Shown here in pieces: positions 1-64,000 of a stretch of 64,000 bases of DNA; positions within the stretch are counted from its first letter, which is position 1, and the number at the start of each line of letters is the position of its first letter. A program made the translations under genes and the position numbers. Under the pieces are notes generated by a model. It saw only the letters and a list, made by a program, of their open reading frames with translations, was not told the DNA's origin and did no database searches. The stretch comes from Podarcis vaucheri (lineage: Eukaryota), in assembly GCA_965113315.1 (NCBI GenBank), contig OZ220374.1; one strand, written 5' to 3'.

Positions 1-838
1 TAATGGAAATGGAGACCATTTTGATCACAGTATGATTACTGACCATTCTAACAAGGGTCTGGCTCAGAACCCTTAGATCCCTCTGAAACTCATATTCTGA
101 GTTTCAAAATATGACGCTGGTACAGTCAACTAGTTTTCCAGTTGAAGGGGGCTTCTTAGCCCGTGGCCTGTGATTTTTATAACACAGTATTGGTTTTGAC
201 AACCATGCAAATGTTTAAGAAATGTTATTAAAATATGAGTTATGCTCTGATTTGTTGATCAAAAAAAGTTCATTGAGAACCACAGTAGATAAAAAAGGAA
301 AAGCTTGAGAACCACTGTTTTAGTATACAGAGCTAACCCTAGGGGGCAAGTAGTGTCACCAAAATTATAATGGTCTAAACTCAAGTTTTTGGAAAAATAA
401 TTATTGCTGGTAATGTTCAGAATTCAGAGGAAATGCAGCTATTGATTCAGCCTCTACAGCTGTGTATGGTCTCACTGTGAAGGAATTAATTTGTATTGGT
501 TATCTTAAACAACCACCTTTGTACACACAGGTTCCACACAATGCGTACCCAGGAATTGTTAGGCAAGCATTCTCACAATGAGCTGATGATTTCCATTATT
601 TCCCATGGAAACATTTAGAATCTGTGATTTGTCCATGCTCCTTCCCTCCCTGGTTTCTGCAGCAAAGTGCTGTGGCAAATCAGCAAAAGCCAAACAAAGG
701 GGAAACTAATTTATCCAATCTTTCCTTCTCTCTGATTTGTCCAATCTCTCTCTCTCTCCATTTCTGCCCCAAATGACTTCTGCCTCCGACAAGCAAAACA
801 CAAACATGTAAGGAAGGAGGCAAACATTTGGCTCTTCG

Positions 839-1053
839 TCAAAATAAAAAAAATATTCCTTCCAGTAGCACCTTAAAGACCAACTAAGTTAGTTCTTGGT
901 ATGAGCTTTCGTGTGCATGCACACTTCTTCAGATACACTTCGTGCATGCACACGAAAGCTCATACCAAGAACTAACTTAGTTGGTCTTTAAGGTGCTACT
1001 GGAAGGAATTTTTTTATTTTGACTATGGCAGACCAACACGGCTACCTACCTGT
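839..1053. mobile_element. Penelope-like element relic (inverted pLTR/3'-end pair) with 13-bp target-site duplication
   Basis: Direct repeat ATTTGGCTCTTCG at 826-838 and 1054-1066. Inverted arms 838-922 and 942-1023. The TCCAGTAGCACCTTA.AGACCAAC motif is typical of reptile Penelope ends (from memory). Confidence 0.8.
899..936 (-). ncRNA. Minimal type I hammerhead ribozyme motif inside the Penelope relic
   Basis: Minus strand reads GUAU-CUGAAGA-A-GUGUGCAUGCACAC-GAAA-GC-UC^AUAC. It has the CUGANGA and GAAA core boxes, a self-complementary stem II, stem I GUAU/AUAC and a palindromic AGCU at helix III. Confidence 0.7.
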
Positions 1054-1441
1054 ATTTGGCTCTTCGGATATCATTCAAATACCTACAGGTATTTCAAAAA
1101 TGATTAACCAACTTCATGTACACAATTCACTAAAGCATGGGGGAAGGAAGTAATCCTTTTTAAGCAGAGTAGTCCCATTTTTAGTAACTGTCAAATGGAT
1201 AATTCTAATGATGCACACAATGTATCTAGCTAGATAATTATTGACAGTATTTTTGTTTGAAGTGGTTGACTAATTTAAACAAACTCTGGATTTCTGACAT
1301 AATGCTCCAGCCACTTCCACCATGGAAACTCCATTCATTTCAGTATGGTTTATATAAGGTTCCTGGTATTTATATTTGGGTAGAGGAGGCAGTTGTCAGC
1401 ATGCAATAATCAAATGCAGGGGAAGCGGGAAAGAGACTTAC

Positions 1442-1535
1442 CAGAAATATTCTTTCAAGTTGATCTTGAATGTCTTTCATTCCTGGAAAAGCAGCAACAC
1501 CTTGAATCATTTCGACAAAGATACAACCAACTCCC
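1442..1535 (-). CDS. CDK14: CDK14 coding exon (94 nt, phase 2/0): (W)GVGCIFVEMIQGVAAFPGMKDIQDQLERIFL
   Basis: Completes DMWGVGCIF (subdomain IX). Acceptor ttctttccag|G, donor CTG|gtaagt. The gene continues beyond the left edge of the window. Confidence 0.98.
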
Positions 1536-3053
1536 CTGGAAAGAAAAAAGTTTAAAATATTTTGGGGGAAATCTCATATTAGAAACTGATACACAGTCTG
1601 TACATTGGTTTTCACGAGATTTTTTTCCTTGCTGCAAAAAGATGCAAGACAGATTACATTGAATGCCTGATAATGACTCAGAACTGTCTCTTTGAAAACA
1701 GATTGTTTCAGTGTGAACTGCAATGCTAAAAAGCTGTCCTGGGGGTTTCTTTGATTGCACAGTGGAAGAAACACCCCATGGTTTTAAACATCTTAAATAA
1801 AATGAAATGCAGTCACCCTGCAGTACAGGAGCACATGCACAACATAAAAACAGGAAATCCCTAATAGCGCCTAGGACACGATTCAAAGAACTGCTCAACC
1901 AGTTACATGTGCCCAAAGGGTTTGTGCCCAAAGGGCTGGTGCTTCTCAAATAGCCTTTCATGTCACATGGCAAACTGTTTCAAAGCTGTTTGTGTATGAA
2001 GGGGTTTTTTTGTTTTTGTTTTTTTTACACCTAAGTCAGAATTTCACTGGCTATGTCTAAAACATTGCTTTAGATACCAGCCACAGTTTTAGTTCTGAAC
2101 GAACCAGATGGTTACTTCTGATATACAGCACAGTCTGCATGTTCTGTTTTACCACTGAAGAGTAAAGATATTTACCACTGAGTATTATAGTTTCTGCAAA
2201 TAATGAAAGCAAAAGCAACAAAAGAGGCAGCATGTTTATTATTGCTGTGTATGCCATCATATTTATCCTTGACCACAACTTTATTTACCTATAACAGCAG
2301 CATTGTCTTGTGTTTCATTGTACTGGTCCTGATTTGACCTAAGCATTGATGTTCTTACACAATAGGGTTCGACATCTGGATAAGATATGCCTCAGCTAAA
2401 AGTTTTTCTACATCTCCATGTGGGCTAAATATGTATCATTACAACCAAAAGTAAATATGCATATCAGTACTCCAACAACATTTGAATAGTTCGTGACATA
2501 ATTGCTAGAATGAAAATAATTCTCAAAAGTATTTTCAAATGGCAATGATATACTTGGAAAGTAACACATTTTAAGTGTGCCAAAGTAGTGAAACACCATC
2601 TCTTTAAAACATGCAATCTGCTTTCATTAATTAAGAGATCCTAACTGAATATTTATAAGTCACATTTGGCAAAGAGCCCTTTAATTAAAACTCATTTAGT
2701 GATATAGGTGACTTGTTTTTTTAACCCAGTTAGAATATATAGCTAAATTTTAGTGCACAATCTAGCTTCATCAACTGCAGTCTTAAAAAATATTGTTTAA
2801 GATATCTGAGATTGAAAAGATGCATATTGTTAAAGTATGACAAAGAGCACACAACTAATTCCTAGTTACGTTTCTTGTGCTTAAAAAATGGGATTGACAT
2901 TATTCTCCTTAACTGGCTAGGGCATATGGAAGGAATTGAATTGATGAAGCTGCCATTCGTCACCTACTTTGGTAAATGCTTCATTAAACCCAATGTATCT
3001 TTGTCAAACACAGACAATATTTAAAACTGTGATTTAATAATGTATTCATATAT

Positions 3054-3099
3054 GAGAGAGAGAGAGAGAGAAACAGACAGACAGACAGACAGACAGACA
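3054..3099. repeat. Compound microsatellite (GA)n-(CAGA)n
   Basis: Directly visible. Confidence 0.95.
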
Positions 3100-3386
3100 T
3101 GTTGCAGACATAGGTATCCTGAAAGCAGGTAGTTCAAATTCTGTTCATGCATCCCAACACTGACCATTTAATTCATTTTAAATATTAGAGTGATTCTAGG
3201 AACTTCTAAATATCTATGAATGTCAAATGGTAAACTTCATTGATAGAGAAATTCAAAGTTTTTTTTGGGGGGGGGGGTTAGTGAATCATTTAGTATACTG
3301 ACCCTTCATAAAATGGCAATTCTTGAAAATGTAAATTCAGAATGCAAATTTATTGAATGATGAGCCAAAGATAAGTAGTTGTTACA

Positions 3387-3515
3387 GTAGGGGAAGAGAA
3401 CCTATTGTTCTCCAGTTGTTGCTGGATTACAACTCCCATCACCCTTGACCATTAGTGACACTGACTAGAGCTGACATCCAACAACATCTTGAGTACCATA
3501 GGTTCTCCAATCCTG
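3387..3515. mobile_element. Decayed short palindromic (hAT-like) non-autonomous element
   Basis: Ends ...GAGAACCTAT / ATAGGTTCTC... are inverted. The internal GGATTACAACTCCCATCACCCTTGACCA motif has a related copy near 4600-4640. Confidence 0.5.
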
Positions 3516-4904
3516 TCCTAGGGCCTGGTCAGACATTACAGGCTGTACTCAAATGATCAATGATCAAATATAAGGTTTACTAAAAGAGGACAAATAACTT
3601 TACATAGAAAGTTGCCTTGTCATTGTCTCATCTACTTCAATGTTGTCTATATTGGCTGGAAGTAGATCACTGGTGTTTCACAAGGGGGCTTTACAAAAAA
3701 ATAGCAGTAAATAAAAATCAAAAAGCCCAACACTGTAATACAGGGGGAGGGGGGAATCTTCTAATTTTGGAGGATTGTTCATTATGCTGTTAATGTGGTC
3801 TTGAGGATCACCTTTTCTGCTCTTCTGACAACCTCCATTGACAGGTATATAGCCAATTATAGCACTGATGTCTCCTACATACAAAGAGTGGTCAGAACCA
3901 AGTTTTGATACTTATCCCCCGCAAAAAGGCCCTACAACTGGGCAACCTGAAACGAGGTGTGCCAAATCTGTCTATAGTTGCCTGCATCTTCCTGACTTGC
4001 CAGAAAGCAGTATCCTCAGGCTCTTAAAACATGCTACTGTCCAATGTTTTTGTTGTTGTTGTTGAATTAACCTCAAACTAACATCACAAGCAGCTATCTT
4101 AATACTGTTTCTTGGCAGAATGTAATAGAACCCTTGCCTTAAAAACAAAACAACAAAACAACTGAAGCTGGAGTGACAACCATATGATGCAGAAATGTGT
4201 GCCTTGCTCTCTCATGACAGCAAGCATAACTAAGCCTATTACATGTACTGGTGGGAACATATGGTCATACTATCTTAATGCTGTGGTTCCACTGTTCCTC
4301 TTAATTTTCTAGAAGCCTTGCATTTACCACAGCAATGATGGAACTGAAACTAACATCAACACAATGGATGATGTTTAAATAAGAATTTTGATTGTGGAAC
4401 TACTGGACAACAGGATGCACTCTCTACTAACAACGCTTATGTAAATTGTTTCAGAAAAGATGTCATGTGATGCAACAAGAGGAAAGACTTTAGCTTCTGT
4501 GAAATTTTACTCCAGTGGTTTTTGTTTTTTAAAGCAGGGGGTATTGGGAAACTTTGGCACAAAAGATTTAAAGCAGGAGTTGTTAAGCTGTCTCTCCAGA
4601 CATTGTTGGACCACAACTTCCACCATCCCTAACCACTGGCTGTGACAAATGGAGCTTGAATCATCCTTCCAAGGCCCCTGAAGTTAATCAGGGTTGGGGA
4701 GAGTGTTGAGCGATTCTTACACAATGGAAAGTTAAAAAATAAAACCTGACCATTAAACTGTCAGATAGGGCTTGGAAAGATGTGGGTTACTGAACTCCAC
4801 TGTTTTTGGCAGAATAGATGAGAACCCTTGCAACAAAAAGAGTTGACAATTTCCATCAAATCAGTCATTCCACCTCCCACTGCCTTCTAAGCCAACATGA
4901 ATTG

Positions 4905-5021
4905 AGTTGTATCCAATGCCTGTCATATTCAGAATTCACTCACTGAAATAATGGACATAGGTAACTTTAGTTCATTAATTTCAATGGGTCTAAACTGAGT
5001 AGACTTTAGTTGGCTACAACC
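4905..5021. mobile_element. About 115-bp palindromic MITE-like repeat (GTTGTATCCAA...TTGGCTACAAC)
   Basis: Inverted termini. Related copies at 8066-8372 (interrupted) and 43761-43862. Confidence 0.6.
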
Positions 5022-7439
5022 AAAAGTGCACATATATGGACAACATCACTGATTTAAGAATCCTGTTTACACTGTTAAGTTGTATAAACTGAAAAGAAAT
5101 TCAAGGCACTGAATAAGCAGCTGCAGGTGAGAGTAGATCTGAAAGGGGCCTCTAGCCCGTATTTGACCGAATTTGTTGTGAGTCCTCCTCGTCCATCATC
5201 TATCTAACTTTCTCCCAAACAATTCCATTGCAAGGAGGTTCCCCGAAAACCGTTCTACAGATCCAGAGAAGCTCAAGCACCATGCTGAAGACAACCTCAG
5301 GCAGCTCGGTTAAGGAAGTTGATAGGCAGTTCACAAGCAGCATCCCCAGTGTGTCTCTAAGGTCCAAGGTAAGGTCCTTCAATTCTGCCCTGAGATAGAC
5401 AGGTCTTGTGCTAAGTTAGATGGAAATCCTATGGACTACAGTGAGTTCTCCCCAACAATCACTACTCAAAGCTATTAAGCCACTTGTTTGGAAACATTTA
5501 ATTCTGTAAAGGTTTGCTTCAGGCTAAAGATACAACTCTAAGCAATCTTACATTCCAAATATCTTTTTTTTAAAAAGGACCTTAATATATTCTCAGGCCA
5601 TAGTAGAAGGCGAAAGATTTATACGATCTGAAGAAAAACCAGAGACTGGTTTCTTCATAGACTGAAGAAAATGTTCTTCAATAAAACAGGATTAATTGCC
5701 CATCCAAAATGTGGGAACAAAGGATGCTTCTTGAGATAAAATGCCTCAACCTAATCTCAGAAGATCATTCTGCTGAAAGTTAATTCAGCTGATTACAGCT
5801 GATAAGAGTTCAGTGTCAGCATCTTTCCAGAAGTTTAATTAAGAATAGCTTGATAGTTATCATAAAATCCCGACCTCTTATGGATTAGCAATTCTTTAGG
5901 GTGAATACTGAAGGTAAAGAGAAATCTCCTCAGCTCAAATATTAGTTTTTGGACTAAGAAGTAATTTCCCAAGTATAAATTCCTTAACTGACTGTTTACT
6001 GGAAATACTTAATAATTTTTTTTTGCAAGTTTTGCAAATATCCATTATTACTAACACATATTTCTGTGTTAAACTAATTTTGGGGATGAGCGGTGCTGGC
6101 ACTTTCAAGAGCCAACAAACATGACAGGGAATTGAATTGATTGCAGCTGTGTATATAAGTGCATCTTTATGCGTAGTCCCTTATCCAAAGCAATGACCAA
6201 AGGAAGAATGACTTTTGGGAGGAGTGCAGAGAAGAGAAACACCATGGTGCATCTGCCCCAGCTGCAACAAAACATGTCTTTCCCATATTACTCTCTATCT
6301 TCTTACCACGGGACAGAGAGGGCAAGACAGAAACCAGACAGAGCAACCCTTGTCACAAATGCCAGCTTGGAAACATGGCAAGTGCTCAGGATTGTAGGAA
6401 GGAAAGTGCTAGTAGAGGTAAAAAGGGGAAAAAAATTGAGATCAGGTATTAGTTCCCACAATGCCTTTTAGACTTAAAGTATTAAAACATCAGGATTTGT
6501 TGACATAAAACATCCAAGTTTTCAAATGTTACACCTGTGATTATGCTAAATAAAACATACTAATTGCCTGAACAAAGGGGGGGAAATACTGTGCCTACAG
6601 CAATGCTTGATGCTGTCTTATGTCACACAATTCATCCAGCATATTACCACTCTACATGCTGACAGTAGTAAATTGCAGAACATTCCCCATTGATTCTTAC
6701 TGCTAGCCACAACCACTAATGCGTGTATGTCTTCATTAATATTATTAAAATTGCCAGTGGCTATTTGCAGGGAAAAGTGGAGAATGTTAATACTGTACAT
6801 GAATCATTAGTTTTTGGTTACTCTCCCAATGCCCTCCAATGACAAATGAAGTGCATAAATAGCTTACAGCCACTGCCACCTGCTTCCCAGAAACTGCCCA
6901 GTAGTTAATATTTGTATTACTTTTCAATACTTGTCCCTATGCCTCCTTTTCAACTCATCAAGACATATAACTAGAAGCATTTCACTGTAATCCAACAGTG
7001 TCACTGTAATCTAATAGCTGACAACTTTTTTTTCTTTTTATGCAAAACCAGCCGAGATCTGCATAAATATGTGAGGGGGAGACATGCTTTCTTTCCCTAT
7101 CAAAACTTCCATACAAGTGATCATATTATGCAAACAACTCACATTACCATTCACATAACCCCAGCCACCCAAGAACTAGGTAGCAATGTTGTGCAATTTT
7201 GTGCAGTTTTGTTTATTCCCTTACTAGCTAAACTTCTTCCCACCAACAGAAAATAGCCCCGTCTTTCTATAGGCATTGTACTGTCACTTCCTCCCCCATT
7301 CTACCCCACACTATTATTTGCATGTTTGCAATATGAAAATGTACAATGTAAATTTCATCCCTTCACCATTTCCCTCCCTTCTAAATGGACATACATACAA
7401 CACCAACACACCCCGGTCAAATTTTAATATTCTTACTGG

Positions 7440-7775
7440 AGTTTTGTAATGTATTCTATGTAGGGCTGTCATTGATGCTGTTTCAAAAGCTTCAGTCAGT
7501 GCTAAATGCAGCAGCTTCGACTGCTGACTAGGTTGGCTCTTTGGAATCATGTCACTCTGATCCTGATAGAACTGGCTACCAATCTGCTCCCAAGCCAAAT
7601 TCAGGGTGTTAATAAAGACTTACAAAGCTAGATCCATGGAGGAGCTTCTTTTCTTCTGTATACATTTGGCCAAGTTTCAAGATCAGCAGCTGAAACCCAC
7701 TTGGTTGTTCTGCAGCCTAAGGACATTTATTATGCAGCAATAAGCTAAAGGGTCTATTCTGTGATGGCACCACAT
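7440..7775 (+). mobile_element. L2-clade LINE ORF2 3' fragment (degenerate)
   Basis: Decayed translation resembling LQSVLNAAAxxLT...HVT.IL..LxWLP...QF.VL..TYKA, typical of the L2 ORF2 C-terminus. Confidence 0.6.
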
Positions 7776-8065
7776 GCAGAATATCCTGCCTTTCTAAATA
7801 CGATTGGCACAAACTCTTAATGAGTTTCAGCATCCGTTAACAGGCTATTTCAACAGGCCTTTATGGGAACTTGAATCACCTGTCATAAGCTTGATGCTCC
7901 TCCTGCCTTTGACTCTATGGTTATTTTATTTGCTCTTTTACTGTGTTACAGGTTGGATTGGAAATTATTTTAAAATCTTTTGATTTTCCAATACCACATT
8001 ATGATGAAGAATGGGTTATAAATATTTTAAATAAAGTAAGAATTCCAATCAATTTCAAACCAAAG

Positions 8066-8372
8066 GGTTGTATCCAACTAAGTTCTATGCAGAGTAGATC
8101 CGCTGAAATTAAGGGACCTAATCATGTCCATCAATTTCAGTTGGTCTAATCTGAGAATGACCAGAAATGGGTACAGTAGAACTTAATTCATTCCAGAGGT
8201 CCGTTCTTAACCTGAAACTGTTCTTAACCTGAAGCACCACTTTAGCTAATGCGCCACCGCAGAACGATTTCTGTTCTCATCCTGAAGCAAAGTTCTTAAC
8301 CCGAGGTACTATTTCTGGGTTAGCGGAGTCTGTAACCTGAAGCGTATGTAACCCAAGGTACACTATACAACC
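8066..8372. mobile_element. Palindromic MITE-like repeat interrupted by a younger Tc1/mariner MITE
   Basis: Starts GGTTGTATCCA. Its right terminus TGGG-TA-CAACC is split at the TA by the 8174-8365 insertion. Confidence 0.6.
8174..8365. mobile_element. Tc1/mariner (Tigger-like) non-autonomous element, internally deleted
   Basis: TA-flanked, CAGT... / ...AGGTACACTA ends, repeated TAACCTGAA/TAACCCGAGG motifs. Confidence 0.7.
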
Positions 8373-8512
8373 AAAAGCTCTTACACAAAGCTATACAGGT
8401 TTCAAAGGCATTAGCATACCTTTCCCTCAGGGCTTTTGTATTTTATTGTCTATCTTATTGGTAAGGAGCAAAATTTGCTTTAATTTGATACTTTGTTTGT
8501 ACAAGTGCCCAG

Positions 8513-8688
8513 CAGTTGTTCCCAATTAGCAAAGTACTGTGGCCCCTCTGTTTTACAAAGGCCAAGCCATAGACCCCCTACTTTTGATATCTCTATGGTG
8601 GTTTTTTTTTGTGTGAATGGTGCTGTGAACCCCCTGGTTGAGTTACACGGAACCCCTGGGATCTGCAGACCATCAGTTGGAACCACTC
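8513..8688. mobile_element. Decayed hAT-like MITE
   Basis: CAGTTGTTCCCAA ... TTGGAACCACTC imperfect TIRs. No clean TSD. Confidence 0.4.
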
Positions 8689-11353
8689 TCCTATGGCATT
8701 AGCCAAAGCTGGCATCATTTTTCACAGACAGATAGTTCAGATGGAAAATTTAGATGATTAGGTAACCATTAGTTAAAAGTTATTAGTCAAACAGGCACTT
8801 ATAAAGATGGTATATTAAACGTTTAACAGCAATCAGAAACTAAAATCATTCAGGAACTTACTTATAAAGCCTTGGGGCTTGGCCTTGGGGCTTTTGACCT
8901 TTTGTTTGGAATAGCAGTCACCCAATTCCCCAAATGAAATTCAGAAGTTTTCCATGTTGCACAATGATGCCATTTGAGAAGCACAATTTGAAGCTCTGCT
9001 AGGAACCAACCTAGTTGTGGTGTTCACCAGACAGTAGTTATAAAGTGTGTAAGGCTGTGTGGCTTTTTTGTAACAAACAACACAGATAATCAGAAAGCTG
9101 AAATGAACCTAATGCCTTGCAAAACTTAAGACCACTGGCACAATGGAAGGTGCCTCACAAATAACATCTCACAGCCGTACGGTGCCCCATATCTTAAAGT
9201 TTCAAAGTAGAATACTCTGATTAGAGGGGGTAGTCACATGCTACAGGAAAAGTATGACCTGGGCCTAGGTCCACTAGCCAATCTGACACAATAAGAAATT
9301 TCCCAACTGAGGTATATCAGTTATTCTCCAAACATAAAGTGAAACTCATCCAATACACAATGTATACACGGCAATCTATATGTGGAACAATATACATTTA
9401 TGACCACAAATATGAAGTACTTGTAGCATTAGTATAATCTCCAGAATCCAATATAATAGATTCTGTTGAAATCAATGAACACTTCCATGAAGTGTTTCAG
9501 ATCTGGGTGCTAACATTAGATGAACACAGCATAATACTTTTACTCTGCACATCAACAAAGACACTCAGAAAAGAAGACTTTTCATCTGTCAGCTATTTGA
9601 TCTGTCTGCTCTTCACTGCAACCTCAGCTTGTGATTTGCTCAGTATTTTCCAGAAGATGAATTATTTGTCATTTTATTGGATTCATATATTTGATAGATG
9701 CAATCAGTACTGCCTCATTTTTCTTCTGGAACAAAGCATTCTTATTGAAAAGCACCCTTTATATATCTTTTTGACTTGTGTTAAAGGTCCTACATCAGGG
9801 AACATCAATATTTCATGACCGTTATTAAATACATTATTTTTGTGTTCCCCTGCTAGGACCAGTTTTCACCTTGGCAATGGTAATGTATAGTGGTTGAAGG
9901 GGAAGTCTCCATTTGGTATTAGAAAGTCATCAATTCTGTACTGAATTAGAGCATCTCTATTAATGTTTCAAAATTACTGCTGCATTCCTGTCAGAACCAT
10001 GACCTTTGCATTTATATAATAAAATTTTAATTTGATGATCATTTTTATCTGAATAATGCTACACAGTCAAATTAAATCCTTAATATCTTTCACACCATCC
10101 CAAAAGAGCATCTTCTTCCCGAGTATAAAATCAGAATTTACACATCCATTAATATGAATTTTCAAAATTATTATTTATTAAATTTATATCCTGAACCTTC
10201 CTCCTAAGGAACCCAGGGATCACACACAGCCCCCTACTCCTAGCAGCAAAAAAATTAGAGACAAACTAGATGTGATGGCAGCAAATGCTATCCATGACCC
10301 TATCTATGTAGAAAGCTGGGGGGGGGGCAGTTTTAACACCAAGATGTGCCATTTTGGAGTACAGAACTCTATCTTCCCAGTCACCTTTATTTTCAGATGA
10401 GCTTCAAATACCAGAAGCATGCTCAGTTCTGATAAGAGTGCCTGTACACAGGTGGTAACTTATAGTAGGCTTCAGTAGCCCTCATTCATGAGTCCCTTTT
10501 GCTGTTAAATTCTACTCTTACATTATACATGGGCGGGGGTGGGGTGGAATCTACTGCCGTTGCAATAAGTCTGCCCTTTATGCTTCAGCATTTCTTTCAA
10601 CAGGTAAGGGCCATTGCTTCATTCAGCCAGTGGTGGAAGGGGTATTATGCCTTGCTTTGTTGAATTACAGAAAAAAGTGAGAGCCACTGCTACTCTACAA
10701 CCAAGCCACTGGAGGATCCTGGCCACAGGGTAGATAAGCATGACCTTTGCCTTTTCCCTCAAGTCACACATGAAAACAGAGCTGATGCAGCATCTGTCAT
10801 CAGGAAGGAACAGAAGATAGCACACCAGTGCTAGGCAGTGTAACCAATATCCTCCTTCCTTCCAGCAGAGAAGCTGCAGGTGGAGGCAAAGTGCAACTAA
10901 TTCCCATACTACAAACTTACTAAAAAAATAATAATCCCTGTACAGTTGAAATATTAGAAATGGGCATTGTTTTTGCTTGATGATATGCTCAGTGTCCCAG
11001 GTAATACAGTTTTTTCTTAATGCTCATTGTTATTACACAACTGTGTACCAATGTTTAGGACCAGCTAGCCCTGTCATTAGGCAGAGTGAGAAACTTGTCT
11101 CAGGTGGCAGGTAGTGTAGGGCAAGGAGTGGCAGCAAAGCGCCGGAGGACAGAGCTAGACTACTGCCTTCAATGCTGAAATAAGATTGATCTGCCAGTCT
11201 GGTCAGCTTCTATATGTGGGATGAGGAAGACACCATTTTGTCTTTTTCCTCAGGCAGAAAAATGTATTGGGCTGGCCCTGCCAATGTTACTGGATCTTGG
11301 ATTACATGTATTCTGTCTAATTCCCTTCAAGTATTTGCTGTGCTGCAAAATTA

Positions 11354-11883
11354 CCGCATTTTTCGCCCTATAGGACGCACCGGTCCATAGGACGCACCTA
11401 GATTGGGGGGGGGGAATAAAGGGGGGAAATTATTTTTTTTCCCCAGGCGCGGGGCTGGGGAGGGGGAAGCCTGAGCTTCCCCCTCCCCCGGCCCCCAGAA
11501 CGGGACCCAGAGTGATGCCGAAGCTGCGTGCAGCTTTGGCATCGCTCTGGGAGCTTGCAGGGCTGGAGGAGGGGGAAGCCCTCCGCCAGCCTTCTAACCA
11601 AGTCTAACTGAGTTTGCGGGGCTGGCGACAGGGAGGAGCAGGCTTCTCCCCCCGCCAGCCTTCTAGCCAAGTCGGGGGACAGCGGGAAAGGCACGCTGCG
11701 CCTCCCGCTGTCCCCCGAGCTTGTGGGGCTGGCGGTGGGGCTCTGCTGAAGCCTGGAGAGGAGAGGGTGCCCTATCGCTCTCCAGGCTTCAGGAAAAGCC
11801 TGCATTCACCCCATAGGACGCACACACATTTCCCCTTCATTTTTGGAGGGGGGAAAGTGTGTCCTATAGAGCGAAAAATACGG
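11354..11883. mobile_element. Tc1/mariner-superfamily MITE (530 bp), GC-rich
   Basis: TA TSD on both sides. About 27-bp TIRs CCGCATTTTTCGCCCTATAGGACGCAC / rc CCGTATTTTTCGCTCTATAGGACACAC. Subterminal CCATAGGACGCAC repeats. Confidence 0.9.
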
Positions 11884-12675
11884 TATCCAGAAAATCAGTT
11901 TGTTTTTTTAAAGATGTAAAGGAAGACTACAAACAGTCACATGACTTGTCTGAAATCTGTGACTACTTATAAACATATACACCAATAAAGGAGAAGGGAA
12001 GCATGGCTGTTCCATTCGTTCTGCTATGATATCAACTAACTTTGGCTCCTTCTCAACTGCAACCTGACCTGACAGCAGCCATTCCATTGGGCAGGAGTGG
12101 AGGGAACGAAGATTAGCAGGCTTATCCCATCTGTAAGACAGCAGCTGTATTTGGCTACTTCTTCTTCATCTGCCACCTAGCAGGAGTTACTCAATCAAGC
12201 TACTCAAATTGCTCCCATCCAAGCTGGTCATATAGAAGTTTCTAACTCTAAGAACTGGTACCTGAGTTTACCCAGTCTTTTTTTCCTTTTGTGCTATATC
12301 TTTTAGATTGTAAACCTGAGGGCAAGGATTATCTAATTTTTTTATTGTTTTTAACTGTGAGTCCATCTGAGAGCCTTTTTTGGTTGAAGTATGAGACTAA
12401 GATACAATAATTAACCATTGGTGAGAGAGCATAGAGGTTTCTTACAGAAACAGTATCTGGAAACCTTAGTCTACAAACAATGTACTGCTTTTTCTTACAG
12501 AGAACTCCTATGTACATGTACTCCAAAATAAGTTCCACTGAGTTCAATGGGACTTATCCCTTAGTCAGCATGAACAAGACTGCAATCTTTGCTTGTCAAG
12601 CCCACTGTGTGTCTAACAAATCAAAGTCACAGCAAGTTAGAACATATGGATCCTGTAAACGCACTGTATTCTTAC

Positions 12676-12796
12676 CACATATCAAGGCATGTTGAATATT
12701 CTGTTGAGCCTAAGAGGACATCTGGAGGTCTGTACCACAGGGTAACCACTTCATTGGAGTATGTATGACTAGGGACAGATTTGGCTCTTGCAAGTC
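12676..12796 (-). CDS. CDK14: CDK14 coding exon (121 nt, phase 1/2): (G)[39 protein letters not shown](W)
   Basis: Activation segment [10 protein letters not shown]. Acceptor ctctttag|GA, donor TG|gtaaga. Confidence 0.98.
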
Positions 12797-13597
12797 CTAA
12801 AGAGCAAATACAAGCACAACAAAGAAAATCAGCATATAAAGAAATAAAGGTCACGTTAGATCTTTAAAAGGTATGTGTAATATGAGTCTGCTTGAAAAAG
12901 TAGATTGTGTTTCTTCTGGCCATGTGTTAAGTTAATCAGAGAAAAAACATATCCATTTCTATCATTCAACACATCACAAAACAAAGCTACAGATCATGAA
13001 ATATCAAGTGACTGCATTATTGTTTCAGTCATTATAGGGTTGTCATGTTGTTGTTTTTTAGGATCTAGTTTTTCATGTTTAAAAAGAGAAAGTATTAGGC
13101 ACAATTTTTAAAAACTATTTAATAAAAAACTCAGAGATGAATCCTTAAATGTTAGCATTTAGAGCAGGGAACATAACCTGTGTAACTCAATGACAACTAG
13201 TGGATTAAACAGAGAGCTAAATAGCTCATACACTGAGTAACGTTTAAAGCTTCAGGCAGATCTTGGATGCTGTATATCTGCATACTGCTAGAAAAAATAT
13301 ATGCCATCTGCCCTTAACCTTGAACATTTAACATACTGCTCTGTGCTAAGAGTAAGACTGCTGATCTTGGATGAAATAATTCAAATTCCTTTTCAACTGT
13401 GAAACAAACAGAACAGCAAGTCACTATACTGCAGCAAAATCTACCTCATAGGACTTGTGAAGCTAAAATTCCACTTTAGGCATATCTGAGAAGAGCAACA
13501 TCATTCCTTCTAAAATCATTTATTCTAATAGTAAACAGAGGTGGCTGAGTAACTATCAGCTTGGAAGTAAACTGAAGTAATCCCCCCGCCCACATTG

Positions 13598-13920
13598 ACC
13601 TGTTTCACACTAAGCCAAATCATGACATAGCACAGAAGAGATCCTAGTGCTTAATTCTTCCTTGATTGTTTTGCTGCTATGTCACACTGAGATAAGTCAT
13701 AGTTTGGTTTAGTGTGCGATCTGAACCCAGGATTGTGGTTTAGCTCTTCTGGACAAACCACAAGCTGCAGCCACGGAACAAACCTTGGTTATAGTTTGTG
13801 GTTAGTCTGGAGAGAGCTAAACCACAAGCCTGGGTTTGGACAGCATGTTATGTAAAATTATGGCTTAGCTCAGTATGGCACAGGAGTGTGGTTTGGTTTA
13901 GCATGATGTGCAACCCAGGT
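13598..13920. repeat. Long imperfect palindrome, probably an old MITE
   Basis: Left arm AACCCAGGATTGTGGTTTAGCTCT..GGACAAACCACAAG is complementary to right arm TTTGTGGTTAGTC..AGAGCTAAACCACAAGCCTGGGTT. Symmetry continues outward with more mismatches. Confidence 0.7.
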
Positions 13921-16900
13921 CATTGTGATTCTCTTCAAAAGGTATTTACTAGGCTCAAATGTATTTTAACAGCAGCACAGCCACTATAATTTCAAAAGCA
14001 TTGTGATAATTAAAATAGCTGCATGCAAAGGGTTCCAGGTTCAATCCCTGGCATCTTAAGTTAAAGGATCTTTAATAGTTGGCAAAGAGTGATCAAGATT
14101 ATACAAATTATTACAGGAATCAATATTTGATTGGATTCTGTGACTGCTCTTTTATATTACAAGAAGGCATTGGTACAGATTTAGAATTTGATAGAATATG
14201 GTTAAATATTGTGACAAAAATTAAAAGCCACCACAGTTTAAGGGATGGAGAGAGAATGGCCTGTTCACATGACATGGAGAGGAGGCACAGGATTATGGAA
14301 CCAGTTGATGAATATGAATTCTGTTTAGAAAAAACCAAAAGCTAGTTTATCTGCTGTAAATTTGAAGTTGGGTTTTTACTCCTGTAGTTTATATTTATGC
14401 TATGTTTGGTAACATGTTTTGAAAATAGCAAAAAAAGAAAAGAAAAATACCAGAGCATGCAGATGACCAGGTAGGATGAACTGAGCGTGAAATATTCTAG
14501 AAAGGCATAACTGCTCGGCAGTTATAAAGGCTGAGCCTATTAAATTATATGGATGAATTAATAAAAAACTGCATAGAATTATTTTCCTATCTAGCAGCTG
14601 CCACCAGAATATTGCATGCAAATAACTAAAGGTCTCAGGAAACAGCTAGCGTTAATCAATGGATAGATAGAATGCGGGGGTACACCTTAATGTCTAAGCT
14701 GACACCCTTCCTAAGGTCAAAACAAACAGGACAAAGACAAAATACTTTTGCAGCAAATGTGATTTCCCAAATGTTAAAAAAATGCTCCTTCTTCAAAAGA
14801 TACAATGTGACTTTGAGATGTTCTGAATTCTAAAGAACTGATTATGCTTTGTTTCTTTTTCTTGGTTTTATCAGTTTCATGCAATCAATTAAGTTTACTT
14901 TATTGATTCTATATTTTAATACTGTAAGCTTTTCTTCTATTTCATTGCAACATGTTTAGTAACAAATAATAATAAGGTTGGGCCTACATGTTTAAAATAA
15001 TTGTACATCCTTCAGCAGTTATGCAGAACATCAAACACTAGTAGTTCAATCTTTTAGATATACTATTACTCTCAGAAATCTTTAAAAAAACCCACATCTT
15101 CTGGGGCACAGCACAAGTTACAAATGAATGACAAGTTACAGCATTGTTGGCTTTCCCCATCTTTTGAATGATAACCTAGACATGGCAACATATTTCATAT
15201 TGTTTGTAGATCCAAACATGCAAACTCATGCAAAATTTATCTAACCGCTTCCTCCAGCTGAGGAAAAGCTGTAGGACAGGATTAATTAGCACAGCATGTG
15301 TGATCACTTTGTTTAAGGATTCCTTGTCTGTTTCCATGGTTACACTACAGGAAGCCACACGCTCTTCCAAAAGTCAGTGCTGCTTGTATTAGCGATTATT
15401 ATAACTTTTATGAAGCGAACATAAAGTAAAAAGGTAATGGGAAAGATAGCCAGGTGAGCATATAATATTTGCATATTATTACTTATTCTGTTTTGGCCTG
15501 AAGATCTATAGGGATAGTTTCATGACAATCCAGTAAGGTGAATTTCAGATCTTGCTCTTTTTGCCAGATTAAAAAAAAGTCACCAAAACAGCCCCCTGCC
15601 CATGTCAATTCTCTACAGTAAGAAGACAGTAAGAAGATGAGGAAGTTGTCAGAAGTCAAGGCACATCACCTAATCGCCATGGCTATCACTAACACTACAC
15701 AAAACTGATAAAGTTATAGGTGAAGCAGCTGTGCTGTTTATGTTTTGCTTTGTGTACTTCTGCCATGCAATAAATTCTACATACAATGCATACCCAAGAT
15801 AATTTAATGCCAATTAAATTCTTTTTAATGCCAATTAAATTCTTAATCACTTTAAACAGTCCTTTGTGAACATAAATAATGCAGTTAAAAGCATGTGTGC
15901 TATTCTCCACACCTTCAACATAACTTTACATGTTGAGTAGTGATTTTAATCTGTGCTAATGAATGTAAGCACAGAATGCAAGGGATACTCATTATTCAGA
16001 ATTAATCAATTACGAATGCTTGCCATCCACCTTTGTGTACTAATTTTCAAATATTCATGTTGCAATCGATGCATGTTACAAGAAAGGGCACAACATTCAG
16101 CAGAATCTTTCATTTCTAATATCCAGATTCCTAGTGATTCAAAAGTCAAGTGGTATCCCCTTCCACCCTCATGATGTACACAACTGTAGTTTTAAAATTC
16201 TGATTACTTAAATTTTTCAAATGGCTCATTCTGTATGAAGACACAGGATTAGAAAATACTGCACATCTGTATTTCTCAAATGACTTATATTCCTAAATAC
16301 TCAGAAGAGGCTGTAACATATTCTCTGTAAAAGTATGTTACACTGATGTAAGAAAAGAAATTATTATATTATACAAGCATGCACAGCTTGAATATGATAA
16401 CTGTATTGACAGCTGATTAGGGGGGCTATATTGATACAGGTCAGAAGAATAATCTTTCAAAATTCCAAAAATTCACTAATTCATAATTTGAGTGGAGTAA
16501 CATGCAGACCTGCCGGATAAAGTGGCCTTCATTAGACTGACCACAAGGCCAGAAGAAACTCAGACCAAAAACCCATGTTCCACATGCCAAAGTTTACAGT
16601 AGCAATGTTCTGACAATCTTATCTCAGCTCTATAAACTAAGATATTAATGGGACTTAATCCATGCATGACACGCCTTTGCAGCAAGAGAAATCAAACCAG
16701 GAAGCCTCTAATGGACTGTGGTTTGCCAGTTTAGAGGAAACTAGAACTATGGTTACCAGCTTTGGAAGATACTAGAATCTTCAAACCATGATTTTGGATC
16801 CCAGCTTGTTCTAAGTCTGCTACTTTTCCTGCTCAGACTAAATGGAGACGATGGTTAGTGATTTCCTGCTTGCAGAGGCAGCCCAAGGTGTTTCAGCTTA

Positions 16901-17057
16901 TTTCCCCATTACTAATCAGAAGCTAAAAATCAGTGATTTTGATTTTTTATTAAGAAAATGCATGCATTTTATTCACAATAGCACCATACTTTTTAAAAAA
17001 CAAAAATAAAACACCTCTTATACTTTAAATATGTTCTGTGAACCTTTTGCTCTAGAG

Positions 17058-17557
17058 CAGGGGTCTGCAACTTTTAAGACAAAAAGAGCCACTTGGACCC
17101 GTTTCCGAAGGAAAAAAAAACTGGGAGCCGCAAAACTCGTCATTATAAAAACAACTTTTTTGTCACTTTTTTAAATTATTTCTTTGTTTGACCCCTCAGA
17201 ATTACTCCTCCTCATAGAAATAAACATTAAATTAACAAGTTACCATTTTTTGTGTGTGTGTTCTTCACTCCCCTTCAAAACAGTGACCAGCGTACATGCC
17301 CCCTTTCAATGCAGTGACCAGCGTACATGCCCCTTACAATGTAGCGGGCGGGCGGGCGGGAAGGTGACGTTGGGACGGTGCGTGACTAACGCACGCACCG
17401 CCCCCATGTGACGTCACAGCCAGTACAGCGCCCGCCACAGTGGGGAGTGTCGGGGCGCACAATGCGCCTCCTCCCCTCGCTAGTATCCGCCCTGGAGCCA
17501 CGGCAAAGGTGTAAAAGAGCCACATGCGGCTCCGGAGCCGCGGGTTGCAGACCCCTG
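17058..17557. mobile_element. hAT-superfamily MITE (500 bp), young
   Basis: Perfect 14-bp TIRs CAGGGGTCTGCAAC / GTTGCAGACCCCTG. Perfect 8-bp TSD CTCTAGAG at 17050-17057 and 17558-17565. Confidence 0.95.
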
Positions 17558-18429
17558 CTCTAGAGGCAATGTTTGAAAACTCCACTAAATAACAATTCTG
17601 TCCTTAAAATATAAACCACACATTATAGTACAGAGTTTAATACTAAAAAGCCGCTCTTCCTCAGCAATACTAATATCCTATCAATGTTATTGTAAAACTG
17701 GAATCATCATGAAATTGTATACGTATACAATTTAACAGCTGGCTGATTTTCTCTTTGCTTTCCTGTTTCTAGTTTTTCATTTAATGAACCTAATTTTGTT
17801 ACCATGTAAATATTCTCTATGAAGATAACTTCTGCTAATTACGCAACAAATATGTGAGTGTGATGCAGTGAAACAGTAAATACATTCTGATTAGTATTTC
17901 AGAGTAATAGCAAATAATTTAAAGACAACTCTGAATTGCAAATAGTTGAGTAACAGCATGACTGGGTATGCAACAAAAGGAATTATAGGCAAAAAAATAA
18001 GGAGAATGCATATGGCCCAGAAGCTAATTATTTAAATACATAGGACCATAACCAACTAGAGTGAAAGTTTGGGAACAACTGGACTAAAATAAATCAAGTA
18101 ATAGTTCATTAGTTCCCCAGAGGGTCTTTACTAATGCAATGAAATACTAAAGGCCATTTTAGTCTTAATATGGAAAATGAGCAATACATCGGGTAACAAG
18201 AATCAACATGGTAACATTTAGGAAACATATTTCTCATTAAAAAGGAAAAATTACAGGGGAAAGCTGTGAATGTGATATTAGACTTTAAAAGGTCTTTTCT
18301 GAGTGGAGTTAAAAGCAGAACTAGTTTGCAATTTTAAGGCACAGTGTACGTTTTGATCCTTGTTTACTACTATCTGAAGAACAGAAGTAGAAAAGGTCTC
18401 ATGCGATATACAATATAAGAATTATATAA

Positions 18430-18595
18430 CAGTTAGAGTGCTGGACTATGACCTGGGAGACCAGGGTTCGAATCCCCACTCAGTCATGAAACTCACTGGG
18501 TGACCTTGTGCCAGTCACCATCTCTTAGCCCAACCTAGCTCACAGGGTTGTTGTGAGGATGAAATGGGGAGAACCACCATGTTTAACACCTTCAG
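18430..18595 (+). mobile_element. tRNA-derived SINE (older Squam3/Ther1-related), 5'-truncated
   Basis: Pol III B-box GGTTCGAATCCC followed by CTGGGTGACCTTG.GCCAGTCA and CTCACAGGGTTGTTGTGAGG, similar to the SINEs at 38495 and 44233. Confidence 0.75.

Positions 18596-18628
<33 letters not shown>
18596..18628. repeat. (CAAT)n microsatellite at the SINE tail
   Basis: Directly visible, about 8 units. Confidence 0.95.
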
Positions 18629-21600
18629 CTTAATACAAGATAGGCATTTTGTTAACATAGCTTCCTGTCCAAGTTCCTCATCTCAGTAGAAATGTTTGAA
18701 GAACTTTACGAAATCTTCTCAAGTTGTATTCATTCCTGGAAGTCTGACTGAGGGTTAAAGGTGATGCTGCTAAGTAATCTCAGTTTAAAAGGCTAAAGGA
18801 AAACTAGCAGAGCATGAAGACTGTAGAAAAGTCTCTTAAATACAGAGCTTAAATTATCTGTGGCAATGTTAAAGCTCTACCCTTTCTAGTTATTACAACG
18901 AGGCCAACAATATTCTTTGGGTACAATCCCAGTTTCTCACTGATGTACTTCTGCTTTGTAGAGCCTGTTTTTCAAGTGCCTGTATATTATTTGCAGCCAC
19001 AAACTGCTACTGAGCTTGCAGCCAAGGCCTAAAATAACTAGTACAACCATCTTTTACAAAATAAAATAAAGTACCAGTTACAAGTAGCGCCTACACAGCA
19101 GGCATCTGTGCTCAACAATAACTGCACAAATCCAAAATGCAGGTCTGGCTTCCAGAGCTTCAACCTCTTTTTCCTTCTCATCTGTGTTTCTTTTCATCAG
19201 AATTCTATCAGCATGACAAGTTGCTGTTCCTCTACATGACATGTCTGGAGGAGAAAGAACAACTCAAGAAATACCAGCCAGCCAATCTATTAATCTAAAT
19301 AAACAATGGAAAATGTAAGCCGCCCTCGTGTTTTGGCTCACTTCAGCCACAAACACTCATATACACACATCAATAAAACAATCATTTTGTGTCAGGACAG
19401 CCAAGTCCAACTTCCTTCTTCCTACACCCTTGCCCAGTGGAATTCTTAAGTACACTGACATATTGCAATAAGAGTGTTTTTTATGTTTTTTGGGGAACAG
19501 GAATAGTTTGCTAATGGTGCATTAATTTATTATTTTATTGTGGCCAGCTTTAACCAGTTAAGGTCATTTTTACCTGCGGCTGCTGCTTTTAACTTGACTT
19601 TGATGTGTGTTTTACCTGGTGTATATTTTATGTATTTTTATTGCTTGATTCTTTATAGTTTAATATATTTTTATTGCACTGCGATTTTATATTATTGCAG
19701 CTCACCTTGAGTGGCACAAAGGCACCAAAAGGGTAGGACTGAAGATTTTATATGAATGAATAAACAAATATTAAGTCACCACATGAAACTTATGGCCAGA
19801 TGTGACTGGAATTAGATGCATACTTCTACCAGAAAAGCAGTTAGGGTGGCTTGTTAAAATTGCTTCATAAGAAAACACCATATTTTATATAAATATTTAC
19901 TGCAAAGTTACTAGTCATGTAGCTTGTTAGGATCAAGAATGCTGTAATCTATTTTTTAAAAACCACTACGTTCATGGATACATGTTGCATTTTACATTCT
20001 CCTCTTACTCAGCATAATTTTAAATACACTGTACTGAAAGAAAAATGTGCAACTTCCTTTATTGCAACATTCCATCATGCCCCCACTCCAACAAAAGTTC
20101 TCTAAGAAGTTTATAATTCTCTATCTGCTCTACGATCCAAAATAGCAACCTTATGTAAAAGCACTGGAGACTTTAAATCTATAAACAATCAAGTAAAAAA
20201 AATGTGAAGAAAGGTCAAAGGCAGTTAGCTCTGCAGTTCAAGTTTCACTGTGTGATTAGTTAACTTAAAATATTAGTTTTATTTGCTGGCTACAGCCAGC
20301 ACATTAGCTTTGCTTTGGGAAATAGATAAAGTATATCAAATTCACACCCAAATCAGCTCAATTTACTTCTCATTTAACTGTGTAACAGGGAGAACTCGTG
20401 CCATATTTTAAAAACCTTTAGAATTTCAACTTGCCTTGTAATAAAAAGGAAAAAAATACCACTTGTCTTAGCAAGCGATCCTAATCTTCTGGGAAGGGCA
20501 GATGAATGGCGAGTGGAAGTTGCCAACATCCCACTTTGTGGGTGAGCAGGAAGGCTCACCACTGGAGCTTTCCTTGCTGAGGTGCTGGAAAGTCTACCAA
20601 GCACTGGTCAGCCAGAGGTGCTCTGCTGGTGATGGGCCCAGATATGGGGCGTGTTGGTGACATGTCAGAGGAAGCTGCAGATTGCAGGCCCCAAGTCCCT
20701 TTGTTTTCCAGACATATCTCCCCAAATGGCTCTGAACAACTCCATCACTGAAGATGGCATAGTAGTAGCAGGGAAAATAAAAACACTTCAGTGAGGGCAG
20801 GGAGAGAGGAAAAGGCCACTTCCAGAATCTTCTACCCTATCCCACAGCACTTTGCTGGTAGATCAGTGACGGGATTCTACACACACACACGACTGCTCTC
20901 CTTTGTGCAACAATTATTTCCAAAAAGCACACCATACATGGCCTTCAATTCTTCTCATGCTTTCTTCAATTTTTAATTTTATTAAAAATCCCATCTGTGT
21001 TTTCATTGTCTTTGATAAATAGATTCATCTTCATAAACGCTATTTTAGAGTGCTGCTATATGGTAGTAAACACAGCCCTGAACTGTTTCTTTGGTGGGAG
21101 ATTATTATCTGTATTTTCAAATCCATCAGCTACAACACAATATGCCAGCAAATATGAGAATTTTGTAATTTTTTAATACAAGAACAATGGTTTTCCAAAG
21201 GTCTAAGCTCTGAGTATGATTTTATTTTTTTTAGCTCGGAGGAGATGAAGTGTCCCTGGGACACTGAATTAAAACTGAGTTGCACTGTTGAGTTTTATAA
21301 ACTTGTGATACCAGATCTGAAGGCCATCTCTTCAGGTTTGAAAGGTCGTTAGTGATTTCGTATTTATTACTCTGAAAAGATAAGCCTTCTCCAGAAGAAA
21401 AGCAGATTCTTTACTGACATCCTATCTGCCGAAATCAACCAGCTACATTTAAATTTCTATTTCTTGTGTGCATAATAAGGATAATAGCTTCACAATAATC
21501 CTTGTGCAACAACCTTCTAAGAATATAGAAACATGAGAGAAATATATTCCAAGAGCAGCAAAATCATTTGATGTCTTTGGTGGAAGAGCAACTTTGCATA

Positions 21601-22258
21601 TAACTTTGTAATAGCAATACTTCTTAAGAGATAGATTTGCTTTACTATTTCTCATTATGGCAATGTGGGATCATGACCCTATATAGCTTTATCTGGTAGT
21701 TTAAAATTTTATTATAGTTTTCACCAAAAAAGTCAACTCATCTTGTATTCAATTTCAAAATATCATGATACAGCATAAGGAAATAATATAAATTCAATTA
21801 AAAACATTTATCTTCTCTTTTCTACCCAAGTCTAACTACAGATTTTCATTAAACACAATGTAAAATAATATGGGGAAGACTCAACACTCGATTGACAGCA
21901 TGAAAGTATGTTGCTGGAGACTAGTCTTTCAATTAAGAAGCGACCAAGAAACATCCTAAATATGCTTAAAACGCTTCAGTGTCTTCCTGAGCCCATAACT
22001 GTATGGAGAAAGTATTACTTATTTGCAATAACAAATAATTTCCTTCAAGTTAAATACCATGTTAATAAGAAAGACTGTACTCAAACTTTCTACCTAGTAC
22101 TGAGACAGGTTACTTCTTTCCATATTCTTGTCATTCAGTAGGATATGAAGTATTTTTATGAATTTTATTTTATCAATCATCACTGTGTCCAGAGTCAGCT
22201 TGTGACTAAGAGAAAGATAGCTGAAACATTTCCCACATCATTATAAGATAATCTTTTA

Positions 22259-22531
<273 letters not shown>

Positions 22532-23763
22532 TTAAAATACCAGAATTTATTTTTAAGCAATGTTTAATATGTAGAGGTAAGAAACATCCACTTCACTGCA
22601 TCCAACTCTATTCACCTGCTTTAACAATCCTTAACAATAACTACAAACAGTAGAGTCAATCCCTATCAAGCCACAATTATATTCTGTTTACCCATATGGC
22701 CTTAGAGATTAGGTGGTAGCCTGAAGACAGATGTGTATCTTCACTAATTAAAGAAAACAACAGCATATGGAGAAGAGGAAAGGAGAAGAACACAGTGCTG
22801 GGACAAAAAATATATATGAAAGTAGTGAAAAGGGATATCAAAAATATATAAATTGCAAAGGCTTCTATTCTCAAATATTTGATACAAGAGTTTATTTTTA
22901 AAAACTCAAAATGTGACCAAAGAGGGAATTTTAACTTATTCACAATACTTCTAAAGATAGGCTAACTGATTAGATATGTTCTCAGTATGCTAATATATCC
23001 AGGAACTCACTGTGCACTTTGTATTTTCTTATAATTTCAAATCTCATATGAAAGTCACTTGTCAGAGGACTACATCAAATATTAGGCTTGCATGCTGGCA
23101 AAATTTTGAGTTTCTTTTTGCTGATTTCACCTCAGCATGCCAGATATTAAGGCTACTCTTCAGTAGCAAATCTTTTGTAAAAACAGTCGTAAGGTTATTA
23201 TTACATGACAAGATAATTGCAATATATCATAGACATAACACAAACATTTTACTTCACCCAGCCGTTAAGCTATTTGCAAACAGTGATGTCCTCTTGTTTG
23301 TGTAGGAATATTAGACCATTAAAAATTCTCAGAATCAATATACCGGCATGAAGTAGTTCCTAATTAGCTATCAACACAGCACCTGTATGAATTTATGGAA
23401 TATGATTACTGAATAAACCAAAGGGCAACATGAAAGTACAGAAATGTCATGTTACTGAAGCTGAATATTTAATTAAATGTCCTTTCCTCTCTGCCTGTTC
23501 ACATGATAGTATATTGTTAATTTCTGAAAGAAACTGAAGATATACAAGGGTAACAAGTACAGAAATAAATTAGGAAAAAATTACACTTCAGGTGGCATTT
23601 TTGACACAATGTATTTTTAAACAATGAAATGAAGCTGGCTAGTATAAATCTTAAATTTTAGATTATACATTATAAAAATAGCTTTCTCACCTCCCAGTTC
23701 AGGGAGGTTGCTCTGGATCCTAGGAATCATCAAAGTTTATTTTGACTGAGAACATAATAGGCC

Positions 23764-23787
23764 TGATTGATTGATTGATTGATTGAT
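23764..23787. repeat. (TGAT)n microsatellite
   Basis: Directly visible. Confidence 0.9.
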
Positions 23788-26700
23788 CACTTTTTGAGGA
23801 ACTTTCCCCACAAAGCAGCTTAACCATATCCACTAAAAACCTACTCCACCTGTGCAGGAGTTCATATGTGAAGTGCTCTGCAGTACTGAAGCAAAGTTGT
23901 AAAATTTCAATTATGTCACACCTAGATTTTTTTATTTCAAGTCATCAGTCTGAAAAATGGCAAGCCACACATTAAAGACAAATGAACAAAATTTCCTGTT
24001 TGGTGGAATACTATTTATATAGAACAAATATTGTACAATGTTATGTTAGAATACACCGCTACACACCTTGTACCCTCCATTTTAATGTTAACTTCAATAC
24101 TGTGAGAATATTATGTTGTTGCCAAATTCCAGTTCTTCATTTAGTGAAGTGGCCTTATTTCTGTGTGAACATCAATGAGAAATCTTATAAATGTTGAGTT
24201 GAACTCAAGTAAGGCACCGCTGGTATGCCTGGACAAAGTGAGGTTCAAATTGCCAGTAAGTTTGGTATTTAGAGCAATGACAAAGTGGCTTAGGATGTCT
24301 CCAACACAATTTTATGGGAAACTCTGAAAATAATCAGGATGTCCCACTGGTAAGGGAAAGGAAGGTCAAAGGAGTTCCAAAAAGGGGAACACTCAGACAA
24401 CATTGGAACAGATGCTACACATATAGAAGCCTACTTGCTTTTATATTTATTGACAAAATTTCTAGACTACCACATATCACACACATAGTGATCTTATCAT
24501 GCTTTTCAACATATACATTCAACATTGAACAACAACAATTTACCATATTTAAACCATTCATTAATAAAATACAGCTTGCAGAAAAAACTAAAAACTTTAT
24601 ATAACATTAATGACAGTAATTGCCTCCAAAGGTCATGGGGGAAATAGAAAACAGATTCACATAATGTTAGCTCTGTTGAATTTTGAAGTGCAATCAAACT
24701 GTTTAGTTAATCTGTAAAACAATCTAAAGTACTGAAACACCACACTTGATGGCCATGGAAAAAACATGTTTTTGCTGTTTTGCCTTGACAATCGCACTTT
24801 AACTGAGGTACTGCTTTCCAATAATGAGTCCTGGGAGCGATGGTGCCATTGGAAGGTCAAATCAATTTAGAAGTTTATGGAGTGTGATATCAATGTGTTA
24901 GCAATGATTAAAATGTAAGGGCAAACACATTAAAACCAACAATTTCTCCAATAAAGACGTATCAGCTCTCTCAGCAAGAACTAAGATTCTTTCCACTCTT
25001 TCAGACTACAAACTACAAAATTCTCCAGTTTATGACTTTAGAGATTTCCAACAATTTTGAGACTTACTTATTATACTCACAGTAAGGGCGTACATAAGAA
25101 AGGTGACAGAAAATGGAAAACTGAAACGTGGAGGTGGGTTAATATTTTAAAGTGTGCCACTGGAGATAGTTTGAGCACTGAAATTGTAAATTTAATATGG
25201 AACACCATTAGGGACATGCTTGCCTTTGAAAGAACCCTCTATGTAAAGGCCTCAGTAAAATAAATTATAAATTTAAAGTTAAGTTTAAAGAAAATGGATG
25301 ATAAGTAGAGAGAGCAGAGGATCTTGAAGTTGCCCTTTAACAGTTAGCACCTGGACAGAAGACTGAGCAGGCACACAGTAATTTTAAATGTGTATCTAGA
25401 CATATAAACAAGCATGTCTGTTTTGTTTTGTTTTTCAAATCTATAATATTTTGTCCTCTTTTTGGTGATGGGTTAAGTGGTCACCTTAAACACTATATAC
25501 ATAAACCCTTACGTCCCCCCCCCCAAACTATATCCTAAAACAGATGGTCTTAGAACTAAGTAGAGGGCAGTGACCCTGGGATAAATCTTTAGTGCTACCC
25601 GGGATCCAGTGCAGGATGAAAGTTTTGCTGAACAGACTCAGAACAGTGACCACCATGCTATCAAATTCAACATATATAAATGGACAATTTCCAAGAAAAC
25701 CCAAGTCACATTTGACTTCATTGGCTCACATTCTAGCAGCAACATCTAGACCTACAGATGCCAAGTGAGCAGTGGAGCTGCTGTAATACCCCAAAAGAGG
25801 ATGACATGCCTTCAAACACAGAAGACAGACTAGAATTATAACTGCTGGATGACATTTCCAACTTTCATCAAAAAAGGAAAGAAAAATAAAAAGACAAATT
25901 TTGATAGACAACTTCTAAAAACTGATTTTTAGCCCGTGTCAAATGACGATGATGATGGTGGTGATCTCCAATGACAAAACTAGCTTACCACCACATCCCT
26001 GAAGAGACCTAGGTACAGATCCCTACTTGACCAGGGTGCATTCTAGTTTGTCTTAAGGAAAACATATTCTTACAGCCCAAATAGCCTTTGAAAGGACATG
26101 AAATATGTTAGTAACAATCCTCAGAACAACAGCATTTTGGGCCTTCTAAGATAGTGGACATTATAGGGGCAGAATTTGCTAAAGACATGATTTCCAGATT
26201 TTGAACTCTATAGCATAACTACATTCTTACAAGGGACAGATATCACACTTGCTTTCACAAAAAAAGGCTTCCTTCCACACAGCACTAAGATCTTTATATT
26301 TCGAAAAGTACACATTTATACCTTTATTTACTGTGCTTATCAATCTTTCCCGCTTCCTTCACAATGCTGATGTTCTGACAAGTATGATTAATTAACTGAA
26401 CAAAATAATACACCTTCCTGATCTGCTAGCATAATGTTAATAGAAGGAAGAAACTGTCCTCCTTGATCAATGAGGTTAAAAGGCTCCTTCACACATCATC
26501 ACAATCAATGGCTCTTTCAAAATTTAATGAAAATGCTAAAGGAAAAAAATTTGCACAGACAATTCTTGATCGCCTTTCTTTTTAAAAAAAACCTTGCATA
26601 TATACAGTATATGCATCATGAGGGATGAGGGTTCAGTTATGGAAATATACTGTAAGATGATTCAGGTAGTTATGCTTAAAAACTTAAGGGGAAGCATTTT

Positions 26701-28566
26701 AATTTAATGATCATGCATAGTTCATTAATGTCTAAGTGGAAGGGATAAAATAATCAGTGTAAAATCATGATGATTTAGTTGATGACTGATCACCAGAAAA
26801 GCTTATTTTAAAAAATCGATTCTCAATGCCATCTGAAAGAGACAGCCCTAATTTAGCATAACATTATCCTACCCTTTTCTGCACCTGCTTACCCTCTAAA
26901 GAGTAATGGAAAACTGCAACTTATCAACTACATTAAATGCCAAATAATCCTGTTTAGTATATCCACTGTAATTAATGGAAAAACCCAGCCATGCGCCACA
27001 GACATCACACCTTCTGAGACAAAAGCAGACATTTCAAAGATGTGTAAATGGATAAAATTATAAAGAAATCATATAGAATCATGAATATTTCCAGAATGGA
27101 TCCTAGATTTCTGCTCAATCCTGTTCACTGATGTAGGTCTGAAAAAGTGTGCTGCCAATGTAAGAATTTCACCTGCATGCATTCAAACTGATCTGATTTT
27201 AAAAGTCTATTAATAAACACAGGTTAAACTGCATGTGTTACACCAGTATAGAATAACATTTGTTTATTTTACTGTCTACACATGCACTGTAAGACACACA
27301 CACAGTATATAGCATACCTAGTATATAGCATATTAAATATTCTCCAATTTTTTTTTATGCAGGACAATTACTTTCTTCTTTCTTCTGTGGCTCCCAAAAT
27401 ATGAAGAGCAATACATATTGTGCTGCTATGTGTCAATCATCTTGGCAGTGTTATGCATGAATATACCTTAGGGAGATTTCAGGAAGGAAAACATACACAT
27501 TCTAAACAAAGGGGGCGAGGGTAACTCTTGATACAATAAAACAAGCAGGTATATTAGTAAACCCTCCATTAATGCATTAATTTGAATTGCAGGATACATT
27601 GAAAAACTGCTGCTCAGAAAGATTATACTCCACATGTATTTACAGAGGCATATTAAAATACTTCTTTTTGTTTAAATGAAAATGATGTATAATAAATGTT
27701 AATGAATTACTCGCTTGTTCTGAACACTCATTGCTTTTGGGTAATTTCCCCTCATTGCTTTTGGGTAATTTCAAGCATAATTACTTATGCCTATAAAAAT
27801 ATAAATATTTATAAGATGGCAAATACCCTAAGGCTTTCACTCTGGTTGTTAATTTCCAAATTGGTCATTAACTTATCCATTTTTCAAGAACAGATATTAC
27901 TTAGGCAACGTAGTTAAAGGATAATGTTCATGACAGAGAAACATGTGGGACTTTAGAATTTTGATAACATTCACCAAATAAAGAAGCTTTTTATGTAAAA
28001 TTTCACAACTTCATTGCAATTTCCCTATTATCCTAGAAACAGAAAAAGTTTTATGAATAAATATTGACATGAACTATCTAGCCAATTCTTAGCTGCAGCA
28101 CAGATATATAGATCAATATTAGGAAGCAATATATTTATATCTATGTCTTTATATCTATCTCAATAGATATAGATATATAGATATATGGATATGCATTAGG
28201 AAGTAAGGTTCTAACAGCCCTCAAGAGTTTCACAGGGATACCATTCCTAAGTCAAGGGGAAAGCTGAAATTCCCTCAAATGGATTCTGTGCTGGTTGAAA
28301 TGCTGCTTCTGCTTTTCTTGACCAAGAAGTTGAAAGTCTTACCTTTCAAAAAAAAAAAATTATAAATTCCAAAACTGAGCTCTTTAATTGTAGCCACTCA
28401 TGAATGCACGTTCTACCTTCCAACATGGAACTAGCATTTGGAACACTTTTACAAAGATGTCTTAATCTTTTCTTATGATGTAATTGTGCTTTTGGTTTTG
28501 AAAGGAAATGCCCAAAGAATGGTTAAAAAAAAACTAGTAAAAATATTATCTACATATACACACACT

Positions 28567-28778
28567 GGCCTAGTTTAGAGGTAACAGGAAACCACAGTCT
28601 CACCTCTTTTAATCTTAGGACAGAAGGGTATTAGAAGCTTTTCCCAACTGCAGACCATGAAGAGAACTGATTAAGAATGGAAGCAGATGCTTCTCAGGTG
28701 TGTGAAAGAGGAGAGGGGCTTGCTGTCGCTTATTCACATAGCAGGAAACATGCTTTCCCATTACGTCTCAACTAGGCC
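28567..28778. mobile_element. Old MITE with GG-initiated TIRs (possibly PIF/Harbinger-like)
   Basis: GGCCTAGTTTAGAGGTAACAGGAA versus rc of the right end GGCCTAGTTGAGACGTAATGGGAA (20/24 match). Confidence 0.5.
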
Positions 28779-29679
28779 CAGATATTTCATTATTATACAC
28801 CTATTATTATACAATTTATGTTATGGTTTTGTGGTTATTAAAAATGAACACCAAGAAAACTAGCACAATTTTTTAAGCTACAGTATTTTTAAATGCTTAT
28901 TATTATTATTATTATATATATTAGACTGATATACAAAGAGCAAACAACTCAGAATCATTTCAGTTATTACAGCAGACATGTGATGAAAGGCAGTTATGTC
29001 AGAAGGAAATTTCACCTGCAATAATTTTTCTGCAAGTAAACCCTAGAGGAATTCATTACTTTCAGATGGAAAAAGAGAAATAAAAATGGATTCCTAATTA
29101 GAACAGAGGTTTCCCCGAGACACTAAGGAAGTTTATGTTTCTGTGTATTCAGCGTTCTTACTACACAAAGCCAAAAGAAAAAAACCACGTTGTTTATTTT
29201 TACACAAAAATAAATAGACATGGTTAGACAAATCTTCAAAGTAGCCAAACTAGAAGTGAAAATGTGTTGCTTGAATACACTAAAAGTATCAGTATACATT
29301 TCTAGTGCCTCTTCTGAAGGTCTATGAAAAACAACAACTTGAGGCCTTTAACAAGGAATGCACAATGTTTATTTTAAAACATTTATTGTTACCTCCCCTG
29401 GGTGGTACAATGACAAACAAGGAACAAAATAAAGTAAAATAGGCAAGATCTTGTGAGTCCACATCAACACTTATTTCTTAGGGAATGCACACTTTCTTTG
29501 GTAGAATGTCTTAGTTGTATTGAGAAATGCCAGAGAGCTGAAAACTCTTGTGTAAGCATCTGACACTCACAGTTGTCCTTCAAGTGCACGTACACATTTT
29601 AAAACTTGATTATCCAGTTTAAGATATCCATGTTAACACTTCCATGTTAGGTTTTGCAGAGCAAGTCGTCTTGGTGATC

Positions 29680-29998
29680 TGGAGCCCAGAAGGGAGCTTT
29701 CTTCTGTACTGGCCCTGCAGCTTTGGGGGAAAACTCCCCTCTGAGGTGTGTCACGCTGTTTACATTTCATGACAAGCAAAGATGCACCTTTTGGTCCAAG
29801 CTTTCAGAGAGGAATGTAATGCATTGTGATACCCTATTTTTGCTTTTGTGGTGTTATTTATTCTTAATTATATGAACCTGATTGATTGATTTTGTTTTAC
29901 AAGTTTTATTGTTTATTGTGATTGTAGTGTTACTGTTCATCACCCTGGGTCTCTTCAGCGAAAGGCAGAGTACAAATTTCTCAAATAAAATAAATAAA
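29680..29998 (+). mobile_element. L2-like LINE 3' end with (AAAT)n tail
   Basis: T-rich 3' UTR, CACCCTGGG...GAAAGGCAG end motif and an AATAAAATAAATAAA tail. Confidence 0.5.
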
Positions 29999-30708
29999 TG
30001 CAACATTCAGGGATATAAGCTGGAGCAGGATCACAGATTTCTGCAGAATAATGCTGAATGTTCTCACAAGGGTTATATTCCAGTGTTAATGTTTCCACAT
30101 GCACGAACTCACTTGATTGCCTCCAGAAATCCCACAAGTATTGTGTTGCAGAACCAGAAATTAATCCTGGGGCATTACAACACACACACACACACACACT
30201 TTCTTTTTATTTAAATTTGAATACATCTATATAATGCAATCAATCTGTTAGGACCACAGCTTTTTCTCATTCTTACAAAACGTACATGGACCCTAACATA
30301 GAGAAATAAATCACAATCCTAAATTTAACAATTTGAAGTATATATTCTATGATACAGTGTGTTTATGATTATTTCACTGATGAAAATAATCAAAAAGCAA
30401 AGCCGCTGAACAAATATTACCTGGGTGGTCTCTAAGACGACTGACTAACTGGATTCTACTTTACGCTGAAATAATTTGGCTGATTTCCCAGTAGGTAGCC
30501 AGATCAAGTTTCCAGCTCATATCCAAATAACAAAAACTAACCTCAGCTGTGCCTGCTAACATCCAGCTTACAAGAAGCAGTGAAAGCAATATTTTTAAAG
30601 GGCCAGTTTACTTTCTTCAATCACGAGTCTGCTTGCATTATCACTGTATCATTTCTTACCACACACAATCCTAATATAATAATGCTTATTTGGAAAGTGG
30701 TATCCTAC

Positions 30709-30771
30709 CTTCACATTGTCTGGATGAAGTCCTCCAGGATGTTTGTCCATGTACTGACATAAATCTGTGTG
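30709..30771 (-). CDS. CDK14: CDK14 coding exon (63 nt, phase 0/0): HTDLCQYMDKHPGGLHPDNVK
   Basis: The translation matches the CDK14 post-hinge segment. Acceptor cttttcaag|CAC, donor AAG|gtagga. Confidence 0.97.
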
Positions 30772-30954
30772 CTTGAAAAGAGAAATCCAAGAAAAGGAAG
30801 AAGGAGGGATTAATTACTACTATTGCTACAGAAATGTAACAAATTTTCTATTCAAAACCCACTATTTCCACCAGATGCAGCAAATAAGGGGAATACATGC
30901 TATGCTAACAAGTTTTATATTGCATATAAAACTCTAAAATGCATCTCATTTTCT

Positions 30955-31228
30955 AGCTGGAAACCACAGGAGGGGAGAGCGCTCTTGTGCTCAGGTTCTG
31001 CTTGAGGGTTTCCCACAGGCATCCAGGTGGCCACTGTGTGAACAGGATGCTGGACTAGATAGGCTAGATAGGTCTGCTCCAGTGTTGAAAGTCAATTACA
31101 GTTACAGCAGACTAGAAGCATCCCAAATGGTTCAAGGCCCCCATGGGGCAAAAGATTCCTGCAGTGAAGGGGGACGGACAAGATGATCCTTGTGGCCCCT
31201 TCCAACTCTACCATTATATTATTCTATG
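30955..31228 (+). mobile_element. Two CR1-type LINE 3'-end fragments
   Basis: ACAGGATGCTGGACTAGAT and GGAC.AGATGATCCTTG.GGCCCCTTCCAACTCTA...ATTCTATG are CR1 3' terminal motifs. Confidence 0.6.
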
Positions 31229-34200
31229 TACATACTCATCACTATATTATTGTAATATTACTTTTTCATTCACTGCAGTCTCTATTAAAACAATGTTGTA
31301 GTTATAAAAACCTATATTTCTTTTTTACATTTCTAAATGCACTGCAATGAAATGTGTGTTCCCACAGGAGGTCAAAATCACATATTTCTCTGTAGTCTTA
31401 GATGTCACACATTCCTGTCTGCAGTAGAAATTGTTCATACATTAAAACCATAAAAGGAAAGATATGCCTATAGTAGTTGGAATGCAGAATGAAATTTGCA
31501 AACCTACATTCTACTAGAAAAATATATATGCTATTAAGGCCAGCATAAGAAGCTCTACTTAATGTTAAATATAAATGAAGTTGCTTCCAAAGAGAAATGA
31601 TTTAACAACTGCCATTATAGAGAAACCTATGTCATTCATAGAAATTCTGTGTAAGTTGTGCAATAGTGCCTAAACACTGAAAGGAAGTTTAGTACCTTCA
31701 TCTGCTCGTTCAATAAAAACCAAGTTAATTATTCTACATCTATCACCATGCCGCCCAACATGTTTGGGTTTCAGTTTCATTGGTAAAAAGAAAACACAAT
31801 CAATATTTTGAATGTTTTGTTTCCTTTACAAAGCCGCCCAATACATTTTCCTGGTTCGTATCATTTGTTTGCTGATATTACTGACTAGAGGCTCCTTCCC
31901 TGTTTGTCCGCTCACCCACCCCTTTGCCAACTGCCCTTCCCCTACACTTTTATACCTCACTCACACCCTCGCCTATCACCCACAGCTTATCTTTATCAGC
32001 TTGCTTCATAACCCATACTTCCCAGAATAACAAGGAGCCACTTGGGCTCTACAATGCTAGAGAGAATGTTTGGGAGTGATTGTGTCAACAGCCCATTTCA
32101 TCACACCATTCCATAGTGAAACTAGGGCTTCAACAGTTTTCTGTACTGGAAAATGCCCCAGGACATTTAGGAAGCCATTGGGTTCCACCAGTCTCCAAGG
32201 GTGGGCAATTCAAACAGGTCCTCCACCCTTGGGGGGGTGTCAATAATTATTGTCACCAATCCAAACTTTACCAGATAATGGTCCAAGTATGACAAGGAAA
32301 TACATATTATAATGCAGCATAACTATTGTCTTAAGAGCTTCCTCGCCCTTGTAAACTATAGCAAATTAAGTGGAGCAGGATTTGTTTTGTTTTGTCAATG
32401 GAGATGGATGTAGAGGTGATATAGAGGTGCCATAGATTCTCTGCTTTTCATAGTAGCCACACGTTCTCCACACGTTCCAGCCCCTAAAAGTTCATGGGGA
32501 TGAAGAGTTTGAAACCCGTTTTCTAAAGTTCCCTTTAGATAACACTATATCGCTATACTGAAAATGCTTATTTATAATTAATTTATTTATTAATGCATAT
32601 AGCATTCAGTATAGGTTCAACAGTTGCAATAAAAAACAAACATGTCTATCTTTAGAAAGAGGGGCAGGGGAGAGGGAGAGATATTTGGATATATAGATAG
32701 GTAGATTTCATTACTTCAGGGACAAATCTCACAAAAGGAGTTCATACCCAGCCTCCTCCTTACTCAGTAATCATTCACTATTAATTAGCCACTTATATTT
32801 TCAATGAAATGTTCTTCACTCCTCCTCTCTTTCGCAGCAATGATAAATCTACATGTGACTTAGCTGTCCCATAGTTGTACCTAATTGGTTTCAGCTGTCA
32901 TTTCTGAAGCTGAAATGCATGGACAGCCTGGGGCCTGTGAATGAACAGGAAGCATTTCCAACCACATTCCCATCATGTCAAACCAGCAATGTGAAAGAGC
33001 TCTTCCATTAAAACAAAAACTGTACTATTTAGCTTCTGGCAATGACATCATGCAGCAGACAGAATGTATTGTTTCACTGAGGCAGCAAGACTGTTGCAAG
33101 CCATTCTTTTCTGCTAAAGAGATTGCACACATTAGTTACGCTCCGGAGGTTCTTCTGACAAGAATAGTTTCCCTATTGTCACTAAGAAATTCTTAAGCAG
33201 ACAATACAATGCAAAGAACAATAAAAGATATAGCTGAAGTAACATATTTGCAACAATTGCATGCAACCATACTCTACAAAGAAGTTACTCTAAGTAGAAA
33301 TATAACAAGACAGAATCCCACATTTTTAGGATTATTTGTTGTCATTCTCATTTATGAAATAAATTGCAATTTAAAGTCATAATTAAAATTAACATAAAAT
33401 ATTAAAGTAACCAATTATGGTATTTTAAATTAACCAGTAACATTTTGGCATAATCCTTGCACGGATTGAAATTTTGGCTCAGCCCTGATGTGATATGGCT
33501 TCATCATAGTATTAAAATGATCACTCAGTAAACACTTAGATTTAGATTTTATTCACTAGAAATAACCATCCATATTATTGTATTTATACAATTAGTTCAT
33601 TCTTATAATGCTAAATTATAATTTAGCATCATGTATAAACCTGTCCAAAGTTCACAAGTATGTCAGTGTGAAAGTCCCTTGCATTCTTTGTTCTACTAAA
33701 TATGTTAATTCCACAGTTTTTTTTAAGCCTTCCATTCTTACCCTTAAAATTGTCATTCATAACCATCATTTTCTCGCTTTTTAAAGATTGTTTTCTTGTT
33801 ATTCTGTTTTATCTATTACTTTTATGTACTTGGAAATGTACACATTTGAAAGACACAATAGTTATAGAAACTTATAGTAAATTTGTTTAACAAGTCAAGT
33901 CTTTCTGAATTCAAGGGTGCTTATTCTCCTCAAAATGTGCATGTGATTGAAGTCTTAGTCAATATTCATGCATTTTGGTACTGACCTTTCCACTCTTTTA
34001 CAAGAACATCAGTGTTATCTACTTGTACCATTTATATGAACGCAAAACATGAAACATTTTAAAGCTTTTAAAATAATTCTAGCTAATGAAGTTTGCCTTT
34101 AAATTACAGAAGCAAGGAACACAAAATGCTAAGTTATTTGTTATAGTTGCATTTCACCTTTCTTTCATCACCTCAGCTCAAGGCAGTTTCCCATTCAGGC

Positions 34201-35164
34201 ACTGACCATAGCGAGTCCTGCTTTTTTAGAGTCATGCACAATAAGACCCTAAGAAAGTTAGCAATTTGTTAATGTGGAGCACTACTGAGAAGACAGCAGG
34301 TTGTCCTCAGAAACGGTTATAGCAAGGTTTAGAGGACTGAATGTCAACACTGCTCTTTGAACATCCTTTCTTTGGGAATGTAACCTCTATCCTAGGAAGC
34401 TTTGATTGGCCCTATCAGCTTCCTTGCTGCCCTTAATCATGACCGACCACATAATTCTCTGAAAATGAAGGATAATTCCTAGAATTTTTGCTACCCCTCC
34501 ATACAGAAGATGAACAGAAATGTTGTTTTAACTCAGGAAGCCAAGAGTAATGGGTGGGAAGGGGGAGATAAAATGTTTTATCTCTGATGTTCTCTAGTCT
34601 GTATTTTATAATGGAATGGGTTAGACAGCCAGAGAAAGAATGAAAGGCCTTGGCCTGTAAGGTTTCCCATAATGATGACAGATTTCTGTCTCAAATTTTC
34701 ATGTTTCAGGGGCACAAGGATATCCCCTTTCCCAACAAATAGCCCCAAAACAGAATTAAGTTCAAGAAGAGACAATTATTCTCTTATCTGAATCTTTGCC
34801 ATTATATGGACAATAAGAGAATGGCATTCTCATCCATCAAATGATGACACTGATAAATGAATGAACATTGAGCCATCTGTTTGCATTATGATACTTCTAC
34901 CCAGATCCTTTTAACTATATATAGCCAAAATATCACATAAAACATTTGCACATAGAACTGCAGCAGCATCCAGTGTGGGGCAAGACCATCTTGCTATGTT
35001 GCCTGTTAGTTTCAGTCCCACTAGAATAGGATATTAAATCAAGTGACAGAGCCATTAAGGGCATGTCTGACTTTGTGCTGACCAAAATGCCTAAACTATT
35101 CCATGCAGAAAAGTGACACCAAAGTTTGCCATTCCATTCCTTCTATATCCCCCACTTCATATAT

Positions 35165-35274
35165 TTCTATGATTCTATGCTGAGGTTGGATGGCCATCTG
35201 TTATGGATGCTTTACTTGAGATTTCTGCATTGCAGGAGGTTGAACTAGATGACCCTCTACAATTCTATGATTCT
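35165..35274 (+). mobile_element. CR1 LINE 3' end
   Basis: CTGCATTGCAGGAGGTTGAACTAGATGACCCT...ATTCTATGATTCT, the CR1 octamer tail. Confidence 0.75.
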
Positions 35275-35901
35275 TATACATGTATAGTACAACTATGCCA
35301 CAACTGGTGCGAAAATTATTCTTTGTATAACTGCATTGGCTCATATTGCTGAAAGTCCCTGGGTTGATTCCAAAACTAACACACTATAAGTTGTGCTAAC
35401 TCCATCCTCAGATTGTCCTATAGTAACACTGCACACAGAACTAGTCTACTTATCTCATTTAGAATGAGACTCCTGTTTCTCTTTCAGGTCCTTCCTCTTC
35501 CGATCTTATGAAAAATGCTTGCCTCCTGGTAACAGCTTTTTAACAAACTAGTTTTTCAAGCCGAAAGTGCCAGATCGCTTCTTCATTCTTATCATCTAAA
35601 ATGGGAGGGTGGGGAATTCCATATTTATCATCTTACTTTGATGCCTTTCTACCTCGCCCGTGGGTCGATATTGAAGCTCAAAATATCACTACATCATCCC
35701 TGCTTACATTGCCTTATGCTACCAATTTTGAAAAACTTGTCAAATCTTTTTACAAGGTATACTTCTGAGGTATAAAAAAGGGATATAAAAAAACTTGTTT
35801 CTGTACTCTCCCCTCTAAGCCCACTTCCTTATTTTTCTCAATTGTCCCACTTACATATTAGCCAGTTCTGCTGCAATGGACAGCCCTAGGCCTAATCCCT
35901 G

Positions 35902-36483
35902 CAGAGGTGTACCTAGGTTTCCTTGCACCCTTGGCAAGGAGATGTATCAGCACCTCCAAAGCCAGGAGAGACCAGAAACTTGCTTTTTGTTGCCTTTCAC
36001 ACTCTGCCAGTGACTTCCACCATGGCCACTGGAAGCCCTCATTCTCTTTCTCCTCTGTCAATCCGTCTGTCTGCCTGCCTGCCTTCTTCCCTCCCTCCAC
36101 TCACTGCTTTCCCTTCTGCCTCCTTCCTCCCCTTCCTTCCTTTTTCCTCCTCTTGCAACTTTTACCCACTCTCTCAGTCTTTCTTCCCTCTGAGCCCAAC
36201 TGGTGGGTGGAGAACTCACACTTCTAATAGTGCCGCTGGCAGACTGGGGAGGGGCCCCTGCAGGCTTCTGTCATGGCCCATGCCAGCAACTGGATTCGTC
36301 TGCTGAGGAACCCAGAGGAGCCGGCGTGCCTCAATCTCCACTGTGTGGAGGAGTGGTCTGGGGCATGTGCAGACGGGCTAATAGCCACTCAGAATGGAGA
36401 GGTGTGATTTTTGCCCGCACACACACCCACCCACACACACCCACACACCCCTGGGTCAACCTTTCAAACTGGGTATGTGCCTG
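35902..36483. mobile_element. Possible old hAT-like non-autonomous element with a pyrimidine-rich interior
   Basis: Ends CAGAGGTGTACCTAG / rc CAGGCACATACCCAG are compatible with CpG-decayed TIRs. TSD only partial. Accounts for the cluster of spurious ORFs here. Confidence 0.35.
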
Positions 36484-36764
36484 ACTCCTGCCAGTAATAT
36501 TTCTGATGGAAGGCAAGTAATTTCTAGAGAGAACTAATTCTGTAAGGGCTACAATATAATGGGGTAGTAAATTTATTTTCTTGCAAATCTAAAACTTGCT
36601 CTACATTGCTTTCTCTTTTGGTAAAACTGTGTATCTGAAGGAACGTTTCTACCCTAAATGTTCAGTCCAGACACTGAAATCCAGCTCTGAGATCATTCTC
36701 ATTAGTCACGCCCGCCCTGTGGACCGTACTTCCATCAGATGTCAAGGAAATAAACAACTATCTG

Positions 36765-36905
36765 ACTTTTAGAAGACATCTGAAGACAGCCCTATATAGG
36801 GAAGTTTTTAATATTTGATGTTTTACTGTGGTTTTATAATTTGTTGGAAGCTGCCCATAGTGGCTGTGGCAACCCAGTCAGGTGAGTCACATAAAAACAA
36901 TAAAA
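36765..36905 (+). mobile_element. L2-like LINE 3' end
   Basis: AGACATCTGAAG.CAGCCCT.TATAGGGAAGTTTTTAAT...GGAAGCTGCCCA.AGTGGCTG.GGCAACCCAGTCAG end motif. Confidence 0.55.
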
Positions 36906-38494
36906 TCATCCTCATGTTACAGTGGAGTAACATCCAGTCACTAACAGATAATTTGAGCTGATTATTTCAAATTTTCCAAGTTTATTATTAAATCCATGAA
37001 ATCTCTAATATAGGATTTCAACTGGACCACAAAAGGAGCCAAAAAGAATCTTCCATTCTTAGAAAGTGGTTCTAAAATTGAATTACATCCTGAAACTACA
37101 GATCTCCTGTGCAGCAGGTATTAAGAAGTATATAGAACGGTACAGTGTAGGGGGTCCTTGTTCTACAGAGAATCGTGTTCTCTCTGAATTAAATAACCTA
37201 AAGCAAAACCTTCTTCCAACAGAAATCTAATTTCTCATTGTATATTGTGAACTGTAATATTTGTATCCTTATCGCTGCTTTTTCATAATCCAAAATGCCA
37301 GCACAATGGCCCCAACTTTGTCTGTTTAGTAGCAACTGTATACTTTGCCAAATTATCTAAGGACTGCCTCTCCAAATGATTCAAAGCAACACACTGTTTT
37401 TGTGTGTCTTCTAAGACTTAATCTTAAGACACAGCTGTTTGAAAACAGGATAGGTTGAAAGATAAATATGGTTTCAGTTGTTGGTATAGTACAATGAAAG
37501 AAGAGATGGTACCACAAAATACTGAACTTCTATATATCTAACTAAGTAAACAACCTTCGTAACTTGTATATACAAGTATTTATTACATTTTCAAAATATT
37601 AATCCATGAGAACTTAAAAATGTTTAAACATTCATACTTTTATTTGACAGGTGTATTTTTTCTAAACTTGCTTTTGGAATGCTTCATGGTGTTAACATAT
37701 TGTTTTATGAAGCGTTTATATCATATTCAGTTTTGTAATTATATATATTTTTAAATTGTAGCTTTCCCTGATAAAGGACCAGAGTGGTCCAAAATGCTTT
37801 GTACAATAAATAATTTCCTTTATTTCTACTCCATCCTTTTTATTGTTTTTCTAGTATTTGTGGCCTTTCTTACAAGGCTAGTTTACAAAAACTATAATTT
37901 GTCTTGTCCAGGTCCAACAGCAAACTGTGATTTGTCATAAAATCAGAAGTCAGTGACAGCACAAGAGAATGGGGGATGGGTAACATTTAAACCCAAAAGT
38001 AACTCATAATGCCAACATGCAAACTAGCCCATTGTCTTCAGTGAGATTTAAGTAGATCCTCTTTGTTCAGGATCCTGGCGAAAACATTTTAAGTACTATA
38101 ACTCAAAAGAGTTTTACAGAGGATGGGGAGATATATTTAAGGTTTTTTGTTTCCTCGCGTAAGTTATATCAGCTTGTAGGGAAATTTTACATTAGTTTTT
38201 TATTTGTCACTACAGTTTTCCAGCTAAAGGATAGTTTAGGGAGGCCAAAAATCAGGGAAGATAAATCAGTAAGGGAGAAAAAGAGGCATCAATTTTCCCT
38301 GGTATAGCTCAACTTGTCTCCCTTTGATTTGAGGCAGAAAGGCCATATGCAAAGGGATGTTGCAGCCATGAACATGTCTTTGCTACAGGAAATGCTTTTT
38401 TGAATGCTCCTGTCTCAGAGAAATGTTGCCTCTTCATCCTTCTGCCTACCCAGGGCTTCCAGTGTATGTACTTTTCTAGAGAAAATGAATGCTC

Positions 38495-38743
38495 AGCCAG
38501 TGTGGTGTAGTGGTTAAGAGCAATAGACTCGTAATCTGGGGAACTGGGTTCGCATCCTCGCTCCTCCACATGCAGCTGCTGGGTGACCTTGGGCCAGTCA
38601 CACTTCTCTGAAGTCTCTCAGCCCCACTCACCTCACAGAGTGTTTGTTGTGGGGGAGGAAGGGAAAGGAGAATGTTAGCCGCTTTGAGACTCCTTCGGGT
38701 AGTGATAAAGCGGGATATCAAATCCAAACTCTCTTCTTCTTCT
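38495..38743 (+). mobile_element. Near full-length tRNA-derived SINE (Squam3, lacertid type) with (CTT)n tail
   Basis: A-box TGGTGTAGTGG, B-box-like GGTTCGCATCC, CORE-like body and CTT tail. Nearly identical to the copy at 44233-44488. Confidence 0.9.
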
Positions 38744-40245
38744 AACAGCAAAACATGAGCAAAGGATGGAAGCCAGCAAGAGGCATTTGCATTGCACCAA
38801 TGGATAATTCTGCAATTATTATTACTTTTTGGCTGTCCAAAATACAGTGACATAAGGAAAGACATTTTATTCATTTAAAACTTATGCAAAATGTGTTTAC
38901 TGTTACATAAGATTAAAAGCTATGACTTGTCATTGGTTACTCAGTTTGAAATTAAATAACAGTAAAATTCCCATTTATTTATACATTAGACAAAAGCATT
39001 TAGCTATGTCAATGTCTCCAGTGTCATTCTTGCAACTGTTCTGCACCAGTTGTTTTACAGAGAAATAACCGTAGTATTAAAATGTATCATTTATATGTAA
39101 ATAGGCAAGGTAAATGGACTTTTCATAACATACTATCTAAAAACCAACCCTATTTGAGATTCATTTGCTTCTTATAATATCCTGAACTCAATTTGTAGAA
39201 ATTTGGGGTTAATTGTGACTGTACATTCTACAATACACCAGTTAAATGCTGAAGTGGTTCTACACAAATACCATATGTTTGTCTTAGGAAAACGCAGAAT
39301 GATTAATTAGGAGTTCAGATCCAAGACTTCACACAGCAATTTTCCACACAAAATTAGATCATTACATTGTGCAAATTGAAGTTTTAATTAATAGCTGAAA
39401 TGAAAGTTAGAGAGTATATGCTATGAAGTATAAATTACATTCCTCAGACTTTTTCTGACACTGCTTATTAAAATACAAACTGCCAGGTGAAACAAAAGTC
39501 ACTTGGGGAGAATTTAATCCTGTATATTGCTTCCCTCCCACCCCCTTTTAAGTCTTACAATAGCCATGAGCCCGATAAGCTCAAATAAAAATGGTCTATA
39601 ATCATTTGGCAAGCTAACACTTATCAAAAATTACTGAAGAATGCATAACATTACAATAATGTCTGCTACTGGCAATACTTCTGTAACAGTTTACTTAAAA
39701 TATTTACATCCTGTCTTTTCGCTTCTCATGGGCCCTAACACAATTCATAACATACACTGAAGCGATATTCATGTATGCAATGTTTGCAGACAATCAAAAG
39801 CAATAGCTAGTATCATTTTCAAGACAAGCCTGGCAAATCTGGAACTATACTTGATGATCTGATAAAGTTAGTAAGTCTGAACTTTGTTATTTTAAGTCAT
39901 ATGCAACTACTCATTTTATGCGCCTATTTTATAGTTTTGTTTTCCATCTTTGAATTTTTGTCCATTTTATAATTTCTGTCTGTTTTATCCAATTGAACTG
40001 AAAATTAGATCTTAAAAAGGTCTGGTCCACATCCTAGCTGACCAAACTTAATGATGGACTGGGAGCAAGATTTAGACAGGCTCACAGGTTTTCAGACTCA
40101 ACGCACTAGATTACATTCTAGTCTCTCTCAATGGGCAGCAAGGGACTATTATTTAAATAATCTGAGTATTTTTTTAACTAAATCGCACCCATTTTGCTTT
40201 TTGAGGCCCTGGTTTAGATCACAGTACATAAAAATGTTAACTTAC

Positions 40246-40340
40246 CACAAACTCAAATACCAGTGTCAATGTCTCCTTTGTGTGAATAATATCATGAAGC
40301 AGCACAATATTAGAATGTTTTAGGCCCTTCAAAAGAGAAG
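40246..40340 (-). CDS. CDK14: CDK14 coding exon (95 nt, phase 1/0): (A)[31 protein letters not shown]
   Basis: Manual translation continues PFTAIRE|ASLLKGLKH. Acceptor ttctttcag|CT, donor GTG|gtaagt. Absent from the ORF track. Confidence 0.97.
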
Positions 40341-41358
40341 CTGAAAGAAAAAAGGCACAATTAAAGGAAAATATAGTTAACCAATAAAGTCACCCGAAAA
40401 TGATTTCAATACTAGTAATATTTTGTAGGTGCTCTGAATGACGCATAATCTGTCTCCACATACAACCTATACTTATTTCACCTGAACCCACACAGAATTA
40501 TAGAGTTCACTGCATTTCACCTTCCCCCCTACCCCATGAGTAAAGTATAAAAAGGGGAAATGTTGTTCTTTCTAGCTTTTTTCTCCTGTGTGAATAAATT
40601 TTTCAAATAAATTAACGTGTATTATTAGAACAAGTTTAACATGTTAATGTAATATTATCTGCCCTGCATACCATCAGTTGATTCAGTTTGCTACATTAAC
40701 CCTTAAGAATGCAAGTACTTTATTCAGTGTTTTAACACTGGATTATCCAAATCAGTCACTTCATATAAAAATTATATTAAGTCTACAGAAAAGTAACAGA
40801 AAAACCTTTTTCTATTAAACCTGTAAAAGATTTTGCACATATTTTATTTTTCTCTGTAATCTATATTTAATGCTCACACTGTAATGCATATTTAATGTGC
40901 ACATTTAATATTCCTAAGATATGGTATATTTAACCAATGTGACATGACAAGCCATGTGTCACTACAGAAGCCAAAATGCCAGTGGTAACTTGTCAACTCA
41001 CACATACATCAGAAAACGAACAACATCCCTTATAATATAAATGTATATCCAAAGACAATAATGTGCAACTGTACAGTCATATCCAAGTAATACTTTTCTG
41101 GTTTTTGTTCTTTTATATACTTTGTCCCCTAGCTCAAGATAGGGCCATCCTTTAAGTCAAAATTTCTAGAGCGATGTTTACATTACAAGATAGAAACAAC
41201 AGCTATATAAAGGGGAAGGGGAAGGGGGGAAATGCTTTTGCTGCTTTCAGATGCCAGTCAGTGCAGCAGATACTGAGCTAGCTGGGCCAATGGTCTAAGG
41301 CAGCTTCCTATGTTCCTATATATTATTTCCAGGAGGTCTCACACTGAGGGATGGATTA

Positions 41359-41527
41359 CCGTATTTTTCGCTCTATAACACGCACCCGACCATAACACGC
41401 ACGTAGTTTTTAGGGGAGGAAAATCCGTAGGCATGCCACCCGTAGGCATTTCCTCCATAACACGCACAGACATTTTCCCTTACTTTCTAGGAGGAAAAAA
41501 GTGAGTGTTATGGTGCAAAAAATACGG
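41359..41527. mobile_element. Tc1/mariner-superfamily MITE (169 bp), related to 11354-11883
   Basis: TA TSDs. TIRs CCGTATTTTTCGCTCTATAACAC / rc CCGTATTTTTTGCACCATAACAC. Confidence 0.88.
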
Positions 41528-41954
41528 TACATACATGCACACACACACGCACACCCCACTTCAAACTGTATGTCTAATGATGTACAATAAAATCAATCCA
41601 GTAAATGTTCAATAGAAAGCAGGCAACAGGCTTAACATAACTGCATGCTTTCCTATTTATGAGTTTTCTATTCTTCGCTGTTAAAGTATCACCTCAGGCC
41701 CTTACCTCTTCTTGGTGATCGTTATTTTCTCTCTAAAACCTCAAACAGGTCATTAAAACTTAAACATACTGAGCACACCACACTCTGATGCCTGTCTACT
41801 GGCTTTCTTTCCCCTGATCTTTTATTATCTGTCCTCATCACTTTAGGTATCTATATTAGTTACTGGAAGCCCTCCACCATATAAACTCAGTGCTAGCCAC
41901 ACACAAAAGATGACAACTATAAAAAGAATCCAACATCAATAAAAATGCAAATGA

Positions 41955-42150
41955 AAGATTTATATAGTGCTTCAAATTATTTTAAGTATATTGTTGTGTA
42001 ATCTGTATTCCATATAGTCAAGCAAGTCAGTATTATTATATCCACATTGCAGTTGGGAATGGGGTGAACCTATGAGACAGAGGCTTGCCAAGGGCTACCT
42101 AGTTGAGTCCATCATGGACAGGACATTTCAATCAGGGGCATATCAATTCT
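41955..42150 (-). mobile_element. Old MIR/Ther1-like SINE
   Basis: TATTATTATATCCACATTGCAG...GAGACAGAGGCTTGCCAAGGGCTAC resembles the antisense CORE domain. Confidence 0.45.
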
Positions 42151-42177
42151 TAAGCTAAGGGAACTCTCATACTAGAG

Positions 42178-42440
42178 GTCTTTCTTGTTGGAATTGTCTG
42201 CATTTGTGCCTTAAATATTTTTTCACCTTTAAGAAATTCCCATCCAACTCGGACTCCTTTTTCTTTGAGTATTTCTAACCATGGAATCTCACCCAGTAGC
42301 TCCTTAAGCTTTTTAAAATCAACCTTCTTAAAGTCTAGAGCGCATGTCTGACTACACTCAGCTTCCCCTTACCTCTTGTATAGCGACCCCAAGAGAACAG
42401 GATCACTTTCTCCTATGGTTACCAGTACTTCCACTTCACC
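42178..42440 (-). mobile_element. CR1 LINE ORF2 internal fragment (dead)
   Basis: Minus-strand translation GEVEVLVTIGESD...*...SQTCALDFKKVDFKKLKELLGEIPWLEILKEKGVRVGWEFLK...AQMQTIPTRK matches the CR1 endonuclease-RT linker, with an in-frame stop. Confidence 0.8.
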
Positions 42441-42544
42441 CTTCTGGAGTGATTGTCTGAGTTGGGGGTGGCTGGAACTACTTTGCAGTGTTTCTGGTTC
42501 TACTTGGATTATCGTTTCCGGAGGGTGATGCTTGGGGTGTGCAC

Positions 42545-42686
42545 TTCAGCCCCATGGAGACTTCAATGCTGTGTTCCTCAGGGTTTGATTTAATCCTCTA
42601 TGCTGTTTAATATCTAAATGAAGCTCCTGAGTGGGGTTTTGGAGTAGGTTGTCAGGAATATGCTGACGACCCACTGCTCTACTTCT
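42545..42686 (+). mobile_element. L2/CR1-group reverse transcriptase core fragment (dead)
   Basis: Decayed VPQG...MLFNI.MK...G...CQEYADD.LLY with stops and a frameshift. Confidence 0.75.
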
Positions 42687-43760
42687 TAACTTCACTACAT
42701 CAAAAACAGCAACAAGCCAATGGTATTCTGGTTCAGAAACCAAGTGAAAAGCTTCAACACAAATCATTCAAGAGACAAACCTATTAGGTTTTGAAGCTAT
42801 AAATGAGCTGATTTAGCAAGAGTTTTCGGTCAGAGGTAGCTGCTGCAGCTGACAGGTAGAAGAAGTAGATATTTTCCATCACATAAAAAACAAGAGTGAA
42901 ATAAACTGGAAAGCACAAGCAGTACAGAAACCAAATTAATAGGCACAGCTACGCTATGTAAAATACAATATTACTGGATAAATTATTTTTAACAAAGTTT
43001 AAAAACAGCACACACACGTACACCCCATTAGCAAACTTGTTATGTAATGCTAATCTGACATGGCGTTTTTGTTCTTGCAGCAAATGTAAAGATAAACAGA
43101 TGGCTTCATTTTAATTCAATTCCCAAAGAGTTTTGAGCAAGCATTCTAGCATATGATGCAAGAAACTAACATTGGGATGAATGCCCTTATTGTTTGTCTA
43201 GAATCTAGATGCATGTTTCTATAGTACGATAAGTCGTTGTTTATTTCAATATTGTACAATTTCAGCTATTAGATGTTAGGATAGCTAGAGGAAACAGGAA
43301 TAAAGAAGTTACAGTAAAAGGCAAGAAGTCAATTTTTCCATACTAAACATCACTCTAAGTGGGAGGTTCACATGTTCTCCCTTGCTCCCCCCCCCCAAAC
43401 ACATGTTGCAGTTACAATTGTCAATAATAGCCAAGTCAATATTCACTTGCAAAAGTAATGAAACTATGGAAAGACAGTCTGGCAAAAATCCAAATTTTCC
43501 CCTCTACCCCAGCTGTCCTTTTAGAGAAAAGCATTTCCCACTGCACATCTTATCATCAAATCAAAGCTCATACAACTTCAAAAGCTTATCTTCTTCATCT
43601 TAATGAATGCAGTTTGACAGTAAGGTCACAGCACATTACACACAGAACTGTAACAAGAATTAGGAGCTTGGTTAGAGGAAACAAATTAGTCTTGCATCAA
43701 GTTTGGATTACCCAGGTTCATGCAATCATTCCAAAGACAGTATTACACTAACATATTGGG

Positions 43761-43862
43761 TGGTATTCAACCAAGCAGACCCACTAAAATTAATGGAACT
43801 AATTTATTCTTCTTAATTTCAATTGAGTAAAACTACTCTGAGTAAAACTACGCTGAATACCA
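43761..43862. mobile_element. Palindromic MITE-like repeat (same group as 4905-5021)
   Basis: TGGTATTCA...TGAATACCA termini and internal AGACCCACT.AAATTAATG / TTAATTTCAAT symmetry. Confidence 0.5.
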
Positions 43863-44232
43863 ATTTTCTCTGTGCTTCTGAAGGAATCGTTATCGCTCAA
43901 TAAGGATTATGCTATTATAGCTAAGTCTATATTCTGGAGGTTACCTACACTTTAGCAACATTGAATGCCAAATAACATGTGAAGTGTAGAGCGCAAAAGC
44001 GTTGAATATGCCAAAAGCAAGCCAAAGGCAATTCCTGAGCAATGTTTGTTTTGCATCCCTTTCAGTACTATAACATTATTATCATAAACCATATTGTTAT
44101 TTGAGGGGGGCTGCCATTCAATTAGGCTGCAGTTATGGGATATATGGGAACAGGACCATTCCATCAGTTCTACTGAAAGACCAACTCCTTAGAGCTCCTC
44201 CAGTTCCTGAATATTTTCCATTCCAGATGGTT

Positions 44233-44488
44233 AGAAGAAGAAGAAGAAGAGTTTGGATTTGATATCCCGCCTTTCACTCCCCTTCAGGAGTCTCAAAGCG
44301 GCCAACATTCTCCTTTCCCTTCCTCCCCCACAACAAACACTCTGTGAGGTGAGTGGGGCTGAGAGACTTCAGAGAAGTGTGACTGGCCCAAGGTCACCCA
44401 GCAGCTGCATGTGGAGGAGCGGAGACGCGAACCCGGTTCCCCAGATTACGAGACTACCGCTCTTAACCACTACACCACACTGGCTCTC
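44233..44488 (-). mobile_element. Full-length tRNA-derived SINE (Squam3, lacertid type) with (CTT)n tail
   Basis: The reverse complement begins GAGAGCCAGTGTGGTGTAGTGGTTAAGAGC and ends CAAACTCTTCTTCTT. CpGs are retained, which suggests a young copy. Confidence 0.92.
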
Positions 44489-45269
44489 TCTAATAACCAC
44501 ACTGGTTATTATAAGAAGTACAGTATTTTCCTTCAAAAACTGGCAACTAAGTTTTCTATTGTCCTCTTCCTTCCCATCCTATTTTCCCTTTTGTGTCATG
44601 ACTTAGATTGTGAGTCTGTGGACAGAGGCTGTCTTGTTGTAAATGATTATATATACATCATTCTTGTGAGCCCTTTTGTTGAAGAGTGGGATAAAAATGC
44701 TCTATATAAGCGAATAATAAACACCATTAATGTGTTGCCCCCTTTAAGAATCAGGCTCTATGTAATAGTTAATTCTGTTCAAAAATTATTTCTAATTATC
44801 AATAAAGATAATATATATATTTGTTATTTATTGCTTAATAATTGATCAATGAAATATTGATTGATAGACGTAATATTGTTGTGGAAGGGGAAAGCAGGAC
44901 TCAGTAGGTGGAGTTAGTTTACATCAATTCCAAACATCTGAGTAAATCTAGGCAAATCCCGCTTCAAAACATTCTAAATCACTGCCTTATATAACTGAAT
45001 AAAGATTTGAGAATACCTTTAAATGCCTTAAAACCCTTGAAAATAAGCACTTTGAGTGGGGGAGGGGGAAGAAGCCTGTCATGCATCAAGGGGTAGGGTG
45101 AAAGTTGTGAAAAGATGGATTTGTATTTATTCAATTGGGGTCAAAGTGCAATGCACTTTGTATGCTTCAGCTTTAGTTACACTACCTTAATTGGTGCAAG
45201 ATGAAAGAGTAAAATAGGTATGTTTAACCCTTAAAAGGGGGACAGACACCTTTCAAAAGCTGGCAGGAA

Positions 45270-45272
<3 letters not shown>

Positions 45273-45304
<32 letters not shown>
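45273..45304. repeat. (GT)16 microsatellite
   Basis: Directly visible. Confidence 0.97.
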
Positions 45305-45306
<2 letters not shown>

Positions 45307-45309
45307 ACA

Positions 45310-45545
45310 CAGTCGTACCTTGGTTCTCAAACACCCAGTGACTCGAACATTTTGGTTCCCGAACACCGCAAACCCAGAAGTGTTCCGGTTTGTGAACATT
45401 TTTTGGAAGCCAAACATCCAACACAGCTTACGTGTATCCCAATTGAGTGCAGGAAGCTCCTGCAGCCAATCGGAAGTCGTGCCTTGGTTTTCAAACATTT
45501 TTGGAATGGACTTCCAGAACAGATTTTATTCGAGAACCAAGGTAT
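45310..45545. mobile_element. Tc1/mariner (Tigger-like) MITE with damaged right end
   Basis: CAGTCGTACCTTGGTTCTC ... GAGAACCAAGGTA TIR cores. Confidence 0.75.
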
Positions 45546-48500
45546 ATGGGGAGGGGTGTCATACTACATGTGACTTCGCCTATTTGTTTAACTCTGTTCA
45601 TTTCCAATTACATATGAAGCTCAAGAGGTGTGTTTCAGAGCAACAGTGGGTCTAGGTGAGGGAGACTAGACTGTTCCATTTCCCAAAGCGCTATGACCAA
45701 TTCCCATTTCCTCCCACCTAGACTCCAAGATCAGAAATGAGGCTAGTTGAGGCATTAAAAATTCCGTCCTGCCTTTCTGCTTAACCAAGGCCTGTAAGGC
45801 AGCTCACAAAATTCTGTAATACAAGAGTTCAACAGAATAAAGCAACTACACAACTCAAAATCCATGAAGAAAAAGATAACTAATGTTAAGTTCTGCCAAA
45901 GGCTTTGATAAATAAAATACAAGCCTAAGAAAAGAGGACACTAAAGATAACAAACTTGGAGAATACATGGAAGACAAAATCTGAAGTTTGAAAAACGAAC
46001 CAGAAAGCAACCATTTTTTTCTAGGCAATATTTGTGATTTTTTAAAATACTAAACAACAACGTTCTCACACTATGGGTAAGACTCTTAGCAGATGTCCTG
46101 GCTCACATTCTTGGACAAAAGACTCAGAATCTCCTTTCAAGAAATCCTGGAAGTTTTGTTTTTTTTACTAATTCACCATGCAATCTCTGCATCAGCTCAG
46201 AACACATGTGACATGTTCAAAAGGCAGAATCTAGGATACATGGATTGGCTTAAGCAAAGACATATGATGTGCGCTTTCTGATTGAGCTTGCAAGCAAGTG
46301 CTCCTACAGCAGGGGCTGGGTCTGTTTACACTTGCAATGACAAGTCCTTGGAGATGGGACTCTAGTCCAATCTTCTGACACCCTCCACCTCTGATCTGGT
46401 CACCTACGTGGATTGGCTAGTTAGCTCCTTGGCTACCATAGGAACCCTGGACACTTAGTGAGGTGGCAACTGGTTCTAACTGCCTTACTGAGGTAAAGCC
46501 CTCATCCAGATCACTGTTTGAACTTTCTTAACCACTGCCCACCTCAAGGTGACTACATTTTAATGTGTTTTTAATAATAATGATGATGATGATGATGATG
46601 ATGTGTTCATCTAGAATAAATTGCACCAATCATGGGGATGAACAAAACATCTGAATAAAAAGGTTAAAACTATAGATGTTTGGATCTAGTTATATAGTGG
46701 TGCAAAATTTTAATGGAAAAAGCAAAAAAGGCAGTAATTCCAAGCCTAACTATGAAGCCATGCAAAAGCAACACCCACCAGTTTTATGTTTGAGCAAAGA
46801 GAAACTGAAAATAGCTAAGTTATATTTAATTTTATGCAACTCCGTCTTATTTTAAGCTGTGACTGCCTTTTGAAACAAATAATTGCTATTAAGTAACAGA
46901 TACAATTTCAACAAACTATTTTCATCTGCATCCCCATAATTTATCCTCATTGTGACTGACATTTGTGTCGCATTGGTGACAGAATATATCTATTGAACAC
47001 TGTTATAGTATCCCAGGAAATGTGTTTAGATTTTTAGCATGTTAATATGTATGATCCTCTTTGAGAGGTGATTAACTATTTATGTTCTTAGAAGGAATAT
47101 TTTGGAACTTTGCAGGTTATGCTTGGTGTGTTTTCTACCCAGAGTTTATACAATGTGGAATTAAGTTTTGAATTATCTAAGGCTGAGAAAGAAGCATTTT
47201 TACAAGAACATAGATAATTGTCATGTACTGCATTTTTTCATTCTGCATTTTGTCTCTGAAGAGGTTATGGCAAATAGGTTGGGGAAAGAATCCTGAAAGT
47301 ATGAGGAAGATGATTAAAATTTTGATGAAAAAGAAAAAGATAATTTTAGTATCCCTACTCTTCCATGAGATTTGTATCATCATGCTAATGATGGCACTGA
47401 AATTCTGAGTCGGCAAGTTTTCATTACGTTTTTCTTATTCTCCACTCAAAGCTTCAGCTTACAAGTGCTGTTGGGTTTTTTTGTCAGACAACATGAAAAG
47501 TTTCTTGAACTATAGCTATTTAGCCTGCAGCAACTTTTTGCTCTCTGAACTTTGGAGAGAAAGCTTGTAAAACAAGTGTGGGAAACAAATACTGATACTT
47601 AGCTTTTAGTATACAAAAGCCCTAAAGAGGCTGAGCTTCTAGGGTTGTAAAACAAAATATATCTACTGAAGCCATTTAAGGCTACATTTTTATATACATT
47701 TTTATAAGTGGATATATTTTATATGCACTTACTTGGGAGTATGTCCACATGAACTCAAAGCAATTTACAGCCCATCCTATACAAGACTATTCACAAGTAT
47801 GTATGTTGTTGTTGTTTTTAAAAGGGTGCAAATTAGAATTCCACCAGAAAAAAATGCTGGTCAGAATTAAGATAGCGTTCAGCTGAAATTGAGTTGAAAA
47901 AAAATATTTGGGTTAATCTTTGGGTCAAAAAAGAATACTAAATCAATGTTGACATCCTGAACATTATGTCTGTCCTGGAAGCCACCAAGCAGTAAATCCT
48001 TTTTAATGTATCTTAATTTACAGACATAATCTTACTAGTGGAGCACCCTACTATTCAAAAAATGACTACTACTTCTATTAAGCTATCAAACTGACTATGC
48101 AAATCAGACTGAAAATTGAGCCCTAGAAGGAATGTTGCTGATTCAGAAAATAAATCTATTTTTAAAGTACAATATTTGCTTATTGTGCCAAAATGTTCAG
48201 CAGCAGAACCAAAGCCTGCCGGATTGGGTGCACAACCCTCATGCATCCACTGCATGTAGAAAGTAGGCTTCAGCTCTACACAGCTGATAAACGCTCTACA
48301 CAGCTGATAAACAGCTGATTCAGGCACACATGGTACTTTCAGTCTCAAAGTCAGGACTTCAAAGCGCTCCAAAAAGGCACCAAAAAGGTTCCCCACCCCT
48401 ACATCCTAAAGCAACATTTGAGCTAAATTCCCTCAAGCGTTCCTCTTCTAGAAGGACTTACTTCCCAAGCACAGGGATGTATCTTATAGACATGGTTAGA

Positions 48501-49026
48501 GACACGTCCTGAACATGTATGGTAAAACCGTCTAAACACGCATTTTAATCTTCTAACTAGCAATACACACTACTTCAGAGGTTGCTTCTTGAAACTTGCA
48601 CTTCTATATATTTTCCAATACTTTTGTGTGACTTAACATATGAGCTATTATTAATGGACTGCAGCCAAGTTAAATTTATTATCAGTTAGGGTGCTACTTC
48701 ACAGCAAGCAGTTCTCTTAACCAACAATGTGAACTCCCACTGGCATTTCTGCACCTCCGCAAATGCATACATACTGTCATGTACACCTGATACCAGTTTT
48801 TATATAAGCTAGCAATGAAGAAGCACAGATTTGTTTTATTTCATGTCAACTCCCACACAACAGGGTGCTTTTGGTTTTTAAGTAGCAATCCTCCTCCTAC
48901 AAGAAACATAACCATATAATTTGAGAAACCCAAGGTTCTCCAGCAACAAAAAGCTGAAAAGATGTATGTTGCAATTACAAAGGAGGAAGAGAAAACCAAG
49001 AGCAGTAAATAAAGAAACAAGTGTAC

Positions 49027-49106
49027 CTTCCCTGATGGCTGTAAACGGAGTGCCTTCCTCCTCTTGAAGTCTAATCACCTTTAGCGCCACCAACTTTCCA
49101 TTTACC
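49027..49106 (-). CDS. CDK14: CDK14 coding exon (80 nt, phase 2/1): VNGKLVALKVIRLQEEEGTPFTAIRE
   Basis: Catalytic lysine (VALK) and the diagnostic PFTAIRE helix. Acceptor ctccag|G, donor GAAG|gtacac. Confidence 0.98.
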
Positions 49107-49181
49107 CTGGAGTAATGCAAACAAAACATTACACAAACAAAATTACGTTTAGCACATTTCAATAATAGGTTTTTCTATATA

Positions 49182-49411
49182 CAGTGGTGCCCCGCAAGAC
49201 GAATGCCTCGCAAGACAAAAAACTCGCTAGACGAAAGGTTTTTTCATTCGCGATTTGCCTCGCAAGACGAATTCCCCTATGGGCTTGCTTCGCAAGACGA
49301 AAACGTCTTGCGACTTTGTTAAACCGTTTAAACCGTGCTTCGCAAGAAGAAAAATTCGTTAGACGGCAAAAATTGCGGAACGAATTAATTTCGTCTTGCG
49401 GGGCACCACTG
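49182..49411. mobile_element. Tc1/mariner (Tigger-like) MITE, 230 bp, young
   Basis: TA TSDs. Perfect 22-bp TIRs CAGTGGTGCCCCGCAAGACGAA. Many internal CGCAAGACGAA repeats and intact CpGs. Confidence 0.93.
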
Positions 49412-51700
49412 TACAGAACATCCTATTTCTCTGGTCCAACTTCTGCCACCCATAAAAGCAAGATGCTAGCAGCTTTGAAATATTCAACTTATCAAATCTT
49501 TATCTCAGGTATACCAAATTATAGCATTAAAATAAAATGCTTTACAAAGTTAGAGTAATGAACTGATGACCTTCATTCGCCCCACATTTTGAGCTTTCAT
49601 TTTTTAAATTGTAGATCTCTAGTCCTCATAAAAAGAAATTTATGAAGCAAAATTTGCAGGTGCCCTTATAAGCAGTTTTTGTTATTTTTTGGTGAAATGT
49701 GCTGACATGCTTGCTCCCTAGTTGTCAATGTTTCTGTGAGTTGTGATTGATAAGTTCTAAATAATTTTGGGTTACTTCACAACACTGAGTATCTCTGCTA
49801 TATGATTCACCTCCCCATAGCTTTTTGGATTGAACAATTTTGCTGTAATTTGAGAGAGGCTTCAAGATTCAACTGATCATGGATAACTTGAGTACTGACC
49901 TTTGTTATTATTTATATGACCTATCATTATGAATTAAGAGCTGACCTAATAATTTTGTTAAGATTTTTAAAATACCTTTAGGGATGTGGGGTGAATAGTT
50001 ATTCAATCAGGTTTTCAGGTGGTTGAAAACAAACTGATTCAGTTAAAAGCAATATTGGTATGATTTTGCTTTTCCAGCTGTTTCTACTGATGCAATTTTA
50101 AATCCCCTCATGCCTTGTGAAACGTGCAGATGTGGCTATCACAGTATTTCCTTTCAGCCAATACAGGATAATTTGAGATGCTGAAAATGAACTACACAGC
50201 CTATTAAAATCTGCTTGTACATTTATTTGGAATGTAATCTGATCAGTATTTCCCAATAGTTTTTTCCATGTTTTTGGATGTTCTTAATTTTAAAAAAAAA
50301 TGTTTTAGATTCCTTTATTTTCAATTTCTTTGTTTTGTTGCCTTGATTGCCACCCTCGGCTCCTTCGGGAGGATGGGACAGAAGTTTAATAAGCACGCAC
50401 CATCTAGACTAGTTTACTTGATTTGTACCTCTTGAGCATTTGATTATTAAATAGCCATTGTTTGTAGAGCCACTATAGTGGAAAGAACCTGAGAAGAATA
50501 ACAGTTCTTATAATCTTTTGGACTAATTAATATAATCAAGACAAAAGATGTGTATAGTTGAAATGTTACATCACCCACCCTGATTACTACAATATTTTCC
50601 TCTTATATCTGTTCTTGTCTTCTTACTTCTATCCAGAACTCTGATACAAAAAGCTTTCATCACCCTATTAATTCAGACCAGACAGTGCTTTTCCCAAAGG
50701 CCCCAACGCTGGCTTCCTGTCAAATGAAACACATATTCTTCATCCTTAACTTCCATGGCCTTCCTCCTCTGTTCCCCCACAACCAGTCTCTGTCCCCATA
50801 TATTCTTGTCTAGGACCTTCACTTCTCCAGCTCCACCAGCTTCAGCTGAGGAAAGGCTTACGCTGACTTGGAACCTTTTATTTAAAAAGGAAAGAACCAT
50901 GCTGTTTCTTTATTGACTTCAGGCTGAGAAGAGAAGCCATATGTAAAAAACATGCTGGAGCTGTGCTTCCTCCCTCTATGTTTTATGGGTCTGAAAGGCT
51001 TTGGAAAGGCATGTTGCAATTTAGCATGTGGTCTGATTTCAAGCAAGCAGATGAGAACACACACCAAGTAAGGTTGAGGCATGCCCTACGTGCCGATAGT
51101 TGGACATGTGCAGACACATTCCTTCTTTTTTGGTGGGTGGGCAAAGAGCTGCATGAAATGGGCCCACATAGGTATATACATAACATACATAGGCAGATGC
51201 ACACCTACCACCTCACTATGATAAAATAGCGCTAACATAAAACTTTTCTAATAATTGGCTTTTCTCTTGAAAATTTACTTTGTGTATAACCTCTTAGTTA
51301 TGAAAAATAATGGGCTGCAGCCAGAAACCAATGCTACAACACAACTGGCACTGAAAGTGTTATATAAATGGTTCAAAAAACTAAAAGCATTTTCTTCCAA
51401 AACATAACTGTAGGTCACAGGCCTGCCAATATTGCTCTTTTGGCATTACTGCACTTAGTAATATCCTGCACTTAGCACAACAATAATGGGAAATGGGAAG
51501 AGGCTTGTACTGAATACTCTTCTTCATTCTCTCTACATACTAAAAACATTAGATTTAAAATTCAATCTAAAAAACAATTCAAAACGGTTACCTTCTACTC
51601 CTACCTCACAATATATTTTATTTAAAAATAGCGGAATTGTTTATGAAGCAGCTGGTCTGCATCACAAGTACATAAATGTACATGATAAAAATGTACTTAC

Positions 51701-51795
51701 TTGCTTTTCCCTTTATATACTGTGGCATATGAGCCTTCTCCCAGTTTTTCCAGTTTTTCATAAGAGTCTGCTTTTCCAAACTTGGGACTTGTTGG
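51701..51795 (-). CDS. CDK14: CDK14 coding exon (95 nt, phase 0/2): [31 protein letters not shown](K), glycine-rich ATP loop
   Basis: Manual translation gives [11 protein letters not shown]. Acceptor ttacttag|CCA, donor AA|gtaagt. The ORF track does not show this frame. Confidence 0.98.
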
Positions 51796-52199
51796 CTAAG
51801 TAAGAAAAGAAACGGAGAGATAAAATTTTCAGCACTCACACACTACCATTAACTATGTTGAGCCAACCCTATGAAGAACAACTGTTATTACCAAAACTAA
51901 TGAGATTATACTTTGGATATTTAATGCCTGACATTGTCAGGTACCAAGGGCAATGTCTAACGATATCCATTTAAATATCACTCAGCACTCCAGATGGTCA
52001 CTGCCTATTTCAACAGTATTCCTATGTCAGTGGAGTTGTCAGAAAGACTTAGCCCATACAGAAGAATGAAATTTGGATTTGTTGCAGAATTTCTGTAAAG
52101 ATGAGATTAACGAACAGCTGTACCAAGATGTCCAATTGAGCATGCTTTATTCATTAGACAGCATAACCAAAGTAATTTTTATTATTATTCATTGAACTT

Positions 52200-52645
52200 C
52201 TAAACCACTCTTCATCTAGGTGTCTCCCAGTTTACAATTATAAAATACAAATAAACTAACTATTTCAAACAGTAAAGCCAAAGTGTGAAAAAAGGGAAAC
52301 AAACAGAAGCACATCAGCAGACACAATAATCCCTGTACTCCAGCCCTGAGTAGTCTAATCAGCTCCTCCAAAGGTCTTGATGACAGATGTGTTTTTATCT
52401 GGCGCCAGAAGCCCAACAAAATAAGAAACCAACCACTCCACCAGGGGAAGGGAATACCACAATCAGGCACCACTACAGAAACCCATCCCTGTTGATAGAT
52501 CACTGACTAGGGCCCACTCCGCTGACCTCTATGTCTGGGTTAGCTGGTACAGGGACAAGCACTCCATCGGATAGTTGGGTCACAAGCCATTTAGCAATGT
52601 ATATGTAAATGCTATAAACTTGCTCAGTAGGCAGCAAATCCATTT
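52200..52645 (-). mobile_element. L2-clade LINE 3' fragment
   Basis: The minus strand shows a decayed end of L2 ORF2 (...AFTY..LNGL.P.Y...) followed by TTTCTGTAGTGGTGCC...TGTGGTATTCCCTTCCC and a T-rich UTR. Confidence 0.55.
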
Positions 52646-55258
52646 CATACTGTATGAACTAACACTTTCCAATATCTCCAGTGATACTGTTAAAAACGGC
52701 ATTGATCATCTGGAGTGCTCATATTTAGATGGAACTTATTCAACATCATTGTCCTTGGCATATAACAATGAAGTCCTTCGTTCTCAAGGCAACCAGAACA
52801 TTGCAAAAAGCTTTGACACATTTAAGGGGACGGGGAATCAAAGCCAAGTTTTTGAGCATGGATTGATTTCTAAACATTTATTTCAAATGTTTCTTGACAA
52901 GTTGGGGAAGGGAACCTATGGTCCAAGCCACTCTACTTTGCCCTAGGCCATATTTCCTTCCTAAGGTTTAGCAGCCCTGCTCTGCACTCTCCTGAAGTGC
53001 TTTTGAAGGACTGCAATGTGTTCTTCTACTGCAATAATACATTTTGCTTGCCAGGCTGGAAAGATGTGGGCATAAAAACCAGGGCCAAATCTAGGTTTCT
53101 GTGGGTGCGTCGGCAATGGTTGCCGGTGAACTCCTAGTCTGCTTGCTTTCATCTTCAAACTATACTTCTCCTCCCTCTTGGCCTCACCCTTTTAAAGTAA
53201 AACATAATCTTAACCAATAGAGCAACTTCCGATTGTCAAGCAAAAACATCATGAAACATTGGACTTTTGATATGATTGTCTTTTCCTCTTAATTGACTAG
53301 ATGAATACACCACCCCATGCATCCAAAATTAGCCTTTGGGTCTCCCTACTATCCCTCTCACTTTACATGTCCTTTCGAGGAGATAAAAACATAACATTTT
53401 TGTACATTTTACATTATTTTCTGTCCTGGGATACATTTCAAATAATCCTGGCTTAGCACTGTATATGAAATAGGTATTCTGGCTTACAAATAACTCTGGC
53501 CAATTGCTAAGCACGCTGGCTTGTTCAACTAAATATTTATTATTTGTCTATCACTGAAATTACTCATATTCTACTCGTTCTAAGAAATACAGTGATTGTT
53601 AGCAACTGCTACAGAATACTGAAAAAGTACTCAATATTTTTCTTGAAGGTCCTGTTCCACATGCCAATTAGCTACTGAACACTGTGAGTCTCAGTGCTGG
53701 ATTTGAGAGCCAGTGGCAACCCTGTGAACAGGCACAGGGTTGCCTGGTAGTCACTATGTCATTTGTGGCTAATGACATTTAGCCCTTTAGTTTTAATAAC
53801 AGAAATGTTTGTTACAGCATGATCATCTCATCCTGTACTCATAATCCAGGATTTAAACATGAACCAAAGATAACAAGGTTCCTCAATGGTTACTCCCTAG
53901 ATTAATTTAAGGTAACCTGTAAATTAAGAATTGCTACTTTCAACTAGCTGAAAGTTCTAAAAAGAGAACAACTAGCTAAAAGTTAAGCTGATTCATGAGT
54001 AATGCATGAAGCATGTTGAATTTGCCCAACAGCATTATTTTTTTCCAAATGCAGTGAGTGGGTTTCTTTTCCATTAAGGCACAGAATCACTAGGGGCAGG
54101 AGATGCTTTTGAGGAGTAGGCTGCCTGTACCAGAAGGACACAGTACATTTTTAAAGGATCAATTTTCACTGGCAGATCAACTCTAAAAAGAGCACTTTTA
54201 TAGCATGCAAAGGGGTATTTTAGCAAACATTTCTGAAAACACACATTTATTTCAACAAATACCACTATGTTTGTATTTTGCTTTGCTAATCTCAGGAAAT
54301 GTAGCACTACTCTAAAATGTCCAGAATTCTGAAATAATCTTTATCACGAAATTCCACTGACATAAATCAGAGTTTTATACATTTGAAAATTAAGTCTGCT
54401 TTATTTGCTCAAATATTTTATGGGAGCTAACAATTTAGCAGCAGAAATGGCTCCCACTCCTGTTCTGCTTTTTTCTCTACTATTGGCTGCCCTGAAACAC
54501 CAGCTTGATGAACTAAGGAATCTCATGGTATCTCGTAAAAACAAACATCACTACCTGTCTTATAAACAAGTATTAGAGTTTGAAAATAATGTTGTTCCAG
54601 AGCTCTAGAAAATGACCACGAAAGGAAAATTCTTGAAAGCCAGATTTTAATTTTCAACCAAATACTTTGCTTGTAATTTTTCACTAGTATACATCAAAAA
54701 GTTGACAGCTGAAAATGTTAACCAGTTAGTCAAAAGTTTTTAACTTTTAACAAACTTTTTAAATTGTTAACTGATTAATTAACTACTTAATTCCCATGAC
54801 CATTTGTATATGTTTGACCATTTGTATATTATTTATCAAGCAATCCGTTTTGATCTGCACATTATTCAATACAGCAAAAAAAAAAAAATATTCCCTGATG
54901 CAACTTTTTCAGACAGGTACATATATCTAAATAGGAAAACAAGCCTAAGGACCTGTGGAATTAATATACTTGGTTAGACAACAGAAGCGTAGCCCTTCTA
55001 CAAAGCACTGCATGTTGTTATGAAGAACCCAGAAGGAGACACAGGGAAGATTTAATCAACTCTCATTTTTTTAAAGGTGGCTGAAGAGGGTGCAAAAAAT
55101 ATTATCTCCCCCCCCCCCCCCAATATCTCAAGCCATGCTTGTAGGATATGCAAGGCTTCTGAATGAGTGGTTGTAATTTGAATTAAAGGACGAAAGAACA
55201 GCAGTTACTTCAAATGACCAGCAAAGGGCTAGGTCTTATTTATGTACTCTAGACTTAC

Positions 55259-55414
55259 GCTGATTTCTTTACTGCATCCCTCAGGGGGTTCAGACACCTC
55301 GCTGAAAATGGCATCTGGTCCCTCTGCTACAGAACTCAAGATGGTGGATGATTCCCCTGCCCTTGAATCACATACCTCTTCTGAAACAGAAGGGCTGAGG
55401 GGGGGCTTCATGTC
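55259..55414 (-). CDS. Candidate alternative in-frame CDK14 exon (156 nt, phase 0/0): DMKPPLSPSVSEEVCDSRAGESSTILSSVAEGPDAIFSEVSEPPEGCSKEIS
   Basis: Open frame and more GC-rich than its flanks. Consensus donor AGC|gtaagt and acceptor ttctcag|GAC, both phase 0 like the host intron. No transcript evidence is available. Confidence 0.5.
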
Positions 55415-58400
55415 CTGAGAACTCATGAGCGGTGTTTCCCATTACAAAAGGAGACAACACTTGTGTGTAAACTCCCACACCTATGCACTTTACCTCAGAA
55501 ACAGCCTCTGGGGTATTTTTAAGCTTTTCAAAGAACAGATTAGAACACCTTAAGAGGGTAAAATAACACCACCTCAAGAAGCCTTTTAAAACTGTAGTTT
55601 GTACGATACTACAAAAACAATGAATACCAACCCCCCCCCAAAAAAAACCCCACATGTGCCTTGTGTCAGCTTAAATGCACATTTAATTTTATTTACGTAT
55701 CATTAAAAACATTTATAAATGTTTTTAAATGGCTTCCTTCACTGGGTAAAGTTCACGAAGGACAATTGTAAAGATCTGGGCCTCCGCTCCTATTTATTTT
55801 GTCAACAAAGGCAACATTTAAGTGCCTGTGCATCTCTGCAACTAACACTATTATTTATTTTCTACTCTAAAATTAGAGTACATAATAAGCCTTTTAAAGA
55901 AGTGCCCAATCTCTTTACCTTTCACTTCAGAAAACAACTTAACAGCCAGGGAGATCATAAAATGAGTGGGTTGGAGGTAGAAAAAGCTTGTTTGTTTAGC
56001 AGTAAGATGTTTTAAAAACAGTTCCAAATTTGAAAGAGGGAGGAGCCATGCATGCAGAGGCTGTTCTCTATCACAGGCAAGAATCTGACTGAAAATATTG
56101 GAAAACTAATAAAAATTTATTTGACAAAAGAATCTGACTGAAAATAACGTTGAATCCCTCCGCCTTCTGACATGGATATCTTTCAGCAGCCTCCAAAGTT
56201 CAAGGGGAGGGCATTCCTGCTGAGATTCCAAAAATGGCACCATTAATTTCTCTTCAATTAATCTTTTGTCTATATCTTAAGTATTTTCCATACAGCCTTA
56301 TGAGAAATTAGTCAGTTTCCCCAGTGGTCAAAGAAACCTAGTTTGCCTGCAAAATTCTCAGATAAATGTCAGTGTCCAAAGTTAGACACAACTTTTAAAT
56401 ACAAATACATAAAGTTTTCCAGCTAATAAGGCTGTAACAAGTAATACAAAATAATTACAAACTACTATTTCTTTTTAATTACAAATAAAAATATGAGCCT
56501 TGTTAACGGGTTTTCTGGTCCTGAACAGAGGCCCTTACAGCAAAGTCCCACCTTTAAAGCCTAAATATTTACTTTAGTCTGTCCAATCAGACACACACAC
56601 ACACACATAATTAGATATGCTTAAAGTATTACAACTAGTAAAACCAACACAATAACCCCCCACATCTGAAAACTGTCAAAGACTCTTTGTGTGAATAACT
56701 GACATGTCCAGGAGTTGGGGAGTATCCGTTCTAGTTGGGGTTGGACTCCCTGTGAAGAAACAGGTTTCCCTTAGTCCCAGTTAACTTCTGGATAATTTCG
56801 CTGAAGCTTTCTCTTCCCATTAATAATATTTTTTTTCCTCATTAACTGATGGCAAATGGTCAAAAAAGTGCAGGAGAATTTTTTGTCACAGCACTAAAAA
56901 AGAGCACTGGAACTTGGGTAGATTGGATTGGCATCTCTATAGCTAGTGCAACATACAGATCATTTCTTGGTTACATACAAGACTAGTGGGTGGGGAGCCT
57001 AGTCCTACAGAGACATTGCCAACTTCCCTTCCCACATATTAATTCAGAATACAATTTCCTGGTACTGCATTGTCAGTCAAACTAATTAAAATCCATCCTC
57101 AGTAATTCAACATGAATTTAAAAAATAAGACTATAATATCACTTTGGGTGTACAAAAAGTCAGTAGAATTCCATCAGTTTTACTTTGTGTAGATGCAGTT
57201 GCCACTTAAGGGTTTTACCCTCTCCTAGTTTGGAAAAACAATGCTTTGTTGTGAAAAAAAATGCTTCTACCGGTTATATTTGCACATGCTCTTAGATTCA
57301 TATTCATTTTTCATAAAGTAACAGGATGCTAATGTTATGCTTAAAATATCTAGTTCTGAAATTGTGTCTAGGGATATGACATGTCCACAGGATATTAAAT
57401 CTCAATATAAAATTATCCATGGAGCAATAAACACGCTCACAGTGCCTCTGTAGAAGAATTTCAGTATCAATACTGAAGATCTTGTGTCCTCAAGAGAACT
57501 AATTTCACAGCAATAAAAAGAAAATCTGAAAGTAAAGGACAAATTCAACCTTTTGTGTTTTATTCATGGAAGCCTTTTTTTACAGCTGGTCAACTGAAGA
57601 GTTAAGTACATGGGATCACCTGTTTGGCTTTGACTGTGTGCAAAATACAAGCTATCTTGCATATCACAGTAATACTGTGATGTCTGGAATAAACACTAAG
57701 GACATTTGTAAACTGATGTCTCTTCTAGACAGAAAGTCTATTTAGGCAAGAGAGTGAAGGCACCTTTATCCAACGTGGCTCAGAAACAATTCTCTGAAAA
57801 GTGTCTAGTGATACTAGTCAACCTTAAACACTTTTTTCTTTCATTGAGAAAATGAAAATATTCTATTATTAACTGACTAGTAACCTGTAAGTAAATAGAT
57901 ACCATTTTCATTTTTATGGAATTTGTATTCTTTACCTCAAAGGTCACATTACTAGAGATTTATGCAATAGTGGGAAATAAAATGTCATTTTCATACACAA
58001 TAATTTGGCAGGACACCTCAGGGACAACTGCTGGCACACCAGTCATAAGCAAGGATGACATTTCATTTATCACTACTTTAAAAAGATAATACACCACATG
58101 GGGAAAGCATAACATGTTCTGAGAGCTTTGTCTGCTTCATGATTTCACAAACTATTGTGATTTGAGAAATGTTTGCTTGGTCATAATGTACTGTTTGACA
58201 AAGGTTCAGCATTGCCAATCCAGTGTTCCCGAAACAAAATTTCCAGCTTCTGATAAGAATAGTAAGTTTTTAATTTTAATTTTGTTCTGAAATATTTCTG
58301 ATGAAAAGGTAGCACACAGTTTTAAAATAAACTAGCCCGCCACACTCCAAAATTTGAACTGTGGTATATACAGTAATTAATAAAAAAATCTCTATTAATC

Positions 58401-58753
58401 TTCTAAACTAACAAGAAACACCCCAAACTAGATGTTTCCTAGTATTAACAAACAATCTACTTTTTATGTTAGACAGAATTCATAACCGTTTCAGAGGATG
58501 GTAAAACAAGGATAACAACCTTCTGAGAACACAGCTCATTCAATGGAAGACAATATAATGATACTGAACCAATCTGGATCATGTTTATCTAAGACTAAAA
58601 TTGCACATAATGAAAGCAGAGCGATATGGTTCTTTTAAAAATACACACAATCTCAGCATACCGCTTTAAGTGACGTTGCTATTAAAAGCACCAAAACATT
58701 TGGAACTTGGATGGAGAATTTAGTTGAGATAAATATGGCATGTCTGGACTTAC

Positions 58754-58999
58754 AGAGCTAGGACTGGAATGTCGTCTGATTTTAGGAGATTCTTTCCCAG
58801 TGGATGAAGTCTTGAAGTTAATGCAGGCATTGTTCTCTGAATGGACCCTCTTCACTTGATTATTTGGCTTTTCAAATGGATCAAAAGTGCTCTGTGTCCT
58901 TTGAACTCTGACTTTTTTGTCTTCTGGAATTGTGTCCAAGGGCTTGATCACAGAATCCATTCCTTGGCAATTCCGTGTAGACATCTTTGTGACACATAT
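58754..58999 (-). CDS. CDK14: CDK14 coding exon (246 nt, phase 0/0): ICVTKMSTRNCQGMDSVIKPLDTIPEDKKVRVQRTQSTFDPFEKPNNQVKRVHSENNACINFKTSSTGKESPKIRRHSSPSS
   Basis: The translation matches the CDK14 N-terminal extension. Acceptor ...ttccttag|ATA, donor TCT|gtaagt. Contains an in-frame ATG at 58984 (MSTRNCQG) and the RHSSPSS motif. Confidence 0.98.
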
Positions 59000-59210
59000 C
59001 TAAGGAAGGAAAGGAAAAATACGTATTAAATAACTTGATAAGTTACCATTGCTCAGGACCAAACAAAGCATTACCAGAGGGTGGGGGTAGACTGTGTTTC
59101 CAGCTCCAGTTGTACCACTAACATAGGACATGAGATGCATATGGTACAAAAAAAGCAGCAGGCAGGTGGGTCATGGTTAACCATCTCCAACCCTCCAATT
59201 CTCCCATATA

Positions 59211-59446
59211 CAGTGGTGCCCCGCAAGACGAATGCCTCGCAAGACGAAAAACTCGCTAGACGAAAGGGTTTTTCGGTTTTGCGTTGCTTCGCTAGACGAA
59301 TTTCCCTATGGGCTTGCTTCGCAAGACGAAAACGTCTTGCGCTTTTTTCTTAAAGCCGCTTGAAGAGGCGCAGTTGCGACGGACCGTGCTTCGCAAGACG
59401 AAAAGACTCGCGGAACGAATTATTTTCGTCTTGCGAGGCACCACTG
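59211..59446. mobile_element. Tc1/mariner (Tigger-like) MITE, 236 bp, same family as 49182-49411
   Basis: TA TSDs. TIRs CAGTGGTGCC(C/T)CGCAAGACGAA. 5' half nearly identical to the 49182 copy. Confidence 0.93.
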
Positions 59447-62400
59447 TAAATTATTAAAAGATTTCCAGCTACGCTCTAATAATAGAAGAGAACCCAGTTA
59501 AGGTACAAACTGAAGAAGTATGCTGGCAAGAATGCGTGGGCATAGGAGAAATTAAGCATCCTCCCTCTTACCTGCAAATCCTTCCTGAACACTCTTTCCC
59601 ACCTTTAATCATGTTTCACCATGTAACATTTACCGTACTTTGACTCCTTAGTGTTTTATAATTAAATAATAATAAGTATTCAAGTGTCATTTATTCTGAA
59701 ACATTGAATATACTTATTAATTCTGAAAAGTCACAAATTACACTGTTGTATTTAAATAAAAATAAACAGCAGAAGAATATAAATATATTAATAATACTAA
59801 TTAAAGGGGAAAGTACAGATTTGGAAGTCTTGATAAAAGCCTTATGTAAACTTTATCAGCATAAATGCCAGATCACTAAGTCTTACTGTCCAGTCACTGA
59901 TATCTGCTGCAAAGTATTGATTTCCATTTCTCTAAAATTAGATGAGGCCAAATTAAATAAATTGACTTATGTCAATTTAAGTCATCTTACTGTAGCATGC
60001 CTTACATAATTGTTTCATAGAGCAATGTGTATATAGCTGAATTACTTTAAGACTTGGAAAATCCAATTGGTAAAACCATACCCTATCCCTGAACCAGTGG
60101 AGGCAACATTCAGTAGTTCAATAACGCACAACATTTCTCAGGTCTTTACTTTTCCAGCAATCAGCATGAATTTTGCTACCTCCTTAAGTCTTATGATCCA
60201 ATCCCAAGGCCATGAACTATGTAGTTTATTCACAAAATTATTATTTTCATTGGGAAGTGAGTATCGACAAAATGGTGGGCCAACACCATTTTTTGTGGTT
60301 GAAGCACAAAAGAATCTCTATCTAGCCTTGGGATAATTCACTTCAAAGTGTTGCCTTCATGTTTAAGTCTAGTGGTATAAACACTTTCTAAAAGCACATT
60401 ATTCCTCAAAGTGCATATCCTGATTTTATTACTTCAAATCCAATTTATTTCAATTGTTCTCAGACAGCAGACTTTATTCAAATGTAATATGCTAGTCACA
60501 GAGTGGTTGTTCTAAACCTCTAAAGTTTCCAAATAGTACTCCACAGAAGTAGAGGAGACTCTTAGATTTGCAATTATCAGAAAGGAGAACTGATGTAATC
60601 TCCTTGTATATCTGGGTAGGAGCTCCTAAAAGGAAGATGAGAAGCCAGTTCCAAAGCACACAAGTATGCATTTTTATTTGTACATTAAATGCAATACTTT
60701 AAAAATGGAATTGCAAAAATAATCTCCAGGTTGTTCTTCACATTTGTGAGATGATCTCCAAAGCCAGTACATTCCAAGGAACGACCACGTCAACAGCTAT
60801 TAGTTGTTTGTGAATTAAGTATTTTATTAACTTATGGATTCAGAGCAATTAGCTACCTTCTAAAGCCTAAGCGTGTTCCAGCAAGTCCTTGAAAATGGTA
60901 TTGCCATCACCTGTGGTGCTCATCGCTGGAGGAAGCCTAGAAGTGCAGACTATTATAGATCCATAATACAAGCATAAAATGCTTCCCCAAAATAGTAAGA
61001 CTATATCTCACCAAAAAGGCTTCCTTTGCAGTGTAACAAGAAACCAATGGATCTGTATACCAATAAACATTTCAAATTCAAAATAGTTTAAACAATAAGA
61101 CTAGCTTACTTTGAAATACAATTCTGCAAAAAAGCAAGAGATATAGAAAGTAGCACTAAAAGGACCTCTTTCCAGACAATGCCTCTAGTATAAAAACTGA
61201 ATTCAAAGACACAGTTAAATAATATGTATGGTCCAATGAACTCCAAGATGCATGTGGTAGGCCCTTACACAATTCTACAACCAGAATGGCTAGAAGATCT
61301 AATCATTAAATCTGAATGCTACAACTTCGTGGCGCATATCACTCTGCATCAGTTGTGATAGTTGATGCAAGAGCAGAGTCAAAAAATCTCTGGCTACCTA
61401 AATCAATTATTATATTGCACAGGTAAGGTTTTTGCTTTCACTATAACCTGCCACTATGACCCAAATATCAAATATTGATATTTGATAACAAAGACAAGAT
61501 TATATATGCACATTATGTGCATGATATCCTCCAGCTTCACAGATGCTGTTAGTCCTTTTGCATATATGCAAAATGAGATGGAGAGCTATAATGTTTATGT
61601 TGCAAATGTAACTTAATTGTTAGCTACTTTAAAACAGATAAAGGCAGTACACAGAAGGTTGCCATGATTAGCCGTGCACTGAATCCTGATTGTAATTTAC
61701 TCTAGAGAATTCATCTTCCCTTACATTGAAAATAACTTTGTAAAATACCTGCTGCCATCGATTTTATCTGGCTCAGCAAAAGCAATAGTTTAAGATGAGA
61801 TATGCTAGGCAAGAGGTTATCTCCTTGCATGCAAAATGCAGCCATGATCCAATATTGATTGCAACTATTATTTTATTTAAAAAAAACACGTTTTGTACTA
61901 AGACAAAGTCTAAACCAAGTCTCACCACTACTCCAAGGGTTTCCTCTACAGAAACAACTGAATGAAGTTATTCAATAATTTAAGAATATCCACTGAAATA
62001 AATAAATGCCTAGCTGTATAAATGGCAAACCATAGCCAACAACCCTTGGGCAAGAGAGCGCTGACCTCAGTACAGGAAAGCAAACACAAAAGTCTGCTGT
62101 AGGTGTACAAAATTCATTGCCGTCAAGATCCGTACAAAGAGAGTCTCAATACAGAGATCTCCACTTCACAATGGCAGGCTGCTTGTCTTGATGCTGCATT
62201 TATGGAAATCACATATGATACCCTATCAGGAAGAGTGAAAGAGTATAAGAATTCATTTAACAGAGGCAGAGAGAAGAAACACCATGGTGTATCTTTAATA
62301 GTGAATCTGGACACCCTTCATCTGCCTCAGCTGCAATAAAACATGTCTCTCTCGTACTGGTCTCTACAGCTACAGCAGGTGCTGCAACTCTCTGATGGTT

Positions 62401-64000
62401 TGGCTTTACCCAAGGATGGCACATTCTTCCGTTCTCTCTCAAGACAGATGTATGGCAACAACCATTTATACAGCTCTGCAAACACTACTGTGTTTGCATG
62501 CAGAACTATGGATTGGGCAACTAGCCCAATACTGTATTTAATAACTGAACTGGAAAAACAAATCAATTAAATGGTCACAAGACTAGCATGTATAAAAAGA
62601 TGGTTCTTTTTCTGATGTCTGGAACAAACAAAATATTTGAGGAATGACACGTTCTATTTTTGAACTTTTCACATGACATTATCTTGCCTACTTTCAAAGG
62701 GCAAAGTGTTATCTTTTGCAAAACCTTTGAGTGAGTTGTTCAGAAGTAGAGCTAATAAAGTGCATATGACATCTTATTCGGCTTCTAGGACAAATCAATT
62801 CAGGGCTAAATTCTATGCTCTAAAGATTAAAGATGGGTGAGTGATATGTCCACATTATCATTCCTTAAATGCATTACAAAACCTCAAAATCTGTAATATA
62901 ATTTTGGGAAATTTTTGCTGTACTAGAAAAAATCTTTCATTAATTAGCCTTAGCTAATTAAACCAATTTATAACCTCTTGAACAGTGGGGAGGGTAATTG
63001 ATTTTACTTTGTTATGCATTTTTGTGTATAAATTCTATAAATTCATAGCATGCTATAGTATATATAACAGAACAATCTTGCTTTGAAATAAATATATTTT
63101 CCTTAGAAAGCACATTAAAAAAATTTAAGAATGCAGTTGCTGGCTTTTAGGGCTAGAATAGTTTATGAGGTCTTTTACACCTGAAAAAAATAAATTCCAC
63201 TCTTCTGGGTTCCTAACTAGGATTCTCGGTTAGCATTGAACAACAATGGACAGGGAGGGCTAAAGATAATGACTGATGAGTCAGAAAGACAGACTCAGAA
63301 TTTCATGAGAAGTGAAAGCCATATGAGGTATATCTATCTCTTAGTCTAGGAATTTGGTTCAACCCTTTGTCATTTTGAAGAACAGAGACATATTATGATA
63401 GAAAAAAGATTTCACTTATGTGGGCGTTTCCCTTCAAACACACACACACACACACACGTTAATACTGTCAGATATTTTCGACAAAAATCAAGAGTGATTG
63501 ACTATACATACCTTTTCACCACTTGAAGAGTGCAACATCATGGATGACTAAGTCATTCCATATTTATCTCTAAGGTTACCTCATGTGCAATACTGTAAAT
63601 TCAGACATTCAACTGCCAGCTGTCCATGCAGCACAGCAAGATGGTATGTAAAGCTACAGCCAGACAGACAGACATGAAACTTGGGAACCATTGGTCATCA
63701 CAAAACAAGGGACCTCTACCTGGAAGCAATATTATTTGCTTAAGGATTTGTATCCCACCATTCAACAGGTTTCCAGGGCAGATTATAATATGCCTCTGTA
63801 TATAAACTGTTGGGTAACAACAATGAGAGATCTTCCCGAAGTAAACATGCATTTTGTTTGATCCCGTAGGGCTTTTATTTTATTTTTATTTTCTATTTTT
63901 AATGAATATAGAAGCCTCCTCAAGGAAAAGAAATACCAGAGCAAGTTTTTTTTATCACAGACCATTTCCTAGTTGTGCCAGTTTTCTAATTACAGGGAAA

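Follow-up and report, generated by a model that had tools for sequence, protein, structure and literature searches.

The locus raises the question whether a CDK14 intron in a lizard holds an additional in-frame exon just before the start of the kinase domain. In the window, i.e. the whole stretch of 64,000 nucleotides that was analysed, eight CDK14 exons were found in order on the minus strand by tblastn with the Zootoca vivipara CDK14 model (P0122, XP_034985873.1), and the exon near 49100 encodes the PFTAIRE motif. The intron in question lies between the following two exons, which identify the gene as CDK14 with its PFTAIRE kinase domain:

58754 to 58999, minus strand: constitutive CDK14 exon ending in RHSSPSS (246 nt), followed by a phase-0 GTAAGT donor

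51701 to 51795, minus strand: constitutive CDK14 exon starting with PTSPKFGK, the start of the kinase domain, behind a phase-0 acceptor

The host intron between exons 58999-58754 and 51795-51701 measures 6,958 nt, and both junctions are in phase 0. Canonical vertebrate CDK14 (PFTK1), for example the Zootoca model, represents the same gene with flanking-exon translations that are identical letter for letter, in keeping with the lacertid-type lizard assumed in the first-pass annotation; it joins RHSSPSS straight to PTSPKFGK, whereas the block described below would intervene. The sequence of this junction is unchanged from sharks to mammals.

The first-pass annotation had proposed a GC-richer island within this intron as an unannotated cassette exon. 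The respective features are:

55259 to 55414, minus strand: candidate cassette exon of 156 nt encoding 52 aa, phase 0/0, acidic and Ser/Pro-rich, recognized from the sequence and from its homologs P0112 and P0138

55253 to 55258, minus strand: consensus donor GTAAGT, a hexamer identical to the donors of both flanking exons

Indeed, we could validate the proposed structure with regard to coordinates and translation, i.e. a stop-free block of 52 codons in phase 0/0 on the minus strand (55414-55259), with an acceptor TTCTCAG/GAC (exon start 55414) and a donor AGC/GTAAGT (exon end 55259), and with a frame that remains open upstream as far as a TAA at 55444-55442, which lies behind a pyrimidine tract. 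The block thus combines a length divisible by three, the phase of the host intron, a stop-free frame and a canonical donor, and since both flanking junctions are in phase 0, its inclusion would preserve the reading frame. The GC enrichment holds as well: the GC content from 55438 to 55259 is 0.517 versus 0.367 for the intron, of which the block is the GC peak, and values of at least 0.51 occur in 3 of 339 overlapping 180-nt intron tiles (the tiles covering the block itself are counted among the 339). Of the 12 minus-strand GTAAGT sites, 2 are preceded by at least 150 nt that follow a YAG and are open in phase 0, namely those of the real exon ending at 58754 and of the candidate block; none of the 6 plus-strand sites is. 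With the looser donor GTRAG, the same open-frame pattern turns up at 4 of 105 sites on the minus strand and at 5 of 76 on the plus strand and is thus no rarity. The features of the block are therefore by themselves at most suggestive of an exon, and it is a homolog from a skink that carries the case.

Searches beyond the locus returned little. There is no second copy of the block within the 64-kb window, no Rfam covariance-model match at E 1 in 51800-58700, and no Pfam match for the insert encoded by the block or for P0138. The ESM Atlas gave no usable match for the insert, none of 82 pattern matches in metagenome contigs was confirmed, and phage DNA held nothing matching.

The homolog is part of a CDK14 model of the skink Lerista edwardsae (lerEdw1_020429, KAJ6666705.1; P0112), which carries an insert of 67 aa between HSSPSS and PTSPK, exactly at the junction of the block. 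Aligned with the window from 55438 to 55259, the skink insert is 37% identical end to end, with 21 identical columns that span the first to the last codons. The global alignment score of 50 (shuffle mean -12) was reached in none of 10,000 shuffles and the local score of 55 in 9 of 10,000, and the best of 63,820 60-aa tiles, taken from all six frames of the whole window, starts at 55438 with a score of 50, followed by a runner-up at 18. Parts of the insert map consistently when placed by minimal nucleotide differences: its 25-aa core has a unique best place at 55405 among 63,925 minus-strand positions, its last 10 residues have a shared local optimum at 55288, ending at 55259, and its first 11 residues fit best locally at 55438, both in the frame of the core. 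In a tblastn search with the skink insert the block ranks first in the window, yet with an E value of 0.35, so that the signal depends on the end-to-end alignment together with the shared position.

Both inserts are acidic and Pro/Ser-rich (D+E = 12 and P = 7 in each) and occupy the same CDK14 junction in the same phase; they differ in length, the Lerista insert comprising 67 aa and the block 52 aa, or 60 aa if counted from a presumed old acceptor. From the sequence comparison we conclude that the block is orthologous DNA shared with the skink, whose model keeps the frame open at the protein level and in one named species. The split between skinks and lacertids is roughly 150-190 million years old. 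Unlike a described isoform, the Lerista entry is a truncated gene model at the protein level, a 'hypothetical protein' of 265 aa that stops early in the kinase domain, in sequence that is not CDK14. Since it is truncated and ends in this way, it looks like an ab initio prediction and documents an open frame between splice-like sites rather than expression; a search for literature on the Lerista genome annotation found none. The AlphaFold model of P0112 (mean pLDDT 43, with a poor kinase half as well) was set aside as uninformative on the insert.

We also surveyed CDK14 proteins at this junction, using a set of 139 that comprised 120 of the 170 matches to the upstream exon and 19 others. Both flanks are spanned by 108 of them, of which 106 have nothing in between and two have additional letters. 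A skink-type insert occurs in one of the 108, Lerista P0112. In a sturgeon model (P0001) the letters at the junction are a tandem duplicate of the upstream exon, and the model, which is flagged as contaminated, was rejected; 29 other non-canonical rows at the junction represent intron read-throughs, skips or variants and not inserts. Models without the insert include Zootoca X1 (472 aa, a lacertid RefSeq entry), Salvator, Heteronotia and Naja, and the CDK14 models of other lizards imply, at the sequence level, that the exon is skipped. Searching the window insert against proteins of 108-2000 aa gave none among 29 candidates at E 0.01, although clustering of the proteins at 90% can hide an insert isoform (in one CDK14 cluster, 15 of 423 members were listed) and the search missed P0112, too. 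In the open-access library we found no report of an exon or CDK14 insert at the RHSSPSS/PTSPK junction, and the available portions of PMC7432401 and PMC13478576 hold nothing on CDK14 isoforms.

A profile built from the two inserts was searched against 1.84 billion representatives and yielded three matches, P0112 (itself in the profile), P0138 and P0139. The last one, a hypothetical protein from a plant whose acidic repeat is rich in Pro, was rejected as a compositional match. P0138, a Logan open reading frame on a contig of 1215 nt, matched with E values of 9.6e-8 and 3.0e-8 and represents a third homolog; it is closer to the skink insert, with which it shares a repeated SATIL motif, than to the block. 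P0138 is unspliced and open across the region. At the position where reading through a GT would produce Val, it has Ala, with no evident donor there, and its likeness to the window continues for 8 codons past the donor:

55232 to 55255, minus strand: intron flank 3' of the donor in which similarity to the read-through part of P0138 persists (over 24 nt, 7 minimal differences, the best value among 91 local starts)

The Ala and the likeness past the donor fit either a decaying exon or a conserved non-coding block. According to the latter explanation, the block would be a non-coding element of the intron that changes slowly, or else the remains of an old transposon, with frames that are open by chance and a false exon call in the skink. 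This is consistent with the ab initio appearance of the skink model and with the chance exon-like patterns at 5 of the 76 plus-strand GTRAG sites, and also with the degree of amino acid identity: in simulations, neutral drift at about 0.5 substitutions per site gives about 39% identity, compared with the 37% observed, so that the peptide sequence is not visibly constrained. The reading frame tells a different story. The skink insert follows the same frame from the first to the last codon and differs in length by whole codons, the frame is open in all three homologous sequences, and both ends of the block coincide with the ends of the skink exon; moreover, the block is single-copy in the window and has no Pfam or Rfam match. 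In the neutral simulations, both copies remained stop-free, with the GT kept and no frameshifting indel, with probabilities of 7e-3, 2e-3 and 4e-5 at assumed indel/substitution ratios of 0.03, 0.05 and 0.1, respectively, i.e. at most 7e-3 at matching divergence, although these odds are exaggerated, since it was their open frames that drew attention to both copies, the skink GT is inferred from the model, and compensating frameshifts may be hidden. Retention of frame and donor by drift alone is therefore unlikely, and at the level of sequence it is the frame, not the amino acid identity, that argues for selection. Taken together, we regard a purely non-coding origin of the block as unlikely.

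In the reading that we prefer, the block is probably an old lizard CDK14 cassette exon that is minor or decaying, in agreement with the earlier suggestion of a lineage-specific or decaying ancestral exon, which gains support from the homologous skink insert at the same junction and from the third homologous open frame. The block would already have been an exon before the skink and the window's lineage separated, and selection would have preserved its frame, acidity and proline content, but not its exact sequence.

For the 3' splice site of such an exon, the following features are relevant:

55444 to 55459, minus strand: pyrimidine-rich tract before the presumed old acceptor (12 pyrimidines at -20 to -4 of 55438)

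55439 to 55441, minus strand: TGG at the 3' splice site as placed by the skink alignment, the best 60-aa tile starting at 55438; putatively a lost acceptor

55415 to 55438, minus strand: 24 nt, open in frame and ending in CAG, whose aligned counterpart in the skink is residues 1-8 of the insert

By minimal differences, the best position for the start of the skink exon is 55438, directly behind the TGG (12 differences versus 13 at 55414, a thin margin in a protein-level alignment). The first-pass annotation had placed the old acceptor at the TAA (55444-55442), which is probably off, as this triplet lies one codon upstream of the TGG and fits the alignment less well. Judging from the sequence, it is the TGG at 55441-55439 that probably marks the old acceptor, which probably was lost in the window's lineage, so that the CAG 24 nt downstream would have to substitute for it. 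In the proposed course of events, the window's lineage would have lost the old acceptor and would use the in-frame CAG, by which the exon would have been shortened from 180 to 156 nt. This CAG (55416-55415) is the only in-frame YAG at least 60 nt upstream of the donor within the open frame. It is a weak acceptor, with 11 pyrimidines at -20 to -4 compared with 15 and 17 for the flanking exons; an out-of-frame AG lies 7 nt upstream of it, and a better pyrimidine tract, ending in the TGG, is found 24-30 nt upstream. The CAG aligns with a Gln codon of the skink, and the fallback acceptor may accordingly be old.

These observations bear on two fates of the exon. A true cassette exon of the lizard ancestor could be dead or dying in the window's lineage, the TGG being recent and the frame and donor being leftovers that have not yet eroded. 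Such a loss would account for the TGG behind an orphaned pyrimidine tract, for the weakness of the fallback CAG, for the lacertid RefSeq model X1 without the insert and for the missing evident donor of P0138, as if decay were under way in more than one lineage. On the other hand, frame and donor are intact, the latter perfectly so, and an in-frame CAG is available that aligns with the skink Gln codon and may thus have served for long. We consider the loss of the exon rather doubtful, although less so than a non-coding origin; if dead in this lineage, the block would provide a small, datable case of exon loss. Somewhat better supported by the sequence, at a confidence that stays a little below even, is the candidate reading that the block is an old lizard cassette exon whose inclusion persists at a low level or in particular tissues. 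If true, it would be an example of an exon that is retained for its frame and composition despite turnover of its acceptor.

Lineage-specific symmetric cassette exons that encode disordered, phospho-rich segments form a general class. The block resembles this class in its phase (0/0), its weak acceptor, the insertion into a linker and its fast sequence change, and low inclusion is a further property of the class; in contrast to the class, the block is known from sequence, and its acceptor has seemingly turned over.

A good donor combined with a poor acceptor would also be expected if the block were an alternative first exon, with an intronic transcription start and with translation from an ATG of the block giving rise to an N-terminally truncated, kinase-only CDK14. 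In-frame ATGs are present at 55426 and 55411, and P0138 likewise has a Met, in frame, close to where its homologous part begins. The proposal that the ATG at 55426 serves as an alternative start found no support in the comparison, since the two ATGs align with Ser and Val of the skink, respectively, i.e. there is no conserved in-frame start codon; furthermore, in the skink model the block serves as an internal exon, and no GC-rich, promoter-like stretch lies upstream of the block. A third ATG, at 55442, is in good context and opens a Met-Gly frame of 24 codons (55442-55371, minus strand), which probably arose as a side effect of the presumed change at the acceptor. This frame leads to a further splice-like site:

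55370 to 55375, minus strand: donor-like GTATGT inside the block, behind GAG, in phase 0 in the main frame, which would yield a short form of 39 nt and 13 aa

The skink has a Pro at about the position of the GTATGT, and the internal donor is therefore probably not shared with it. Spliced from this donor, translation from ATG 55442 would enter the next exon in a frame other than that of the kinase and terminate there, for which reason we rejected this ATG as the origin of a myristoylated alternative N-terminus. Overall, an alternative first exon appears very unlikely.

If the block is included as a cassette exon, the insert would follow the RRHS motif and precede the FGK at the start of the kinase domain, and inclusion would place 52 probably disordered residues between this motif and the kinase N-lobe. 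The first-pass annotation gives RHSSPSS as the reported 14-3-3 site of PFTK1. In the literature searched, as far as the sources were available, this assignment was not found; what is documented there are 14-3-3 motifs at S119 and S153 of CDK16 and the binding of 14-3-3 to phosphorylated cyclin Y. N-terminal insert isoforms of CDK16 and CDK18 have been reported as well, of which our literature search found none. A parallel is the N-terminal extension of CDK16, which is located at a place equivalent to that of the insert, just before FGK, and which, unlike the latter, involves no alternative exon. According to the available parts of the respective studies, this extension (residues 109-165, about 55 residues) is required for cyclin Y binding (PMC13168255; PDB 9r2i), with R147, R150 and G158 being important for binding and S119 and S153 being PKA/14-3-3 sites (PMC13168255; PMC4613515). 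It is described there as conserved among the PCTAIRE kinases CDK16-18, CDK14 not being shown (PMC13168255). CDK14 itself binds cyclin Y, an interaction helped by 14-3-3 once cyclin Y is phosphorylated and carries it, and LRP5/6 are among the substrates of the kinase, as stated in the part of the source available (PMC11734941).

In a comparison by hand, the RRHS of CDK14 resembles the RRVS of CDK16 and is located four residues further from FGK; inclusion of the block would shift it by another 52 residues. By analogy with CDK16, inclusion would most likely weaken or retune activation by cyclin Y/14-3-3 while leaving the catalytic domain whole, although the pre-kinase stretch of CDK14 differs from that of CDK16, which weighs against the analogy. 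A kinase-off isoform need not be inert, since C. elegans CDK-14 works in axon regeneration without kinase activity (PMC8496196, in the part available). The furthest-reaching proposal is that the block has been a tissue-regulated switch exon of lizard CDK14 since the skink-lacertid split, with selection on frame, charge and proline only and with turnover of the acceptor, and that its inclusion separates the linker to which cyclin Y/14-3-3 dock from the N-lobe, so that the resulting isoform, either insensitive to cyclin Y or kinase-off, would retune Wnt signalling; as a whole, we judge this scenario to be improbable. If the block is spliced in, it would define an undescribed isoform of a nearly invariant kinase at the place where the related CDK16 binds its activator, and nature would have supplied the material for testing if activation of CDK14 by cyclin Y requires the pre-kinase linker. 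Either outcome concerns a detail at the level of lineages and no new kind of system.

Some further observations concern the surroundings of the block. A Sceloporus model (P0003) reads through the upstream donor, and about 20 of its codons are closely similar to the read-through of the window (58753-58685, minus strand), from which it appears that the 5' flank of the CDK14 intron is likewise well conserved in lizards. An element of 245 nt occurs once on either side of the studied exons, at 59206-59448 and 49177-49413, with 81% identity between the copies. Another element, of 250 nt, is present in two inverted copies at 44236-44485 and 38495-38743 that are 94% identical, and it is probably a young SINE or LINE fragment. 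Finally, stretches that are palindromic or contain inverted repeats, as is typical of small DNA transposons, were observed at 838-1023, 13674-13886, 11475-11739 and 51932-52770.
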